Shown here: one piece after another, positions 1 through 64,000 of the stretch
Numbering within the stretch: the stretch's first letter is position 1
How the letters are laid out: every line of letters begins with the position of its first letter
NCBI GenBank assembly: GCA_963555995.3
Contig: OY821641.1
Location: 3,168,001-3,232,000 of the forward strand
DNA: 64,000 bases
DNA from: Vicinamibacteria bacterium
GTDB taxonomy: Bacteria; Acidobacteriota; Vicinamibacteria; Marinacidobacterales; Marinacidobacteraceae
Direction of reading: 5' to 3'
Translations under genes and position numbers: made by a program
The notes under the pieces: generated by a model
Databases searched by the model: none
Told to the model about the DNA's origin: nothing
Seen by the model: only the letters and a program-made list of their open reading frames with translations

Positions 1-62
1 GTCTGAAGACCGGCGCTCCCGGCCTCCGCGCGACCGTGCCGGTCGGGAGGCCGGCGCTCCGG
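1..62. repeat. REP-like palindromic repeats (partial copy plus variant)
   Basis: GTCTGAAGACCGGCGCTCCC at 1-20 and TGCCGGTCGGGAGGCCGGCGCTCC at ~38-60 match the family seen throughout the window. Confidence 0.8.
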
Positions 63-72
63 GGCGCTCCCG

Positions 73-393
73 TCAGGCGCCGGGTGGACGGTACTGGACA
101 GACTTCGCTACCGCCGCGTCAATGTCCTGCGCGGTGAGGAGAACGATGGTCTGGACCGTGAGCGCGCCCGCCGAGGCGATGTTCAGCGCGAGCGCCGTCG
201 CGGCCGTCTCGTCGGGCACGTCGGCGATCAGGTAGAGGTCGCAGTCGCCGAAGGCGTAGTAGAAGCCTTCGAGGCTACCCCCGACGCTCTCGACGGTCTG
301 GCGCAGGGCCGCCTCCCGGCCGCTGCCGCCCTCGGCGAGCAGCCCCTTGAGGCCGGACTGCGTGTAGTTGGTGCGAAACATGTACTTGGCCAT
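73..393 (-). CDS. GYD domain-containing protein
   Basis: MAKYMFRTNYTQSGLKGL...VESVGGSLEGFYYAFGDCDLYLIADVPD is a typical GYD-family pattern; ATG at 393. Confidence 0.8.
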   Translation of the reverse strand: MAKYMFRTNYTQSGLKGLLAEGGSGREAALRQTVESVGGSLEGFYYAFGDCDLYLIADVPDETAATALALNIASAGALTVQTIVLLTAQDIDAAVAKSVQYRPPGA

Positions 394-1535
394 GCTGTTC
401 CCCTCGCGCGAATGGGCTGGAAAAGCCAGATTGTAATCCGGTGGTTCCGGAACTCTGCGGACCGGGATGAAGACCGGTAGGTTCGTTTGGCTCGCGGGGT
501 GGATCCGCCGGAGATACCCCCTTCGTGATGTTGCGGCCCGATCGGTCATCCGCGAGCCGCGCACATACTCGCCGGACTCACAGTACCAACGGCTCCACGA
601 TGCCCTTTCGGCACCGGTGTGCGAACACGCTAGCCAACATTACCCGAGGGTTCACCAGTATACGGCGATGATCTCCGCATCTAGGAAGCGTTCCCTTCGA
701 TTGGACACCGAGCCGGATCTTGGCCGGAATCCAGTCGGCGTGCCCAAACCAGGAGAATCACTTGCCCCGATCTTTCGCGTGAACCCCATGCGCAAATCAG
801 CAGCTAGTTCGGACGGCGTCTTCACACCTAGGGCGTTGTCGACCCTGCGAATCACCTCGGCCAGCACAGGTCTCCGACTATCGACAGTCTTGAACCACCC
901 CTGCCTAAACGGAATGTCCTGCACTAGAGCCTTGATCGTGGCCATGTCTAGCTCGCCATCGTGGTGACCAACCAACTCCTGCGCGAACTCTATAACCATG
1001 TTCTCCCCCACACCGTCGAAACCGATGGCCGGAGATCTCGACGCTGCAGCCCCATCTTTCATCGCCTGAAGGGCTGTTTGCCCAAACTCTGTGATGGCCT
1101 CGTCGAATTCGGGTGCTATTCCGGCCAAGACGTCGGCAACTTTTACTGGGCTCCAACCATCCGACACGCCGTCCGTAGCGAGGCGACAAAAGACACGGTA
1201 CTTTGACCGGGAAAACAGTATCCGCCTAATGTCCTTCCAAAACAGATCACGCTGCGCCACGCCTACAACCAGCACCGGCGATCCGATTGGCCTCTCCCCT
1301 TCCGGCACCGTCTCCAAGAGTCGCTTGTGAACAAGGAATTCGCGGCCTCCACTCTGCACAGACACAAAGTCAACAAGCCACCCCCGAATGGGGACTAGTC
1401 CAACGAGTAAGCCCTCCAACAACTTGCTTATCGACCTCATTTGGTCGACTTGCGCCTTGGTCGTAGAGCCGAAGAAGAGATCATTGTCCTCCATGATTTC
1501 GCGGGCGGTTGCGATCACAGAAGCCATTCTAAAGA

Positions 1536-2912
1536 GGCGCTTCACGGTTTCGTGTGGAAACAGGCCGCAGCCGGGCTGAGGTCCAGCCCGCCCAGGTGGA
1601 AGTAGATCGCCTCCCGGAAGCGGGCGCGGTTTCGGTAACCGCAGGCCATCTTCTTGAGCCACTGGATGCGCGAGTTGATGGCCTCGGCGCGTGCATTGGT
1701 GACGGTGGAGGTGGCGGCGTTGATCACGCCATCCCAGTGTCGCTTGATCATCCGAGCGACACGCTTGATGGGTTCCAGGCGTGAGCGGATGGCCCAGCCG
1801 TACCACTGCTTCCACCGGCGTTCGGCCCAGCCCCGGACCCGGTATCCCCACAGGGTTGCGGCCAACTGCTTGATCGCCCAGGCGCGCGCCACCCGGAGTT
1901 CACTGTTCCGCAGGGTGGCGAATTTCAACTGCTGCCGGCGATTCAGCGTCCCCGGCTTCATCTGCCACAGGTACCTGCTCTTGTTGAGCCGGTCGTCCCC
2001 GGAGCGCAGCAACTCCCGATGCTCCTCCCGGCGCACCCGGTCCACCGCCTGTCCCAGGTGCTGAAACACGTGGAACTTGTCGAACACGATCTCCGCTTCG
2101 GTGTTCTCCCGGACCGACCGGATGTACGGCTGCGCCATGTCCATCGCCACCTGCTCAAGCTCGGCACACCCTTCCGACCCCAGTTCCTCGAAGAAGCCGT
2201 CAAGAGCCGTTTGGCTCCGCCCGTCAGCGACATACAGGACGCTGCCTGCCAGATCGTTCACCACCGTCACATACTCGTGCCGCTTCTGGAAGGAGGTCTC
2301 ATCCACCCCGATCCGACGGGGCGGACGGAGCTCCCGGCGCGCCAGCCCCCGCCGCACCGCCCGGTGCTGGATACCCGCCACCTGACCCCACGAAAGACCG
2401 AACTGCCGCGCGACCGCCGAGGCGCTCGCTTCCAGAAGCCAGGCGATCACCAGCCCCTCGAAACGGGCCGTGAATCGGGAGTTCGCATCCGCCCACGGGG
2501 GAACCACCTGTCGCACCCCATGCACCGTGCAGCGCACCCGCGGGATCTCCGCCACCAACCAGGTCTGATACTGCATCGTGTCCAGATGCCGCCAGCGCCG
2601 CCGCCGCCCGTCGTGCCGCTGACCCGCCTCGCCGCACTCCGGGCACGCCAGGCGGCCTCCCGTCCACACCACCATCACCTCAACCTCCTCCGTCTCGTGG
2701 CGCACCAGGACCTCCGACACCTGCCACGGGGGACGCAAGCCGAGAAGCGATTGGTAATGCTGGGTGATGTACGTCATCACGCCAGCATAAAACGACGCCT
2801 CCCGAGCACCCTCCCGAAACCGCGCCCGCTTCCGGGAGGCGATCTACTTCCCCTGGGCGGGCTGGATCTCAGCCCGGCTGCGGCCTGTTTCCACACGAAA
2901 CCGTGAAGAGCC
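1536..2912 (-). mobile_element. ISL3-family insertion sequence
   Basis: 8-bp target duplication TCTAAAGA at 1528-1535 and 2913-2920; inverted repeats at 1536-1635 and 2814-2912, both starting GGC. Confidence 0.95.
1542..2780 (-). CDS. ISL3 family transposase
   Basis: Zinc-finger region CPECG...RRWRHLD, plus IGVDET, AMDMA, FDKFHV and TNARAEAINSRIQ motifs. Confidence 0.95.
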   Translation of the reverse strand: MMTYITQHYQSLLGLRPPWQVSEVLVRHETEEVEVMVVWTGGRLACPECGEAGQRHDGRRRRWRHLDTMQYQTWLVAEIPRVRCTVHGVRQVVPPWADANSRFTARFEGLVIAWLLEASASAVARQFGLSWGQVAGIQHRAVRRGLARRELRPPRRIGVDETSFQKRHEYVTVVNDLAGSVLYVADGRSQTALDGFFEELGSEGCAELEQVAMDMAQPYIRSVRENTEAEIVFDKFHVFQHLGQAVDRVRREEHRELLRSGDDRLNKSRYLWQMKPGTLNRRQQLKFATLRNSELRVARAWAIKQLAATLWGYRVRGWAERRWKQWYGWAIRSRLEPIKRVARMIKRHWDGVINAATSTVTNARAEAINSRIQWLKKMACGYRNRARFREAIYFHLGGLDLSPAAACFHTKP

Positions 2913-3424
2913 TCTAAAGATCGGGTCCGCCTCCAACTCTACGTCGAGCTCCAAAAGGCTTCCGCGACGAATGCTCTGTGCGTCGATAAGCCACCCGGCC
3001 TCCATCAGGCTGTCTCGGTCCTCTTCGAGGTCGGTAATGTTTCCCACCCCCGGTTGGTCACCGGGGTTTGACGGTCTCAATAGAAGGGAGTCCCGCTCCA
3101 GTTCGTACAACTCCCTAAAGTGCGTCTGGATGATCGCCTTACTCAGAACCTGCGCACTCTGAACTTGACTCTCCCGTATAGTCGAGCCCGTCTTCCCCGT
3201 TGCCACGCCCAAGCCCAGACTCAGCGAAGTATCGACGGAGGCGTCCTCGGAAGTTGTTCGGGCCTCCGTGAATTCACTCACGATGTTGCCTCTCCGCGAG
3301 GCAAGTAGACTGTAGACAGATACGTCATCCAAATAAACGAACTCACGTAGGCCTTCCGGTTCACCCACCCGTTTCCTCGGCGCGTGAGAGCGCCGAAACC
3401 GTTTGCGTAGCCGACCCAGAATAC

Positions 3425-4690
3425 TCATCGCTCGGTTCCATCCACGCCGGTTTCCTCCGAGCGGTTCCGGTAGTCAGCTACACGCTCGAAACCACCTACG
3501 TAGTCCTCCTCACGAATGGCCGTTCTCTCATCTGACGCGGCGAGAAGTGCAGCTTCATTCCAAATCTGTGTCAGTTCTGCGGCCGACCATCCGGCGGTAT
3601 GCGTTGCCACCATCTCATGGGGCAGTGAACCAAAGGTCGAAAGCCGACGTTCCGTCGTGTTGAGGATGTCTAAACGGTCGCTCTCGTTTGGGAGGGGGAA
3701 TTCGATCTCCCAATCAAATCGGCCAGGTCGTCTAAGCGCAACATCGAGATCCTGCGGCCGGTTGGTTGTTGCGATGACGACCACGTTTGTGTCAGACTGA
3801 AAACCATCCAAGAGTGTCAGGAGTTGAGCAACGACACGCTTTGATGCCTCGTGAGACTCGTCCCCACGCTGGGCCGCCACACTGTCAATTTCATCAAAAA
3901 AGACGATGGCCTTGTCATGCTTGGCAGCGGCTGCAAACAGTTTTCTCAACACCTCTTCGCTCTGTCCGTACCACTTGCTGAAGATCTCTGGTCCGGATAT
4001 TTCGTAGAATTCGGCCCCCGCGCGGGCAGCGATGATTCGTGCCAGCATCGTCTTGCCCGTTCCTGGGGCTCCAGTAAAGAGCACGCCTCTTATTGGGCGT
4101 GCGCCAATGGCGGACAAACGTTCACTTTCCTTCAGCGGTAGCTCAATCAACTCTCGGGCCCTCGCGACGACGTCGGGGAGTCCTCCGAAATCGTCGAACC
4201 CAAGGTTAGGTTCTCCCGAGTCCGATAGCCGATAGTGATCAATCGCGGACTCATCTAGCTCCGGCAGGATCGTGTATTTGATCGGCTTCGGCGAAAGGAT
4301 TCGTGTCACACCTTGCACTTCACCCGCGAGGACCGTGTTACCCACCTCATAATCGGGATCGGCAACTGTCGGAATACGTCGAAACTGGCCGCTCGACTCG
4401 ACAACCGTGACATCACTGAGCTTTATCTTTACGATGCCGACCCAGAGGTCGTCAGGCCACGTCGAGGGCGGAACCTGTTGAACCTGGGCTGAGTTGGAAT
4501 CTAAGTCACCGGTAACAAGTAGCACGTCACCGATCGCGCACTCATGGGCCACAACGTCGAAGAATCCCGTCTTGCCGTTTTGGAAACGGATATATACGCG
4601 CCGACCATCGTCACCCAGCGCTGTGATTCTTGCCAGCAACCCGGATGGACCCAGTGCGACAGGTTCCCTACTTTCACGCACTCTAAGCAC
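3425..4690 (-). CDS. Single-ring AAA+ ATPase, CDC48/proteasome-ATPase-like
   Basis: Walker A GAPGTGKT, pore loop KWYG, Walker B FFDEID, SRH TTNRPQDLDVALRRPGRFD; beta-rich N-terminus; ATGA overlap with the downstream gene. Confidence 0.9.
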   Translation of the reverse strand: MLRVRESREPVALGPSGLLARITALGDDGRRVYIRFQNGKTGFFDVVAHECAIGDVLLVTGDLDSNSAQVQQVPPSTWPDDLWVGIVKIKLSDVTVVESSGQFRRIPTVADPDYEVGNTVLAGEVQGVTRILSPKPIKYTILPELDESAIDHYRLSDSGEPNLGFDDFGGLPDVVARARELIELPLKESERLSAIGARPIRGVLFTGAPGTGKTMLARIIAARAGAEFYEISGPEIFSKWYGQSEEVLRKLFAAAAKHDKAIVFFDEIDSVAAQRGDESHEASKRVVAQLLTLLDGFQSDTNVVVIATTNRPQDLDVALRRPGRFDWEIEFPLPNESDRLDILNTTERRLSTFGSLPHEMVATHTAGWSAAELTQIWNEAALLAASDERTAIREEDYVGGFERVADYRNRSEETGVDGTER

Positions 4691-4790
4691 TCACGTTGAC
4701 AGAGAGCCGCGCCATTGGCGACGATTTCGCGCCTTTGTGCGATGCCGCTCTTAGACCCGCGGCCCCTAGAATCCCCACTTCTTCCCGTCC

Positions 4791-6020
4791 CTATCCGAAG
4801 TCGTCGAAGGCGATGTTCTCGGGCTCGACGCCGAGGCCGTCGAGCATCTGGAGGCAGGCCTTGAGCATCAGCGGCGGGCCGCAGAGGTAGTACTCGGCGT
4901 CCTCCGGGTTCGGGTGGTCTTTCAGGTAGTTGTCATAGAGGACCTGGTGGATGAAGCCGGTGTAGCCGGTCCAGTTGTCCTCGGGGAGCGGCTCGGAGAG
5001 CGCCAGCTTCCAGTCGAAGTTCTCGTTCTCCGCCGCGATGGCGTCGAAATCGTCCTGGTAGAACGCCTCCCGGAGGCTCCGCGCGCCGTACCAGAACGAG
5101 ACCCTGCGGCCGGTCTTCAGCCGGCGGAACTGGTCGAAGATGTGCGAGCGCATCGGCGCCATCCCCGCCCCGCCGCCCACGAAGACCATCTCGTTGCCGG
5201 TCTCCTTCGCGAAGAACTCGCCGAAGGGACCCGAGATCGTCACCTCGTCGCCGGGCTTCAGCCCGAAGAGCCACGAGGTCATCTTGCCGGGCGGGACGTC
5301 CGGCATCCGGGGCGGCGGTGACGCGATCCGCACGTTCAGCAGGATGACCCCCCGCTCCTCGGGATAGTTCGCCATCGAGTAGGCGCGCACCACGTCCTCG
5401 CCGTCGGCCACCGTGGCCCGGTACTGCCACATGTTGAAGCGGTCCCAGTCGTCCCGGTACTCCTCCTCGATGTCGAAGTCCTGGTAGCTCAGCGCGTAGG
5501 GCGGGCAGTCAATCTGGATGTAGCCGCCCGCCCGGAAGGGGACCTCCTCCCCGGCGGGCAGCTCCAGCACCAGCTCCTTGATGAAGGTCGCCACGTTGTG
5601 GTTCGACCGGACCCGGCACTTCCACTGGCGGACGCTGAACAGTTCCGGCGCCACCTCGATCGCGACGTCCTGCTTCACCTTGACCTGGCACGAGAGGCGG
5701 ACGCCCTCGCGCTCCTCGCCGCGGGTGAGGTGGCTGCGCTCGGTGGGGAGGACGGCGCCGCCGCCGTCGAGCACCTTGAGGGTGCAGACCCCGCAGCTCC
5801 CCTTGCCGCCGCACGCGGACGGGATGAAAAGGCCGTTCGCCGCCAGTGTCCCGAGCAGCGTGCCGCCGGCCGGGGTGCAGATGTCGTGTTCCGGGTCGTC
5901 GTTGATGCGGATCGTGACCTCGCCGGTGGCGACCAGCCGCTTCCGGGCGTAGAGCAGCACCACCACCAGGGCGAGGATGACCCCCGTGAAGCCGGCGACG
6001 CCCAGCAGGACCGTGCTCAC
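4791..6020 (-). CDS. nqrF: Na+-translocating NADH:quinone oxidoreductase subunit F
   Basis: GTG start overlapping the nqrE stop; [10 protein letters not shown] 2Fe-2S motif, [22 protein letters not shown]-terminal FDDFG. Confidence 0.97.
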
Positions 6021-6637
6021 AACTGGATGCCGCCGAACGCCAGGAAGCCGATGGCCATCAGCCCGGTGAGCAGGAAGGTGATGCCCAGACCACGCAGCCC
6101 CGCCGGGATGTGGTGGTAGCGCAGCCGTTCCCGGATCCCGGCGAGGGCGGCGATGGCGAGCAGCCACCCGACCCCGGACCCGAAGCCGAAGACCGCCGCC
6201 TCGGGCAGGGTGAGCCCCCGCTCCACCATCAGCAGCGACGCCCCCAGGATGGCGCAGTTGACCGCGATCAGCGGCAGGAACACCCCGAGGGCGGCGTGGA
6301 GCGTCGGGAAGAACCGGTCGAGCGCCATCTCGACGATCTGCACCGTGGCCGCGATCGTCCCGATGAAGGTCAGGAAGCGGAGGAAGGACAGGTCCTGCCC
6401 CGTCAGCGACGCGTGCGCCCAGCCGAGCGCGCCGGGACGGAGCAGGTAGTCGTTGATGGCGTGGTTCAGCGGCACCGTCACGGTGAGCACGAAAACCACC
6501 GCCAGTCCGAGGCCGATTGCCGTGCTGACCCGCTTCGAGACCGCGAGGAACGAGCACATCCCGAGGAAGAAGGTCAGGGCCATGTTCTCGACGAAGATCG
6601 CCTTGACCGCGATGTTGAGATAGTCCTCGAGCATCAC
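6017..6637 (-). CDS. nqrE: Na+-NQR subunit E
   Basis: [21 protein letters not shown] and [13 protein letters not shown]. Confidence 0.96.
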
Positions 6638-7257
6638 TCGGCCTCGTTCTGCTCGGGCCGGAAGGTCCGCAGGATCCAGATCAGGAAGCCGATCACGAAG
6701 AACGCGCCCGGCGACAGGCTCATCAGCCCGTTCGGGGTGAACCAGCCGCCCTCGGACGCGAGCGGCAGCACCGGGATGCCCCAGAAGGTGCCGGCGCCGA
6801 ACACCTCGCGCGCCGCGCCGACCACCAGCAGGATGGCCGCGTAGCCCAGCCCGTTCCCGATCCCGTCCATCAGGCTCTTCAGCGGCGGGTTCTGCATCGC
6901 GAACGCCTCCGCGCGGCCCATGATGATGCAGTTCGTGATGATGAGACCCACGAAGACGCTGAGCTGCTTCGAGATCTCATAGACGTACGCCTTCAGGATC
7001 TGGTCGGTGACGATGACCAGCGAGGCGATGATGGTGAGCTGGACGATGATCCGGATGTTCGTCGGGATCATGTTCCGCAGCAGGCTGACCGACAGGTTCG
7101 AGAGCGCGATCACCGCGACCACCGCGGCGCTCATCACCACCGAGGTCTGCATCCCGGTGGTGACCGCGAGGGCGGAGCAGATCCCGAGCACCTGGAGCGC
7201 GATCGGGTTGTTGTGGATGAGCGGGTCCATCAGGATCCGCCGCGTCTCGGTGGCCAT
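6634..7257 (-). CDS. nqrD: Na+-NQR subunit D
   Basis: [18 protein letters not shown] and [19 protein letters not shown]. Confidence 0.96.
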
Positions 7258-7263
7258 CGCTTC

Positions 7264-8037
7264 CTAACCGCCGGCTTCCCCGGCCAGCCGCGCGAGGAAC
7301 GGCCCGAAGCCGTTCTCGGCGAGCCAGAAGCGGAGGAGGTTCGTGACCCCGCGGCTGGTCATGGTGGCCCCGGCGAGCCCGTCCACCCGGTGCGGGTCCT
7401 CCGCGACGGGGCCGGCGGCGGCCCGCGCCACCTCGATGATCGGCTCGCCGGCGGTGCCGAACACCCGCCGCCCCGGCCAGAGGGCCTTCCAGTTCGGGTT
7501 GTCCACCTCGCCGCCGAGGCCGGGGGTCTCCTTGTGCTCGTAGAAGGTGAGCCCGCGCACCGTGTCGAGGTCCGCGTCGAGGGCCAGGTAGCCGTAGAGG
7601 ACCGACCAGAGTCCCTGCCCCCGGACCGGGAGCACCACGGCGTCCAGCGCACCCTCCGCCTCCACCAGGTAAACGACGGAACGCCTTTCCACCCGGCGGA
7701 TCCGCGCCAGGTTCTCGGGCGCCGCGCGGGAGGAGTCGGTGATGCCGGCCTCCACCAGCGGGTCCACGCTCGCCGGGTCCACCTCCGGAAGTTCCTCTCC
7801 GGTTTCCAGATCCACCACCACCGCCCGGACCGCGGCGAAGCGCTCGGCCATGTCCGCTTCGGACAGTTCCTCCCCCGGATCGGCGAGCCCGGCGGCGAAG
7901 AGGACGTTCCGCTGGCGCTCCTGCTCGGCGTTCGCCGCCTGGAGGTCCCGGAGCGCCACCGCCGAGCCGGAGACCAACACGGCGCAGACGAGGCAGACCG
8001 CCGCCGCGAACGTCAGGATGTAGCGGGCGGTGGTCAT
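7264..8037 (-). CDS. nqrC: Na+-NQR subunit C
   Basis: N-terminal TM helix, GLWS, HKETPGLGGEV, FMN attachment motif DGLAGATMTS. Confidence 0.95.
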   Translation of the reverse strand: MTTARYILTFAAAVCLVCAVLVSGSAVALRDLQAANAEQERQRNVLFAAGLADPGEELSEADMAERFAAVRAVVVDLETGEELPEVDPASVDPLVEAGITDSSRAAPENLARIRRVERRSVVYLVEAEGALDAVVLPVRGQGLWSVLYGYLALDADLDTVRGLTFYEHKETPGLGGEVDNPNWKALWPGRRVFGTAGEPIIEVARAAAGPVAEDPHRVDGLAGATMTSRGVTNLLRFWLAENGFGPFLARLAGEAGG

Positions 8038-8096
8038 TTCTGCGGTCCGGGAGCGGTCGAAAATTCTAGTCCGGCGCGAGGCGCGGGGCGGGAGGA

Positions 8097-9278
8097 TCAG
8101 CCACCCGGCCCCGGAGCGCCCGGACCTTCGGCGAACAGGCGCAGATAAGCGCGATACGCGAAGACCCGGTTGCGCCGACGGCCCGTAGTTTCCTCCAGGA
8201 TTCCGGCCTCCACCATCCGGGATACCAGGACGTTCGCGTTGGCATAGCTGGTTCCAACCTGTCGTCGAACCCCCGCGACGGTGACCAGCGGTTGCCGGAA
8301 CAGGCTCTCCAGAACCCGGTGTCCGTTCCCGGCAGCGCGCCCCAGTCTCTCCGTGATCCGTGCCCGGTGACGCTCGCGGAGGGTCAGGATGCGGCGGGTC
8401 GTCGCCGCGGCGTCGGCGCTCACCACCGCGACCGCGCGCAGGAAGAAGGCGATCCAGCCCTCCCAGTCGCCCCGGTCGCGAACGCCCTGCAGCCGGTCGT
8501 AGTACTCGGCGCGATGCCGCATGAAGAACCAGGACAGGTAGAGGACCGGCTTCGTCAGGATCCGGTCGCGGCAGAGCAGGAGGGTGATGAGAAGCCGGCC
8601 GATCCGGCCGTTGCCGTCGCGGAACGGGTGGATGGTCTCGAACTGGGCGTGGGCGAGCCCGATGCGGACCAGCGGCGGCGCCTGCGGCGCATCCGCGCGG
8701 AGGAAGGTCTCAAGATCTCCGAGGAGACCGGCGACGTCGGCGGGCGGAGGCGGAACGAAGACGGCCCGCGCGATGTTCGAACCGGGAGCGCCGATCCAGA
8801 CCTGGTTGTCTCGGAGTTGTCCGGGATCGAGAGCCGCGCCGCGGGTGTCCTCGAGCAGGCGACGGTGCAGCCGGCAGATGAGCGCGACCGAGATCGGTTC
8901 CTCCCGCACGGCCGCGATGCCCTCGCGCATGGCCGCCGCGTAGTTGAGGACCTCGCCGGCGTCGCCCGGCCGTTCCGGGGCCAGGACTCTCGCCTCGGCG
9001 GCGAGGACGTCCTCGAGCGAGCTCTCGGTTCCCTCGATCCGGCTGGAAAGCACGGCCTCGTGCTTGATGTAGGTCAGCAGGAACAGATCGGGGTCCGGGA
9101 GGACCGCGATCGAGCCATCAAGCCGGCCGAGCGCCCGGTCGGCTTCGGAGAGCAGGTTCTGGAGGTCCCCGTCGAGTCGAACCGGCGGGCTGGGCGGCAG
9201 CGGACGAGGCAGAAAGGCGCGGTAGCCCTCCGGCTGAAGTCGCCAGGTCCCGGCCCGGTTCCCGGGAGTGGAGTCCAT
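8097..9278 (-). CDS. Fic family protein (class II) with C-terminal HTH
   Basis: Catalytic motif HPFRDGNGRIGR, inhibitory SSRIEGT, C-terminal ...GILEETTGRRRNRVF; start taken at MDSTPGNRAG. Confidence 0.92.
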   Translation of the reverse strand: MDSTPGNRAGTWRLQPEGYRAFLPRPLPPSPPVRLDGDLQNLLSEADRALGRLDGSIAVLPDPDLFLLTYIKHEAVLSSRIEGTESSLEDVLAAEARVLAPERPGDAGEVLNYAAAMREGIAAVREEPISVALICRLHRRLLEDTRGAALDPGQLRDNQVWIGAPGSNIARAVFVPPPPADVAGLLGDLETFLRADAPQAPPLVRIGLAHAQFETIHPFRDGNGRIGRLLITLLLCRDRILTKPVLYLSWFFMRHRAEYYDRLQGVRDRGDWEGWIAFFLRAVAVVSADAAATTRRILTLRERHRARITERLGRAAGNGHRVLESLFRQPLVTVAGVRRQVGTSYANANVLVSRMVEAGILEETTGRRRNRVFAYRAYLRLFAEGPGAPGPGG

Positions 9279-9281
9279 GGG

Positions 9282-9388
9282 TCTTAGTGCACTCTCACGA
9301 ACATATGGCCGGAAATCGGAGCCATAGTATCGCCAGAGCGATATATGGGGCTCGCGACACGCCATATTCATCCCAGCCTGACATATGG
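9282..9388. promoter_or_regulatory. Three 40-bp-spaced imperfect palindromes upstream of fic (putative operators)
   Basis: ATATGG ends at 9308, 9348 and 9388; CCATA starts at 9322 and 9362, giving CCATA-N17-TATGG. Confidence 0.5.
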
Positions 9389-9440
9389 GTCGGGTCCCTT
9401 CGGCACACCCCGCCCTTCACAAAAACGGCGGAAACGGCTT

Positions 9441-9463
9441 GGAACGCCGGCTTCAGCCGGCAC
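9441..9463. repeat. REP-like palindrome
   Basis: GGAACGCCGGCTTCAGCCGGCAC; the preceding ~40 bp also match 60055-60096. Confidence 0.85.
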
Positions 9464-9538
9464 AGCACGACGTCCGACAGCCGTATGGCCTGGAGCCGGT
9501 CGGTGGCGCCACCCTGGCCGGGGCGCGGCCGCGCCGCG

Positions 9539-10123
9539 TCAGGAACCCGGATCGGCGAGACGGGAGAAGAAGTCCGCGACGCTCTCGGCCGCGTCCGCGG
9601 CGGCGACGATCTCGACCGCGGTCGCACTTCCGACCAGGTCCGTTTCACGCGGCGAGGGGAAGGACGGCGGGACCGCGATTCCGCGCGAAGCGAGGAGCAC
9701 GCGGACAAATTCGGCGCGATCCTCCGCGATCTGTGCCCGAAGCAGGGGGTCGTCCTCGGGCAGCTTCCTCTGCCGGGAACGTGGGCCGACCACCAACCCA
9801 CCGCCAAGAGCGATCGGCGCACCTCGCGCCTGGGCGACCCCTTCCATCAGTTCGGTGAACCTCGCGAGAATCGCCTCCTTCACCGGGTCGTTCTGCACCT
9901 TGGCGATCCAGGCGATCTCCTCATCCGAGTCGAAGAACTCGACCTTGCCCTCGTATTCCTCGTACTCCGCGAGCGTCATCGGCCGGGAGTAGCAACCGTA
10001 GAATTCCAGTTCGGACAGCGCGGGCTCGCCGCACTCCCGCGGCGCTCGGGCGGACCCGGCGGGCGACGATTCGGCGGACTGACGCTCTGCCAACGAACCG
10101 TGGAGTTCGGCTTCCGCGGTCAT
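9539..10123 (-). CDS. Internally deleted Uma2-like paralog
   Basis: Its N- and C-termini align with 10134..11147 (LEFxGCYxRPMT; EDDPLLR...VLLASRGIA), but the nuclease core is missing. Confidence 0.7.
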   Translation of the reverse strand: MTAEAELHGSLAERQSAESSPAGSARAPRECGEPALSELEFYGCYSRPMTLAEYEEYEGKVEFFDSDEEIAWIAKVQNDPVKEAILARFTELMEGVAQARGAPIALGGGLVVGPRSRQRKLPEDDPLLRAQIAEDRAEFVRVLLASRGIAVPPSFPSPRETDLVGSATAVEIVAAADAAESVADFFSRLADPGS

Positions 10124-10133
10124 CGCCGGCGCG

Positions 10134-11147
10134 TCAACCGTCCGGTGTTTCGAGGCGGACGAGGAAGTCGGCGAGGCTCTGGGCAGCTCCCGCGGCGGAG
10201 AGGATCACCGCGAAGGGCGCCCCGGCGATGAGGTCCCGTTCGGTCTCCGACGGGAACTGCGCCGGAATCGCGATTCCCCGCGACGCGAGAAGAACCGTCA
10301 CGTCCTCCACCCGGCCCACCGCACGGCCCTCCGCGCGCTGTTCGCGGAGTAGGGGATCGTCCTCGGGACCCGTCCCCTCCCGATCCCCGAGCGCCCGGCC
10401 CACCCGCATCAGAACGCGCACGGTCTCCTCCGAGACGACCGGCTCGTTCAGCCCCCGGTGGATCTCCGCCGCCCGCCACGTCGGCAACGCCCGGCTCTCC
10501 TCCGCCAGCGCGTAGCGCCCCGCCTCCAGGAGGTAAATCCGCAGCCCCGACCGCATTCCGCGGCGGCGGCTCGGAGCGTAGGCGTCCGGAACATCCACCC
10601 AAACCTCCGGATACCCCCACCGCTCATACAGCTTCAGACGGTTCCGGCGGACATCCGTCGTCGAGTCCACCTCCAGCACCACGTCCGGCTTCGGCTCGCC
10701 ACTGGCACCCAGATACAGCGGACCCGCGAGTTCGCGCGCCTTCGGGTCCAGATACACCGCCTCGTCCGGGTGCGCGGAGTGGTTGCCGCCGGTATCCGGG
10801 TCGGTGTAGCGGATCTCCGTCTCGCCAAGACAGAGGATCGGCGAGCCCCGGACGTGCGAGACCGTCTGCAGCAACTGTCCGAGGCGCTCTCGCGGACCCT
10901 CGTGCGGGGCGTGCGCCGGCTCGCACGCCATGAACGCGATCCCCGCCTGCCAGTCGAAGTACTCGACCCGGCCCTCGAGCTCGTCGTACTGCGCCGGGGT
11001 CATCGGCCGCGCGTAGCAGCCGGGGAACTCCAATCCCGAAAACGCCGGCCAGGGGGACTCCGGCCGGCGGTAGGCGCTCGGCCCGGAGTCCGGCGCCGGG
11101 TCACGTCGCGGCATGACCGCGTCTGCTCTCGTCGCCGCCCGCTGCAT
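10134..11147 (-). CDS. Uma2/DUF820-like PD-(D/E)xK nuclease-fold protein
   Basis: HPDEAVY...PDVVLEVDSTTDVRRNRLKLYERWGYPEVWV; start may be ATG 11114. Confidence 0.75.
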   Translation of the reverse strand: MQRAATRADAVMPRRDPAPDSGPSAYRRPESPWPAFSGLEFPGCYARPMTPAQYDELEGRVEYFDWQAGIAFMACEPAHAPHEGPRERLGQLLQTVSHVRGSPILCLGETEIRYTDPDTGGNHSAHPDEAVYLDPKARELAGPLYLGASGEPKPDVVLEVDSTTDVRRNRLKLYERWGYPEVWVDVPDAYAPSRRRGMRSGLRIYLLEAGRYALAEESRALPTWRAAEIHRGLNEPVVSEETVRVLMRVGRALGDREGTGPEDDPLLREQRAEGRAVGRVEDVTVLLASRGIAIPAQFPSETERDLIAGAPFAVILSAAGAAQSLADFLVRLETPDG

Positions 11148-11175
11148 CGGGCAAATGCTAGCAACGGAGACGGCT

Positions 11176-11450
11176 GGGAGCGCCGGTCTTCAGACCGGCA
11201 TCGGCCCCCGGAGGGGGACGAAACTCCCCCGGCCACTCTGCGGCGGTGGCGCAAGTTCACCCGGGATGGCCAGACAACCCACGGCATGGCGTCACGCCAC
11301 CCGGCAGCGTAGCCACGGAAGTTTCACCCGCTTCGCGGGCGATGCCGGTCTGAAGACCGGCGCTCCCGGCGGTGGGGCGTTCCGAGGCGGTGGTCACGAC
11401 TCGCTCTCGCCGCCGGTGGCGGCGGTGCCGGTCTGAAGACCGGCGGTCCC
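11176..11450. repeat. REPIN-like inverted REP doublet plus a third copy inside the nqrB 3' end
   Basis: GGGAGCGCCGGTCTTCAGACCGGCA at 11176-11200; reverse-complement copies at 11343-11367 and 11426-11450. Confidence 0.9.
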
Positions 11451-12677
11451 GGCCGCTGCCCTCCGGCGGATGTTGGCGCGGAGGGCGAAGTGGTCAATGA
11501 GGGGGGCGAAGACGTTCATCAGGAGGATGGAGAGCATCATGCCTTCGGGGTAGGCGGGGTTGACTACGCGGATCAGGACCACGAGGACCCCGATAAGGAA
11601 GCCGTAGACCACCCGGCCGCCGTCGGTGGAGGGGGCGGTGACGGGTTCGGTGGCCATGAAGACGGTGCCGAAGGCCCAGCCGCCCATCAGGTAGTGCCAC
11701 CAGAAGGGGACCGCGAAGAAAGGGTTGGTGTCCGACCCGACGAGGTTCAGGAGGCCGCCCATCAACAGGGTGCCGGCCGCGACCGCGAGCATGATGCGGA
11801 GCGAGCCGATCCCGGTGGCGGCGAGCACCACCGCGCCGAAGAGGCAGGCGAGCACCGAGGTCTCGCCCATCGAGCCGGGGAGGAAACCGATGAAGGCGTC
11901 CCAGGCGGTGATCCCGGGGCCGCCCGCCGGGTGGAAGGTCTCCGCGAACGCCTCGTTGCCGGTGAGGCTGAAGCGGGCGAGCCAGGTGGCGCCGCTGACC
12001 GCGTCCGGGGCGGTGTCGGCGGCGATCCAGATGCGGTCCCCGGTCAGGTCGCTCGGATACGCGAAGAAGAGGAACGCCCGCGCGGTGAGCGCCGGGTTGA
12101 GGATGTTGAAGCCGCTGCCGCCGAAGATCTCCTTCCCGACCACCACCCCGAAGCTGATGCCGAGCGCCACCTGCCAGAGGGGCACGGTGGGCGGCAGGAT
12201 GAGCGGGAAGAGCATCCCGGTCACCAGGAAGCCTTCGCTCACCTCGTGGCGCCGGATGATCGCGAAGAGCATCTCCCACGCGCCCCCGACCGCGAAGGTC
12301 ACGACCAGGACCGGGAGGTACCAGAGGCCGCCGTGGACGACGGCGGCCAGCACGCTGTCGGGCGAGAACCCGATGCCCAGCGCTTCGATGACCGCGGTGC
12401 GCCAGCCGGGCAGCGGCGTGGCGCCGTGGGAAATCGCGAGGTTCGCCTGGAGGCCGGTGTTGTAGAACGCCATCGCCACCGTGCCCGCCAGCGCGATGAC
12501 CACGGTGAACATGAGGCGCTTCATGTCCAGGCGGTCGCGGCCGTGGGACGGCCCGGCGGTGGTCTTTCCCGGGGTGTAGAGGAAGGTGTCCTGGGCGTCC
12601 CAGAGCGGCCAGAGGCGGTGGAGGCGTCCTCCCTGCTCGAACGGCGCGCCGAGGCGGTCGAGGAGGCCGCGGAGCAC
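11394..12677 (-). CDS. nqrB: Na+-NQR subunit B
   Basis: EGFLVTGMLFPL, KEIFGGSGFNILNPAL, FMN motif DAVSGAT, GSMGETS, AYPEGMM. Confidence 0.96.
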   Translation of the reverse strand: MLRGLLDRLGAPFEQGGRLHRLWPLWDAQDTFLYTPGKTTAGPSHGRDRLDMKRLMFTVVIALAGTVAMAFYNTGLQANLAISHGATPLPGWRTAVIEALGIGFSPDSVLAAVVHGGLWYLPVLVVTFAVGGAWEMLFAIIRRHEVSEGFLVTGMLFPLILPPTVPLWQVALGISFGVVVGKEIFGGSGFNILNPALTARAFLFFAYPSDLTGDRIWIAADTAPDAVSGATWLARFSLTGNEAFAETFHPAGGPGITAWDAFIGFLPGSMGETSVLACLFGAVVLAATGIGSLRIMLAVAAGTLLMGGLLNLVGSDTNPFFAVPFWWHYLMGGWAFGTVFMATEPVTAPSTDGGRVVYGFLIGVLVVLIRVVNPAYPEGMMLSILLMNVFAPLIDHFALRANIRRRAAAGTAGLQTGTAATGGESES

Positions 12678-12683
12678 GAGGAC

Positions 12684-14075
12684 CTAACCCTCCTTCTCCA
12701 GGGTGTCGAGGACGCGCCGGAGCGCGGGGCCGTAGTCGTTCTTGGCGGGACAGGCGAAGGTCAGGAGGCCCACGTCCTCTTCGATCAGCTCGAGCGCGCC
12801 GAGTTCCTCCGCCCGCTCGACGTCCTCCATGAGCAGGGCGCGGCACAGCATCGCCGCCGGGATGTCGAAGGCCATCACCCGGTCATAGGTCCCGATGGGA
12901 ACGATGGCGCGGCGGGAGCCGTTCGTCCCGGTGGTGATCGGGCGGGGCCTCGCGGGCAGCAGGGCGGAGAGATAGGCGCGGCTCACCGAGACCGCTCCCG
13001 CGCCGGGCGCGAGCCAGCCCAGCAGGCGGCGGCGGCGGTCCTCTTCGAGCACCGTCACCTGCCGGTGGTAGCGGCCGAGATAGCCCGTCGCGTCGTCCGC
13101 GGCGGTCCGTCCCGCGAGGAGGGACCCGGAGATGACCCGGCGTTCGCCCGCGTCGCGTCCCGGCGCGGGCTCCGCCGTCCCGAACTCCGTGAGCAGCGCG
13201 CCGATGGGCATGCGCAGGAGGCCGGGACTCCTTACCGGCGGACCTCCGAGCGCCACTACCCGGAGCGCGTCGCCGGCGCCGGTGCGGAACAGGCCGCCGA
13301 TGGAGGCGAGGTCCTGGACGTCCAGATGCCATGCCTCCACGCCGCGGTGCACGGGGGCCAGCCGGTGGATGTGGAGTCCCGCGGTCCCGGCGGGGTGGGG
13401 TCCCCGGAACTCCTCGTGGCGGATCCGGTCGGTTCCGTCCACCGGCAGGCGCCGGCCGGCCCGGGAGCAGACGAAGACGGGACCGTCGGTGAGGCGCGCG
13501 AGGGCCGCGAGGCCCCACTCGAGGTCCGTGTCCCGGCCGGCGACGGCGGTCACCGGATCGGGGGCGAGCGGCGCGGAGTCCGTCGCGGTCACGAAGATCG
13601 CCCGGGGCCGGGTCTCCGGGTTGGCCACCCGGCCGAAGGGGCGGGTGCGGATCGCGGTCCACTCCCCGGACTCGAGCAGGAGGTCCCGGACCGCATCGCC
13701 GCCGAGCGCCTCCGGGTGCCGTCCCGACCAGGCGCTCGCCACGTGTCCCGAACCGGCGCCGCCGGAGCGCTCGTCCGGGTCCACCTCGATCACGAGCGAG
13801 AGGAAGGCCCGGCGCTCACCCCGGTGCACCGCGGCGACCCGCCCGCCGAGCGGGGCGGCGAAACGGACGCCGGGCGTCTTCTTGTCCTCGAAGAGGACGT
13901 CGCCCCGCGAGACCGCGTCACCCTCCCGGACCCGCATGGTGGGCCGCATGCCCGGGTAGTCGGCCCCAAGCAGCGCGATCCGGGACGGGACCCGGAGTTC
14001 CGGGGCGCGCCCGTCCGCCGCGGGGGCCCCCAGCACCCGTACGTCGAACCCGCGGCGTACGGTGTGGAGACTCAT
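12684..14075 (-). CDS. nqrA: Na+-NQR subunit A
   Basis: DYPGMRPTMRVREGD, RTRPF, GPHPAG, LGALELIEED..LLTFACPAKNDYG. Confidence 0.95.
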   Translation of the reverse strand: MSLHTVRRGFDVRVLGAPAADGRAPELRVPSRIALLGADYPGMRPTMRVREGDAVSRGDVLFEDKKTPGVRFAAPLGGRVAAVHRGERRAFLSLVIEVDPDERSGGAGSGHVASAWSGRHPEALGGDAVRDLLLESGEWTAIRTRPFGRVANPETRPRAIFVTATDSAPLAPDPVTAVAGRDTDLEWGLAALARLTDGPVFVCSRAGRRLPVDGTDRIRHEEFRGPHPAGTAGLHIHRLAPVHRGVEAWHLDVQDLASIGGLFRTGAGDALRVVALGGPPVRSPGLLRMPIGALLTEFGTAEPAPGRDAGERRVISGSLLAGRTAADDATGYLGRYHRQVTVLEEDRRRRLLGWLAPGAGAVSVSRAYLSALLPARPRPITTGTNGSRRAIVPIGTYDRVMAFDIPAAMLCRALLMEDVERAEELGALELIEEDVGLLTFACPAKNDYGPALRRVLDTLEKEG

Positions 14076-14206
14076 CGGAGGCTGTTCAGAGGGGGCGCGG
14101 ACCGGGACCCCGCCGGGCGAACCGGAGGGGCGGGATCCGAGGGAGGCCGGAGCCGCTTCTCATCCGTTTCCGGGCAACCGGGAATTCTGGCACAAGGCGA
14201 GGGCCC

Positions 14207-14379
14207 GGGAGCGCCGGTCTTCAGACCGGCACCGCTGCGCGCAGCGCAGCGAAACTCCCTTTGCCAGTGGGCCAGGTGGCGTGACGCCATGTTGTGTACC
14301 GGTTCGCCAAATGGCCGCAGAAACGGGGGTGTTTCGCACCCCTCCGGGGTGCGATGCCGGTCTGAAGACCGGCGCTCCC
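14207..14379. repeat. REPIN-like inverted REP doublet
   Basis: REP copies at 14207-14231 and 14355-14379; the spacer is a reverse-complement homolog of the 11176-11367 spacer (shared CATGGCGTCACGCCACC). Confidence 0.9.
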
Positions 14380-14406
14380 GCCCCGACTCCGCCCTACACT
14401 GAAATC

Positions 14407-14778
14407 GTGCGCGACGAGAGACCCGGGAGGTGGCGCGAAGCCGCCCGGATCTGGATCCCCCTGGCGGCGGTCCTCATCCCGCTGGTCGTCAGCATCCAGG
14501 CGCAGATGTTCACCATGCAGCGGCAGTTCGGCGAACTGCAGCGGCAGATGGGCGCCATGCGGGTCGAGTTCCGGGACGTGCTGCGGACCGAACGGGACGC
14601 CCTGCGGAGCGACGTCGAGGGGCAGATCAGCGCCCTCGGAGACCGGATGACCCGGTTGGAGACGCGCGTGGACGCCCACCGGGACGCCCACCTCCGCGGG
14701 GAGCAGCCGGCGGAGGGCGAGACCCCCGCTCGGCCCCGGAGGCCGGCCCGCCGGAACGACGCCCCCGCCAGCGGCTGA
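14407..14778 (+). CDS. Small single-TM coiled-coil protein
   Basis: GTG start; hydrophobic IWIPLAAVLIPLVVSI followed by a heptad-like region ending LGDRMTRLETRVD. Confidence 0.65.
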   Translation: MRDERPGRWREAARIWIPLAAVLIPLVVSIQAQMFTMQRQFGELQRQMGAMRVEFRDVLRTERDALRSDVEGQISALGDRMTRLETRVDAHRDAHLRGEQPAEGETPARPRRPARRNDAPASG

Positions 14779-14799
14779 CCGCCGGACGCCCCGCGCCGG

Positions 14800-16161
14800 C
14801 TACTCCTCGTACCAGCCGGCGCAGAAGACCAGGTTGCCGGAGCGCCGGGCGAAGGTGTGCTTCAACCGCTGCTCTCCCCCGGCCCCCGGGTCCGGTTGCC
14901 AGTAGGTCACCCAGACCCCCTCCTCGGTGGCGCCCGCCAGCTTCGGGGCGTAGAAGTGGCCCGTGATGTCGCTGCCTTCCTCGCGGTCGTGGGCGTTGAG
15001 ACCGAGCTTGTCCGGCGCGGGCGCGATGGCGACCAGGATCCCGGCCTCGTCAAGGATGAAGACGTACCAGGACCCGACCCAGCTCGCCTCGTGGTTGAAG
15101 AAAGCGACGGAGGCCTCCTCGCCGTAGATGCGGGCGAACTCGATCGCCCCCTCCACCAGGCCGACCGCCTGGGCGGCGGGGTCCGCCTCCACGGCCCCGG
15201 GCTCGTACCAGCCGCTGAGGATCCAGTGGCCCGCTTCGAACTGGGCCCACGAGTGCTTCATCCCCTGCTCGCCGGTCACCGGGTTCAGGCTGGCGTAGTC
15301 CACCCAGCCGCCCTCGGGCGGAAGCTGGAGGAACTCGGGGCCGTACACCTTGCCGGTCACGTCCACGCCGATCGCTCCGTACGCGTTCTTTCCCACGAGC
15401 GCCGGGGTGGTGCCGTGGCTCACGATGGTCCCCTGCGCATCCGCGAAGACCACGTACCAGGGACCGCTCGTCGCGGCGGTCGTGCCGTAGAAGGCGGCCG
15501 CCTCGTCCAGCCCCCGCTCCCGGACCCGTTCCACCGCCTGGCGGACCACCCCCTGCGCCTGCGCCGCCGGGCTCGAATCGGTCGGGGCGCCCTCGTACCA
15601 GCCGGAGGCGAAGAGCAGCCCGGCGTGCCGCACCACCCAGGTGTGCTTGATGCCCTCGTCGCCGGTCTCGGGGTTGAAGTAGTTGTAGTCCACCCACACG
15701 CCGTCCTCGGTCGCCGCCGCCAGCGCCGGGCCGAAGTTGTGCCCGGCGGAGTCCACCCCGAGCGGGCCGAGGATGCTCTTTCCGAGGTTCGCCGGCACCG
15801 TCGCGTGCGCGATGATGAGGTTGCCCTCGTCCGCGACGAAGACGTACCACGCTCCGTCCACGCTCGCCGGGTCGTTGTAGGTGTCGAGCAGCGCGTCGAA
15901 CCCCTCCGCCCCGTAGAGGTCCACCGCACGCTGCACGAACGCCTGGGTGAAGGCGGCGGGGTCGTCCTTCGTGGGTTCCGGTTCCGGTTCCGGCGCGGGC
16001 GCCGGGGCGGGAGCGGGCGCCGGGGCCGGCGTGGTCGGCGCGTCGGAGCCGCCGTCGCACCCGGCGAGCGCCAGCGCGAAGAGCGCCGCCGCCGTCAGGC
16101 CGAGGCCGGGGTACCGGGACGCCGGGGGCTCCGGCCCGGTCCAATGCGTGGTGTTCCCCAT
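14800..16161 (-). CDS. Lipoprotein with three tandem single-Cache-like domains
   Basis: Lipobox LALAGC, PA/PE linker, three repeats of WYVF...G.WV.Y..NP.TG....KH.W......GWYE. Confidence 0.8.
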   Translation of the reverse strand: MGNTTHWTGPEPPASRYPGLGLTAAALFALALAGCDGGSDAPTTPAPAPAPAPAPAPEPEPEPTKDDPAAFTQAFVQRAVDLYGAEGFDALLDTYNDPASVDGAWYVFVADEGNLIIAHATVPANLGKSILGPLGVDSAGHNFGPALAAATEDGVWVDYNYFNPETGDEGIKHTWVVRHAGLLFASGWYEGAPTDSSPAAQAQGVVRQAVERVRERGLDEAAAFYGTTAATSGPWYVVFADAQGTIVSHGTTPALVGKNAYGAIGVDVTGKVYGPEFLQLPPEGGWVDYASLNPVTGEQGMKHSWAQFEAGHWILSGWYEPGAVEADPAAQAVGLVEGAIEFARIYGEEASVAFFNHEASWVGSWYVFILDEAGILVAIAPAPDKLGLNAHDREEGSDITGHFYAPKLAGATEEGVWVTYWQPDPGAGGEQRLKHTFARRSGNLVFCAGWYEE

Positions 16162-16302
16162 GGGGTCACAACCTCCTTGTTCCCGGCATTCTTGCGCGGG
16201 AACTGCGGACCGCCGGTGGCCGGCCCGGTCGCCGCGCGCCGCCGTCCCGGAGGGTCCGTTCGGGCCGCCCCCCTCCCGGCGCGTCGCGTTTCGCGGCCTC
16301 GA

Positions 16303-17166
16303 TCAGGCTCGACGGGGCGCGATCCGCTTCCGGGCGGCCTTCTTCCGGGCGACCTTCTTCCGCACCGCCTGCTTCCGGACGGCCTTCTTCCGCGCCCCCT
16401 TCTTCCGGACGGCCTTCTTCCGCACCGCCTTCCTTGCCGAACCGGACTCCGCTGCGGACGGGTCCGGCTCGATCTCGACGCCGAAGAGCGCGGAGAGGTC
16501 GTCCGAGGCGAGCGCCTCACCCGCGGCCGCCTCGGAAGCCGCCTCCACCGCCGCCCCCACCAGTTCGTCCGCGCTCACCCCGCGTAGCCGGAAGAGCTGC
16601 TCCGGGGCGTGGTCCAGCCGCGCGCCGACGCCGTAGAGCGCGGCCGCCGCGTGCTTGCACATCGCCGCCCAGTCGGGGCAGGAGCAGTCCAGCGCGATCT
16701 CGTCGGGCGCCGGGAAGAGCCCTTCGCCGGGCCGGCTCACGATGTCCATGACGCGCTCCGGCGGCTCTCCGGAAAGGAGCGCCACCAGCGATCCGACCTC
16801 GCCGCTGCACGCGGTCCGGAGCGCTGCCCAACGCCCGGCGGGCACCGGCCGGATGCCGATCTCGATCTCGTAGAGATCCGTCCCGCTCACCAGCGCGCGG
16901 ACCCGACCCGCCTCGACCGCCAGATGGACGACCGAACCGCTGCGCACGTACTTGCGGCCCCGCGGCATCCGGTTGGCGAAGTCGCTGTAGCGGAGCAGGT
17001 TGTCGCACCAGGCCCTGCCCCAGAACGTGGTCGCGATCCGGTTGCCGGAGATCGGCGCCACCGGGGCGACTTCCTTCCCCTCCTTCCTGAGGCTCCGGAG
17101 CTGCTCAGAGGCGCGGAACCGCAGCTCGCCCACCGTCGGAGGCGAGTACCAGCGGCGGTAGTACAC
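16303..17166 (-). CDS. SWIM zinc-finger protein with Lys/Arg-rich tail
   Basis: TFWGRAW, NRMPRGRKYVRSG, CSCPDWAAMCKHAAAALYGVGARLD; the tail is built from 15-bp repeats. Confidence 0.9.
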   Translation of the reverse strand: MYYRRWYSPPTVGELRFRASEQLRSLRKEGKEVAPVAPISGNRIATTFWGRAWCDNLLRYSDFANRMPRGRKYVRSGSVVHLAVEAGRVRALVSGTDLYEIEIGIRPVPAGRWAALRTACSGEVGSLVALLSGEPPERVMDIVSRPGEGLFPAPDEIALDCSCPDWAAMCKHAAAALYGVGARLDHAPEQLFRLRGVSADELVGAAVEAASEAAAGEALASDDLSALFGVEIEPDPSAAESGSARKAVRKKAVRKKGARKKAVRKQAVRKKVARKKAARKRIAPRRA

Positions 17167-17184
17167 GGTCCCGGAGTCCCCCGC

Positions 17185-17466
17185 TCAGCAGGTCCGCGGC
17201 CGTCTGCGGCCGAGGTGCGCCGGCCCGGATTCGGGCTCGACGGAGACGCCGAAGATCGCGGGGAGGTCGGCCGCGTCCGGCGCCTCGCGCTCCGCCGCCT
17301 GGCCGGCGGCCTCGACGGCGTGCACTGCCGACGGATCGGGATCGAGTCTCCGCAGGCGGAAGAGATCCCCCGGGGACCGGTCGAGCCGCGCCCCGATGCG
17401 GTACATCGCCGCCGCTTCGCGCAGGCGGATCGGGCCTCGGAGGTGGCCGTCGGAGAGCACCTTCAT
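17185..17466 (-). pseudogene. Degenerate C-terminal fragment of a SWIM paralog
   Basis: AAAMYRIGARLDRSPGDLFRLR...DLPAIFGVSVEPE parallels both neighbours, with no Cys/His ligands. Confidence 0.6.
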
Positions 17467-17496
17467 CTCGGCGAAGGAATTCCTCCCGTCCGCACC

Positions 17497-18327
17497 TCAC
17501 GGTCCACCGAACAGCGTCCGTGGGGGCCGTACGGCTTTTCCGTCCTCTGCGGGCGGCAGCGCGTCCAGCCCCGCCAGATCCGCATCCGGGTCCGGTTCGG
17601 GCTCGACCTCGACGCCGAAGAGGTCCGCGAGCCCTTGCGCGTCCAGGGGGAGGGTCTTCCCCGGCGCGGGATCGGGCAGGCCCCCGAGCGCGGAGTTCGG
17701 CACGGCGCCGAGGTGTGCGCCGCGCAGTTCGAAGAGCGCTTCCGGCTCCTCATCCAGCCGGAACCCCACGCCGTAGAGCGCGGCCGCCGCGTGCTCGCAC
17801 AGCGCGAAGCGCCGGTCGAGACATACGCAGCGAAAGGAGATCTCGGCCGGCGAGGGCAGCAGGCCGCCAAGGACGGCGGCCTTCCGGAAGACGGCCGGGG
17901 GCTGCCCGACGATCTCCCACCGCAACCACCCCCGGCGCGCGCACAGCTCCCGCAGGGCCTTCCAGCGGGGGGCGGAGAGGAGGGCGATGTCCACCGCCAC
18001 CCCGTACTCCGCCCCCGCCCGCACCCGCGCCCGGACACCGCCCCGCCGGATCTCGAGATGGATCACCCCGTCGCGTTCGACGGTTTCGCGGCCGCGCGCG
18101 AGGAGTTCCGGGCAGGCGTAGCGGCGTTCGAGGTGGTCGAGCCAGGCCGTTCCCCAGAGGCCCGCGTCGGGCAACGGGCCTTCACTACCCCGAACGGGCC
18201 GGAGGGCCCGTTGGCGCTCCCGCGCCCCCGCCGCCGCGCGGCGGAGGAGCTCGTCGCGGGAAGGAGGCGGAGCGGGCCGGGGCCGGCGTGTCCGGAGCCG
18301 GCGCCTCGCGCGCCGCGAACGGCTCAC
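17497..18327 (-). CDS. Divergent SWIM zinc-finger protein
   Basis: CVCLDRRFALCEHAAAALYGVGFRLD; start overlaps the SNF2 stop. Confidence 0.8.
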   Translation of the reverse strand: MSRSRRARRRLRTRRPRPAPPPSRDELLRRAAAGARERQRALRPVRGSEGPLPDAGLWGTAWLDHLERRYACPELLARGRETVERDGVIHLEIRRGGVRARVRAGAEYGVAVDIALLSAPRWKALRELCARRGWLRWEIVGQPPAVFRKAAVLGGLLPSPAEISFRCVCLDRRFALCEHAAAALYGVGFRLDEEPEALFELRGAHLGAVPNSALGGLPDPAPGKTLPLDAQGLADLFGVEVEPEPDPDADLAGLDALPPAEDGKAVRPPRTLFGGP

Positions 18328-21062
18328 GCGGCCTCACCCTCGACGGCGCGTCCGAGGTCGAGCCGCACGAGTTCCACGAGGTCATCGTCGCTCATTTCGG
18401 TGAGGGCCGCCTCCGTCCCGGTGGAGAGCACCTCGGCGGAGAGCTGGCGCTTGTCCTGGATCATCGCGTCAATCCGTTCTTCGAGGGTGCCCCGGCAGAC
18501 GAATTTGTGGACGAGGACGTTGCGGTGCTGGCCGATACGGAACGCCCGGTCGGTCGCCTGGTCCTCCACCGCCGGATTCCACCAGCGGTCGAAGTGGATC
18601 ACATGGGAGGCCGCCGTCAGGTTCAGGCCGACGCCGCCGGCCTTCAGCGAGAGCGCGAGGAACGGCGTCCGCTCGTCCTCCTGGAAACGCCGGACGATCC
18701 CGGGGCGTTTCTTCACCGGGGTTCCGCCGTGGAGGACCAGGCCCCGCCGGCCGAACACGCGGTCGAGGAAGGCGGCGAGCGGCGCGAGCAGGGAGCGGAA
18801 CTGGGTGAAGACGAGCGCCTTGTCCTGCCGCCCGGCAACCGATTCGCAGATCTCCCCGAGCCGCGAGAACTTGCCGCTTTCCGCCGGATCGAAGCCGCCG
18901 TCGCCGAGCCAATGCGAGGGGTGGTTGCAGATCTGCTTGAAGCGGGTCAGAAACGCGAGGACCACGCCCCGGCGCTTGATGCCCTCTTCCGCCTTCAGGG
19001 CAGCCTCCATCTCGGCGACGGCCCGCTCGTAAAGCGCCGCCTGCTTCCGGCTGAGGCCGCAGTAGGCGGTGACCTCCGTCTTGTCCGGCAGGTCCGCGAT
19101 GATGCTGCGGTCGGTCTTGAGCCTCCGGAGGACGTAGGGCCGGAGCAGCCGGCGGAGCGGCGCGTAGCCCGCTTTCCGGTCCCGCGCCATGGACCGGGCG
19201 GCGCGCTGGAACTCCTTCGCGTTCCCGAGGAGACCCGGGTTCAGGAAGTCGAAGAGCGACCAGAGATCCCCCAGGCGGTTCTCCACCGGGGTCCCGGTGA
19301 GCGCCAGCCTCCAGCCGGCCGGGATCGCCTTGACCGCGCGCGTCTGTTTGGCGGCCGGGTTCTTCACCGCCTGCGCCTCGTCCAGCACCACGCTGCGCCA
19401 GCGCCGCTTCCGCATCCACGGGGTGCGCAACACGGCGCCGTAGGTCGTCACCACCAGATCGGCGGCGGCGAGTTCGGCCTCCGGCAGCTTTCTGAGGCGC
19501 GCCGCCGGAATCCGGGACGGATGGGCGATCAGCAGACGCAGCCCGGGCGCGAAGCGCGCCGCTTCCCGCCGCCAGTTCTCGAGCAGCGAGGCCGGCGCGA
19601 CGAGCAGGTCCGGGCCCGGCTCGCCGTCCCGCGCGGCGACGCAGAAGACGGCGAGCGCCTGGATCGTCTTCCCGAGCCCCATGTCGTCGGCGAGGCAGCC
19701 GCCGAGCCGGAGACCCCGCAGGGCGAGCAGCCAGGCCACCCCGCGCTCCTGGTAGGGACGGAGGACCGCCCGCAGCCCGGCGGTCGTAAGCGCTTCGGCC
19801 GGCGGCGGGGCGTTCCGGAGCGCCCGGAGCTGCTCCCCGAGCCAGGGACCGGCGACCACGTCCGACCAGTCGGGGGTGGCGGCGCCCTCCACTTCGTCGG
19901 ACTCGTCCCGGAGGTTGACGCCGGCGAGCAGCCGCATCGCCTCCCCGAGCGGGATGCCGAGCGCCTCGGCGTGCTTTTGCGCCTCCTCCCACCGGCCGAG
20001 GACCTCGCGCAGCTTCTCCGCGTCCACCTCGACCCACTTGCCCCGGACGAGCGCGAGCCCTTCCGAAGCCCCCAGGAGTTCCCGGCGCTCGGCGTCGCTG
20101 AGCGCTTCGCCGTCGAGGGTGAGCGCGAGGTCGAAGTCGAGGAGGGCGTCCGCCCCGAGCCGCGACGGCTCGCGCGAGCCCACGGTCACCGAGACCCGCG
20201 GCCGGGGCGGCGCCTTCGGGTTCCACCAGTCGGGAGTCCGGGTCACGAGCCCGGCGCGCTCATAGACGGGGGTCTCGCGGAGGAAGCGATGGGCGTCCGC
20301 CGCGCTCCACGGGAGCGGCCGGTAGATACGCCCCGAAGCCAGCAGCTCGCGCAGGAACCCGCTTTCCTCCGCGGCGCGGTGCAGCGGGGCGAGCAGCGCG
20401 AGCAGCTTCCGGCGGTTCCGCTGGCCCGCGTACTCGCGGAGCGCCCGATGGAGCGGCAGATGGGAGGGTTCGGCGCGCCCGGTCACCCGGTGCACGTAGG
20501 TCGCCATGAAGGCGAAGGGGTGGCGCGGGTCGCGCCGGTTCTCGGCGAGATGGAGGCAGACGCGCCCGACCACGTTCCACAGGCGGTTCTCCTGCCGCAG
20601 CCAGCCCGGGAGCCCGCCGGGCGCCGATCCCGCGCGCTCGGCGAGCACGGTCCCGAGATCGCGCCAGAGGTCGTCGAGGACCTCGGCGGTGATGAGTTCC
20701 GCGCCGCGCATCGGGGGAACCGATTCGGCGTGCGCGGCGAGCGCTTCCGGATCGGGCTCGGGTTGGATGAAGGTCTCGGGCGCCAGCGGGTCGAGCGCCG
20801 CGCAGGCGGCGGCCACGAACGTCCGCCCGAGGTCGCGCCAGAACTCGAGCGACGGGTGGAGGTCCGTCCCGGGTTCCGCCACCCCGAGGTGCAGCACCCC
20901 GGCCGCCGGCCCGGCGGCGAAGGCGTCCAGGATGCGCCGCTCCGCCGCCGCGGGGAGTTCCGGCCCCGGTTCGCCGGCAGCGACGACGAGGATCCGGCCT
21001 CCCGGCGTCCGTTCCGCGACGAGCGCCCGCGGCTCCGAATCCGCGCCCGGCGCCGTTTCCAT
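18324..21062 (-). CDS. SNF2-family helicase/ATPase
   Basis: LADDMGLGKT, LDEAQ, LTGTPVEN, SLKAGGVGLNLT, QATDRAFRIGQ. Confidence 0.95.
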   Translation of the reverse strand: METAPGADSEPRALVAERTPGGRILVVAAGEPGPELPAAAERRILDAFAAGPAAGVLHLGVAEPGTDLHPSLEFWRDLGRTFVAAACAALDPLAPETFIQPEPDPEALAAHAESVPPMRGAELITAEVLDDLWRDLGTVLAERAGSAPGGLPGWLRQENRLWNVVGRVCLHLAENRRDPRHPFAFMATYVHRVTGRAEPSHLPLHRALREYAGQRNRRKLLALLAPLHRAAEESGFLRELLASGRIYRPLPWSAADAHRFLRETPVYERAGLVTRTPDWWNPKAPPRPRVSVTVGSREPSRLGADALLDFDLALTLDGEALSDAERRELLGASEGLALVRGKWVEVDAEKLREVLGRWEEAQKHAEALGIPLGEAMRLLAGVNLRDESDEVEGAATPDWSDVVAGPWLGEQLRALRNAPPPAEALTTAGLRAVLRPYQERGVAWLLALRGLRLGGCLADDMGLGKTIQALAVFCVAARDGEPGPDLLVAPASLLENWRREAARFAPGLRLLIAHPSRIPAARLRKLPEAELAAADLVVTTYGAVLRTPWMRKRRWRSVVLDEAQAVKNPAAKQTRAVKAIPAGWRLALTGTPVENRLGDLWSLFDFLNPGLLGNAKEFQRAARSMARDRKAGYAPLRRLLRPYVLRRLKTDRSIIADLPDKTEVTAYCGLSRKQAALYERAVAEMEAALKAEEGIKRRGVVLAFLTRFKQICNHPSHWLGDGGFDPAESGKFSRLGEICESVAGRQDKALVFTQFRSLLAPLAAFLDRVFGRRGLVLHGGTPVKKRPGIVRRFQEDERTPFLALSLKAGGVGLNLTAASHVIHFDRWWNPAVEDQATDRAFRIGQHRNVLVHKFVCRGTLEERIDAMIQDKRQLSAEVLSTGTEAALTEMSDDDLVELVRLDLGRAVEGEAA

Positions 21063-21168
21063 CGGCCGGAGGGTAAGCGCATTCCCGCGGCCGGGTCCGG
21101 GCGGCCCGCGTTCGTCCGGAACGGCCCCGCCGAAAGGACCGGCCGGCGCTCCGGGCGCAGCCGCCTCG

Positions 21169-22581
21169 CTACCGGTCCCCCCCGGGTCGCGGGATCTCCA
21201 GTTCCTCCCACAACCACGCGGTGTCCAGCGGGGGCCGGCCCTGCTCGACGGCGCTCCGGGACTCGTGGTTCTCGAGCCCCTTGAGCCACTCGATCACGGC
21301 GACCCGCCCCTTCTTGGTCTTCGCCGCGCGCCGCGGCGACCGGTTGCCGAGCATGGGGATGGGCTCGTCGAGTACCCGCCGGTAGTGGTCCGCGAGGTAG
21401 TTCCGGACGGCCTCCACGACTTCCGGAGGCGGCGCCGCTTCCTCGGCCTCCGCCGGCGGCTTCTCCCAAGCCTTCCGCAGCGATTCGGCGGGGTCTTCGT
21501 GCGAGGTCAGCGGGGTTCCCAGCAGGGGACCGAGACGGGAGGCCAGCAGGTCGCGCCCGCGTTCGGCGCGCTCGACGGAGTTGACCCGCAGGAGCAGCGC
21601 TCCGTCCGCGATCTCGACCTCTCCCAGGCTCAGCGTGCTGAGCGCCGCGTCCGGATCCGCGCGACCGGCTCTCTCCCCCCGCGCCGGGGGCGGCGAGAGG
21701 CTGCTCATCCAGGTCCACCCGCACCCGCCGTCGCTGGACCGATCGAGGTCCTCGAGCCCGTCCAGCGCGGCGACGACCTCCGCCTCGCTCCCCGCGATGG
21801 GGAAGCGCACGATGGAGAGCACCAGCATCTCGCCGTCCGTGTTGCGCATTTCGGGCAACGGCGCGGCCAGCCGGTCCAGGGTCCAGCTCACGAAGCAGAC
21901 CGTGAAGAAGGGCGACGCCTGGGGGCTTTCGAGCAGGAATGCTCGCAAGTGGTCGTCGGTGACTTCCTCGCTCCGCCCCTCCTTTTTCGCCGCCGCCCGG
22001 AACCGCTTGCGCAGGTCCTTCGCCAGCAACCCGAACTTGCGGGCGCAGTCCTCAGCCAGTTCGCGCGGAAAGTGCAGCACGGCGGCCGTGAAACACCGGC
22101 TGTGGCCCACCCGGACGATCCGCGCGACCAGGCAATCCCATGGCGCCAGGCTCTCGGAGCCGAGCTGCTCGTCCACCCGCACCGGATCGCCTCCCCGGAG
22201 CAGGTCGCGGACCGTCAGCGACCGGCCGGGGTCGAGCCCCTGCACTTCGTAGAGCGAGGGCGCCGCGTCCCGCAGCCCGCGGAGGTACTGCGTCGCGGGC
22301 CGCTTTTCGAGCCAGCCGCGGCGCTTGAGGTACTCGTCCACGACGTTCTCGTCTTCGTCATCGCCGAACCACGCGGCGAGGAAGTCCTCAATGATGAACT
22401 GGAGGATCGTCTCGCCGTGGTTCCCGAGGCCCTCGAACAGCTCCTCCGCGGACATGTCGAGGTCTTCCAGCAACATTCCGAAGTGGGCGTCGAACACGAG
22501 TCGCCGCCGCGACTCCCATTCGTCCGAGTCCGCCCAGCGAAGGAGGTTGTCAACGGCGCGCGCGCCGCCGGGAACTTTCAT
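21169..22581 (-). CDS. Conserved hypothetical protein with MbcA/DUF2384-like C-terminus
   Basis: 470-aa ORF; SLYEV...PG.SL.VRDLL and C-terminal LDEPIPMLGNRSPRRAA. Confidence 0.7.
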   Translation of the reverse strand: MKVPGGARAVDNLLRWADSDEWESRRRLVFDAHFGMLLEDLDMSAEELFEGLGNHGETILQFIIEDFLAAWFGDDEDENVVDEYLKRRGWLEKRPATQYLRGLRDAAPSLYEVQGLDPGRSLTVRDLLRGGDPVRVDEQLGSESLAPWDCLVARIVRVGHSRCFTAAVLHFPRELAEDCARKFGLLAKDLRKRFRAAAKKEGRSEEVTDDHLRAFLLESPQASPFFTVCFVSWTLDRLAAPLPEMRNTDGEMLVLSIVRFPIAGSEAEVVAALDGLEDLDRSSDGGCGWTWMSSLSPPPARGERAGRADPDAALSTLSLGEVEIADGALLLRVNSVERAERGRDLLASRLGPLLGTPLTSHEDPAESLRKAWEKPPAEAEEAAPPPEVVEAVRNYLADHYRRVLDEPIPMLGNRSPRRAAKTKKGRVAVIEWLKGLENHESRSAVEQGRPPLDTAWLWEELEIPRPGGDR

Positions 22582-22780
22582 GCGGTATCGCCTCGGGCAG
22601 GAATCAACGGACGCTTCAGGGACTCACCCGGGCTACGCCGGAAGGACGGCCAGCGTACCGCAGGCCGGGGGTCCGGTCGCCGGACTCCCGGTGCGCTCCT
22701 CCGCTGCCGCGACCTCGTCCGGCGTCTCGCCGCCCCGAGACCGCCGCCCGGCGACGCGTCCTCCGCGACAACGGCGCCCC

Positions 22781-22945
22781 TCGTGGATCACCCGTGAGAC
22801 ACAACGCCGTTTGTGGATCACTCTCCGCCGAACGTGAGACGCAAGGCCCGTTGTGGATCACCGGTGAGACACAAAACCCTTTGTGGATCACTTTTCGCCG
22901 AACGTGAGACGCAAGGCTCGTTGTGGATCACCGGTGAGACGCAAG
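22781..22945. repeat. Alternating 30/40-bp repeat array A
   Basis: GTGGATCAC at 22783, 22813, 22853, 22883 and 22923, each followed by GTGAGAC(A/G)CAA. Confidence 0.9.
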
Positions 22946-23003
22946 GCGGGTTGGTGATCGCTGGGCAGATCCGCGACCGGCAACCCCCGGCGGCGGCTGC
23001 CGG

Positions 23004-24125
23004 TCACCGGTAGCTGGACGGGCTCTCTGCGATCTCGATCAGCTCTCCGAACGCCAGGATCGCGGGGTGGCGACCCCGGCTCGGCGCCAGTTCCCGCAGC
23101 ATCCCGCGATCCCTGAGAACCCGAAGGATGCGCAGGGCCGTGGGTCTCGGGACTCCCGACCTCGCAGCAAGATCCGAGGTCCAAAAAACCGGCTGATCGA
23201 ACATGAAGTCCAGGGACCGCACCGCGTGCTGCGAGCGGGTCGTCTTCGCCACCCAGTCCTTCCTGGCGGCGTAGAGCGCGAGAATCCGTCTCGCTTTCTC
23301 GGTATTGGCGACCGCCTGCTTCTCGAGGGCGGTGAGGAAGAATCGAAGCCACGGGGCCCAATCCCCTCCGCTCTGGGCAGCCAGCAGATTCCGGTAGTAG
23401 TCCTCGCGAAACCGTTCCAGGTACTCGCTCAGGTAGAAGTTCGGCCGTTGCAGCAGGCCCTTCGCCATCAGAAAGAGCGGCACCATCAGGCGCCCCAGCC
23501 GGCCGTTCCCGTCGAGGAACGGATGAATCGCCTCGAACCACACGTGGGCGACCCCGAGCTGGACCAGCGCATCGGGCGTTTCCTCGTGGAGATAGCGCTC
23601 CCAGGCCTCCATGGCGTCAGGGATCTCGGGAACGGGACAGGTGACGAGGGTCGCGGTCTCCTCCTTCGAGCCCGGCGGCCCGATCCAGTTCTGGATGCGG
23701 CGATAGTCACCGGGATCGGCCGTCTGACCCCCAGTTCCCTTCATCAGGACCTCGTGGGCCCGACGGATCACCCGCTGGGAGAGCGGAAGGCTCGCCATCA
23801 ACTCGGTCGCCACCGTGAGTGCGACGCGGTAATTGAGAACTTCCCGAGCGTCCGCCCCGGTCTGCGGGGACTCGTCTCGACCATCACCGTTCGCGCCGAG
23901 CGCCAGGACCTCGCTCAGCGAGGACTGGGTCCCTTCGATGCGGCTGGAGAGCACGGCCTCCTGAACCGACAGCGGCGAGAGCAGGACATCCGGATTCGGG
24001 ACCCCGTGCAGGACACCCTCGTATCCGGCGATGGCGCGCTGAGCGCGGCCGATCAACGGGAGCAGCGTCGGCCAATCGAACGAACGTGGCGGGTAGAAGC
24101 CCGGACGGTAGCGGGGAGGGCTCAT
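23004..24125 (-). CDS. Fic family protein (class II) with C-terminal HTH
   Basis: HPFLDGNGRLGR, SSRIEGT, C-terminal SDLAARSGVPRPTALRILRVL. Confidence 0.92.
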   Translation of the reverse strand: MSPPRYRPGFYPPRSFDWPTLLPLIGRAQRAIAGYEGVLHGVPNPDVLLSPLSVQEAVLSSRIEGTQSSLSEVLALGANGDGRDESPQTGADAREVLNYRVALTVATELMASLPLSQRVIRRAHEVLMKGTGGQTADPGDYRRIQNWIGPPGSKEETATLVTCPVPEIPDAMEAWERYLHEETPDALVQLGVAHVWFEAIHPFLDGNGRLGRLMVPLFLMAKGLLQRPNFYLSEYLERFREDYYRNLLAAQSGGDWAPWLRFFLTALEKQAVANTEKARRILALYAARKDWVAKTTRSQHAVRSLDFMFDQPVFWTSDLAARSGVPRPTALRILRVLRDRGMLRELAPSRGRHPAILAFGELIEIAESPSSYR

Positions 24126-24169
24126 GGCGGAGTCAGCCGGGATCCGGAATCCGGGCCAAGCATTCCGTA

Positions 24170-24303
24170 TTGTGTCTCACTTTTGGCCAAAAGTGAGACG
24201 CAAGGCCCGTTGTGGATCACCGGTGAGCCACAAAGCCGCTTGTGGATCACTTTTCGCCGAAAGTGAGACGCAAGGCCCGTTGCGGTTCACCGGTGAGCCA
24301 CGA
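24170..24303. repeat. Alternating 30/40-bp repeat array B (fic promoter side)
   Basis: Same units as array A; begins with the near-perfect palindrome TTGTGTCTCACTTTTGGCCAAAAGTGAGACGCAA. Confidence 0.85.
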
Positions 24304-24388
24304 ACCGGGCCACCCGAACTCCTGCCGCTTGCCGCCCGGCCTCGGGATCTTCAGTTCCGCCCATTCCGGGCCGCCTTCTTCCGTGCCG

Positions 24389-24544
24389 CGAGAGGCCGGC
24401 GAGGCGCCCCGCTGACAAGGCGCGTGAGGGAGGAATACCGGGTGTATTCCGACCGAAACGCAACGATGAGCACCTCGTAGAGGCGCGGTTCAGGCGGGAT
24501 GCCTCGCCGCTCGACCGCCGCGAGGGTTTTGCCACCGGCTGCCA
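24389..24544. mobile_element. Degenerate MITE copy (left end missing)
   Basis: Shares ACAAGGCGCGTGAGGGAGGAATACCGGGTGTATTCCGACCGAAACGCAACG with the two full copies. Confidence 0.8.
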
Positions 24545-24729
24545 AGTCTTCGGCCTCATCCATAGAATCCTCTCCGCCCTCAAGGAGGACGCAACCCTCT
24601 GACCTCGGCAGATCCGCTCGGCAAACCCGGCCGCCGCCCGGCGGCCGAACGCGTGGCCACCGAGCAGCGCTTCGACAACGCCCGGAGCCGATCCGGCAGC
24701 CGCAACATCGCCGAGCGGATCTCGGTCTG

Positions 24730-25644
24730 ATGGCCGAATACGACCTTCCTGCCGGTCCGGCCGAACTCTTCGAGGCCGTGCGCGGCGCCCTTGGCGACTA
24801 CCTTGGCGGCCAGCACCACATGCGGCTCGGCGGCGGAACGGCGCTCGCTGCCCGATGGGCGCACCGCCACAGCACGGATGTGGACCTCTTCGTTAACAGC
24901 CTGTGGTGAAACCCACGTGAGCGCCGAGACGGGTGAGGCGCCCGGCTGACAAGGCGCGTGAGGGAGGAATACCGGGTGTATTCCGACCGAAACGCAACGC
25001 AGAGCGCCTCGGAGAGGCGCGGTTCAGCCGGGATGCATCGCCCGTCGAACGCCGCGTGGGTTTTGCCACAGGCTGTTAAACCCGCACCCTACGAGCGCCT
25101 CTTCCAGGAACGGCTGGCGTTCCGCGACCAACTCCAGCGCCATCTGGGAGCTCACGCCGTCGACATCGACTCCGGTATCGCGACAATCCACTTCCTCCAG
25201 GAGGATCGGCTCGGTGAAGTGACCCTCGCCACCAGTCCCCCGCTCACCCGGCTTCCGGCATCTTCCGATACGGTCCGAAACACCGTCGTTCACCTGGAAG
25301 CAACCGCCGAAATCCTTGCCAAGAAACTCCACTACCGCATGTTCCTGCAGGGGCGGCTCGTCCCGCGTGACCTCTACGACCTGGCAATCGCCAGCGACCG
25401 GGACCCCGGCCCGCTCCGCTCCGCGTTGAGCGTTGTCGATACTTCCGACCTCCAGGAAATCCACACGCAACTGCATTCGTTGCCCGAGCGATGGTTGGCG
25501 AATCACCGCCAGCCACTCATCAGGCCGGAGAGCCAACGCGCCGCGTCCAGCGCTGTCCGCATCACGAAAGAGATCATCGCGGACGCCCTCCGGTCCCGGG
25601 CGCCCTACCGACCGTTCCGCGCGGACACTTCCCGGGAACGCTGA
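24730..25644 (+). pseudogene. AbiEii-like nucleotidyltransferase interrupted by a MITE
   Basis: LGGGTALAARWAHRHSTDVDLF, EILAKK, PRDLYD; removing the MITE plus TA restores DLFV-KPAPY (243 aa). Confidence 0.88.
24896..25076. mobile_element. 181-bp MITE
   Basis: Terminal inverted repeats ACAGCCTGTGGTGAAACCCACG / CGTGGGTTTTGCCACAGGCTGT, flanked by TA on both sides. Confidence 0.9.
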
Positions 25645-25655
25645 GCCCGCGACCA

Positions 25656-26291
25656 ATGCTCGATGTCGCGAAGATCCGAACCTTCTACTTCCATCCCCCG
25701 AGCGATGACCCGGAGCACGAGACGACCCCCGAAGAGCTGTGGGCCGCCGCCGAACGCCAGGCGGTCGAGGGATGTCTGCTCCGGGCCGGCGACCCGAAAG
25801 CCGAGGGCCTCGGCGAACATGGTTCCCTCATCGGCGGGCCGGACAAGCCCGCCCGCTGCTTCGGCTTCAACCCCGAGAAACGCCTTCCCCGCAACCCTCT
25901 TCCCCTGAGCTGGTTCGATCACCGTCGCGCCCACGCCTTGCCACCCGACCCACCGGAAGACCCGGACCTTTTCTTTGCCGGGTTGTCCGCCGGCTGTCTC
26001 GCGGGTTACCCGAAGCGCCCCAGCGGGGCCGCGCTCGGCCGCATCTTCCGCGCGGCCGACCTGACTCCGGTCGAGCGCGACCAGCTCTGGCACGTCTTCG
26101 CCTGCATCCATACGAAGAATCTCGTTCGCCTGCTCGCGCGGGGCGGACTCTCGATCTACCAGGTCGCCCGCGCCATTCACCTCTCGGAGGCCCGCTTCGG
26201 CAACGTCGTCGCCTGGATCAACCAGTTCGCCGCGCGACCGGAACTCGACGGGCACGCGACATCCGGCGCCAGGCCGCCTGGCGACAGATAA
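25656..26291 (+). CDS. Hypothetical protein, probable partner of the AbiEii-like gene
   Basis: ATG 11 bp after the AbiEii stop; 211 aa; the stop codon lies at the MITE junction. Confidence 0.6.
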   Translation: MLDVAKIRTFYFHPPSDDPEHETTPEELWAAAERQAVEGCLLRAGDPKAEGLGEHGSLIGGPDKPARCFGFNPEKRLPRNPLPLSWFDHRRAHALPPDPPEDPDLFFAGLSAGCLAGYPKRPSGAALGRIFRAADLTPVERDQLWHVFACIHTKNLVRLLARGGLSIYQVARAIHLSEARFGNVVAWINQFAARPELDGHATSGARPPGDR

Positions 26292-26471
26292 CAGCCTGTG
26301 GTGAAACCCACGTGAGCGCCGAGAGCGGCGAGGCGCCCGGCTGACAAGGCGCGTGAGGGAGGAATACCGGGTGTATTCCGACCGAAACGCAACGCAGAGC
26401 GCCTCGGAGAGGCGCGGTTCAGGCGGGATGCATCGCCGCTCGAACGCCGCGTGGGTTTTGCCACAGGCTGT
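26291..26471. mobile_element. 181-bp MITE, second full copy
   Basis: Near-identical to 24896-25076; flanks are TA and TG. Confidence 0.88.
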
Positions 26472-26530
26472 TGAAGCCGGGCCACCCCCGGCCGGTCGGA
26501 GCCGGAGGTGCGGGATGCGTCGGGGAACCG

Positions 26531-27571
26531 TCAGCGGCGCGGCGCTTCGGCGGTGCGGGCCGGGCGATACGCCTGGTCCGGGTGCGTCGGCCGGTCCGGG
26601 TAGAGGCGCACGAGTTGGCCCGCCTCTGTCATCGGCCCCAGGTACCGGCGCGTCAGGTACTCCGCCGTCATGCCGAACCACGCCGCGAGCTGGCCCGGCT
26701 CCAGCCATCCGCGATGTTCGGTCAACTCCAGGATCAGGTGCTCGACCGTTTCCCGGCGCGCGCGCCGGCCGAGATGTTCGACCTGGTTCCGCAGGTAGAA
26801 CGGCAGGTCGTCGGGAAGCGGCGCCCGGGCGGGCGCGGCGGGGGCCGGATCAGCCGGGGCGGGCGCCGGACCGGGTTCGCCCGGCGGCGGGGCCGGCGCG
26901 GCCGCCGCTCGCGCGGCCGGCCGGGACCGGTTGGGTTCCCGGGTCGGAGACGAGGGCGGCCCCGGCGACTGTCGCGGACCCGGCGCGGAACCGGCCGCCC
27001 GTCGCCCGCGCCGCCGCGGCGGACGCGGCGTCGGGGCCGGAGCGGCGGGTTCCGGCGTCGGGGTCGCGTTATCGAAGTCGGACGCCTCGGCCATGAACCG
27101 GGCCGCCAGCTTCGTCAGTTCGGTCACCCCGGCCTCGACCTCGGCAAGGGCCGCGCCGCCCGCGATCAGCCAGCCGCCGAGACGCACCAGCCGCTCGCCC
27201 AGCGCCCCGAGCCGTCCTTCCGCCGAACTCCAGTTCCGGCCCACCGCGCCGAGCCGCGCTCCAAAGTTCTGCGCCCGCCGGCCGGCGAACGCGGCGAGCC
27301 GCGCGGCGCGCATGAGGCGCACGCTCTGCTTGCCGATCCACCGCACCGCACGCGCGAACCACTGGGCGATCCGCACCATCCAGAGCCAGATCCCCACGCC
27401 GAATTTCCAGAGCCGCGGGCGGGGCTTCACCACGAACCGCCGCAGGCGGTCGAGACCGGGCGGCTCCCCGGACTCCAGCAGTTCGCGGACGGATTCGACC
27501 TCCTCCCTGGTCCCGGTCTCGCCGCCGGGAGACTCCGAGGGCCGCGTTTCCCGCAGGTTCAGGAGGGCCAC
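26531..27571 (-). CDS. Hypothetical protein with Pro-rich linker and C-terminal winged HTH (Fic-like C-terminal type)
   Basis: ILELTEHRGWLEPGQLAAWFGMTAEYLTRRYLGPMTEAGQLVRLYPDRPTHPDQAYR. Confidence 0.72.
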   Translation of the reverse strand: MALLNLRETRPSESPGGETGTREEVESVRELLESGEPPGLDRLRRFVVKPRPRLWKFGVGIWLWMVRIAQWFARAVRWIGKQSVRLMRAARLAAFAGRRAQNFGARLGAVGRNWSSAEGRLGALGERLVRLGGWLIAGGAALAEVEAGVTELTKLAARFMAEASDFDNATPTPEPAAPAPTPRPPRRRGRRAAGSAPGPRQSPGPPSSPTREPNRSRPAARAAAAPAPPPGEPGPAPAPADPAPAAPARAPLPDDLPFYLRNQVEHLGRRARRETVEHLILELTEHRGWLEPGQLAAWFGMTAEYLTRRYLGPMTEAGQLVRLYPDRPTHPDQAYRPARTAEAPRR

Positions 27572-27606
27572 GATGACTGCGTACGGACTACCGAGCCCCG
27601 CGTCGG

Positions 27607-27954
27607 AGCTACCGTCACTAATCGCTTCGGTGACGCCGAGCTACCGTCATTGTACGCACCGGTTGAGGCCGAGCTACCGTCACTAACCCGAAAATTCGGC
27701 CCCAGCTACCGTCATTAGCGCCCGAGCTACCGTCACTAAACGGATCGGACGCCTCCGAGCTACCGTCACTAACGCCGTCGGTGACTCCGAGCTACCGTCA
27801 CTAACGCCGCCGCAGACGCCCAGCTACCGTCACTAAACCGAAAATTCGGCCCCAGCTACCGTCATTAGCGCCCGAGCTACCGTCACTAAACGGATCGGAC
27901 GCCTCCAAGCTACCGTCACTAACGCCTTCGATGACGCCGGAGCTACCGTCACTA
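27607..27954. repeat. Array of 12 copies of AGCTACCGTCA(C/T)T(A/G) with variable spacers
   Basis: Cores start at 27607, 27639, 27672, 27704, 27725, 27758, 27790, 27822, 27854, 27875, 27908 and 27941. Confidence 0.95.
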
Positions 27955-27983
27955 TGCGAGCCTCTCGCAGCAACGGGGCCGAT

Positions 27984-28146
27984 GGGAGCGCCGGTCTTCA
28001 GACCGGCACGCGCTGCGCGACAGCGCAGCGCACGGCACAACGCTTCCGCACGTGATGGCGCCCGGCTCTCGGATCATCACCTTGAACACCGGCACGACAT
28101 CCGCAGGCCTCCGGCCCGCGGTGCCGGTCTGAAGACCGGCGCTCCC
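27984..28146. repeat. REPIN-like inverted REP doublet
   Basis: GGGAGCGCCGGTCTTCAGACCGGCA and its reverse complement at the two ends. Confidence 0.9.
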
Positions 28147-28309
28147 AGCCGGCGGCGCAACCTGCGCTAACGGACGTCTCGGCGAGACTGCATTTTCACA
28201 GCAACTGGCCGGCGCTCCCGGCCGGCGGCGCAACTTGCGCTGGTTGACGTTTCGCCGAAACCGCATTCTCACAGCAAACCCGATGTCGTCAAGACGCCGG
28301 CGTTCTTCG

Positions 28310-29307
28310 TCAGGACTCTTCGGTGTTCCGGAGCCGGTTCAGGAAGTCGTCCACGCTCCCGGCGGTGAAGGCGGCCGCGGCCACCGCCGTCCGCGAGGCC
28401 CGTGCGAGCACCGTTCGGTCCGCAGCGGGCAGATCCGCCGGGAAGGCCGGGGAAACTGCGAAGCCGCGGCGCCGTAACCACTCGCCCGCCATCGCCGCGC
28501 GCTCCTTCGCACGCGCCTCGGCGCGCTGCTCCCGCAGCAACGGGTCGTCGTCCGGATCGGTTCCCTCCCGCCGCCCGAGTTCCCGACCGACCCGGGACGC
28601 CACCGCCACCATCTCCGGCGACGGCGTCCGCTCGTTCAGCACCCGGTGCGCCTCCTCCGCCGTGAGGCTCGGGAACGCCCGGCTCTCCCCGCTCTCCCGG
28701 TACTCCCCATCCTCCAGCAGGTAAATCGTCAACCCCGGCCGCAACCCCCGGGGACGAACTGGCGCATGCGCGTCTGGAACCTCCACCCACAACTCCGGAA
28801 AACCCCAGTCCGCGTACACCAGCAGCTTGTTCCGCCGCACGTCCGTCGTGTCGTCCACCTCCAGCACCACGTCCGGGTGCTCCTGCGGCGCTCCCCATAC
28901 GTACCTCGATCCGATCCGGTCCTGCCGCTGCGGATCCAGGAACACCATCTCGTCCGAGTGCATCACCCGCACCAGCTCCCGGTCCGCGTCGAGCAGGCGC
29001 AACCCCGCCGCACCCCTCGGAGCGCCAGCCTCCGGCTGGCATCGCGCGGGAGCGCGAAACCCGCGCTGATGGCGCTTCTCGACGTGAACCAGGAACCCGC
29101 GTCCGGCCTGTTTCGGGCAGCGTTGCGCCGTTCCCGCTTGGAACCACGCCATAGGGGTCGGTGGCGATGCGTGTTTCGCTCCCCTGCGGGGAGCGATGCC
29201 GGCCGGAGGCCGGCGCTCCGAACCCCAGCCGTCTCCGCCCTTTTCATGCCCGGCGGGGTGCGCACCAGGACCGATCGAGAGGGTTCCGCTGCTGCCCCGT
29301 TCGCCAT
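28310..29307 (-). pseudogene. Uma2-like gene disrupted by a REP doublet
   Basis: The 3' ~700 bp are closely similar to 40991..41989. The start MANGAAAEPSRS survives at 29307. 29019-29219 is a variant REP doublet replacing coding sequence. Confidence 0.75.
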
Positions 29308-29487
29308 CCCCGGAGCCCAGGCCCGGGCGGCCGGCGGTCTGCCGAGCGGCACACCACGCCTTCCCGGGGTGTCGGGTTCCGTCGCGCTTCCAAGGCAGAA
29401 TCCCCACCACGGTCAAGCCCACGGATGAGCCCGCCGCTTCCGCTCCCCGCCGCCCCCGCTCGCGGGTACCCTCCCCACGGGGACCGC

Positions 29488-30636
29488 ATGGACGCCATCT
29501 ACCTCGACTACAACGGGTCCGCCCCGCTGGACCCCCGCGTCGCCGAGGTCATGGTCCGCGCCCTCACCGACGGGCTGGGGAACGCCGCCTCCGCCCACCG
29601 CTTCGGGCTCCGGCAGGCGGCGGCGGCCGACGAGGCCCGCGAGCACGTCGCCGCCATGGTCGGAGGCCGCCCCTCGGGGGTCATCTTCACCTCGGGAGCC
29701 ACCGAGGCGAACAACCTCGCGCTGCGCGGAGCCGTCGAAGGACGGCCGCCCGAACGCCCCCGAATCCTCGTCTCGGCGGTGGAGCACGCCTCCGTCTCCC
29801 GGACGGCGGCATGGCTCGGCGAGTCGGGCCAGGCCGAGGTCGGGACCCTTCCGGTGACCCCCGGCGGTTTCGTGGACCCGGACGAGGTCGGCGCGATGAT
29901 AGATTCCGATGTTCTGTTGGTATCCGTCATGGCCGCCAACAGCGAGACAGGCGTTCTCAACCCGGTGGGCGAGATCGCCGAGCGCGTCCACGCCGCCGGC
30001 GCGCTGTTCCACTGCGACGCCACCCAGTTCGCCGGACGGCTACCGTTCGACATGGAGGAGGCCGGAGCCGACCTGGTGTCCGTCAGCAGTCACAAGATCT
30101 GCGGGCCGACCGGCGCGGGCGCGCTGATCGGCGCCCGGGCCGCCCTCAAGCGGCTTCGTCCGGTGCTCCACGGCGGGGGCCACGAGCGCGGGCTCCGTTC
30201 CGGGTCGCTCAACGTCGCCGGCATCGTCGGGTTCGGGGCCGCCGCCCGGATCGCCACCGAGGAACGGACGGCCGAGCGGCGCCAGGTCGCGGGGCTCCGG
30301 GACGAACTCGTCACCCGCCTGCGGGAGCGCCTCCCCGGCGTCCACGAACTCGGGGACACCGGCCGGAGGCTGCCGAACACCGCCTGCCTCCGGTTCGCGG
30401 GGGCCGACGGCCAGGCGGTCGCCACCCGCATGGACCCGGTCGCGGTCTCCCTGGGCAGCGCGTGCCACTCCGGCTCCATCGAGCCGTCCGCGACGCTGGT
30501 GGCGATGGGGATACCCCGGGACGACGCCTTCGAGGCGGTGCGGTTCAGCGTGGGCCGGTTCACGACCACGCAGGAGATCGAGGTCGCGGTCGAGGCGGCG
30601 GTCACCGCCGTCGAGTTCGTCCGGGAGATGATGTAG
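29488..30636 (+). CDS. sspA: Cysteine desulfurase, SspA/DndA-like
   Basis: IYLDYNGSAP, FTSGATEANN, PLP lysine SSHK, catalytic GSAC; first gene of the operon with DUF4007, ATPase and PAPS reductase. Confidence 0.85.
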   Translation: MDAIYLDYNGSAPLDPRVAEVMVRALTDGLGNAASAHRFGLRQAAAADEAREHVAAMVGGRPSGVIFTSGATEANNLALRGAVEGRPPERPRILVSAVEHASVSRTAAWLGESGQAEVGTLPVTPGGFVDPDEVGAMIDSDVLLVSVMAANSETGVLNPVGEIAERVHAAGALFHCDATQFAGRLPFDMEEAGADLVSVSSHKICGPTGAGALIGARAALKRLRPVLHGGGHERGLRSGSLNVAGIVGFGAAARIATEERTAERRQVAGLRDELVTRLRERLPGVHELGDTGRRLPNTACLRFAGADGQAVATRMDPVAVSLGSACHSGSIEPSATLVAMGIPRDDAFEAVRFSVGRFTTTQEIEVAVEAAVTAVEFVREMM

Positions 30637-30646
30637 GGGAGAACCG

Positions 30647-31576
30647 ATGCGACTGACCGACGCCGCGGAGCGCTCCTTCGCCCGCCACGAGACTTTCCAC
30701 CCGCGCTACGGCTGGTTCCGGAAGGCGTACCGGTCAGTGGCCGAGGATCCGCACGTCTTCGACTATGAGGACGCGCCAGTCCGTATCGGGGTCGGAAAGA
30801 ACATGGTCCGCGCGATCCGGTTCTGGGGGCTTGCCGCCGGCCTGATCACCAACACGTCCGAACACCGCCGCCGGAAGCGTCTGAAACCGACGCCCTTCGG
30901 GGAGCAGCTCTTCGGCGAATCAGGGTGGGATCCGTGGATGGAAGACCCCGGAACCCTCTGGCTGATCCACTGGCGGCTCCTGCGAAAGCATTGCCTACTA
31001 CCGGTCTGGTGGCTCGCCTTCAACGAGTTCCACCCCATCGAGTTCACCGACGACACCCTCGAAGACGTGGTCGTCCACCAGATCGAAGGAACATCCGGTT
31101 GGAAGTCCCCGCACCCCTCATCACTGAAGAAGGACGTGAGCGCGCTGCTCCGCACCTACGCGCCACAGGACCGGAAGAAACGCAGCGGCACTGACGATGC
31201 GCTGGACTGCCCGCTTCGCGAACTCGGCCTGATCCGCCGCGCCGCAAACCCCGGCCGGTACCGCTTCATCCTCGGCGAGAAGCCACATCTGCCGTCCGCG
31301 GTCGCTACGGCCGCCGCGCTGGAGTTCGCGGGCTTGACCGGCGGCGCAGGAAACACAATCGCGGTCTCGCGCTTGGTCCACGAACCGGGCTCGCCAGGCA
31401 AGGCATTCAAGCTCAACGAGGCAGAATTGCTCGCGGCCCTCGAACCCACAGTTCAGCGACAAAGCATTATCGGGCTGACCTCCAGTACCGGCGCGCACGT
31501 CCTCTCCTGGTCCGGAGCCCCGGACGATCTCGCGGGCACTGTCCTCGCCGACTACTACGGCTCGGAGGGTCCCTGA
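30647..31576 (+). CDS. sspB: DUF4007 protein, SspB-like
   Basis: FARHETFHPRYGWFRKA, IGVGKNMVRAIRFW, DPWMEDPGTLWLIHW, CPLRELGLI. Confidence 0.9.
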   Translation: MRLTDAAERSFARHETFHPRYGWFRKAYRSVAEDPHVFDYEDAPVRIGVGKNMVRAIRFWGLAAGLITNTSEHRRRKRLKPTPFGEQLFGESGWDPWMEDPGTLWLIHWRLLRKHCLLPVWWLAFNEFHPIEFTDDTLEDVVVHQIEGTSGWKSPHPSSLKKDVSALLRTYAPQDRKKRSGTDDALDCPLRELGLIRRAANPGRYRFILGEKPHLPSAVATAAALEFAGLTGGAGNTIAVSRLVHEPGSPGKAFKLNEAELLAALEPTVQRQSIIGLTSSTGAHVLSWSGAPDDLAGTVLADYYGSEGP

Positions 31577-34500
31577 TGCCTACGCTCGCCGATTCCGTCT
31601 CGGTACGGACCCGGTTCGCCCGCTCGGCGAACCTGGAACGCGACTCGGGCCGGTCGGAACCCTTCGACGGCTACATCGTCACCGGCAGGGCGCTCGACAT
31701 GATCGAGCGGCTGACGAGCGCGGCGCTCGCGGGGAGGGCCGGCGGAGCGTGGTCCGTAACCGGCCCTCACGGTTCGGGCAAGTCCTCTCTTGCCCTTCTC
31801 CTTGATGCCGCGTTCGGCCCCGGCAAGCGCCTCCGAAGTACCGCTCTGGACCTGATCGCCGACGCATCCCCGGCGGCGGCAGAAGCCATTCAGGACGCGC
31901 ACCGACGCCACAGCACACGTCGGAAAGGCTTCCAGCGCGGCCTAGTCACCGCGCAGCGGGAACCGATCGCCCGGACGTTGCTGCAAGGACTCCACGCCGC
32001 GATCCTCGGGACCTGGGGCCGGATCCCTTCCGCGCGCGAGTTCCCGGCTTCCCGACTGTTGAAAGAGGCGCTACGGAACGCGGAGGCACCGAACATTTGG
32101 CAGAACGGAGCATTTGCCTCAACCATCGTCGAAATTGCCAAGTCTCTCGCCGACCGCGCTCCTCTGCTGCTGATCGTGGACGAATTCGGCAAGAGCCTGG
32201 AGGCGATCAGGGACGGTGGCGACGCCGACCCGTACGTCCTGCAGCAACTCGCCGAGACCGGACAGGGCGGAGGACTTCCGATCTTCGTCATCACCCTCCA
32301 ACATCTGTCCTTCGACGACTACTTGATCGGGGCGGAAGCATCGAAGCGCCGCGAATGGGCAAAGGTGCAGGGGCGGTTCGAAGACGTGGCCTATGTGGAG
32401 TCCGCCCGTCAGTCTCGGAGGCTCATTGGATCAGTTTTCGACATCCGGAGCGACGCGCTACGGGTACGCATCCGAAGCACCGCCCAGAGTTACTCGGAAG
32501 CGCTGAGCCGACTTGGGATAGCGAATGGAACCGATACGGAGGTCCTCGCCTCCTGTTATCCCTTGCATCCGCTTGTCGCTTTGGTGCTGCCCGAACTGTG
32601 CAGCCGGTACGGCCAACACGAACGCACTCTTTTCTCCTTCCTCGCTGGGGCGGACCCGGCAAGCGCGGCGTCGTTCCTCGCGGCGGGGGACATCGAGGAG
32701 TCGAACTCGCTGCCGCTGGTCGGCCTGGATTTGGTGTACGACTACTTCGTCGGAGGCGCTGCGGCTTCGAATGGCGCCCTTTCGCATTCGAGTCGCTGGA
32801 CCAAGATCGCCACCCGGTTGCGAGACATCCACGGGCTGTCCCCGGCACAGACCCGTCTCGCCAAGTCCATCGCCCTCGTCAACCTTGTCTCGACCAGCGG
32901 GACGATCCGGGCGTCGCGCGAGATTCTGACCTTGGCAGCGTCGAAGCCGGAGCAGGACCTTCGGGCGCTGGAAGCACGGGGCATCATCACCTACCGCGCG
33001 TTCGCGGACGAGTACCGGATCTGGCAGGGCACGGACACTGACCTTCGCCGTCTCTTGGATGCGGCGTACGAGCGGCTCCATCACCGATCTCTGTTCGACA
33101 TCCTTTCCGAAATGGAGGTGCCTCCCCCGGTGGTTGCGGCACGCCACAGCGCCCAGAATCATGTGCTGCGCGTCTTCAAGCGACGGTACTTCGAGGCAGG
33201 AGAACCAGTCGAGCCGCTTGCCCCCTCTTCGCCATTCGACGGTGAGGTCCTGCTCAACGTCGGCCCCTTGGTTCCGACCTTGCCGGTACCCGGTCCGGGC
33301 GTTAAGCCCACGATCGCGGCAACGCCAAGTAGCACGACAGACTTGGACCGCGCCGCACGCGAAGTGGCAGCGGTCTTGGCAGTACTCAAAGATCCGGTCG
33401 TCGCCGACGATCCGGTAGCTCGCGCGGAACTCGCCGAACGACTCGCCCAAGCCCGTGCAGCCTTCGACCACGCCTTCGGCATCGCGTTTCGGGCGGATGC
33501 TTGCCGCTGGACGATGTGCCTCAAGCGATCGACCGCAAGGGAGCTGCACCCAGGCCGGGGGAGCGCTCCACTGTCGGAGGCCGCCGACCTCGCCTACGAG
33601 TACACCCCGGTGATCTCCAACGAAATGCTCAATCGGACGGAACTCACCTCTCAGGGTGCGAAGGCCCGGCGGATAGTGCTCCAGGCGATGATCGAGCACG
33701 GTTCGGAGCCGGATCTTGGCTTCAAGGGATACGGGCCGGAGGTGGCGATGTATCGGGCGGTCCTGGAGAGGACCGGCCTTCACGGGTTCGCACCGGACGC
33801 GGAAGAGCGAGGCTTCCGCGAACCCTCCGAGAAATCGCTCGGGCGGGCGTGGCATTCCGTTCAGCGGGGGTTCGAGCGAGCCCAGACCCAGCGCATCAAC
33901 CTCCGCAACCTCTATAGCGACCTTCTGTCGCCGCCAATCGGAATGAAGGCCGGGGTTATTCCCGTTTTCCTGACCGTCGCGCTTCTAGTGAGGTGTGACG
34001 ACATCGCGATCTATGAACACGGCACATTCAAGCCACTCTTGACGGCTGACCTGTCGGAACGGATGGTTCGGAACCCAGCCCACTTCGAGATCAAGTGCTT
34101 CGCGAACACCGAGGGGGCGCGGGGGCAGGTCGTCTCCGCGCTCGCAGAGTACCTACACATTCGAGGGAGCTCTCGCGGGTACAGGGTCGCCAACGTAGTC
34201 GCCGTGGTCGGGCATTTGGTCTCGAAGATCCGGCGGCTGGATCACTTCACTCTGAGGACTGGCGATCTCAGCAAGGCGGCGTCGGCAGTACGGGACGTCG
34301 TGGTCGCTGCTGTGGAGCCAGACGAACTGCTGTTCGACTCCCTCCCGACCGCACTCGGCTTTCCTCCCGTCCCGGCGAACGCTCCGAGCTACGAAGCCGC
34401 GATCGGTTACGCGCAGACGGTGACCGAGGCACTTAGGGAACTGAGCGCCCGGCCCGATAGACTGCTTGCGGAACTGCTCCAGCTGTTGCTCGATACCAGC

Positions 34501-35031
34501 GCCGAGACATCCCGGGTAGCGATTTCCCGTCAGGCGGCGGCGCTGGAAGGGCATGTTCTCGACCCCGAATTGAGGGCCTTCGTGCTGACGCTAGCGAGCG
34601 ACGCCTCCGAGACCGACTCGGACTGGATGCGCGCCATTGCGACAGTCGTCGCCAAGAAGGCACCATCTGAGTGGAGTAAAGAGGACATGGTGTGGTTCGA
34701 CCGCGAACTCTCTGCCCGCGTGGCGGCCTTCCACCGGCTCATCGCTCTCCACGCCGACAACCAGACCAGTGGCGCGCCCGACGCGTTGCGCGTGACACTA
34801 ACCCGTGCCGATGGCAGCGAGCACAACCGGTTGGTCGCTATTGACGCGAAGGATCGCCCCGAGGCGGAACGCGCCCTTGACGCCGCCCTTGTCGAGCTAG
34901 CTGAGATCACTGGGTCTCCCCACCATGCCCACAAGGCCCTGCTCGCTCTGCTGGGTGAACGCTTGCTGCCCGATCGGCCCGAGAGTGCAGATCAGTCCGC
35001 ACATCTGCTGCGGAGGGCAGTCAATGTCTGA
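31576..35031 (+). CDS. sspC: Large P-loop ATPase, SspC-like
   Basis: RFARSANLERD, Walker A GPHGSGKS, Walker B IVDEFGK, EWAKVQGRF, CYPLHP, QHERTLFSFL. Confidence 0.88.
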   Translation: MPTLADSVSVRTRFARSANLERDSGRSEPFDGYIVTGRALDMIERLTSAALAGRAGGAWSVTGPHGSGKSSLALLLDAAFGPGKRLRSTALDLIADASPAAAEAIQDAHRRHSTRRKGFQRGLVTAQREPIARTLLQGLHAAILGTWGRIPSAREFPASRLLKEALRNAEAPNIWQNGAFASTIVEIAKSLADRAPLLLIVDEFGKSLEAIRDGGDADPYVLQQLAETGQGGGLPIFVITLQHLSFDDYLIGAEASKRREWAKVQGRFEDVAYVESARQSRRLIGSVFDIRSDALRVRIRSTAQSYSEALSRLGIANGTDTEVLASCYPLHPLVALVLPELCSRYGQHERTLFSFLAGADPASAASFLAAGDIEESNSLPLVGLDLVYDYFVGGAAASNGALSHSSRWTKIATRLRDIHGLSPAQTRLAKSIALVNLVSTSGTIRASREILTLAASKPEQDLRALEARGIITYRAFADEYRIWQGTDTDLRRLLDAAYERLHHRSLFDILSEMEVPPPVVAARHSAQNHVLRVFKRRYFEAGEPVEPLAPSSPFDGEVLLNVGPLVPTLPVPGPGVKPTIAATPSSTTDLDRAAREVAAVLAVLKDPVVADDPVARAELAERLAQARAAFDHAFGIAFRADACRWTMCLKRSTARELHPGRGSAPLSEAADLAYEYTPVISNEMLNRTELTSQGAKARRIVLQAMIEHGSEPDLGFKGYGPEVAMYRAVLERTGLHGFAPDAEERGFREPSEKSLGRAWHSVQRGFERAQTQRINLRNLYSDLLSPPIGMKAGVIPVFLTVALLVRCDDIAIYEHGTFKPLLTADLSERMVRNPAHFEIKCFANTEGARGQVVSALAEYLHIRGSSRGYRVANVVAVVGHLVSKIRRLDHFTLRTGDLSKAASAVRDVVVAAVEPDELLFDSLPTALGFPPVPANAPSYEAAIGYAQTVTEALRELSARPDRLLAELLQLLLDTSAETSRVAISRQAAALEGHVLDPELRAFVLTLASDASETDSDWMRAIATVVAKKAPSEWSKEDMVWFDRELSARVAAFHRLIALHADNQTSGAPDALRVTLTRADGSEHNRLVAIDAKDRPEAERALDAALVELAEITGSPHHAHKALLALLGERLLPDRPESADQSAHLLRRAVNV

Positions 35032-35872
35032 GGACACCCGCCATATCTGTGGCATATCCGGCGGCAAGGATTCCAGCGCACTCGCGGTCTATCTGCGCGG
35101 CAAAGTGCAGGGCATGGAGTACTTCTTCTGTGATACCGGCGCCGAACTCCCGGAGACCTACGAATATCTCACCCGGCTTGAAGTCCTGCTCGGCCAGCCC
35201 ATAGTCCGCTTGAACGCCGAGCGAGGCTTTGACCACTGGTTCGAGGTGTTCCGTGGCGCGCTCCCGTCGCCCCAAATGCGCTGGTGCACCAAGAATATGA
35301 AGATCAAGCCGATCGAGGCGTGGATCGGGGACGAGCCGGCGGTGTCCTACGTGGCGATCCGGGCCGACGAGGCGAACCGGAAGGGCTACATCTCCACGAA
35401 GCCCAACATCCAAAGCCGATTCCCGTTCGTCGAGGACGGCGTCGACCGCGCCGGGGTAATGCGGATTCTCGAGGACGCTGGGATCGGCCTCCCGCACTAC
35501 TACGAGTGGCGTACCCGGTCAGGCTGCTATTTCTGCTTCTATCAGCGCAAGGCGGAGTGGGTCGGCCTCGCGGACCGCCACCCGGACCTCTTCGAACGCG
35601 CCGTCGCGATTGAGCAGAAGGTGCTGCAAGACGCCGGGGTTGACGGCGACGCCGACTTCGGCGATCAGGCCATGCGGGGTCGGAACTACACCTGGTCGGG
35701 CGGCGAAAGCCTTCCCCAGCTCCTTGCCCGGCGGAACGAGATCATCGCCAAGCATCGGGATTCGCTGGCTCGCTCTCGTCGTCCCCAACAGAATGTTCCT
35801 CTCTTGGAGGCACTAGCTGACGCTCTCGACGAAGAAGACGATACCGCGCCGTGTGCGGTGTGCGCTCTATAG
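35024..35872 (+). CDS. sspD: PAPS-reductase-family protein, SspD-like
   Basis: PP-loop SGGKDS, DTGAELPETY, RWCT, RSGCYFCFYQ, C-terminal CAVC. Confidence 0.9.
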   Translation: MSEDTRHICGISGGKDSSALAVYLRGKVQGMEYFFCDTGAELPETYEYLTRLEVLLGQPIVRLNAERGFDHWFEVFRGALPSPQMRWCTKNMKIKPIEAWIGDEPAVSYVAIRADEANRKGYISTKPNIQSRFPFVEDGVDRAGVMRILEDAGIGLPHYYEWRTRSGCYFCFYQRKAEWVGLADRHPDLFERAVAIEQKVLQDAGVDGDADFGDQAMRGRNYTWSGGESLPQLLARRNEIIAKHRDSLARSRRPQQNVPLLEALADALDEEDDTAPCAVCAL

Positions 35873-35963
35873 CAAGAAATGTCCGTTCACCTCTTGGTTT
35901 ACTCGTCACTCCGTGCGTTCGGGACCCTTAACCTGCTCAGGAAATCCTTTAAAGGAGATCGCT

Positions 35964-37043
35964 TTGCGCATATCGACCAGTGAGTGGAGTGTTCGCATGC
36001 TGACGGACTTCCAGCACCGGATGAACACCGATGCCGAGTACCAGCGAGGCAAGGTCTGGTCCGAACCACAGCGGGTGCTCCTCATTGACTCCATTCTTCG
36101 TGGCTTCGCTATCCCAACTATCTTCCTTCGGAAACATGACGGTGGCGACGAATACCTGTTCGACGTCGTTGACGGAAAACAACGTCTCACGGCGATATGG
36201 CGCTTTCTCTCAAACGACATCCGTCTCCTACGCAATGCTGAAGAATACCCCGGCCTTGGCAATCTGGGTGGGCAATGCTGGTCCGATCTCTCCAGAAAGG
36301 CGCAGGATCACCTGCAATTCGCGAATATAACTGTCTCAAAAATCGAAAATGCCAGCGACGATCAGATACGGGAGCTCTTTCTTCGCCTACAAAAGGGGGA
36401 ACCACTGAACGCCGCGGAGAAACGTAATGCCATGTCGGGTCCAGTGCGCGATTTCGTCGCAAAGAAGCTCGCCAAGCACCCTCTCTGGCCAACGACCGGG
36501 ATTAGTCCGAAGCGATTCGGAACAGATGAGCATTCCGCCATATTGCTAGCGTTGATGTACCACCGAGGGCCAACTGCCATTAAGGGCGCCGATCTCCAAA
36601 AGCTCTACGAAGACGACGACTTCGATCCCCGAGGTACAGCGGCACTCCAGTCCATAGAACTTCTCGATGATCTCTACGCTGTTTCTAGGAAGGATCCGCG
36701 AACTATTCGGACTCGGTGGGGTCTCGTCGATCTCTCACTTGTTCTTATGCGTGCTCGCAAGGACGGTATAAGGATCGACGCGAGCCAAGTCATGAATTTC
36801 TATAAGGAGTTCGAGGAAGAGCGAAAAAAGGCGAGTGTCGCCTGGACAGATTTTCAAACTCGCATGACTGAAATGACTATAGGAGAGGACACGCCAAGCG
36901 ATGCGTGGGGTCAACACAACATTCCAGAAGAGATCCTTAACTATCACCGGGCTTTCGCACGCGAGGGTGGTAGCGCCCAGAACATCGACTTCCGATACAA
37001 AATCATGTACAAGAAGTTTCTGGATCATCTTGGACGTCCATAG
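35964..37043 (+). CDS. DUF262 (ParB-like/GmrSD N-terminal) protein without an evident HNH domain
   Basis: TTG start after AAGGAG; YQRGKVW, LIDSILRGFAIP, VVDGKQRL, FLRLQKGEPLNAAE. Confidence 0.85.
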   Translation: MRISTSEWSVRMLTDFQHRMNTDAEYQRGKVWSEPQRVLLIDSILRGFAIPTIFLRKHDGGDEYLFDVVDGKQRLTAIWRFLSNDIRLLRNAEEYPGLGNLGGQCWSDLSRKAQDHLQFANITVSKIENASDDQIRELFLRLQKGEPLNAAEKRNAMSGPVRDFVAKKLAKHPLWPTTGISPKRFGTDEHSAILLALMYHRGPTAIKGADLQKLYEDDDFDPRGTAALQSIELLDDLYAVSRKDPRTIRTRWGLVDLSLVLMRARKDGIRIDASQVMNFYKEFEEERKKASVAWTDFQTRMTEMTIGEDTPSDAWGQHNIPEEILNYHRAFAREGGSAQNIDFRYKIMYKKFLDHLGRP

Positions 37044-37072
37044 CTAGGTCGCCACTGTACAACGATTCGATC

Positions 37073-37810
37073 GTGTTGGATCTCCTTCTAGGCCGCCGGG
37101 TCACGGGACTCCTCACAGTCGCACTCACTCTATGTGGTTTTCTTCTTCCGGATGAAATCCGAAAGTGGGCGATTGGAAGCGTCGGACTGGCTATTCTTGT
37201 GCAGACAGTTATCGGTGGCATTCGCGAACGGAGTGGAGTCGGGCGTCTTGGACAGCACTATGGTTTCGTCCACAACAAAATGTTGGAGTTGTTGTCTCAC
37301 CTAGGCGAGCTCACAGGCAACGATTATTCGATCTGGCGTATGGACCTCTATTTGGCCAGGAGACACTTGGGACTCTCATCGGCTAAACCGTTCGTCATAC
37401 GCAATGTGCTACATCCTGTAATACCGCTTGCCCTAAAGCACTTGCGAGTTTCGCCACAAACCATTCCATCCCACCATCCACTCTTTGGCAATTGCTTTCG
37501 AAACAAAGTGCAGCGCCTCTGGTGGAACGAGGACCTAGCTTCGTTTCCGGACAGTGAAGCACACAGCAAGAACAGTTGGTACGACCTGTCGCGTAGCGAG
37601 AATGAAGCTCTTCGGGTGGAGTTCGGAGCTATGAGTCTAAACCCAATCGCAAAGGGTGGCAGCGAACGCTGCCTTGGCGTTCTCGTGGTTCATACAATCG
37701 GTGATTCTGAGGCGGTTACGACGGTATTGGGAGCGTTACTTCAGGAAAAGGCGGACCGACGCCTACGGCAAATCTGTATTGACATCTACGACGGACTTCA
37801 GGGTGGATAA
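37073..37810 (+). CDS. Hypothetical protein with two N-terminal TM helices and a possible GAF-like domain
   Basis: Hydrophobic LLTVALTLCGFLL and WAIGSVGLAILVQTVIGGI; LFGNCF...MSLNPI...CLGVLVVH followed by a terminal helix. Confidence 0.65.
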   Translation: MLDLLLGRRVTGLLTVALTLCGFLLPDEIRKWAIGSVGLAILVQTVIGGIRERSGVGRLGQHYGFVHNKMLELLSHLGELTGNDYSIWRMDLYLARRHLGLSSAKPFVIRNVLHPVIPLALKHLRVSPQTIPSHHPLFGNCFRNKVQRLWWNEDLASFPDSEAHSKNSWYDLSRSENEALRVEFGAMSLNPIAKGGSERCLGVLVVHTIGDSEAVTTVLGALLQEKADRRLRQICIDIYDGLQGG

Positions 37811-37838
37811 TCAAAGGGCATCAAGGCACAATAGCAAC

Positions 37839-39269
37839 ATGAACGTAATGGAACGCATTAGACCGGGAACCGTCTACTTTGGGGATTGTTTGGAGGTGAT
37901 GACGTCTTGGATTCAGAACCAAGTAGATTTGATCTACTTGGATCCACCATTCAATTCCAAAAAGAACTACAACATTCTGTTTGGTACGGAAACGAACGGA
38001 AAGTCAAGCCAGTTCCTGGCATTCGAAGATACTTGGCAGTGGGACAGGCCCGCGCAGCGTCGTTTGGATCAATTCCGCGGAGCTGTTGCACACCCCGCGA
38101 GCGCGGCGGTTTTGGGCCTGCACTCCGTACTCGGTGATTCGGGGATGATGTCGTATTTGTCCTATATGGCAGAACGCCTGTATCACGCACATCGTGTATT
38201 GAAAGCTACCGGGAGCATCTATCTGCATTGCGACCCCAATGCGTCTCACTACCTCAAGGTCATTATGGATCAGATTTGCGGTGCCGAGAATTTTCAGAAT
38301 GAATTCATTTGGTACTATGGCGGTGGGGGTGCGTCCAAGAAGCGGTGGGCGCGTAAGCATGATGTCCTACTGTTCTATACGAAATCATCCGAGTGGACGT
38401 TTAACGCAGACGCGGTGAGGTCAAAGCACAAGTGGGATCGCGGACAGAAACGCGCGGATGGATCTGAGAGGAGTTTGGACAAGGGGAAGCTTCCCGATGA
38501 CGTGTTCCAGCACCATAGCCTTATGCCCTGGTCGAAAGAGCGACTTGGGTATCCAACTCAGAAGCCCTTGGCTCTCCTAGAGCGAATCGTTGCCGCGAGC
38601 AGTAAGGAGGGGGATCTGATTCTCGATCCGTTTTGCGGATGTGGAACGGCCGTGGTAGCCGCTCACCAACTCGGGAGGCGGTGGGCTGGCATTGATATAT
38701 CACCGTTCGCTGTGGAACACGTAATCAAAGTGAGGCTCAACAAATTGCGAGTGAGAGCAAAGACAGATGGCATTCCATTTGACATGGCATCGGCCAGAGC
38801 ACTTGCAAAGGCAGACCCGTTCAGATTCGAAGCGTGGGCAGTCAATCAGATTCCCGGTATGGCACCCAACACGAAACAGACCGGTGATGAAGGCATAGAC
38901 GGACGAGGCACACTGTTGAGTGAGGCGGATGAAACAGACCATAGAATCGTCTTGGCACAAGTAAAGGGCGGTAGCGGAGGACCCTCTGCGGACGCGGTTC
39001 GCGCGTTTTGCCAAGTGGTCAGCAACCCAAAGAACGCCGCGGTGGCAGGCATTTTCATTACATTGGAACGTCGGTGGTCGAGCAAAATGCTTGCGGAATT
39101 TGAACGGTTCGGCCAGTTTCGACTCAAGGGCGGGGCCGAGTATTTCCCGCGCCTTCAGTTCTGGTCCATAGAGGACCACTTTGATGGAAAACGGCCAGTG
39201 CTTCCGTCGCTAACGGACCCTGTTACCGGTAGAGAAATGAGCCACCCGCTGTGGATTGATCGACGCTAG
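37839..39269 (+). CDS. Beta-class N6/N4 DNA methyltransferase fused to an Mrr-like nuclease domain
   Basis: YLDPPF, YPTQKP, LDPFCGCGT; C-terminal FEAWAV...GDEGIDG...AQVKGG. Confidence 0.88.
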   Translation: MNVMERIRPGTVYFGDCLEVMTSWIQNQVDLIYLDPPFNSKKNYNILFGTETNGKSSQFLAFEDTWQWDRPAQRRLDQFRGAVAHPASAAVLGLHSVLGDSGMMSYLSYMAERLYHAHRVLKATGSIYLHCDPNASHYLKVIMDQICGAENFQNEFIWYYGGGGASKKRWARKHDVLLFYTKSSEWTFNADAVRSKHKWDRGQKRADGSERSLDKGKLPDDVFQHHSLMPWSKERLGYPTQKPLALLERIVAASSKEGDLILDPFCGCGTAVVAAHQLGRRWAGIDISPFAVEHVIKVRLNKLRVRAKTDGIPFDMASARALAKADPFRFEAWAVNQIPGMAPNTKQTGDEGIDGRGTLLSEADETDHRIVLAQVKGGSGGPSADAVRAFCQVVSNPKNAAVAGIFITLERRWSSKMLAEFERFGQFRLKGGAEYFPRLQFWSIEDHFDGKRPVLPSLTDPVTGREMSHPLWIDRR

Positions 39270-39485
39270 TGCGGGAACACGGTGTTCCTCTGGGACGATT
39301 GATGACGACCGTTGTGTCGGGGACGATGCGTGCGGAAGCGTCCGGCCATGTCCCCTTTTGAAAATGGCTAGTCCGAAGTGGTACCGGACGCCATGCAGAA
39401 GCGTCGTCATCACTCTTTCCGTTCGTACCGTGTAGGGGGGCAAGACGTCAAATTCCAGGCGGATGAGTCTCGGGAGGAATCTCCT

Positions 39486-40607
39486 TTATCGGACCCAGCC
39501 CCGCGCGAACAGCGCGGACAGTTTCAAGCCTTTGTCGGATGTGCCGCCGTTGAGCACCTTCGCGATACGGTCCGCCCGAGTCGCACCGGAGCTTTCCCGC
39601 CGCAGGGGCCGCCCCTTGTCGCCGCCGAGGTAATCCACGATCTCCGGGTGATCGGAACAAATCACGGCCTGGGATAGGGACTCGCCGCAGAGATCCGACA
39701 ACTCCTGCAGCCACGGCTGGACTTCCCGCAACGCCACGAAGTTCATCGGTGTGTCCAAGAAGAGCGTGTGCCGCTGCTCCACCGCGAGACAGATCAAGGC
39801 ATACAGAACGACCAGCGTCCGCTGTCCGTCCGACACCTCCCCAAAGCGCAGCGCGTACTCCTCGTCCGCCTCGTGGAACACCATCATGAGCGCACGGGTA
39901 TCCATCCCGGCCCTCTGCAACCGAATGCCGCGGAAGCCGTGGAGGACATTCTGCATGGTCTTCGTGTATTCGGCGATGAGATCGGGACGCTCCTGCGCCA
40001 GGTTTCGATACCATCCGACGAAGTTTCTTCCGTCTCTTTCCAGAAGGTCGTCCTCGGTCGCGGACTCCGAAGCGAAGACTCCGGGCTGCAGGCCGCACAC
40101 GATGATGCTTTGCACGAAATCCTGGAAGCGGGACAGGTTCCTGTTGTCCCGGCCGGAAGTGACGCGCGCCAGCGAGGACACCTCCCAATCGGCGGGAAAC
40201 GAGTGTCCCTTGGTGAGATCGTCGCCGTATAGCTGCACCTGCCCGTCCACGAACTCGAACAGCGTGTCTCCGTTCATGGTGAGGTGTTCCCGCTGGATTC
40301 CGGCGATCCGCTTCTCCCGGGAATGCTTCACTTCGAGGCGATAGGAGTACGCGCTCCCTTCAAGCTCGACGTCCAACTCGAAGGTCTGGACATCTCGCGA
40401 CTGCCAGCGGGTGCGGGTTGACGGTGGAAACGCGGCCCTCCCCTTCACGGCGGTCCGGCCGCCCAGCAACTCGCGCAGCGCGAAGACGATGTCCAGGACG
40501 CTGGATTTCCCCGCTCCGTTCATGCCGAGCAGCAGGGACAACGCGTCGAGGTGCAGTTCGAACTTGACGAAACACCGGTAGTTGTCCGCGTAGAGCCGGG
40601 TGATCAT
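39486..40607 (-). CDS. ABC-type (AAA_21/AbiEii-associated) ATPase
   Basis: MITRLYADNYRCF, Walker A GMNGAGKS, signature VSDGQ, atypical Walker B LFLDTPMN. Confidence 0.85.
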   Translation of the reverse strand: MITRLYADNYRCFVKFELHLDALSLLLGMNGAGKSSVLDIVFALRELLGGRTAVKGRAAFPPSTRTRWQSRDVQTFELDVELEGSAYSYRLEVKHSREKRIAGIQREHLTMNGDTLFEFVDGQVQLYGDDLTKGHSFPADWEVSSLARVTSGRDNRNLSRFQDFVQSIIVCGLQPGVFASESATEDDLLERDGRNFVGWYRNLAQERPDLIAEYTKTMQNVLHGFRGIRLQRAGMDTRALMMVFHEADEEYALRFGEVSDGQRTLVVLYALICLAVEQRHTLFLDTPMNFVALREVQPWLQELSDLCGESLSQAVICSDHPEIVDYLGGDKGRPLRRESSGATRADRIAKVLNGGTSDKGLKLSALFARGWVR

Positions 40608-40990
40608 GGTGTCCGGTCGGGCGCGCTGGCGGCCTCCTGCCGTCAATACTACCCGGCGGTCGAGGGGGTTCCCGGCCTCCATCCGTCCCGGGGTATGGCG
40701 CGTTGTTGGTTCCTGACAGTGGCTACCCGTGGGCGAGTGACGGAGTGCGTTTCGTCTAGCGACGAACCGCCCGCGGCCCTGCGGGCCGCTGTGCCGGCTG
40801 AAGCCGGCGTTCCAAACCGGCGGCGTCCTCATCGCCGTTGACGCACCCGCGCGAGCAGCACTTACACAGCTAACTGACCCGTTTCGCGGCCGGAGGCCGG
40901 CGCTCCGAGCCGCTACGCCACCGGGCAAAGCAGCCATACGCGATTCCGCCCGCCGTCGGCGGGCTGTGCCGGTCTGGAGACCGGCGGTCC

Positions 40991-41989
40991 CTAGCCGGTG
41001 GCGCCGTGGAGGCGGTGGAGGAAATCGGGCACGCTGTCCGCGCTCATGGCGGCGGCCGCGATCGCGCCCGGTGACACCCGCTCGAGCATCGTTCGGTCGG
41101 CGGGGGGGAGGTCCGCCGGAAAGGCGGGGGAGACGGTGAGGCCGCGGAGACGCAGGACCTCGCGCGCGGTCTCCGCCCGCCCCTCGGCGCGCTGCTCCCG
41201 CAGGAGCGGATCGTCCTCCGGGCCGGTTCCCCCCCGGAGCCCGAGAGCTCGGCCCACGCGCGATGCCAGCGCCGTCGTCTCGGGTGACGGCGTCCGCTCG
41301 TTCAGAACTCCGTGCGCCTCCTCCGCCGTGAGGCCCGGAAACGCCTGGCTCTGCCCGCTTTCCCGATACGCCCCTGCCTCCAGCAGGTAGATCGTCAACC
41401 CCGGCCGCCGGCCCCGGGGACGGCTCGGCGAATACACGTCCGGAACCTCCACCCACAACTCCGGAAAACCCCAGTCCGCGTACACCAGCAGTTTGTTCCG
41501 TCGCACGTCCGTCGTGTCGTCCACTTCCAGCACTACGTCCGGGTGCTCTTGCGGCGCTCCCCAGACGTAGCTCGATCCGATCCGGTCCTGCCGCTGCGGA
41601 TCCAGGAACACCATCTCGTCCGGGTGCATCGCCCGCACCTGCGCCCGATCCGCGTCCAACAGATCCAATCCTGCTTCGCCCCCCATCATGATCGGAGCGC
41701 CCCGTACCATCGCGACCCGCTCCACGAACTTGCGGAACATGGTCAGCGGGTGCTCATGCGGAGCCTTCGCCGGCTCCGCCACCCGCCAGGCCCGCGCCAC
41801 TTCGGCATCGAACAGTTCGACCCGCGCGTCCTCGTCGAGCGCCCGATACTCGGCGACGGTCATGCGGCACGACTCGCAGCCGATGAACTCCAGCGCCGAC
41901 GCCGGCAGCCAGCGCCGCGACCGCGTGGGCTCCGCCGCCGGGCGGGTCGCTGCCGCCGTTTCCGCCGCTACCCCCGCCCCGTTCGCCAT
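40991..41989 (-). CDS. Uma2/DUF820-like protein
   Basis: HEHP, HPDEMVF, PDVVLEVDDTTDVRRNKL..Y..WGFPELWV, EDDPLLREQRAEGRAE. Confidence 0.78.
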   Translation of the reverse strand: MANGAGVAAETAAATRPAAEPTRSRRWLPASALEFIGCESCRMTVAEYRALDEDARVELFDAEVARAWRVAEPAKAPHEHPLTMFRKFVERVAMVRGAPIMMGGEAGLDLLDADRAQVRAMHPDEMVFLDPQRQDRIGSSYVWGAPQEHPDVVLEVDDTTDVRRNKLLVYADWGFPELWVEVPDVYSPSRPRGRRPGLTIYLLEAGAYRESGQSQAFPGLTAEEAHGVLNERTPSPETTALASRVGRALGLRGGTGPEDDPLLREQRAEGRAETAREVLRLRGLTVSPAFPADLPPADRTMLERVSPGAIAAAAMSADSVPDFLHRLHGATG

Positions 41990-42060
41990 CGGCGGAGTCT
42001 AGCCCTGCGCCGCGGCCTCGCGGTCGGCGGGAAATCGCTGCCCGCGGAAGCCGGCGGTGC

Positions 42061-42408
42061 TCAGCGAGACAACGGCCCGGCGCCGGAGCCAGCGGAACCG
42101 GCCGATCCGGCGTCCGAGGGCGCGGAAGCGGGAGGCTCCGCAACCGCGTCCGCCTGAATCCGCAGGATGCCCTCGATGCGGGCTACCCGGCGATCGAGGT
42201 CGTCGAATCGCTCCTCCATACGCGCCTCAAACCGATCCATGCGCGCCTCAAGGCGATCCATCCGCGCTTCCAGCCGCAGGAACGCAAACGCCCCGATCCC
42301 GAGGATCAGCGTCGTTTGCGCCGCCATCAGCGAGACCAGCAGCGCCCAGTCCCTTCGTTTCATCATCCCTCCCGGCGGCTCCGACGGCCGCGACTCTTTC
42401 AGGTTCAT
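42061..42408 (-). CDS. Small single-TM coiled-coil protein
   Basis: TM WALLVSLMAAQTTLILGIGAFAF followed by heptad repeats RLEARMD-RLEARMD-RFEARME. Confidence 0.72.
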   Translation of the reverse strand: MNLKESRPSEPPGGMMKRRDWALLVSLMAAQTTLILGIGAFAFLRLEARMDRLEARMDRFEARMEERFDDLDRRVARIEGILRIQADAVAEPPASAPSDAGSAGSAGSGAGPLSR

Positions 42409-42572
42409 GAGATTGCCAAGCTCAAGGTTTCCCCGGTCAAGATCGCGGTCGGAACCTCCCGACCCACACCCGCAGTGTAGCGCCCGACCGGGCGGCTCGT
42501 GACTCCCGGCGCCACGCGAACATCTCGCCCGGTTTCAGGCGGTTCTCAGAGGTGCTTTCGTTCAGCGCCGCC

Positions 42573-42738
42573 GGCTTGGAGCGCCGGCTTCAGCCGGCAC
42601 CCGCTGCGCGGAGCGCAGCGGACTGCACGTCGCTGTCCCGCGCGATGGCGTTCGTCTCTCGCTCCATCACGGCGAACGGTGGCGCGACATCCGCGGGCCT
42701 TCGGTCCGCTGTGCCGGCTGAAGCCGGCGCTCCAAGCC
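42573..42738. repeat. REPIN-like inverted REP doublet
   Basis: GGCTTGGAGCGCCGGCTTCAGCCGGCAC at one end and its reverse complement at the other; the spacer is homologous (inverted) to 60090-60243. Confidence 0.88.
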
Positions 42739-42835
42739 GGCGGTGCTACATGGCCGAACAGCTTGCGCGCTCTGCCGTTTTCCGGGCGGCGATGGGCCGG
42801 AGCGGCGATAATTCGGCGTTCCGGTTTCCGTCCCG

Positions 42836-43420
42836 ATGAGTTACCTCGACCTGCGATCCGATCTCTTCCGGCGTGCCTTTGGCGGCGCGGTCCCCTACCG
42901 CGACTACCTCGCGACGGGGAACGACCGGGAACGGGGCGCGTGGGCGCGGGCGGAAGCGGTGCTGCCGGGGCTGCCTGACGACGCGCGGGTCCGGCTCGAC
43001 GCCGCCGGGCGGATCGTGAACGTGCTGTGCCTGAGCGGGATCTGGTGCGGGGACTGCGTGCGATCGGTCCCGATCGTGGCGCGGGTGGCGGAGGCGGCGG
43101 GGTCGTCCGTGGACCTTCGTTTCGTGGACCGGGACGCGATCCCGGAGCTGCGGGACGAACTGCGCGTGCTGGGGGCGATGCGGGTGCCGATGGTGGTCTT
43201 CCTGACCGAGGACTTCCACGAGATCGGGCGCCATGGGGACCGGCCGCTGACGGTGTACCGGGAGAAGGCGGCGACGGAGCTGGGGGCGGCCTGTCCGCTG
43301 CCGGGGTCGGCGGACGGGGGGTTGCTGGCCGCGGAGACGGCCGAGTGGCTGGACGTGTTCGAGCGGATGATCCTGATGGCGCGGCTGGCGCCGCCGCTGC
43401 GGGCGCGGCACGGGGACTGA
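42836..43420 (+). CDS. Thioredoxin-family protein
   Basis: WCGDC motif, RFVDRD, RVPMVVF. Confidence 0.88.
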   Translation: MSYLDLRSDLFRRAFGGAVPYRDYLATGNDRERGAWARAEAVLPGLPDDARVRLDAAGRIVNVLCLSGIWCGDCVRSVPIVARVAEAAGSSVDLRFVDRDAIPELRDELRVLGAMRVPMVVFLTEDFHEIGRHGDRPLTVYREKAATELGAACPLPGSADGGLLAAETAEWLDVFERMILMARLAPPLRARHGD

Positions 43421-43568
43421 CGGGGTAGCGTTCCCGTCGTGCGGCGATTTGACGGCGTGAGGTTCGCTGCGCTGCGCGCAGCGGTGCCGACCGGAGGTCG
43501 GCGTTTCAGGCCGGTGCGTCCTCCTTCACACGCTGCGTTACGCCGTGCGCGGTGCGGAGCACCGCGCG

Positions 43569-43710
43569 TGCCGGTCTGGAGACCGGCGTTCCAAGCCGGT
43601 GCGACATCACGGAGCGGGGGGTGTGTGCCGCCGCCCGCCTTTGGCGGGCTGTGCCGGTCTGAAGACCGGCGCTCCCGGCTACCCGGCCGGTCTGAAGACC
43701 GGCGGTCCCT
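43569..43710. repeat. Cluster of three REP copies
   Basis: GCCGGTCTG(G/A)AGACCGGCG at ~43570, 43653 and 43685. Confidence 0.85.
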
Positions 43711-43716
43711 GAACTG

Positions 43717-45516
43717 ATGGTGGATATGTGGCGGCGGGTGCTGCCTTACCTCCGGCGCTACAAGGGGCGGCTTGCGTTCGGGTTTGCGGCGTTGGTGTTG
43801 TGCCGGATGTTCTACCTGGTGGTGCCGCAGGTGCTGGAGCGGGCGGTGGATGCGCTGGAGGGGGGGGCGACGGATGCGATGTGGACCTATGGGGGGTTCA
43901 TCGTGGCGGCGGCCGGGGGGTCGGCGGTCTTCCGCTACTTCATGCGGTGGTACCTGATCGGGGTCTCGCGGTACGCGGAGTACGACCTGCGGCGGGACTT
44001 CTATCGGCACCTGCAGCGGCTGCCGGCGGCGTTCTACGCGCGCTTCCGGGTGGGGGACATCCTGTCGCGCGGCGCGCAGGACATGAACGCGGTGCGGATG
44101 GTGCTCGGTCCGGGGCTCATGTACCCGGTGGAGACGGTGTTCACCACGGTCGGCTGTTTCGGGTTCATGCTGGCGATCAGCCCGCGGCTGACCCTGGTGG
44201 CGCTGGCGGTGATGCCGGTGGTCTCCATCCTGATGAAGATCCTCGGCGAGAAGATCTTCCGGCGCTCCGAGGTGGTGCAGGCCAAGATGGCCGACATCTC
44301 CGCGGTGGTCCAGGAGAACGCCGCCGCCGCGCGGCTCGTCCGCGCCTACGTCCAGGAGGACGCGCAGCGCCGGGTGTTCGGGAAGGAGAACGAGGCCTAC
44401 GCGGCGCGCAGCATGGAACTGGTCGCGGTGAGCGCGGCGCTCTTCCCGCTGCTGCTGGCGCTGATCGGGATGGGGCTCGCGGGGTCGCTGGTGCTCGGCG
44501 GGCGGATGGTGATCGGCGGGGCGATCTCGCTCGGGGAACTGGTGGCCTTCCTCTTCTACTACGGCTACCTGACCTGGCCGATGATCGCCATCGGGTGGGT
44601 GGTGAACATCCACCAGCGCGGGGCCGCCTCCATGAAGCGGCTGGCGGTGATCTTCGACGCCGAGCCGCTCCCCGCCCCGCCGGCCCTCCCGGAGCCGGCC
44701 GCCGCGGACCGTCCCGCCGCCGGCATCGAGTTCCGGGACGTCCGCTTCGCCTACCCCTCCGCCGCCCAGAACGGCGCCGCCGGCTCCAACGGGGCGGAAC
44801 CGCGGCCGGTGCTTTCGGACTTCAACCTCCGCATCGAGCCGGGCCAGACGGTGGCGTTCGTCGGCCGGACCGGCAGCGGGAAGAGCACGGTGGCCCGCCT
44901 CATCCCGCGCATCTACGACGCCCAGGAGGGCTCCATCCGGATTGACGGGCGCGACGTCCGGGAGATCCCGCTGCACGAGCTGCGGAGCGACATCGGGTTC
45001 GTTCCCCAGGACAGCTTCCTGTTCTCCATGACACTTCGTGACAACCTCGCCTTCGGCGACGACGACGCGCCCCCGGAGGAGGTCCACCGGGTGGCGGCGG
45101 AAGCGGGGCTCGCCGGCGACATCGAGGAGTTCCCGGGCGGCTACGACACCATGGTCGGGGAACGCGGGATCACCCTCTCCGGCGGCCAGCGGCAGCGCGC
45201 CGCGATCGCCCGCGCCCTGCTCATGGACAGCCGGATCCTGGTGTTCGACGACGTCCTGAGCGCGGTGGACTCGGAGACCGAGTCGCGGATCCTGGGGGCG
45301 GTGCGCCGGGCGTCGCGCGACCGCACCACCGTCCTCGTCGCCCACCGGCTCAGCACGGTGAAGGACGCGGACGTCATCTACCTGCTCGACGCCGACGAGG
45401 CGGGCGCCACCCGGGTCGTCGAGAGCGGCGCGCACGACGACCTGGTCGCCGCCGGCGGGCTCTACGCCGGCATGTACCGGCGGCAGATGCTCGAAGAGGA
45501 GCTCTCGCGGCTGTGA
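43717..45516 (+). CDS. ABC exporter half (TMD+NBD), MdlA/YheI-like
   Basis: GRTGSGKS, LSGGQRQR, degenerate Walker B FDDVLSAVD. Confidence 0.93.
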   Translation: MVDMWRRVLPYLRRYKGRLAFGFAALVLCRMFYLVVPQVLERAVDALEGGATDAMWTYGGFIVAAAGGSAVFRYFMRWYLIGVSRYAEYDLRRDFYRHLQRLPAAFYARFRVGDILSRGAQDMNAVRMVLGPGLMYPVETVFTTVGCFGFMLAISPRLTLVALAVMPVVSILMKILGEKIFRRSEVVQAKMADISAVVQENAAAARLVRAYVQEDAQRRVFGKENEAYAARSMELVAVSAALFPLLLALIGMGLAGSLVLGGRMVIGGAISLGELVAFLFYYGYLTWPMIAIGWVVNIHQRGAASMKRLAVIFDAEPLPAPPALPEPAAADRPAAGIEFRDVRFAYPSAAQNGAAGSNGAEPRPVLSDFNLRIEPGQTVAFVGRTGSGKSTVARLIPRIYDAQEGSIRIDGRDVREIPLHELRSDIGFVPQDSFLFSMTLRDNLAFGDDDAPPEEVHRVAAEAGLAGDIEEFPGGYDTMVGERGITLSGGQRQRAAIARALLMDSRILVFDDVLSAVDSETESRILGAVRRASRDRTTVLVAHRLSTVKDADVIYLLDADEAGATRVVESGAHDDLVAAGGLYAGMYRRQMLEEELSRL

Positions 45517-47291
45517 GCGAGCGGCCCTCGAACGGCAGGGACGCGGGCCGGGGGCTGCTCCGGCGGATGCTGCCCTACCTGCTCCCCTATTGGCCGTTCG
45601 TCTCGCTCGCGGTGCTGCTCGTCCTGATCGGGACCGCGGCGCAGCTCGCCGGGCCGTACCTCACCCGGATCGCGCTCGACGAGTACATCGCCGCCGGGGA
45701 CCTGGAGGGGCTGGTCGGGCTCCTCGGCATCTACGCCGTGATCCTCGCGGTCGGGTTCGGCGGCGCCTACGGACAGGCGTGGATCGTGAACCTGTTCGGC
45801 CAGCGCGTGATGCGCGACATCCGCCGCGACGTCTTCGACCACATCCAGAAGCTCCACACCGGCTGGTTCGACCGCCACCCGATCGGCAAGGTCGTGACCC
45901 GGGCCACCAGCGACGTGGACGCGCTGAACGAGCTGCTGAGTTCGGGCGTGGTCATGATCATCACCGACGTGGTCCTGCTGGTCGGGATCATGGCGGTGCT
46001 CCTCTGGATGAACCCGGCGCTGGCGCTCGTGACCTTCGGGGCGGTCCCGGCGCTCTTCCTCGCGGGCTGGATCTTCCGGCGCCGGATCCGCCCCGCCTTC
46101 CGCCGGGTGCGGGCGGCGGTCGCCTCGGTGAACGCCTTCATCCAGGAGACGCTGACCGGCATGGAGGTGCTCCAGCTCTTCCGGCAGGAGCGGCGCCGGG
46201 CCTGGGAGTACCGGAAGCTGAACCGGGAGCACACCGACGCGCACCTCGACACGGTGATGTGCTTCTCGGTGTTCTACCCGGTGGTGGAGATGATCACCGC
46301 CATCACGGTGGCGCTGATCGTGGGATACGGCGGCTCGCGCATCGGCGACGGGACGCTCACCGTCGGGGCGCTGGTCGCGTTCCTGATGTATTCGGAGATG
46401 TTCTTCCGGCCGATCCGCGACCTGACCGAGAAGTTCAACATCCTGCAGGGGGCGATGGCGGCGTCGGAGCGCATCGTCGAGCTGTTGGACACGGAGCCGG
46501 CCGTCGGGGACGCGCCCGCCGCGCGGCTGCCCGGGCACCGCCACGGGGCGCTGCGGCTCGACGGCGTCTCGTTCGCCTACAACGAGGACGAGTGGGTGCT
46601 GCGGGACATTGACCTCCAGATCGCGCCGGGCGAGACGGTGGCGCTCGTCGGCCACACCGGGTCGGGCAAGACGACCCTCGCCGCGCTGCTGCTCCGGCTC
46701 TACGACGTGCAGCGGGGACGGGTGCTGGTGGACGGCCTCGACGTGCGCGACTGGCGGGTGCCGCAGCTTCGCCGCCAGTTCTCCATGGTCCAGCAGGACG
46801 TGCACCTGTTCTCGGGCACCGTGCTGGACAACATCCGGCTGGGCGACGAGAACATCAGCGAGGAGGCCGCCCGCCGCGCCGCGGAGGCCGCCGAGGTGAC
46901 CGCCTGGGCGAGGAACCTGCCGGATGGACTGGACACCCAGCTCGGCGAACGCGGCGGCGGTCTCTCCCAGGGCCAGCGGCAGCTCGTCGGCATCGCCCGC
47001 GCCATGGCGCGCACCTCGCGGGTGCTGGTGCTCGACGAGGCGACCTCCAGCGTGGACACCGAGACCGAGCGCGCGGTGCAGACCGCGCTCGGCCGGGTGA
47101 TCGAGAACCGCACCAGCCTGGTGATCGCGCACCGGCTCTCCACCATCCGGGGCGCCGACCGGATCGTGGTGCTGCACCGGGGACGGATCCGGGAGACCGG
47201 CACCCACGAGGAGCTGCTCGCCGCCGGCGGCATCTACCGCCGGCTCTACGAACTGCAGTTCGCCGAGGAGGCAATCCTGGCCGCGGGCTGA
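45513..47291 (+). CDS. ABC exporter half (TMD+NBD), MdlB/YheH-like
   Basis: GHTGSGKT, LSQGQRQL, LDEATSSVD; GTGA overlap with the first half. Confidence 0.93.
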   Translation: MSERPSNGRDAGRGLLRRMLPYLLPYWPFVSLAVLLVLIGTAAQLAGPYLTRIALDEYIAAGDLEGLVGLLGIYAVILAVGFGGAYGQAWIVNLFGQRVMRDIRRDVFDHIQKLHTGWFDRHPIGKVVTRATSDVDALNELLSSGVVMIITDVVLLVGIMAVLLWMNPALALVTFGAVPALFLAGWIFRRRIRPAFRRVRAAVASVNAFIQETLTGMEVLQLFRQERRRAWEYRKLNREHTDAHLDTVMCFSVFYPVVEMITAITVALIVGYGGSRIGDGTLTVGALVAFLMYSEMFFRPIRDLTEKFNILQGAMAASERIVELLDTEPAVGDAPAARLPGHRHGALRLDGVSFAYNEDEWVLRDIDLQIAPGETVALVGHTGSGKTTLAALLLRLYDVQRGRVLVDGLDVRDWRVPQLRRQFSMVQQDVHLFSGTVLDNIRLGDENISEEAARRAAEAAEVTAWARNLPDGLDTQLGERGGGLSQGQRQLVGIARAMARTSRVLVLDEATSSVDTETERAVQTALGRVIENRTSLVIAHRLSTIRGADRIVVLHRGRIRETGTHEELLAAGGIYRRLYELQFAEEAILAAG

Positions 47292-47849
47292 TTCCTTGCC
47301 GCCTCGGTGAAACGAGGGCGGCGTTCGACGAGGGATGCCTCCTGGCTGCCCCCACCGGGCAGGGGGTCCGCCGGGCGCCCTGCCCCCGGTTGTCCCGGTG
47401 GGGACCTCGGCGGCCACTGGGGCGCTTGTTGTTCGGGAGTGGCTTGTGAAAAGAGGTTGCAGGGATTCGCTCGAAGCATCCTCGGGCTGTGAGAGGCGGG
47501 CGAACCGCAGAGGCGCGCGGCGCCCGTCTCTCCATTGGTTGGCGCAAAGTTCATTTCCTATAGCGTTTTTTGCATCTTTTGTTCACTGATAAATTGATGC
47601 GGGGGGGTGCTGCCAATACCAACCGGTCGGCCGTTCCGATAGCGACCGACCGAGACGTAATCCATGTCGTTGTCCCCCCCCCGAAAACCAACGATTTGGA
47701 TTCGCGGGGTTGATCGCCGCACCACGGCGGTACCCGCTGGTCCAAGCACGGGCCGCCTGGACACGATCCGCGTCACGGCTCGCCCGACCGTCGTGGGAAG
47801 CTCACACCGTCCGGTCCTGAATCCTGCACCACCAGGACGGACGGTTGAC

Positions 47850-50800
47850 TTGGCGCCTCGTTGCCGCTCTGGGCTGTTGTTGGTCGCAGTCGCAGCGTCG
47901 CTGAGTGGCTTCGCCGCGACAGACGCGGCTGCTCAGCAGTTGGTCCTGTCGCCCACGAGCCTCCAGGTGGACGAGGGCGGCACCGGGAGCTTCACCGTGA
48001 CGCTGAGCGCGCTCCCGACCGATACGGTGACCGTCGCCATCACCGGTTTCAGCGGTACGGACCTGACGTTGGACACCACGAGCCTTTCGTTCACGACCTT
48101 GAACTGGGACGACGCGCAGACGGTCACGGTGACGGCCGCCCAGGATGACGACGCGGCCCTCGACCACAACACCCTGACACTCACCGCGTCGGGCGGCGGC
48201 TTTGACACCGCGACCCAGATCGGCGTAAGGATCAACGACGATGATGACGCGACGCTGGTCCTGTCGCCCGGCTTCGACGTGGACGAGGGCGACACCGGGA
48301 GCTTCACCGTGACGCTGAGCGCGCTGCCGACCGATACGGTGACCGTCTCCATCACCGGTTTCAGCGGTACGGACCTGACGTTGGACGAAACGAGCCTTAC
48401 CTTCACGACCTCGAACTGGGACGACGCGCAGACGGTCACGGTGACGGCCGCCCAGGATGACGACGCGGCCCTCGACATCGTCATCCTGACGCTCAGTGCG
48501 TCGGGCGGCGGCTTTGACACCGCGAACCAGATCGGCGTGCGGATCCTCGACGATGATCAGGCGACGCTGGTCCTGTCATCCGCAAGCTTCCGCGTGGACG
48601 AGGGTGGCACCGGGAGCTTCACCGTGAAGCTGAGCGCGGAGCCGACCGGGACCGTGACCGTCACCATCACCGGTTTCAGCGGCACGGACCTGACGTTGGA
48701 CAACACGAGCCTTTCGTTCACGACCTCGAACTGGAACGACGCGCAGACGGTCACGGTGACGGCGGCCCACGATGACGACGCCGTCAACGATTTCATCCCC
48801 CTGACGCTCAGTGCGTCGGGCGGCGGCTTTGACACCGCGAACCAGACCGGCGTGCGGATCCTCGACGATGAGGAGGCGAGGCTGGTCCTGGCGCCTTTGA
48901 GCTTCCGCGTGGCCGAGGGCGGCGCCGGGAGCTTCACCGTGAAGCTGAGCGCGGAGCCGACCGGGACCGTGACCGTCACCATCACCGGTTTCAGCGGTAC
49001 GGACCTGACGTTGGACAAAACGAGCCTTACCTTCACGACCTCGAACTGGAACGACGCGCAGGCGGTCACGGTGACGGCGGCCCAGGATGACAACGCCGTC
49101 AACGAATTCATCGCCCTGAAGCTCACTCCGTCGGGCGGCGGCTTTACCCTCTCCAACCGGAGAGGCGTGCGGGTCCTCGACGATGAGGAGGCGACGCTGG
49201 TCCTGTCATCCACGAGCTTCGGCGTGGACGAGGGCGGCGCCGGGAGCTTCACCGTGACGCTGGGCGCGCAGCCGACCGGGACCGGGACCGTGACCGTCAC
49301 CATCACCGGTTTCAGCGGTACGGACCTGACGTTGGACAAAACGAGCCTTACCTTCACGACCGCGAACTGGAACAACGCGCAGACGGTCACGGTGACGGCG
49401 GCCCAGGATGACGACGCGGTCCTCGACAACGTCACCCTGACGCTCACTCCGTCGGGCGGCGGCTTTGACACCTCGAACGAGATCGACGTGCGGATCCTCG
49501 ACGACGACGCACTCCCACCACCACCGACCAACGGTCCGCCTCGGGTCTCGGCCTCCTGCGACCCGTGCAAAGTGCGGCCCGGCGGGAGGACGGAATTGAC
49601 GGCGAGGGCATCGGACCCGGACGGCGATCCGCTCACGTACGTTTGGCGTGCGCCGGCCGGCCGCTTCGAGGGGGCGACCGACGCGGCGACGGCGCGCTGG
49701 GCGGCGCCGGAGGCGGCCGGCCGATTCACGATCCGGGTGCGGGTCTCCGATGGGGACGGCGGCTCTGCTTCAGCCACGGTGACGATCGAGGTTGTGAACG
49801 AGCCGCCGGCGTTCGATTCATCCGAGTATGCCTTCAACCTGCGGGAGAACGTGGACGGTAGCCGGCTGCCGGTGGTTGTCGGCTCGGTGGTGTCGGAGGA
49901 CCCGGACGGCGACGAACTCGGCTACGAACTGGCGTCCGGGGATGCGTCGCGCTTCGCGGTCGGGGAGCGGGACGGCGTGCTGCGCTACGGAGGTCCCGGC
50001 GAGGACTTCGAGTCGGAGCCAACCCGGTACGAATTGGTCTTGCGCGTCAGCGACCCGTACGGCGCGGCGGCGACTGCCCGCGTGGTGGTGACGGTCGTCG
50101 ACGTGAACGAGCCGCCGGAGGCGGTCGGGGTGATCCCGAACCAGGCGCTCGACGAGGGGGGCGATATGAAGACGGTGGAGTTGGCGCCGTTCTTCGCCGA
50201 CCAGGACGGGGACGCGCTGGCATACCGCGCATCGTCGTCGGACCCGTCGGTCGTGGCGGCAACTGCGGCGGGCGCGGTGCTGACGCTGGCGCCGCTCCAG
50301 TACGGGGATGCGACGGTGACAGTAACGGCGGAGGACGGGGAGGGCCTGGCAACGGCGCAGACGTTCGTGGTGGGGGTGAGCGACCGCCTGGTGCGCGATG
50401 TGGTGCGGAACACGCTGGCGGCGATGACCCGATCGCAGTTGGCGAGCGCACGGGGGGCGCTGGGCCGGCGGGTGAGGGCGGGACGGACGGAGGCGTCGCG
50501 GCTGTCGGTCCAGGGGCGTCGAGTGCCGCTGGACCAGGGGGCGGTGCGCGCGGAGGCGGCCCGGGTGCTGTCGGGTTTGCTGTCGTCATGGACGACCCCG
50601 CATGGAGGCTTGGGCAACGGGCCGGCGTTGGGGTCGGCGGCGACGAGCCCGAGGCGCTCGGCGACCATCGAGCCGGGGGGCCGCATGGCGACGCTTCCGG
50701 TAGCCTCGGGAGCTTCGCTGGCGGCGCACCCACTGCGCGCATCCGAGTTCCTCCTGTCATTGGGCGGCGGCCAGGATGCCGAAGAAGGCCACGGACCAGG

Positions 50801-51797
50801 GCGGCGATGGCGAGTCTGGGGCCAAGGCGACATCCAGACGTTCCAGGGCGCACCATCGGGCGCCACCAGTTACGACGGCGACCTGCGGACCGGCTACCTG
50901 GGCGTTGACACGCAGGTGACGGACCGCTGGCTGGCGGGCGTGGCGGCAGCGCATGGCCGTGGCGACGGAAACTGGCGCGCGGGCGGGACGGGAGGGTCGC
51001 TGCGGACGATGCTGACGGCCGTTCATCCTTACGTGCAGTGGTCGGACGGGACGACATCGGTTTGGGCGGCAGCCGGCGCTGGTCGGGGCGAGGCGGAAAA
51101 CCTGCGCCGGAGCGGTCGTGCGGGCACGAGCGGACTGGGCCTGCGCCTCGGACTGGTCGAACTGACGCGGCCGCTGGACGCGCGGATCGGCGGCCTGGAG
51201 TTCGCAGTACGGGCCGACGCGGCGTGGGCGGAGCTGCGGACGGACTCGGGCGGGGAGAGCATTGACGGCCAGGCGGCGGCGGTGAACCAGTTGCGCGCCG
51301 GAGCGGAGGTATCGCTACCGGTCCGGTTGGGCGCGGTCCGCCTCGCCGCGTTCGGTGAAGCGCACGCGCGGCGCGACGGCGGTGCGGGCCAGGCGGGTGA
51401 AGGCATTGAGATAGCCGGGGGGCTGCGTGCGGCGGGAGCCGGGGTGCGCGTCGTTGTCCAGGGCCGGATGCTGGGGGTGCACTCGGCGGCGGACTACCGC
51501 GAGCGGGGTGTCGGCGTGACCTTCAGCGTCGGCGGCCAGGACCGGGAGGGGCTGTCGCTGCAGGTGTCGCCGCGCTGGGGAGACACCGTCGCGAGCGGCG
51601 GCGCGCTGTGGCAGGAGCGAGTCCACCGCCATTACCACCTGTCCGGCACGAGGCGGGACGAGTGGTCGCTGGACGCGCGCGGCGCCTACGGTACGCGGTT
51701 GCCGAGCGGCCGGGAGCTGACCTTGACCGGCTCGCTGAGCCACTCGGTCTTCGGCCGCCGTCTTCTGGTCGGCGCGCAGCTCGGCGCCCGTCATTGA
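47850..51797 (+). CDS. Autotransporter-like adhesin: five Calx-beta/Ig-like repeats, PKD- and cadherin-like domains, C-terminal beta-barrel
   Basis: Signal-like segment ending AAAQQ; repeats; DPDGDPLTY, FNLREN..DPDGD, DVNEPP; WRVWGQG barrel start. Start is uncertain (TTG 47850 or ATG 47664). Confidence 0.8.
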   Translation: MAPRCRSGLLLVAVAASLSGFAATDAAAQQLVLSPTSLQVDEGGTGSFTVTLSALPTDTVTVAITGFSGTDLTLDTTSLSFTTLNWDDAQTVTVTAAQDDDAALDHNTLTLTASGGGFDTATQIGVRINDDDDATLVLSPGFDVDEGDTGSFTVTLSALPTDTVTVSITGFSGTDLTLDETSLTFTTSNWDDAQTVTVTAAQDDDAALDIVILTLSASGGGFDTANQIGVRILDDDQATLVLSSASFRVDEGGTGSFTVKLSAEPTGTVTVTITGFSGTDLTLDNTSLSFTTSNWNDAQTVTVTAAHDDDAVNDFIPLTLSASGGGFDTANQTGVRILDDEEARLVLAPLSFRVAEGGAGSFTVKLSAEPTGTVTVTITGFSGTDLTLDKTSLTFTTSNWNDAQAVTVTAAQDDNAVNEFIALKLTPSGGGFTLSNRRGVRVLDDEEATLVLSSTSFGVDEGGAGSFTVTLGAQPTGTGTVTVTITGFSGTDLTLDKTSLTFTTANWNNAQTVTVTAAQDDDAVLDNVTLTLTPSGGGFDTSNEIDVRILDDDALPPPPTNGPPRVSASCDPCKVRPGGRTELTARASDPDGDPLTYVWRAPAGRFEGATDAATARWAAPEAAGRFTIRVRVSDGDGGSASATVTIEVVNEPPAFDSSEYAFNLRENVDGSRLPVVVGSVVSEDPDGDELGYELASGDASRFAVGERDGVLRYGGPGEDFESEPTRYELVLRVSDPYGAAATARVVVTVVDVNEPPEAVGVIPNQALDEGGDMKTVELAPFFADQDGDALAYRASSSDPSVVAATAAGAVLTLAPLQYGDATVTVTAEDGEGLATAQTFVVGVSDRLVRDVVRNTLAAMTRSQLASARGALGRRVRAGRTEASRLSVQGRRVPLDQGAVRAEAARVLSGLLSSWTTPHGGLGNGPALGSAATSPRRSATIEPGGRMATLPVASGASLAAHPLRASEFLLSLGGGQDAEEGHGPGRRWRVWGQGDIQTFQGAPSGATSYDGDLRTGYLGVDTQVTDRWLAGVAAAHGRGDGNWRAGGTGGSLRTMLTAVHPYVQWSDGTTSVWAAAGAGRGEAENLRRSGRAGTSGLGLRLGLVELTRPLDARIGGLEFAVRADAAWAELRTDSGGESIDGQAAAVNQLRAGAEVSLPVRLGAVRLAAFGEAHARRDGGAGQAGEGIEIAGGLRAAGAGVRVVVQGRMLGVHSAADYRERGVGVTFSVGGQDREGLSLQVSPRWGDTVASGGALWQERVHRHYHLSGTRRDEWSLDARGAYGTRLPSGRELTLTGSLSHSVFGRRLLVGAQLGARH
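47940..49509 (+). repeat. Five tandem 312-315-bp coding repeats
   Basis: Units start at about 47940, 48255, 48567, 48882 and 49197 and have very high DNA similarity. Confidence 0.92.
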
Positions 51798-51919
51798 CGG
51801 CGGCGGGCCGAGGGCCATCGGGCAGCTCGGCGTCCGCGCTCGGATCGTCCTGCGGAACACGGTGGAAGGCCGGGCTTTCTGCGCGTCGCACCAGAGCCGG
51901 GTGGTCCTGCCCGCGGCCC

Positions 51920-52120
51920 GATCGTCTGCCTCGACGACACGCTCCGGCGGCTGGACCTCGGCGAAGGACGCGGACATGATCTATCCGCTCGATGCCGACG
52001 AGACCGGGCCCCCAGGTCGTCGAGACCGACGCCCACGAGGAGCCGCTCGCCGCTGGCGGCAGCTACCGGCAATTCCATGAGTTCGCGTTCGCCGAGGAGG
52101 CGATCCTCGTCGCGGGTTGA
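51920..52120 (+). pseudogene. Degenerate duplicate of the ABC exporter 3' ends
   Basis: 51963-52025 resembles 45360-45425; 52022-52120 resembles 47193-47291, including the stop codon. Confidence 0.7.
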
Positions 52121-52122
52121 TA

Positions 52123-52563
52123 ATGCGGGACGTGACCGAACCACTCACTCTCGATCAGGCCGGGGTGCTGGAGGTGCTGCCGCACCGGGAGCCGTTCCTC
52201 TTCGTGCACGGGGTCTCGGATCTCGTGCCGGGGAAGAGCGCGCGGGGGTTCGTGACCGTGCCGGCCGACCACCCGTACACGTTCGGCCAGCCGCACGTCC
52301 CGGCGGGGCTCATCATCGAGGCGATGGCCCAGCTCGGCGGCATCGCGATGCTCTACGAGCGGCGCGACGAGAACATCGTGGCCCTCTTCCGCTCGGTGGC
52401 CGATTTCACGATGGAACGGACGGTCGGCTTCGGCGAACGCCTCGACCTCCACGCCGAGGTCGGGCGCATCCGGGGGCCGTTTGCCGAAGTGAAGACGTCG
52501 GCGAGCACCGGCGGGGACCCAATCGCCTCCGCCACCCTCGCCTTCGCGCTCCCGAAGGAATAG
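52123..52563 (+). CDS. FabZ/FabA-like hotdog-fold dehydratase
   Basis: VLPHREPFLFV and PAGLIIEAMAQ. Confidence 0.8.
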   Translation: MRDVTEPLTLDQAGVLEVLPHREPFLFVHGVSDLVPGKSARGFVTVPADHPYTFGQPHVPAGLIIEAMAQLGGIAMLYERRDENIVALFRSVADFTMERTVGFGERLDLHAEVGRIRGPFAEVKTSASTGGDPIASATLAFALPKE

Positions 52564-52642
52564 CAAGAATCTCTCGGTTCCATGGCCGGTTTCCGCGACA
52601 ACCCCGCCCGTCCGCCAACCTTCGCGATGGCAGCGCCGGCCT

Positions 52643-52799
52643 GGAACGCCGGCTTCAGCCGGCACAGCCCGCCGCAGGCGGGCGGCGGGACGGACCTCAT
52701 GCGCCAGGATGGCTCGGCCGCGCGCGCCAGTGCACCCGCCGGTAGCGACGAACCGCCCGCGGCCCATCGGGCCGCTGTGCCGGCTGAAGCCGGCGTTCC
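52643..52799. repeat. REPIN-like inverted REP doublet
   Basis: GGAACGCCGGCTTCAGCCGGCAC and its reverse complement; the right half matches ~40757-40813. Confidence 0.88.
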
Positions 52800-52886
52800 A
52801 AGCCGGCGACGCCATCACGGCACTTGGCCAACCCCGCAGGATTGCACCTTCACGGCGAACCGGGTCACGCCGACCTTCGCGCTGCC

Positions 52887-53216
52887 TCAGTGACGGATGT
52901 AGTACCGCACGGACAGCGCGATCCCGATCAGCAACGGAACAAGGGTTCCGGCCTTCGTCCAGGACAACGTCTTCTCCGGCGGCCAGTCCGGGAATGCCCA
53001 CCAGAGCGTCAGGTTGAAAGCGAGGGACAGGGCGGCGCCGGGAGCCAGGCGCCACCCCATGGCCCGATTGAAGCGGTACCAGTCCTCCGGATCCGAGAGG
53101 GTGTCTTCCGTCCGGAAGCCGATGATCCCGTTGGGGGGGATCCTGCCCTGGATGAACAGCGTGGAGAGCGCCAGGATCGCCAGCGGAACGACGTAGCCGA
53201 TCAGGAGGGTTTCCAT
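52887..53216 (-). CDS. SdpI-family membrane protein
   Basis: IPPNGIIGFRT..TLSDPEDWYRFNR with three hydrophobic segments. Confidence 0.8.
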   Translation of the reverse strand: METLLIGYVVPLAILALSTLFIQGRIPPNGIIGFRTEDTLSDPEDWYRFNRAMGWRLAPGAALSLAFNLTLWWAFPDWPPEKTLSWTKAGTLVPLLIGIALSVRYYIRH

Positions 53217-53266
53217 GTTCGGCCAATACAGTACGCGTTGTCCCGGCGCACCGTAGATTTGCCGCA

Positions 53267-54547
53267 ATGACGCTCCCTTCACCAACCGCCCGCCGCGCCC
53301 TCGGGTTGGCCGCCGCCGCGCTGGCGGTGGCCGCGATGGCCGCCGGTCAGGACGACTGGCGCGGATTCCGCGGTCCGCACCGGGACGGGCGGGTCACGGG
53401 ATGGCCGGAGGCGATGGGCGATCCGAACGGGTGGCCGGAATCGCTGGAGCAGCGGTGGCGGATTCCGGTCGGGCTCGGCCACGCGAGCCCGGTGGTCCAC
53501 GACGGGACCGTCTTCGTCTTCACCCGCGAGGGCGGCGAGGAGGTCCTCCGGGCGCTGCGGCCCGCGGACGGGAGCGAGGTGTGGCGCACTTCCTACCCGG
53601 CGCCGTACACCATGAACCCGGCCGCCTTGGGTCACGGCCCGGGCCCGAAGGCGACCCCGGACATCGCCGCCGGCAGGATCTTCACCCTCGGGATCTCGGG
53701 CATCCTCTCCGCGTGGGACACCGGGGACGGCTCGCTGCTCTGGCGCCGCCCGCCGGACCCGCGCTTCGGCGGCGTCGAAGCACCGCTCTTCGGGGCCGGC
53801 AGCTCTCCGGGCGCGTCGCCCGCGGGTGACGTGGTGCTGGCCCACCTCGGCGGGCCGGACAACGGGACGTTCGCCGTGCTCGCCGCCGCGACCGGCGACA
53901 CGGTGTGGGAACACTTTGGCGACGGTCCCGCCTACGTCTCGCCGACCGTGGTGGAGGTGGCCGGGGTCCAGGCGATCCCGACCATGACCGAGGAGCGCAT
54001 CGTCCTCCTCGCCGCCGACGGCCGGGTCCTCTGGGAGATGCCCTTCACCACCCCCTACGACCAGAACATCGTCAACCCGGTCGTGCTGCCCGGGGGCGAG
54101 GTGGTGATCTTCGCGGGGCTCGGGAGCCCGACCTTCGCGGTGCGGTTCCGCGAGGCGTCGGACGGCTCGCTTTCCGGGGAAACGGTCTGGGAGGCCGGCG
54201 AGAGTCCTTTCTACATGAGCAATCCCGTCCTCGCCGGCGACCGCCTGATCGGGTTCTCCGAGCGCAACAGCGGCCAGTTCGTCGCCATGGACCCCCGGAC
54301 CGGAGCGGACATCTGGCGATCCGCGCCCCGGCGGGGCGAAAACGCCGCGCTCCTGGTGGCCGGCAGCGCCGTCCTCGCGCTCACCGACCAGGCCGAACTC
54401 CTCGTCCTGGATCCGGCCGCTTCGACCTTCGATCCGCTCCGCCGCTACGAGGTCGCGCCCAGCCCGACCTGGGCGCATCCGGTCCCGCTCGGGGACGGCC
54501 TCCTCGTCAAGGACGAGACCCACCTGACGCGCTGGGACTTCCGCTGA
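53267..54547 (+). CDS. Secreted PQQ-like beta-propeller protein
   Basis: Signal peptide, DWRGFRGPHRDG, repeated A.D..TG...W motifs, TWAHPV. Confidence 0.88.
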   Translation: MTLPSPTARRALGLAAAALAVAAMAAGQDDWRGFRGPHRDGRVTGWPEAMGDPNGWPESLEQRWRIPVGLGHASPVVHDGTVFVFTREGGEEVLRALRPADGSEVWRTSYPAPYTMNPAALGHGPGPKATPDIAAGRIFTLGISGILSAWDTGDGSLLWRRPPDPRFGGVEAPLFGAGSSPGASPAGDVVLAHLGGPDNGTFAVLAAATGDTVWEHFGDGPAYVSPTVVEVAGVQAIPTMTEERIVLLAADGRVLWEMPFTTPYDQNIVNPVVLPGGEVVIFAGLGSPTFAVRFREASDGSLSGETVWEAGESPFYMSNPVLAGDRLIGFSERNSGQFVAMDPRTGADIWRSAPRRGENAALLVAGSAVLALTDQAELLVLDPAASTFDPLRRYEVAPSPTWAHPVPLGDGLLVKDETHLTRWDFR

Positions 54548-54589
54548 GTAGCGGACTCCGACCCCACACCGCTCGGTAGACTGCGGCCA

Positions 54590-54928
54590 GTGACTGAGCG
54601 GACGAGGGCGTTCCTGCGGGGGATGGGTAGCCTGTTGGATCTCTACCCCGATCCCCACCTTTACGAGGACCTGATCCCGAAGGGGACGGCTGAGCAGCGC
54701 CTCGCCGGACATTGGTAACGCGTCGGGCAGTACGCGGCGGAGACGAGGCGCGGGCAGTACTTCGGTTTCGCCGCGGCGTTGGCCGCAATGGGCGCGACGG
54801 CCTATCTAGGACATCTGGGGCACGCCGTAGCGGCGGGGGTCGTGGGCGGGATGAGCGTAGTGGGACTTGCGACGGCCTTCGTGATCGGAGGGCGTCGCGC
54901 TTTGACGGACCGGGACGGCCCTGGATAA
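54590..54928 (+). pseudogene. Remnant resembling a small ORF fused to a DUF2335-like C-terminus
   Basis: AFLRGMGSLLDL...W*RVGQY...RRGQYFGF followed by two TM segments; in-frame TAA at 54716-54718. Confidence 0.4.
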
Positions 54929-55022
54929 CCCGCCTTCCGGGCTTCGCCGGAAGGGCACATCGAAGGTCTCTGGAGCATCAGGGTAGAAGTGCTACCTTGC
55001 CTTCTACCTTCGGGGGCGCCAC

Positions 55023-55280
55023 GTGAGTCTGAACATCAAGCGGGAAGAGACCTGCCGGCTGGCCGCGGAACAGGCCGCGCTGACCGGCGAGAACCGGACC
55101 GAGGCGATCACCGTCGCGTTGCGCGAGCGCCTGGAGCGCGTCCGGCGCGAGCGGACGGTCGAGGCCCGGATCCGGGAGTTGGAGACCATCGCCCGGCGCT
55201 GCGCCAGCCTGATGGGGCCGGGGCCGGGTTCCACGGACCACGGCGACTGGCTCTACGACGAGCGGGGGCTCCCGAAGTGA
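55023..55280 (+). CDS. VapB-type antitoxin (Rv0623-like)
   Basis: MSLNIKREET..LA...TGENRTEAITVALRERL...LYDERGLP. Confidence 0.88.
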   Translation: MSLNIKREETCRLAAEQAALTGENRTEAITVALRERLERVRRERTVEARIRELETIARRCASLMGPGPGSTDHGDWLYDERGLPK

Positions 55281-55349
55281 CCCTGGACACCCCCGGCCGG
55301 CGCGATTGTGGGCAACGACTTCGCCCGGACGGACGTTCGGACCGCCTGA
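55277..55349 (+). pseudogene. VapC toxin remnant (internal deletion)
   Basis: GTG overlapping the vapB stop gives VTLDT, followed closely by VGNDFARTDVRTA*; these are the two ends of a PIN toxin. Confidence 0.7.
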
Positions 55350-55374
55350 CTCCTCGGTAGCGAGTCGTCCGCAG

Positions 55375-55689
55375 TCAGACGACCGCGAACTCCGGCGGGG
55401 CGGACCCGGACCAGAGGGGCTCGACCTCGATCTCGGCTTCGCGCTGGCGGACCTGCGCCAGATCGTAGGCGGCCTGCATCCGGGACCAGATTTCCGGGCC
55501 GGTGCGGAACGCCTTGCCGAGACGAATGGCCATCTCGGGCGAAATGCCGGCTCGGCAGTTCACGATGTCAGAGAGCTGGCGGCGGCTGACTCCCAGGCGC
55601 CGCGCCGCCTCCGTCACCGTCAGCCCGAGCGGCTCGAGGCAGTCGTGCCGCACGATCTCTCCGGGATGGCAAGGATTCTTCATCGACAT
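55375..55689 (-). CDS. higA: HigA-family antitoxin (orphan)
   Basis: [35 protein letters not shown]...ISPEMAIRL. Confidence 0.9.
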
Positions 55690-55724
55690 GACCTTCATAG
55701 CTTTCCATCTCCGGCCCCTGATCG

Positions 55725-56081
55725 CTACCCGGCCTCGAAGCGGCGGCGGAGGCGTTCGACGCGGCGGCGGTTGACCCCGAGGTCGTGGATGCCGATCCGG
55801 GAAGCGGAGCGGACGTGGATGACTCCCTGCTCGCGGCAGAGCAGGAGTTCCAGATCGTCCACGAACCCGATGCGGGTCCGGCACCGGGCGCGGAGGTAGT
55901 CGTCGGTGGCGGTGGTGACGCGGGTGCGCGGCGTGTCCGCCACCAGGCGTTTCAGGCGGGCGAAGGCGGCGTCCGGGTCCGCCGCGCCGTCGAAGGGCGC
56001 GATCCGGTGACGGCGGCGAGGTTCGTCGCGGCTGCGGACGCAGTTCCAGCGGCGGGGACAGGGAGCCAGGTGGCCGGACAC
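55725..56081 (-). CDS. DUF1499 family protein
   Basis: [37 protein letters not shown]. Confidence 0.85.
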
Positions 56082-56095
56082 CGGAACCCGCCGGG

Positions 56096-57298
56096 CTACG
56101 GGCGGTGCAGGCAGGACTCCAGGGCGTCGGCGGCCTGGTGGACGTCCGCGGGCGTCGTCCAGCCGAGGTGCCCGAGGCGGAGGATCCTGTTCGCGAGGCG
56201 GCCGAGGCCCCCGGCGAGGACGATCCCGTGGCGCTCCCGGAGCGCGCGGGAGAGGTCCGGCCAGGAAACGTCCGGGGGCAGCCAGGCGGCGGTCACCGTG
56301 TTCGTGGCGTGCGGTTCGTCCGCGACGAGGCCGAGGCCCAGGGCGCGCAGCCGGGTCCGGGCTGCCTCGGCGGTTTCCGCGTGCCGGCGGAAGACCGCCT
56401 CCCGGCCTTCCTGGAGCAGGAGCCGGATGCCGGCCTCCATGGCGAAGAGCACCGGTACCGCAGGGGTGAACGGCATCGAGCCGCGGGCCAGCGCGTCGCG
56501 GTAGCGGGCGAAGTCCCAGTAGAAGCGCGGCAGGGTCGCGGTCCGGGCCGCCGCGTCGGCGCGGGCGGAGGTCCACACCATCGCCATGCCGGGGGGGAGC
56601 CCCCACGCCTTCTGGGAGGCGGTGAACACCGCGTCGCAGGAATCCACGGCGAGCGGCATCGCGCCGAGGCTGGAGACCGCGTCCACGAGCGCCAGCGCGT
56701 CCGATTCCTCGCGGACCACCCGGAGGAGATCGCCGGCGGGATGGAGCACGGCGGTGGAGGTCTCGCAGTGGGTCAGCAGCACGGCGCGCGGGGGCGGACC
56801 GGCGCGGAGCGCGTCCCGGAGCCGGTCGGGAGCCGCCGCGTCGCCCCACGGGGTGTCGAGGGTCCGGGTTTCGAGGCCGAAGGCTTCCGCCACACCGAGG
56901 AAGCGCTCCGCGAACTGGCCGCCGCCGAGCCCGAGCACCGGGTCGCCGGGGGAGAGCAGGTTGGCGAGCGTGGCCTCCATGGCGCCCGTCCCGGACGCGG
57001 TGAGCAGGACCGGCTGCCGTTCGGTGCCGAGGTAGTCGCAGAAGCCGTCGGCAATGCGGCCGAGCAGCGCCCGGGCTTCGGGTCCCCGGTAGGAGATCAG
57101 CGGCTGCGCCATCGCCGCGGCGACTTCGGGGTGGAGGGGGGTGGGGCCGGGGACGTGGAGACCGGGGGGGATGGGCGCGACGCCGGGAGATACGCCATCC
57201 GGGCGCGTGACGTTCTGCGTGCCGCCCGCCTGCGGCGGGCTGTGCCGGTCTGAAGACCGGCGCTCCCACCGGCGCTCCCACCGGCGCTCCCTGGTCAC
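56096..57298 (-). CDS. Class V aminotransferase (alanine-glyoxylate/serine-pyruvate type)
   Basis: PGPT, SGTGAME, HCETST, VDAVSS, SQKAW..PPG, LRLGHLG; GTG start overlaps the upstream stop. Confidence 0.88.
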
Positions 57299-58833
57299 AT
57301 CGTGAGGATGGCGGCGAAGCTGACGATGGAGCGGAAGAAGTGGCCGAGGCGGAGGTTCTCGTTGGGGCTGTGCTGGTTGTTGTCGTGGTTCACCGTGGGG
57401 ACCATGAGCGCCGGGACGCCGAGGGCCTCCACGAAGGGCGCGATCGGCACGGTTCCGCCGCTGGTGCGCTTGCGGACCGGCTCTTCGCCCCAGATCTCCG
57501 TGAGGCTGTCGGTCAGGCGGGCCGCGACCGGGTGGTCGAGCGGGGTGCGGAAGGCGTTCGTGCCCGCGCTGCGGGTCAGCCGCAGCAGCCGGGGGTGTTC
57601 CTCCCGCTCGGCGTCGGTCGGGTCGCGGTCCAGCAGGAACCAGCCCTGTCCCTCGATGAAGTCGCGGACCTTGGCGAACATGGCGTCGGCGGGGGTCTCG
57701 GCGACCAGGCGGACGTCCAAGGCCGCCGTCGCGGTCGCGGGAACGATGGTCCGCGCGTCGCCGCCCACCCACGCGCTCGACAGGCCGCGGACGTTCAGCG
57801 AGGGGAACTGGAGGGCCTCCTGGAGCGAACCACCCACCCGGTCGGCCTCCGCGAATCCGAGCGACCGCCGCATGGCGGGGAGGTCGTCGGGCACCGCGGC
57901 CAGCGCGCGCCGCTCCTCGACGGTGAACTCGATCCCGTCGTAGAACCCCGGGATCGCCACCCGGCCGCCCTCGTCCTTCATCGAGGCGATGAGCTGCGCC
58001 AGCCGGACCGCCGGGTTCGGCGCCCAGTTGCCGTAGTGGCCGCTGTGGAGCGGCACGCGCGGGCCGTACACCACCAGTTCCAGGGTCAGGATGCCGCGGG
58101 CGCCGAAGCTGACCGTGGGCCGGCCGCTCTGGTGGAGCGGGCCGTCGAGGATGAGCATCGCGTCGGCGGCGAACCGGCTCCCGTAGCGGGCGATCGCGGG
58201 GACCAGGTTCGGCGATCCGGCCTCCTCCTCGCCGTCGAGGATCACCTTGAGGTTGCTGGTGACCGTGACGCCGGCCGCGTCGAGCGCGTCGAGCGCGCCG
58301 AGCAGGGCGATGATCGGCGCGGTGTCGTCGGCGACGGAGCGGGCGTAGATGCGGTCGTCGGGGCGGAACACCTCGCTGGCGTGCAGGTCGAGGAGGCCCG
58401 CTCCGTCGGCCAGACTGCCCTCGCGCAGGATCGGTTCGAAGGGGTCTTCCTGTTGCCAGCGGGAGGGATCCACCGGCTGGCCGTCGTAGTGGAAGTAGAT
58501 GAGCAGCGTGCGGTCGGCGTCCGCGGCGGGCCGTTCACCGAAGACGAGCGGGTTGCCGTCGGTCTCGAGGAGCTCGGCCGCGAAGCCGCGCCGCTCGAGG
58601 GAGGCCTCGAGGAACTCCGCCTTCCGCCGGATGTTCGCGGCGTCGGCCGCCACCGACGGGATGGCGACCGCCTCCACCAGCTCGCTCACGAGCGCCCGCT
58701 GCGCCCCGTCCACGTGCCGCTCGACGGTGGTGCGCAGGTCCTGCGCGAGCACCGGAACGGCGAGCGTCAGACCGGCGGCCAGGAGGATCGTCCGCCGGCC
58801 GGTCGCGTTCACTGGGGCCGGTCCTCGCTCCAC
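57295..58833 (-). CDS. M20/M25/M40 family metallohydrolase with signal peptide
   Basis: HYDGQP, YARSVADD, DGEEEAGSP, LHSGHYGN, NQHSPNENL. Confidence 0.92.
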   Translation of the reverse strand: MERGPAPVNATGRRTILLAAGLTLAVPVLAQDLRTTVERHVDGAQRALVSELVEAVAIPSVAADAANIRRKAEFLEASLERRGFAAELLETDGNPLVFGERPAADADRTLLIYFHYDGQPVDPSRWQQEDPFEPILREGSLADGAGLLDLHASEVFRPDDRIYARSVADDTAPIIALLGALDALDAAGVTVTSNLKVILDGEEEAGSPNLVPAIARYGSRFAADAMLILDGPLHQSGRPTVSFGARGILTLELVVYGPRVPLHSGHYGNWAPNPAVRLAQLIASMKDEGGRVAIPGFYDGIEFTVEERRALAAVPDDLPAMRRSLGFAEADRVGGSLQEALQFPSLNVRGLSSAWVGGDARTIVPATATAALDVRLVAETPADAMFAKVRDFIEGQGWFLLDRDPTDAEREEHPRLLRLTRSAGTNAFRTPLDHPVAARLTDSLTEIWGEEPVRKRTSGGTVPIAPFVEALGVPALMVPTVNHDNNQHSPNENLRLGHFFRSIVSFAAILTM

Positions 58834-59912
58834 ACCCGGTCGTCCGTTTCCTCCTCGCCGAACTCGCGCAGGAGCGCTAGGTCCAGATCGAACTCGTAGA
58901 TGCTGTCGGAGGTGGCGACCGCCAGCGTGCGGCTGTCGTTGAGCGCCACGCCGACCAGCGGCGGGGCGCTGACCACGCGCCGGGCCCCCGTGGGGGTGAA
59001 CAGGAACAGGCCGGCGTCGCCCGCGAGCCCTTCCGCGACGAAGCAGCGGTCCCGGTCGTCGAAGGCGATCCCCTGGGGCCGGCCGAAGCCGGAATGCACC
59101 CGGCAGGGCGCTCCGTCGGGCCGGAACTCGACGATCTGGTCGCGCGACGAGAGCGTGGGGCCGGAGACGAAGAGATAGCCGTAGGAGTTGAACGCCAGGT
59201 GATAGGCCGAGACCGACGCCCGGAGGTGCGAGAACACGCTGACGTCGCTCTCGGCGTCAATCCGGTAGAGCGTTCCGTCCCGGTCGCCGATCACCATCTC
59301 TCCCGTCGGGGAGAACCCGATGCCGGTCGCGCAGCCGAGGTTCTCGGCGAGCACGTGGAAGACGCCGTCGTCGCCCATCCGGTACACGCAGCCGTCCTCG
59401 CGGGAGGACACGTAGAGGGTGTCGTCCGGCCCCCACGCGAGGCCGGTCGGGTTCACGATGCCGTCGCCCATCGGCTCGGGGTCTCCCTCGTCGGTCAGCC
59501 GGTAGATCGGATGGGGGACCTTCTCGCCGCGCCGGCCGCTCACCGTCGAGTAGAGGTTACCGCGGGGGTCGTAGACGGGGTTGGCGACGATGTGGAGGTC
59601 CTCGGCGAAGAGGCGGCCGATGGTCACCGGATGCGGCTCGGTCTCCCGGTCGTTCAGGCACACCCGCACCTCGTCGCCGGCGCCGTCGGGCACCCGGACC
59701 CCCAGCCGGGTGGAGGAGACCCGGTAGATGTGCGCCTCTTCGTCCCCGAAGAACACCCGGAGCCGCGGCGCCTGGTCCACCGTGAAACCGCGTCCGCCGA
59801 TGTCCAGCCGCCCCCCCGGAAGCGCGTAGTGCGGCCAGACCCGCGCGATGGCCAGCCGCGGGCGCTTCGGCCGTTCGGCGCGTCGCACGGGAGGACGAGC
59901 GCGGGCGGACAT
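58809..59912 (-). CDS. IPT/TIG domain plus gluconolactonase-like beta-propeller protein
   Basis: Ig-like N-terminus (LDIGGRGF...VFFG), NPTGLA, LGCATGI, FGRPQGIAFD repeats. Confidence 0.8.
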   Translation of the reverse strand: MSARARPPVRRAERPKRPRLAIARVWPHYALPGGRLDIGGRGFTVDQAPRLRVFFGDEEAHIYRVSSTRLGVRVPDGAGDEVRVCLNDRETEPHPVTIGRLFAEDLHIVANPVYDPRGNLYSTVSGRRGEKVPHPIYRLTDEGDPEPMGDGIVNPTGLAWGPDDTLYVSSREDGCVYRMGDDGVFHVLAENLGCATGIGFSPTGEMVIGDRDGTLYRIDAESDVSVFSHLRASVSAYHLAFNSYGYLFVSGPTLSSRDQIVEFRPDGAPCRVHSGFGRPQGIAFDDRDRCFVAEGLAGDAGLFLFTPTGARRVVSAPPLVGVALNDSRTLAVATSDSIYEFDLDLALLREFGEEETDDRVWSEDRPQ

Positions 59913-60089
59913 GGGAGCGGTCAGATTAGCAGCGGGCAGCAGAACCCATCCGGCCCGGCCGCTGCGAAATGGAGGCCCGCGGGTGGGCCACCAGCCGTCA
60001 GGGCGCGTACGGCTTGGAGCCCCCGCCGGGAGAAACGCTCATGCGCGTGTCCTCCGGCACACCCCGCCGGTCATGAAAACGGCGGAAAC

Positions 60090-60337
60090 GGCTTGGAGCG
60101 CCGGCTTTAGCCGGCACAGCGAGCCGACGGCTCGCGGATGTCGTGCCGCGGTGTGCGCTGATGGACGGACAGCCGTCGGGCGCGCCAGCGTCGTGCCGTC
60201 CGCTGCGCTTCGCGCAGCGGGTGCCGGCTGAAGCCGGCGTTCCCGGCCTTCGTGCCGTCCGGGCGGAGGAGGTCCGTCCCGCCGCCCGCCTGCGGCGGGC
60301 TGTGCCGGCTGAAGCCGGCGTTCCAAGCCGGCGGCGC
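60090..60337. repeat. 248-bp three-REP cassette, copy 1
   Basis: Direct repeat of 61038-61285 at an offset of 948 bp. Confidence 0.92.
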
Positions 60338-60574
60338 CAGCCGGCGGCCATTCCTCATGGCTCGGGAACCCGGCGTTTCGGGCCGGCACATGTGCCGCTT
60401 CGCTTCGACTTTTCCACAATTGGCCGCCGGGTGGGAAAAAATCGGTCCAATTCTCGTCTGTGCATGGTGGAGGACTTTTCCATGCACGAACGAACCACCG
60501 ATGCGGCGGAGACCGCAATCCCTTTGCCCGAACGGCAGGGCCGCTCCTATACTCCGGGAGAGGGTCAAAAAGCG

Positions 60575-61018
60575 ATGACGAGCGCGGAGGCGGAGCGCCT
60601 CGCCGGACGCCCGCGAGTTTCCCGCGAGCCGCTCGCCCGCGCGGAACGTCTCCAGCTCACCATGCTGGCCGGGCTCTTCGTCCTGATCGCGGCGATGTTA
60701 AGCGCGGGGGTTGTCGCGTTCACCACCCTCAGCAGCCAGATCCTTGGCCTCCAGGCGGAGATGCACGAGGAGATCGGCGGCCTCCGCACGGAGATCGGCG
60801 ACCTCCGGGCGGAGATGCACGAGGAGATCGGCGGTCTCCGCGGGGAGATGCGCGAGGAGATCGGCAGCCTCCGGGAGGAGATGCGCAGACTCTCCGACCG
60901 GACGGATCAGCTCTCCGACCGGATGGGTCAGCTCTCCGAGCGCATGACGCGGGTCGAAACGCTGATCGAGACGCGCCTCGTGCCCGCTGCGGACGCCCCG
61001 GACCCGGCCGGCCCCTGA
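60575..61018 (+). CDS. Single-TM coiled-coil protein with 11- and 7-residue repeats
   Basis: TM LAGLFVLIAAMLSAGVVAF; EMHEEIGGLR repeats; LSDRMGQLSERMTRVETLI. Confidence 0.8.
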   Translation: MTSAEAERLAGRPRVSREPLARAERLQLTMLAGLFVLIAAMLSAGVVAFTTLSSQILGLQAEMHEEIGGLRTEIGDLRAEMHEEIGGLRGEMREEIGSLREEMRRLSDRTDQLSDRMGQLSERMTRVETLIETRLVPAADAPDPAGP

Positions 61019-61037
61019 ACCGGGGGAGCCGCCCGGC

Positions 61038-61285
61038 GGCTTGGAACGCCGGCTTCAGCCGGCACCGTGGGCCGACGGCTCGCGGATGTCGTGCCGCGGT
61101 GTGCGGTGATGGACGGACAGCCGTCGGGCGCGCCAGTGTCGTGCCGTCCGCTGCGCTTCGCGCAGCGGGTGCCGGCTGAAGCCGGCGCTCCAAGCCCTTG
61201 CGCCATCCGGGCGGAGGAGGTCCGTCCCGCCGCCCGCCTTCGGCGGGCTGTGCCGGCTGAAGCCGGCGTTCCGGGCCGGCGGCGC
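61038..61285. repeat. 248-bp three-REP cassette, copy 2
   Basis: Direct repeat of 60090-60337. Confidence 0.92.
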
Positions 61286-61342
61286 GATCACGGCGTCGGC
61301 GACGCGGTGAGCCCACGACTGCGGGGTAGGATCGGGCGCTTC

Positions 61343-61813
61343 ATGCCCAGTCGCTCAGCCCCCCGCATCGCGGTGATCGGGGGTTCGAGCGCGCCCCCGG
61401 AGGTGCTCCGGGGGGCGGAGGCGGTCGGGCGGGAGCTGGCGCGGGCGGGCGCGGAGCTGGTGTGCGGCGGGCTGGGCGGGGTGATGGAGGCCGCCTGCCG
61501 GGGCGCCCGCGAGGCCGGCGGCTTCACGATCGGGATTCTGCCGGGAGAGGACCGGCGGGAGGCGAACGCCTGGGTGAGCTGCGCCATTCCGACCGGACTC
61601 GGACACTTCCGCAACTTCCTGGTCGTCCGGGCGGCCGACGGCGTGATCGCGCTTCCCGGCGCGAGCGGCACGCTTTCGGAGGCCGCCATGGCGATCACGC
61701 TGGGAAGGCGGGTGGTGACCGTAGCCGGAGACGCGAAGGGGTGGAGCGTTCCGGGAGCGACTCCCGCGGGGTCCGCCGCCGAGGCCGTCCGCCTGGTGCT
61801 GGCGGACCGCTGA
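61343..61813 (+). CDS. TIGR00725/LOG-like Rossmann-fold protein
   Basis: IAVIGG, CGGLGGVMEAACRGA, GILPG, TGLGHFRN, GTLSE. Confidence 0.9.
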   Translation: MPSRSAPRIAVIGGSSAPPEVLRGAEAVGRELARAGAELVCGGLGGVMEAACRGAREAGGFTIGILPGEDRREANAWVSCAIPTGLGHFRNFLVVRAADGVIALPGASGTLSEAAMAITLGRRVVTVAGDAKGWSVPGATPAGSAAEAVRLVLADR

Positions 61814-61819
61814 GTTCCG

Positions 61820-64000
61820 GTGAACGGGTTCGAGGCGCTCCTGGCGGCCGTCCGCGCCCGCCGGGAGGCCGGGGTCCGCCGGATCGGCCGCCTCTTCGGG
61901 CCGGCGCGGCTCGCGGTGGCGGCGGCGTGGGCCCGGGAATCCGACCGGCCGCTGGTGTTCCTGACGGCGCACGCCCGGGACCTCCTGACCGGGGCCGCCG
62001 ACCTCGAGGCGCTGCTGGCGGCGCTCGGCCCACCGGGAAAACTGGTCCGGCGGGTCCTGCGCCTTCCCGGTCCGGCGGTGAACCCTTACGCGGGGGTCGC
62101 TCCGCACGCCGAGGTGCTGGCTCTCCGCGCCACGGCGCTTTCCGCTCTCGCCGCACCCGGGAATCCGCCCCTGGTCATCGCCTCGGCGGCCGGGGCGCTC
62201 TGCCGCACCGCCGGGCCGGACCGGCTCCGGGACGCGGCGATCCACATCCGGCGAGGGAGCGATGCCTCCCCCGCCGGCATCGCGGCCAAGCTCGCCGCGG
62301 CCGGCTATCGCTACGAGGATCCGGTGAGCGGGCCGGGGGACTTCGCCCGGCGCGGGGGCATCGTGGACTTCTTCCCGGTGGACCGGGAGCTCCCCGTCCG
62401 CATCGAGTTCGGCTTCGAGGGGATCGAGAGCCTCCGCGAGTTCGAGGTGGATACCCAGCGGGCGGGCGACCACCTCGCCCGGCCGGAAGCGGTGTCCGTC
62501 CCGCCGTCGTGGGAGTGGATCGGCGCCGAACTCGACGAAGGACCCCACCCGGCGTTCCGGCTTCCCGGGTCCCCCGGGTTCGACAGCGGGTTCGACGCCT
62601 ACCTCGAGGGCGCCGAGGTGATCCTCGACGAACCGGACCGGTTCTGGGACGCCGCCGAAGCCGAAACGGCGCGCGTGGTGGACGCCCGGCTCGCGGCCCG
62701 GGAGTTCCGGGCGCGCGCCGCGGCCCCGCCGGAGCGCCTCCTGACCCCGATCGAGGCGCTCCGGGCGCGGCTGGAAGAACCCCCGCCGGCCGGGGCCGTC
62801 GAGCTGCGGGAGCTGGAGGCGGCGGGACCGGCGTCCGCCGCGCGTGGGGACCTGCCGGCCCGGCCCACCGACTCCTTCCGGGGCCGGACCGGTGCGTTCC
62901 TGCAGTCGCTGCAGGCGGCCGGAGACCCGCGGCGCACCGTCCACGTCTTCGTGCCCGGGGTGCCCGCCGCCGAGCGGTTCGCGTCCCGCGCCCGGGAGGC
63001 GGGCGCCCGCGTCCGCGACGGCGGCACCGGGAACGGCGTTTCGATTCCGGAGGAGACGCCGGGCGCCCTGCCGGCGCCGCCGCGGGTCTTCGTCCACGCC
63101 GGGCGGCTGAGCGCCGGGTTCGAGCTCCCGGAGCTTCACCTGCAGGTGATCAGCGGCGCGGCGATGGTGGGGGCGCCGCCGCGCACCCCGAGCCGGCGCG
63201 CCCGCTCCGGCAGTTTCCTCTCGGATTTCCGCGACCTGAAACCCGGGGACCCAGTCGTCCACACCGACCACGGGGTGGGGCGCTTCGTCCGGATGACCCG
63301 CCTCGGCGAGGAGGAGAACGCGCCCGAACTGGTCGAGATCCACTACGCGAAGGGGGGAAAGCTCTTCCTGCCGGTGGACCGGCTGGACCTGCTCGAGAAG
63401 TACTCGGCCGGCTCGGCGGCCGGAACGCCCCCGCTCGACCGGCTGGGGGGCACGAGCTGGGTGCGGCGGCGGAAGCGCGTCGCGAAGGCCATGCGCGACA
63501 TCGCGGGCGAACTCATCCGCCTGTACGCGGCCCGCCGGAAGATCGCCGGCTACGCGTTCTCGCGCGACGTCCCGGGGATGGAGGACTTCGAGGACGCCTT
63601 CGAATGGACCGAGACCGAGGACCAGGCGCGGGCGATCCGCGACGTGTTCGAGGACATGGAGTCGGAGGTGCCGATGGACCGGCTGCTCGCGGGCGACGTC
63701 GGGTTCGGGAAGACGGAGGTCGCGCTCCGGGCGGCGTTCAAGGCGGCGATGGAAGGGAAGCAGGTCGCCGTGCTGGTGCCGACCACGGTGCTGGCGGCGC
63801 AGCACGCGCGGGTCTTCGAACAGCGGTTCGCCGCCTTTCCGGTCCGGGTGGCGCTGCTCTCCCGGTTCCGCACGCCGAAGCAGCAGAAGGCGATCGTCGC
63901 CGGGGTCCGCGACGGGACCGTGGACATCGTCATCGGCACCCACCGCCTGCTGTCGAAGGACGTGGCCTTCCGCGACCTGGGGCTGCTGATCGTGGACGAG
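61820..64000 (+). CDS. mfd: Transcription-repair coupling factor (partial, runs off the window)
   Basis: Frame from GTG 61820: FARRGGIVDFFP, LKPGDPVVHTDHGVG, PMDRLLAGDVGFGKTEVALRAAF, IGTHRLLSKD, LIVDE. Confidence 0.95.
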   Translation, partial: MNGFEALLAAVRARREAGVRRIGRLFGPARLAVAAAWARESDRPLVFLTAHARDLLTGAADLEALLAALGPPGKLVRRVLRLPGPAVNPYAGVAPHAEVLALRATALSALAAPGNPPLVIASAAGALCRTAGPDRLRDAAIHIRRGSDASPAGIAAKLAAAGYRYEDPVSGPGDFARRGGIVDFFPVDRELPVRIEFGFEGIESLREFEVDTQRAGDHLARPEAVSVPPSWEWIGAELDEGPHPAFRLPGSPGFDSGFDAYLEGAEVILDEPDRFWDAAEAETARVVDARLAAREFRARAAAPPERLLTPIEALRARLEEPPPAGAVELRELEAAGPASAARGDLPARPTDSFRGRTGAFLQSLQAAGDPRRTVHVFVPGVPAAERFASRAREAGARVRDGGTGNGVSIPEETPGALPAPPRVFVHAGRLSAGFELPELHLQVISGAAMVGAPPRTPSRRARSGSFLSDFRDLKPGDPVVHTDHGVGRFVRMTRLGEEENAPELVEIHYAKGGKLFLPVDRLDLLEKYSAGSAAGTPPLDRLGGTSWVRRRKRVAKAMRDIAGELIRLYAARRKIAGYAFSRDVPGMEDFEDAFEWTETEDQARAIRDVFEDMESEVPMDRLLAGDVGFGKTEVALRAAFKAAMEGKQVAVLVPTTVLAAQHARVFEQRFAAFPVRVALLSRFRTPKQQKAIVAGVRDGTVDIVIGTHRLLSKDVAFRDLGLLIVDE

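Follow-up and report, generated by a model that had tools for sequence, protein, structure and literature searches.

In the 64-kb window, by which we mean the whole stretch of DNA that was analysed, an array of short direct repeats lies immediately upstream of a 346-amino-acid gene (Table 1). A search of the whole window for AGCTACCGTCACTA, with up to two mismatches allowed, returned 12 matches, all on the forward strand (nine exact, two with one mismatch and one with two), starting at 27607, 27639, 27672, 27704, 27725, 27758, 27790, 27822, 27854, 27875, 27908 and 27941. The chance expectation is 0.08 matches per window, and 12 matches were reached in none of 100 shuffles. On the strand of the adjacent gene this core, which we call type A, reads TAGTGACGGTAGCT and is non-palindromic. 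The spacings given in an earlier note on this DNA (32, 33, 32, 21, 33, 32, 32, 32, 21, 33 and 33) were reproduced exactly, and the best-fit period of 10.75 bp has a vector strength of 0.97. The placement of the array 36 bp upstream of the gene was likewise confirmed, the first core being 36 bases from the GTG at 27571 with 35 bases between them, and the re-duplication at a 150-bp offset is present and represents an in-register expansion of the array. The spacers have the lengths reported, 7 or 18-19 nt, but they are diverged copies of one ancestral unit rather than independent sequences. The array was correctly described as non-coding, and a coding repeat is ruled out because every one of the six frames has stops across it. 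An Rfam search of the window matched no family, folding of the array on the gene-sense strand was no better than that of shuffles (z -0.58), and no long inverted repeat was listed inside the array. The locus is present in four contig sets of one study, in which no single piece covers the whole array. A REP-like element (27983-28277) lies directly past the array; its inverted arms are perfect over 27 bp, it includes a tandem pair of 73 bp, and its very high contig depth marks a high-copy repeat. Only one sigma-70-like site was found, at 28292-28265, upstream of the array.

Table 1. Positions in the window of the array, the adjacent gene and the regions of its predicted protein
Feature	Position	Strand	Remarks
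Phased array, 12 copies of a 14-bp core	27607..27954	+	Spacings 21-33 bp; best period 10.75 bp
Internal duplication at 150-bp offset	27654..27939	+	27654-27789 versus 27804-27939, 91% identical
346-aa gene; the genome has six such paralogues	26531..27571	-	GTG start
Residues 52-167: two long predicted helices, cationic, Trp-rich, amphipathic	27071..27418	-	No family match
Residues 168-250: Pro/Ala-rich linker, poorly conserved, predicted disordered	26822..27070	-	
Residues 251-340: winged helix-turn-helix (wHTH)	26552..26821	-	Related to Pfam Fic-like_C (PF21247) and the 4RGL C-terminal domain
Residues 301-311 (MTAEYLTRRYL): turn and predicted recognition helix	26639..26671	-	Differs between protein types

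Homologues of the predicted protein start at the same residue. Its match to PF21247 is sub-threshold (19.7 bits against a curated cut-off of 27, E 8e-4), and the family profile matched the C-terminal domain of the Fic protein 4RGL with an E value of 2e-4. AlphaFold2, run on a 32-row alignment, placed helices at residues 52-115 and 121-167, followed by a linker predicted to be disordered and by a confidently folded C-terminal domain; modelled alone, the wHTH domain reached a pLDDT of 90, with four helices and a two-strand wing. In a Foldseek search with this domain the top rows were wHTH proteins, 4RGL being first (E 0.011) and none reaching E <= 0.001, and the matches of the full-length model were confined to the wHTH. 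Residues 37-165 (129 residues) contain 23 R/K, 8 D/E and 7 W, and the N-terminal helices show a hydrophobic moment of up to 0.72, a maximal 19-residue hydropathy of 1.23 and neither a transmembrane segment nor a conserved hydrophobic hairpin. This agrees with the amphipathic character that had been suggested for the N-terminus, where the model places two long cationic helices. An ESM Atlas search with the N-terminal region gave no usable match, NCBIfam and PADLOC returned nothing meaningful for the gene, and no ParB/Noc CTP-binding domain was recognised in Pfam or NCBIfam.

The gene lies in a defence-rich variable region, with SoFic, an AbiEii-like gene, Uma2 and sspABCD around it, and no partition motor, Rep initiator or integrase was recognised among its flanking genes. 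Family genes at different loci have different neighbours. A SoFic-like gene with a C-terminal HTH (23004-24125) is flanked by related arrays of its own (22776-22944 and 24170-24301), made of TTGTGGATCAC at alternating 30/40 bp, which possibly follow the same self-addressing principle with another wHTH; a second SoFic-like gene occupies 8097-9278. The AbiEii-like nucleotidyltransferase gene (24499-25644) is split in two by a REP-like element near 24910-24960, which is found again at 26290-26472. The sspABCD phosphorothioation genes, followed by a GmrSD_N/DUF262 gene, extend over 29488-37043, and five 315-bp in-frame repeats (47941-49504) lie within a large surface-protein-like gene.

Relatives of the gene and their arrays

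The genome of the window is designated G000 here, and the letters A-N for array and core types are labels of the present analysis. By tblastn, G000 holds six paralogues, all six of which are flanked by a phased array, with the A core at two genes and B, D, E and F at one each. The type A core family comprises six arrays of 10-14 units each. Fifteen core patterns were scanned over the chromosome; arrays were found for A, B, D, E and F, together with two short degenerate J arrays, and the nine remaining patterns, for which G000 has no gene, gave none. Further non-coding arrays, mostly with 32- and 21-bp periods, came from an unbiased 11-mer scan that looked for recurrence at 15-80 bp. All of the G000 arrays are intergenic according to our own gene calls, made with a simple codon model, and 14 of the 14 arrays with at least eight units fit a period of 10.6-10.84 bp. 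The family genes sit on chromosome-size contigs, and for types E, F and some H the array is downstream of the gene.

Other repeats were also observed in this genome. Just past a Schlafen/AlbA-HATPase gene with a wHTH-like C-terminal tail there are 21/70-bp repeats of TCGGGCCAATT (L124, G000:C1:41940-42063), while 11 copies of a different core, AGACCGTAGAA, follow a DUF6036 nucleotidyltransferase gene at 31-33 bp (L123, G000:C1:114452-114790), with no gene of the present wHTH family nearby. A CRISPR-like array of 67 units with a 61-bp period (G000:C1:1462147-1466199) is separate from the phased arrays, and a REP-like unit forms an 11-copy 80-bp tandem at G000:C1:751834-752684.

Searches for the gene gave 62 matches, in 15 of the 16 genomes of the genus; the loci examined cover 56 of them and yielded 55 domain hits, six rows in fragmented assemblies being left out. 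Whether homologues carry arrays of their own had been proposed in the earlier note as a check, and the answer was positive. An array flanks 49 of the 55 hits, which come from 15 genomes of the genus; a consensus was extracted for 47 of these arrays, the other two being those at L032 and L043. In two other genera phased arrays occur within ~1.5 kb of seven of the eight genes, two of the seven being weak (four copies). An E-type gene outside the genus carries the E core. The six hits without an array are one whole gene (L028, also listed as L203), two at contig ends, a broken gene, a fragment and the second member of a tandem gene pair. No array was found at L189 either, which is also a whole gene; L203 and L189 share a Gly-Ala-Ala-Asn-Leu helix, which may mark a loss of specificity.

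The cores have a common outline, T-A-T-[TC]-G-[AC]...A-G-[CT]-T. Within the 42 arrays of at least five units, conservation was 0.96-0.99 at core positions 5-12 and 0.58-0.77 in the spacers, and 611 of 638 spacings fell at 20-22, 31-33, 42-44, 53-54 or 63-66 bp. Because the detection of homologue arrays favoured phased spacings, the argument for phasing rests on the 11-mer scan, the spacing tally and the period fits.

The domain profile matched 17 of 23 genomes in the family of the window and 3 of 97 outside it, and it found no match in the four genomes searched from two genera within that family; this patchy distribution suggests that the module is accessory. Relatives are encoded by Vicinamibacteria and Candidatus Marinacidobacterium MAGs, which we take to be sponge-associated. 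Two JGI metagenome scans revealed no relative, viral contigs gave 0 matches and phage records none, and plasmids gave only two weak protein matches.

At E <= 0.001 the domain profile collected 2,685 representatives. Among the 148 examined, 27 had the N-terminal motif of the family, 41 were too short to judge and 80 were classed as other, some of these being family members missed by the motif; in 23 of the 80, a linker with a 7- or 14-residue period stands just before the domain. Schlafen/AlbA-HATPase or Fic-type domains occupy the slot of the amphipathic region in the fused relatives. In three fused HATPase-type genes for which DNA was at hand, the linker corresponds to 14-bp cores of similar outline at 21-23 bp, and two of the three ORFs run through the core in two different frames, from which it follows that it is kept as DNA. 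The phased cores within these ORFs also indicate that the pairing of the wHTH with phased repeats predates the stand-alone form. In addition, since phasing is found in fused relatives that lack the amphipathic region, phasing alone is no pointer to the membrane.

Core, protein type and orphan arrays

Across genomes, one protein type corresponds to one core, and 23 distinct cores were found among 43 genes. These 43 rows form the covariation set, which leaves out L069 (a broken gene), the second gene of L061, three unaligned G000 genes and five genes for which no core had been extracted. The partial correlation of core with helix given backbone was 0.32, and that of core with backbone given helix was 0.02. 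However, 32 of 400 random six-column sets matched or beat the value of 0.32 (p about 0.08), and among single columns R272, in the N-terminal arm, came first, above R308, so that the recognition helix was not singled out column-wise and the test is only suggestive. Some covariation is also expected from shared descent alone, because a gene and its adjacent array are linked. At helix position 2, His accompanies a core with GC in 17 of 19 rows and other residues accompany GA/CA in 24 of 24, a rule behind which there are two changes on the tree. L030 (G clade, 91/91) differs from its nearest relative, L063, at seven of nine turn/helix positions and at 10 of 80 others, and its core has shifted from TATCGCCCCAGGCT to TATCGACCCCAGCT in step with the helix; the contrast between helix and remainder has a p value of 8e-5 for a case that was chosen after looking.

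In a matrix of seven cores by six near-complete genomes, no array was found in 25 of the 26 cells where the gene is absent; part of the positive outcome in the 16 gene-present cells follows from how the matrix was built. Core M was kept out of the matrix, its chosen pattern having missed its own array in G004, and core K was scanned genome-wide in G000 only. Arrays for which no intact matching gene was found were K in G013, J in G009, G003 and G006, A in the fragmented G007 and G015, and an M-like array in G001, where a truncated M gene is present. L069 is a broken gene with arrays of other types beside it. Orphan arrays of types A, B and D occur in G000, those of type I in all three carriers, of H in G008 and G014, of G in G014 and of J in G013. 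Such orphans supply evidence for the pairing that does not depend on gene-array linkage. The earlier note had considered that the core might be scattered independently of the gene. One half of this was indeed seen, since the genome contains five more type A arrays, but the other half was not, the arrays being found mostly in genomes with the matching gene. From these comparisons it is quite probable that each protein type binds its own core, with one domain per direct repeat.

The G000 orphans show 0.046 mismatches per core base versus 0.187 per spacer base, and between the six type A arrays the values are 0.08 for the core and 0.42 for the spacer. At the site after an S9 peptidase gene, compared in 13 genomes, there were A arrays in three, an H array in one, no array in five, other inserted DNA in two, and one relic H unit and a J array in the remaining two; other orthologous sites likewise carry differing types by genome. 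In G013 the region corresponding to the window contains K and J arrays of 68 units, and no family gene is present in the 10 kb examined there. Short degenerate arrays also occur where the gene is absent, and arrays often adjoin REP-like elements. No gene relics were found beside the G000 orphans, tblastn returning the six genes alone; relics beside arrays are present in other genomes. A polarity along the replichores was rejected, four of the six type A arrays following the leading strand; the GC skew switches near 1.62 and 3.52 Mb, and an extreme skew (-0.19) over 100 kb (G000:C1:3300000-3400000) distorts the cumulative curve. Taken together, the orphans resemble arrays that arrived at tolerant hotspots and persist as long as the protein is there; they do not resemble promoters.

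Possible functions of the arrays

The explanation that we favour, with a probability of roughly 45%, is that the array is a multi-copy dock for the adjacent wHTH protein, whose predicted amphipathic N-terminal helices would bring the DNA to the inner membrane. Each protein type would bind its matching core, one wHTH per direct repeat, and the phasing would set 10-60 bound copies on one face of the DNA. The helices, individually weak, could then gain membrane affinity through avidity, by analogy with Noc, whose weak N-terminal amphipathic helix needs assembly on DNA for membrane binding (PMC4331003). The module would be accessory and turn over fast: duplication together with changes in the recognition helix would create new helix-core pairs, arrays would be copied into tolerant intergenic hotspots, and binding would keep the cores under selection. 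The phased platform for the adjacent wHTH protein put forward in the earlier note thus receives comparative support, from the arrays that homologues carry and from type-specific cores that suggest binding, but not under the labels of iteron or centromere.

A generic tether, however, leaves up to seven orthogonal types per genome and the many broken copies unexplained. These features are explained better by the main rival, which the patchy presence also fits and in which the protein would be a toxin held on DNA: bound to the cores it would be harmless, its free N-terminal helices would harm the membrane, and the arrays would act as a DNA antitoxin. If array DNA were lost or degraded, through island loss or a phage attacking the chromosome, the protein would be freed, leading to addiction or abortive infection, and the orphans would be extra sinks. 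The location of orphans at arbitrary tolerant sites and their size, which reaches 39-68 units, fit this explanation, as do the presence of Schlafen/AlbA-HATPase or Fic-type domains in the same slot of fused relatives and the position of the gene between SoFic, the AbiEii-like gene and sspABCD. A precedent for DNA-switched activity exists in CbFic2, whose activity is switched by DNA binding of its C-terminal HTH (PMC10628234). Nevertheless, we consider this rival unlikely. The protein has no conserved hydrophobic hairpin or transmembrane segment and no PADLOC match, and amphipathic helices clustered on DNA should have their membrane binding raised, not lowered. Moreover, orphans were not significantly enriched beside defence or mobile genes (9/21 versus 6/20 random control gaps, p 0.52) or beside R-M genes (5/21 versus 1/20, p 0.18), in a comparison where Pfam thresholds differed (1e-5 versus 1e-8) and genes were classified by eye. 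It is distinctly unlikely that the protein is a transcription regulator which represses its own gene and neighbours from arrays serving as operators or roadblocks, with N-terminal helices that oligomerise. Most gene-linked arrays are indeed found immediately upstream of the gene and with constant orientation, the array in the window being 35 bases ahead of the start; the sole sigma-70-like site found is upstream of the array, and the fold resembles MarR/ArsR-type wHTH. Yet the E, F and some H arrays are downstream of the gene, one orthologous site holds A, H or J arrays or none depending on the species, and orphans favour convergent gaps (10/21 versus 173/890, p 0.003), with only 3 of 21 in divergent ones.

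A neutral minisatellite, riding with the gene and spreading by recombination at REP-rich hotspots with no protein bound, would account for the derivation of all types from a similar 32-bp unit, the in-register duplication, the adjoining REP-like elements and the persistence of some arrays without the gene. We regard it as improbable, given that the core is four times more conserved than the spacer, orphans included, that integer-turn spacing is kept across 21, 32, 53 and 64 bp, and that a like core is maintained inside fused genes in different reading frames. The earlier note inferred an iteron- or centromere-like binding platform. In such a reading the array would belong to an integrated mobile element, and the protein would act as its partition adaptor or as its initiator. 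In favour are the position of the gene in a variable island and the phased direct repeats beside a wHTH gene, a layout also known from tubC/TubR, parC/ParR and iteron/Rep. This assignment now appears very improbable: the arrays are chromosomal, multi-copy and often far from family genes, dozens of orphans lie between housekeeping genes, no partition NTPase, Rep or integrase was recognised in the flanking genes, the family is patchy, and the searches of viral contigs, phage records and plasmids yielded nothing beyond the two weak protein matches on plasmids. The other suggestion of the note was a transcribed repeat-spacer RNA array. Such an array, whether CRISPR-like, TIGR-like or a type III antitoxin, is the least credible explanation of all and is not supported. 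A constant core with variable spacers upstream of a same-strand gene does recall such arrays, but the window has no Rfam match, the array folds like its shuffles, the spacers repeat one another, exactly so in some arrays, orientation to the flanking genes varies, and the spacing follows the DNA helix.

Comparison with known systems

Helically phased direct repeats beside the gene of a DNA-binding, often winged-helix, protein are characteristic of tubC/TubR, parC/ParR and plasmid iteron/Rep systems. Unlike tubZRC/parMRC and iterons, the present arrays have no recognised motor NTPase or initiator, are chromosomal with many orphans, and have two to three turns between cores. REP/BIME elements are intergenic and multi-copy and favour gene 3' ends, and they are palindromic hairpins tied to RAYT transposases. 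The arrays are likewise intergenic and multi-copy with a preference for gene 3' ends, and REPs often adjoin them; unlike REPs, they have unstructured cores without a palindrome, and it is to wHTH paralogues that these are tied. Type III toxin-antitoxin and CRISPR loci also have a repeat array upstream of a gene. The former differ in that no RNA structure signal, nuclease partner, Rfam or PADLOC match was seen here, and CRISPR differs in that our spacers recur within and between arrays, with no Cas partner and no phage match; downstream and inverted arrays, moreover, set the present system apart from both. The wHTH appears homologous to the C-terminal wHTH of Fic and Schlafen/AlbA-HATPase proteins (Dde_2494, PDB 4RGL; DIP2311, PDB 3LMM; PF21247), whose close fused relatives carry 21-bp phased cores of the same outline. 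Unlike these fusions, the present gene stands alone, an amphipathic helical region replaces the enzyme, and the repeats are outside the ORF, mostly of 32-bp period and chromosome-wide. A further parallel is Noc/NBS of Bacillus subtilis, a sequence-specific DNA-binding protein with an N-terminal amphipathic region and sites round the chromosome, whose membrane binding depends on assembly on DNA (PMC4331003). Noc is reported to be a ParB-like, CTP-binding protein that spreads out from single sites of 16 bp. In contrast to Noc, our protein has a Fic-like_C wHTH and no ParB domain, its model consists of helices, linker and wHTH, and its non-palindromic cores form tandem direct arrays instead of single palindromic sites, with up to seven orthogonal paralogues per genome and a patchy presence. 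In all, Noc, partition cassettes, iteron replicons, CRISPR, type III toxin-antitoxin and REP were each rejected as an identity for the system, because the defining features tested failed.

A search of the open-access literature at abstract level found no description of this protein-array system. Within that scope, it is a real, undescribed protein-array system with putative binding, and its best reading is an accessory, fast-turnover module that would dock DNA to the membrane. The working principle, a protein on iterated sites with avidity for the membrane, has precedents. A broader proposal, which we offer tentatively and consider somewhat doubtful, is that the Fic-like_C wHTH is a general self-addressing module whose landing sites are carried by the gene, in the ORF for Schlafen/HATPase and Fic fusions and outside it here. 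In these Acidobacteria it would have diversified into over 15 orthogonal pairs of protein and satellite. Their arrays would spread through the chromosome and keep a membrane-active protein on DNA, serving as a programmable anchor between DNA and membrane or else as the first chromosomal DNA-repeat antitoxin and integrity sensor of a toxin. These two leading functions, membrane anchor and DNA-held toxin, are separable by simple E. coli experiments. In this family nature supplies a library of matched proteins and DNA sequences that could allow a wHTH recognition code to be read directly, and the matched pairs could yield orthogonal parts for DNA labelling or tethering. It also offers a DNA-level reason for the 7-residue low-complexity linkers that precede the wHTH in many Fic- and Schlafen-type proteins, and a bacterial counterpart of satellite DNA that evolves together with the protein binding it.

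Follow-up and report, generated by a model that had tools for sequence, protein, structure and literature searches.

A candidate sensor–effector gene pair, a nuclease-less DUF262 protein and a predicted membrane-anchored GAF protein, beside an SspABCD operon in a Vicinamibacteria bacterium

We propose that two adjoining genes downstream of an sspABCD operon, in the 64,000-nucleotide window (the whole stretch of DNA analysed) from a Vicinamibacteria bacterium, constitute a sensor–effector defence arm beside Ssp, in which a putative phosphorothioate (PT)-reading NTP switch of the DUF262 family would trigger a predicted membrane toxin made of two transmembrane (TM) helices and a GAF fold (TM-GAF). 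We put the probability of this reading at roughly one half. The genes concerned are listed in Table 1.

Table 1. Genes of the sspABCD operon and of the adjoining pair, with positions in the window.
Gene	Product	Position	Strand	Length	Evidence
sspA	Cysteine desulfurase	29488..30636	+	382 aa	PADLOC SspA 1.9e-121; Pfam Aminotran_5; SSHK and GSACHSG motifs
sspB	DUF4007 protein	30647..31576	+	309 aa	PADLOC SspB 7.1e-101; PF13182 4e-83
sspC	P-loop ATPase	31576..35031	+	1151 aa	PADLOC SspC 1.4e-304; Walker A and B motifs
sspD	PAPS-reductase family protein	35024..35872	+	282 aa	PADLOC SspD 5.9e-107; PF01507
DUF262 gene	ParB/Srx-type NTPase domain and all-helical C-terminal domain; predicted sensor	35964..37043	+	359 aa	PF03235 only; NsnA profile 1.3e-27
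TM-GAF gene	Two-TM and GAF-fold protein, start uncertain; predicted membrane effector	37073..37810	+	245 aa	Hydropathy; AlphaFold; conserved behind DUF262

The modification module is intact as judged from its genes and catalytic motifs, which predict PT marking of host DNA. All six open reading frames were recovered, and the four ssp genes, which the sequence-only reading had described as tightly coupled, carry PADLOC and Pfam matches and are joined at junctions of +10, -1 and -8 nt. In genome G000, SspE, SspFG, Pbe and a DndB-like partner were not found (for SspF and SspG by tblastn with a positive control). The DUF262 gene lies 91 nt downstream of sspD and starts at a TTG codon preceded by AAGGAG; the TM gene begins 29 nt after it, at an uncertain GTG start codon with no clear ribosome-binding site ahead of it. 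A further gene, encoding an N6/N4-methylase-Mrr protein, is located 28 nt downstream of the TM gene; it was considered as a member of the unit and rejected, since it is not conserved with the pair (0/28 loci).

The DUF262 protein belongs to a full-length family and is not a truncation. Its sole Pfam domain is GmrSD_N, at residues 23-156, with no Pfam match to DUF1524 or HNH anywhere in the protein, and it carries the motifs YQRxxxW (26-32), DGKQR (70-74) and FxxxQ (139-143); its C-terminal half is all helical in the model. The 119 full-length homologs (347-408 aa, query coverage 95-100%) have PF03235 alone and none has an HNH, which upholds the initial description of the gene as lacking a recognisable nuclease domain; the closest homologs are HNH-less, and the pair is Ssp-linked. 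Residues Q27, R28, W32, D70, G71, Q73 and R74 are identical in all 119 rows, position 26 is Y in 102 and F in 17, and C-terminal residues are conserved among homologs. The earlier caveat that the gene might be a truncated DUF262-HNH fails for a recent truncation, given these homologs, but survives in deep time, since the nearest relatives outside the clade are DUF262-HNH proteins of ~400 aa, the C-terminal HNH motif being visible only there. The same relatives are what would favour a truncated DUF262-HNH pseudogene followed by unrelated cargo; that explanation is refuted by the full length and C-terminal conservation of the homologs, by the conserved position of the TM gene and by purifying selection on both genes (dN/dS in six pairs of 0.09-0.15 for DUF262 and 0.08-0.29 for TM-GAF).

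Structural comparison of the DUF262 model matched BrxU (Z 8.5), SspE (7.8) and DndI (5.2) over the N-terminal and middle parts, and Foldseek returned nothing at E <= 0.001, the best row being BrxU at 1.9e-3. Like SspE, DndI, BrxU and GmrSD, the protein combines a DUF262 NTPase with Tyr-Gln-Arg and DGxQR motifs, and SspE shares with it an adjoining Ssp writer. In contrast to SspE, whose chain in 7drs has 771 residues, it is less than half as long, lacks DUF1524/HNH, has no PADLOC SspE match and has a separate membrane partner gene. Y26/Q27 correspond to the PT-sensing Y30/Q31 of SspE (PMC9646914), and Y26 to Y25 of DndI (PMC11662687). Since Y26/Q27 also occur in DUF262 proteins without an ssp neighbour, the Tyr-Gln motif is not diagnostic of PT reading, and we rate direct, putative PT reading by this DUF262 protein at slightly less than an even chance.

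The TM protein has two hydropathy peaks (residues 11-29 and 32-50), and its AlphaFold model (pLDDT 85.8) shows a GAF fold over residues 57-245. Compared with 2qyb the model gives Z 15.3 and rmsd 2.9 over 144 aligned residues, with nearly all top rows being GAF; Foldseek likewise returned GAF (E 1e-4), and the best structural matches are signalling GAFs. The two N-terminal TM helices and GAF-like pattern noticed in the raw sequence are borne out by these predictions, the GAF fold with good confidence, and the hydropathy suggests that the GAF domain faces the cytoplasm. Most GAF domains act as sensors, a classic role of this fold, and this, together with the signalling nature of the best matches, counts against an effector reading.

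We consider it almost certain that DUF262 and TM-GAF form a functional unit. The clade comprises 28 loci (21 GTDB and 7 metagenome), many of them from MAGs with seemingly similar hosts and hence not independent. The TM gene directly follows DUF262 in 20/21 GTDB loci (intact in 19 and split by an IS in L033) and in 4/7 metagenome loci, with a gap of -8 to +11 nt in 19/22 loci, and the two proteins co-diverge (distance correlation rho 0.82, 20 loci). Retention at this rate, under purifying selection, speaks against the earlier suggestion that the TM gene is unrelated cargo; a GAF fold is predicted, and co-occurrence of the pair is conserved. The pair has a GC3 of its own (0.59 and 0.54, lower than the 0.76-0.93 of the ssp genes). 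One of 75 profile matches, P0159, is a fused open reading frame of 579 aa, a singleton that may be an indel artefact. Tight coupling and co-divergence would suit a guard or antitoxin wiring, in which DUF262 restrains a constitutively toxic TM-GAF for as long as there is PT-DNA, the toxin being freed once the sensor is lost. A precedent is toxFtsL-D9, which is neutralised by a partner protein, the Panacea antitoxin (PMC10440598), and both genes are broken in L033. On the other hand, L036 has an N-terminally cut and frameshifted DUF262 gene with an intact TM gene, a single case for which misassembly or lack of expression could account, and we regard such wiring as very improbable.

The link of the pair to Ssp, which had been read from the window, extends well beyond it, and we think that it is probably selected. 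Of the 24 loci with both pair genes, 22 have ssp genes no further than 10 kb away, the two misses being cut by contig ends, against 0/57 GTDB and 2/73 metagenome loci of other DUF262 genes. This link persists across varied order and orientation, in at least five phyla and over SspD identities of 45-93%, and the pair is frequently apart from the start of the ssp operon or opposite to it in orientation. DUF262 divergence does not track that of SspD (rho 0.06), so the pair has re-docked onto different ssp operons. We note that sspD is present in 17/40 relatives, and hence ssp is common in these hosts; only 1/17 of the sspD-bearing relatives carries the pair, which makes it an accessory of minor weight. 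Many other cassettes occupy the position behind sspD, so that the link could in part be due to an island hotspot. The real restriction arm could also lie in helicase-MORC(-PLD) or PbeA/C modules, which are present in 18/28 clade loci. One alternative is a PT-independent two-gene defence in the style of PD-T4-2 or Dazbog, which would respond to phage DNA or to nucleotide pools and do no more than accumulate in ssp islands. In its favour, DUF262 systems that lack both a nuclease and PT genes are already known (PMC12065111), and the pair moves independently of SspD, with its own GC3, in hosts where ssp is frequent. The contrast between 22/24 and 0/57 loci stands against it, as does the clade member L035, in whose genome sspD was not found and whose DUF262 gene is frameshifted and the TM gene lost. 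We hold this account to be unlikely.

Further evidence for an exchangeable partner comes from a related group of HNH-less DUF262 genes, which carries a SIR2 gene in the same slot, immediately behind DUF262 and beside ssp (L110, L125, one Hymenobacter plasmid and one Sinorhizobium plasmid); a MORC-like gene of ~810 aa abuts both variants. The SIR2 and TM-GAF groups are sisters in a quick tree (SH-aLRT 85), a relationship left open in the careful tree. A further search of 401 + 401 genomes for the SIR2 type yielded six matches; their open frames span 312-456 aa, and by this length alone they were put in the longer group. More distant nuclease-less DUF262 genes have RelA/SpoT-like, HEPN-like, SIR2-like or NsnB partners. 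With DUF262-HNH nucleases as the nearest outside relatives, the partner gene appears to replace the nuclease, and we lean towards TM-GAF being a defence effector. This bears on a second alternative, that the pair is regulatory, with a DndB-like DUF262 protein sequestered or tuned by TM-GAF as a ligand sensor, adjusting PT density rather than killing. DndB is, like DUF262 here, a nuclease-less ParB-family protein beside PT genes, with the same layout of ParB and helical C-domain (PMC12065111); DndB-like gene pairs sit in the slot after sspD in several relatives, and a GAF would serve naturally as the sensor. However, DUF262 here has no PF14072 or PADLOC DndB match, whereas the DndB-like genes of relatives do match DndB profiles, and it has a coupled membrane partner. 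The SIR2 gene in the same slot is an effector-type enzyme, the partner seems a nuclease replacement, and the frequent placement of the pair away from the ssp operon start, or in opposite orientation to it, points the same way. A regulatory role is accordingly doubtful.

The nearest analogues of the pair are found elsewhere. The sequence-only reading had likened TM-GAF to the membrane effectors of CBASS and Pycsar; this analogy is weak, because neither the operon in the window nor the conserved neighbouring gene families annotated across 21 loci include a nucleotide cyclase or CD-NTase. Better comparisons are with DUF262 systems of two genes and with toxins or holins of the TM+GAF type. In PADLOC, the best matches of DUF262 are NsnA, over residues 7-196, and PD-T4-2_A (3.7e-10); Menshen NsnA, PD-T4-2 and Dazbog (PMC12065111) share with it a ParB-DUF262 and helical domain without DUF1524. 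It nevertheless forms a separate clade, is ssp-linked and has a 2TM-GAF partner in place of the ABC ATPase of Menshen or the other partners of PD-T4-2 and Dazbog; directly downstream of DUF262, the NsnB ABC-ATPase and NsnC of Menshen are absent and the TM-GAF gene is there instead. The NetFlax toxin toxFtsL-D9 of Gelidibacter mesophilus is a TM+helix+GAF protein of 281 aa that is toxic in E. coli (PMC10440598), by description similar to TM-GAF in size and layout, although paired with Panacea and not DUF262.

For the preferred sensor–effector reading we envisage the following sequence of events. SspABCD would put PT on host DNA, and a DUF262 dimer would bind DNA through its helical domain and read PT through the Tyr-Gln pocket, thereby setting its NTP state in the manner of SspE and DndI. 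Phage infection, through accumulation of unmarked DNA or loss of marked host DNA, might then flip that state, and the switched DUF262, or a nucleotide made by it, would engage the cytoplasm-facing GAF domain, so that the membrane protein arrests or kills the cell in abortive infection. More tentatively, we suggest that Ssp may have plug-in abortive-infection arms, in which an HNH-less DUF262 reads PT state and triggers a swappable partner, a holin-like or toxin-like membrane GAF protein here and SIR2 elsewhere.

According to Wang et al. (2021), 83.9% of 2,678 sspBCD loci are without sspE or sspFGH, and further partners are raised there as a possibility (PMC8092258); the pair is a concrete and clonable two-gene candidate for such a missing partner. 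The DUF262-type PT readers SspE and DndI, as the available texts describe them, control a nuclease (PMC9646914, PMC11662687), and if our reading is right, the connection of a PT-linked sensor to a membrane protein would be a new type of output, in which an epigenetic mark in the DNA backbone leads to damage of the membrane. DUF262 would then be a sensor that can be carried from system to system and combined with different effector genes, and some of the numerous "orphan" sspBCD loci would gain an effector. The pair is not described in the open literature searched, where no paper has DUF262 and GAF together as whole words, nor is it named in the libraries searched; supplements of PMC12065111, PMC10853773 and PMC12839542 might list such neighbourhoods.

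The TM-GAF family is small and its hosts are mostly uncultured. The protein has no match in Pfam, NCBIfam or PADLOC and a single-sequence homolog search found none; its profile gave 4 matches in a word search and 75 in a full HMMER search among 1.84 billion representatives, with none in 400 other genomes of the phylum. No relative was confirmed in one viral-contig scan and there was no plasmid match. In the ESM Atlas it falls among unnamed clusters of 238-262 aa, in one of which 14% of the members have GAF, and the DUF262 C-half retrieves unnamed clusters only. The best viral look-alikes of TM-GAF (BFVD) are phage membrane and GAF proteins of 205-260 aa, class III holins being weaker. Such phage TM+GAF proteins and the T4 holin T resemble it in having a membrane anchor and a GAF fold within 200-260 aa. 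A T4-type cysteine or disulfide arrangement was dropped after hhalign of alignment A2 against the single T4 T sequence gave a probability of 0.4% and C235 proved unconserved in the wider alignment, and Pfam gives no holin match. The model compares with 6pxe_T at Z 10.6, but the GAF of T4 T is periplasmic (PDB title) and that of TM-GAF probably cytoplasmic, and class III holins belong to lysis cassettes, whereas TM-GAF has a chromosomal ssp context.

The two genes behind the sspABCD phosphorothioation (PT) operon, one for a nuclease-less DUF262 protein (359 aa) and one for a membrane protein with a GAF-like domain (TM-GAF, 245 aa), constitute a real, rare Ssp-linked two-gene module, apparently undescribed so far. 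The six reading frames called in the sequence-only reading are in place, and PADLOC bears out its naming of the first four as SspA, SspB, SspC and SspD (E 1e-101 to 1e-304), which retain their catalytic motifs and have junctions of +10, -1 and -8 nt. The DUF262 gene starts 91 nt downstream of sspD, and the TM-GAF gene lies 29 nt 3' of it. GC3 is 0.76-0.93 across ssp but lower in the DUF262 (0.59) and TM-GAF (0.54) genes, a difference suggestive of a separate origin for the pair. The methylase-Mrr gene that follows has paralogs elsewhere in the host genome, G000 (46% and 36%), and is not conserved beside the pair. By the features tested, the pair is none of SspE, Menshen, DndB or a CBASS effector. 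Literature searches returned no description of it, and neither did main-text passages of PMC10853773, PMC12914056, PMC8092258, PMC12065111, PMC4619093, PMC11381338 and PMC12839542; supplements could bear on this. According to PMC8092258, known partners are absent from 83.9% of sspBCD loci.

The DUF262 protein does lack HNH and DUF1524 domains, as had been noted: GmrSD_N is its sole Pfam match, and PF03235 is the only domain in the best 120 of 921 matches (itself plus 119; search restricted to 197-629 aa), which span 347-408 aa at 52-66% identity and 95-100% query coverage. In trees, TM-linked DUF262 proteins form a single clade (support 100/99). It belongs to a larger group, also at 100/99, whose other members are a SIR2-linked clade lacking HNH and proteins of ~400 aa; that second value supports the group and not the order within it. 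Most of these ~400-aa relatives end in a classical C-terminal HNH, which points to a probable ancient loss of the HNH; the short form is fixed. That the protein is simply a truncated DUF262-HNH next to cargo, a caveat of the sequence-only reading, is highly improbable given these full-length homologs. In the 119-row alignment Q27, R28, W32, D70, G71, Q73, R74, F139 and Q143 are invariant, and residue 26 is tyrosine in 102 rows and phenylalanine in the other 17; these residues correspond to the three DUF262 motifs of PMC12065111, except that motif III reads FxxxQ rather than FxxxN. In the AlphaFold model (pLDDT 84.0, pTM 0.59) the N-terminal half is ParB-like and the C-terminal half entirely helical. 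Structural alignment gives modest scores throughout, with BrxU (Z 8.5 and rmsd 11.1 over 287 aligned residues; chain 1-426) and with PadC, SspE and DndI.

The TM-GAF gene matched no Pfam, NCBIfam or PADLOC family. Both structural features first read from it hold: two N-terminal hydrophobic stretches are common to all 20 aligned members, and residues 57-245 of the predicted model (pLDDT 85.8) align with GAF domains (best Z 15.3 at rmsd 2.9, 144 aligned; Foldseek E 1e-4). Since 2-8 Lys/Arg follow the stretches within ~20 residues in all 20, we infer from sequence a membrane hairpin with a cytoplasmic C-terminal domain. The viral models that resemble it most are those of phage membrane or GAF proteins 205-260 aa long (nine at E <= 0.001), class III holins being weaker (E 0.03-0.15); comparison with T4 T showed no sequence relation. 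Of 1.84 billion representatives, 75 matched in a full HMMER profile search; one, P0159, is a 579-aa frame fusing DUF262 (54% identity over 327 aa to the pair's) to TM-GAF, possibly an indel artefact, as it is a singleton without its first 30 residues. Four distant proteins of 254-300 aa (P0196, P0199, P0200, P0201) have two N-terminal hydrophobic stretches and match the profile weakly (E 1e-7 to 1e-3).

The TM gene is not unrelated cargo. Among 78 GTDB loci compared, 21 are close to the window's DUF262 (48-60%), and TM-GAF follows in 20 of them (19 intact; L033 split by IS elements); in L035 DUF262 is frameshifted, an IS is present and TM-GAF is absent. Seven of 80 metagenome loci are close: four carry TM-GAF, L095 and L096 apparently being one locus, and three have a broken DUF262 and no TM-GAF (L100 and L101 alignments identical to L035's). 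The 57 distant GTDB and 73 distant metagenome loci gave no TM-GAF match. Of 22 pairs called mechanically, 19 have an intergenic distance between -8 and +11 nt; dN/dS is 0.08-0.29 for both genes across six pairs, and DUF262 and TM-GAF distances correlate (rho 0.82; 20 loci, kin not independent).

The neighbourhood comparison suggested in the sequence-only reading places the pair beside ssp in other genomes: 22 of 24 loci holding both genes have ssp genes no more than 10 kb away, and the two exceptions, L021 and L097, are cut by contig ends (the L021 genome has sspABCD on a different contig). Control DUF262 loci have ssp nearby in 0/57 GTDB cases (37 of at least 15 kb) and 2/73 metagenome cases. 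Order and orientation relative to ssp vary, SspD identity ranges over 45-93%, and DUF262 and SspD distances are uncorrelated (rho 0.06); the pair has thus re-associated with different ssp operons. We caution against over-reading this link, because 17 of 40 relatives have sspD and the pair's DUF262 was found in one of those 17; the TM-GAF profile found nothing in 400 genomes of the phylum. The closest relative is G006, of the same genus (locus L016).

We posit, at roughly even odds (about 0.5), that DUF262 would act as a PT-reading NTP switch which, on infection, would trigger TM-GAF as a predicted membrane toxin. PT is sensed by a pocket, made up of Y30/Q31 in SspE and of Y25 in DndI, that modulates NTPase activity (PMC9646914, PMC11662687), and a toxic membrane-anchored helix plus GAF protein blocks division (PMC10440598). 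Equivalent pocket residues occur in the pair's DUF262, and also in DUF262 proteins lacking ssp neighbours. A system that works without PT and hitchhikes in ssp islands is unlikely, set beside the 22 of 24 ssp-linked loci. DndB-like (PF14072) genes, single or tandem, follow sspD or sspA in relatives (L204, L206, L209-L214), and the reading of the two proteins as a DndB-like regulator and its membrane sensor seems to us comparably doubtful. Guard or antitoxin wiring is less probable still.

Features near the pair and at compared loci (window positions unless a handle is given)
Feature	Location	Strand	Remark
N6/N4 DNA methylase, C-terminal Mrr-like domain	37839-39269	+	GC3 as low as pair's
Fic-family gene	23004-24125	-	island flank
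Uma2 nuclease gene	28310-29422	-	island flank
Uma2 nuclease gene	40991-41989	-	island flank
AAA_21-type ATPase gene	39489-40601	-	island flank
Two tandem DUF262 genes (GmrSD-like)	G000:C1:3235853-3238307		~30 kb downstream
DUF262 and DUF1524 matches (GmrSD-like)	G000:C1:2918949-2922067		separate frames
SF2 helicase + MORC/GHKL ATPase + PLD-like triad	L017:11801-16257		recurrent beside ssp
HNH-less DUF262 + SIR2 pair	L110:8435-10325; L125; L217:10001-11903; L219:10001-11879		beside ssp
~810-aa MORC/GHKL-like gene	L020:11835-14252 (TM-GAF); L110:10682-13183, L219:11876-14344 (SIR2)		convergent to DUF262 pair, beside ssp
Nuclease-less DUF262 clade coupled to RelA/SpoT-domain genes	L042:10948-11895; L073; L079; related loci

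The position after sspD holds DndB-like pairs, PbeA/C, HNH genes, SspFG or a helicase-MORC-PLD triad in relatives; in the 28 clade loci, helicase and MORC occur in 11 and PbeA/C in seven. G000, 93% complete, yielded no helicase + MORC, PbeA/C, SspF/G or DndB-like genes (an SspF/G positive control was detected), and the SspE profile gave weak partial matches to GmrSD-like genes elsewhere, one ~30 kb downstream. The triad, with PADLOC matches weak or partial at best, also adjoins ssp in L018, L019, L024, L026-L031, L034 and L216. PbeA/PbeC-like genes adjoin Ssp, not Dnd, modification genes in L022, L023, L025, L032, L036, L095, L098, L205 and L213.

The partner slot behind DUF262 is exchangeable. 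In two ssp-positive controls (L110, L125) a SIR2-family gene comes right after that of an HNH-less DUF262 protein of 345 aa, and such a pair stands directly behind sspBCD on a Hymenobacter plasmid and borders sspABCD-sspFGH on a plasmid of Sinorhizobium americanum. SIR2 domains of defence systems act as effectors by degrading NAD+, and PADLOC gave ThsA and Dsr matches. Nuclease-less DUF262 genes that are more distant have RelA/SpoT-like, HEPN-like, SIR2-like or NsnB partners, and thus TM-GAF sits in a slot filled elsewhere by an effector-type gene. The RelA/SpoT-coupled clade had no strong PADLOC system match; clades in the trees are labelled 'Dazbog-like' and 'PD-T4-2-like'. The DUF262-SIR2 pair, which two cultured strains carry on plasmids, is the most tractable test case. 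The ~810-aa MORC-like gene convergent to the SIR2-type pair also occurs in L125, and in L110 the stretch between sspD and that pair (7366-8368) holds a small gene and one resembling nucleoside 2-deoxyribosyltransferase genes.
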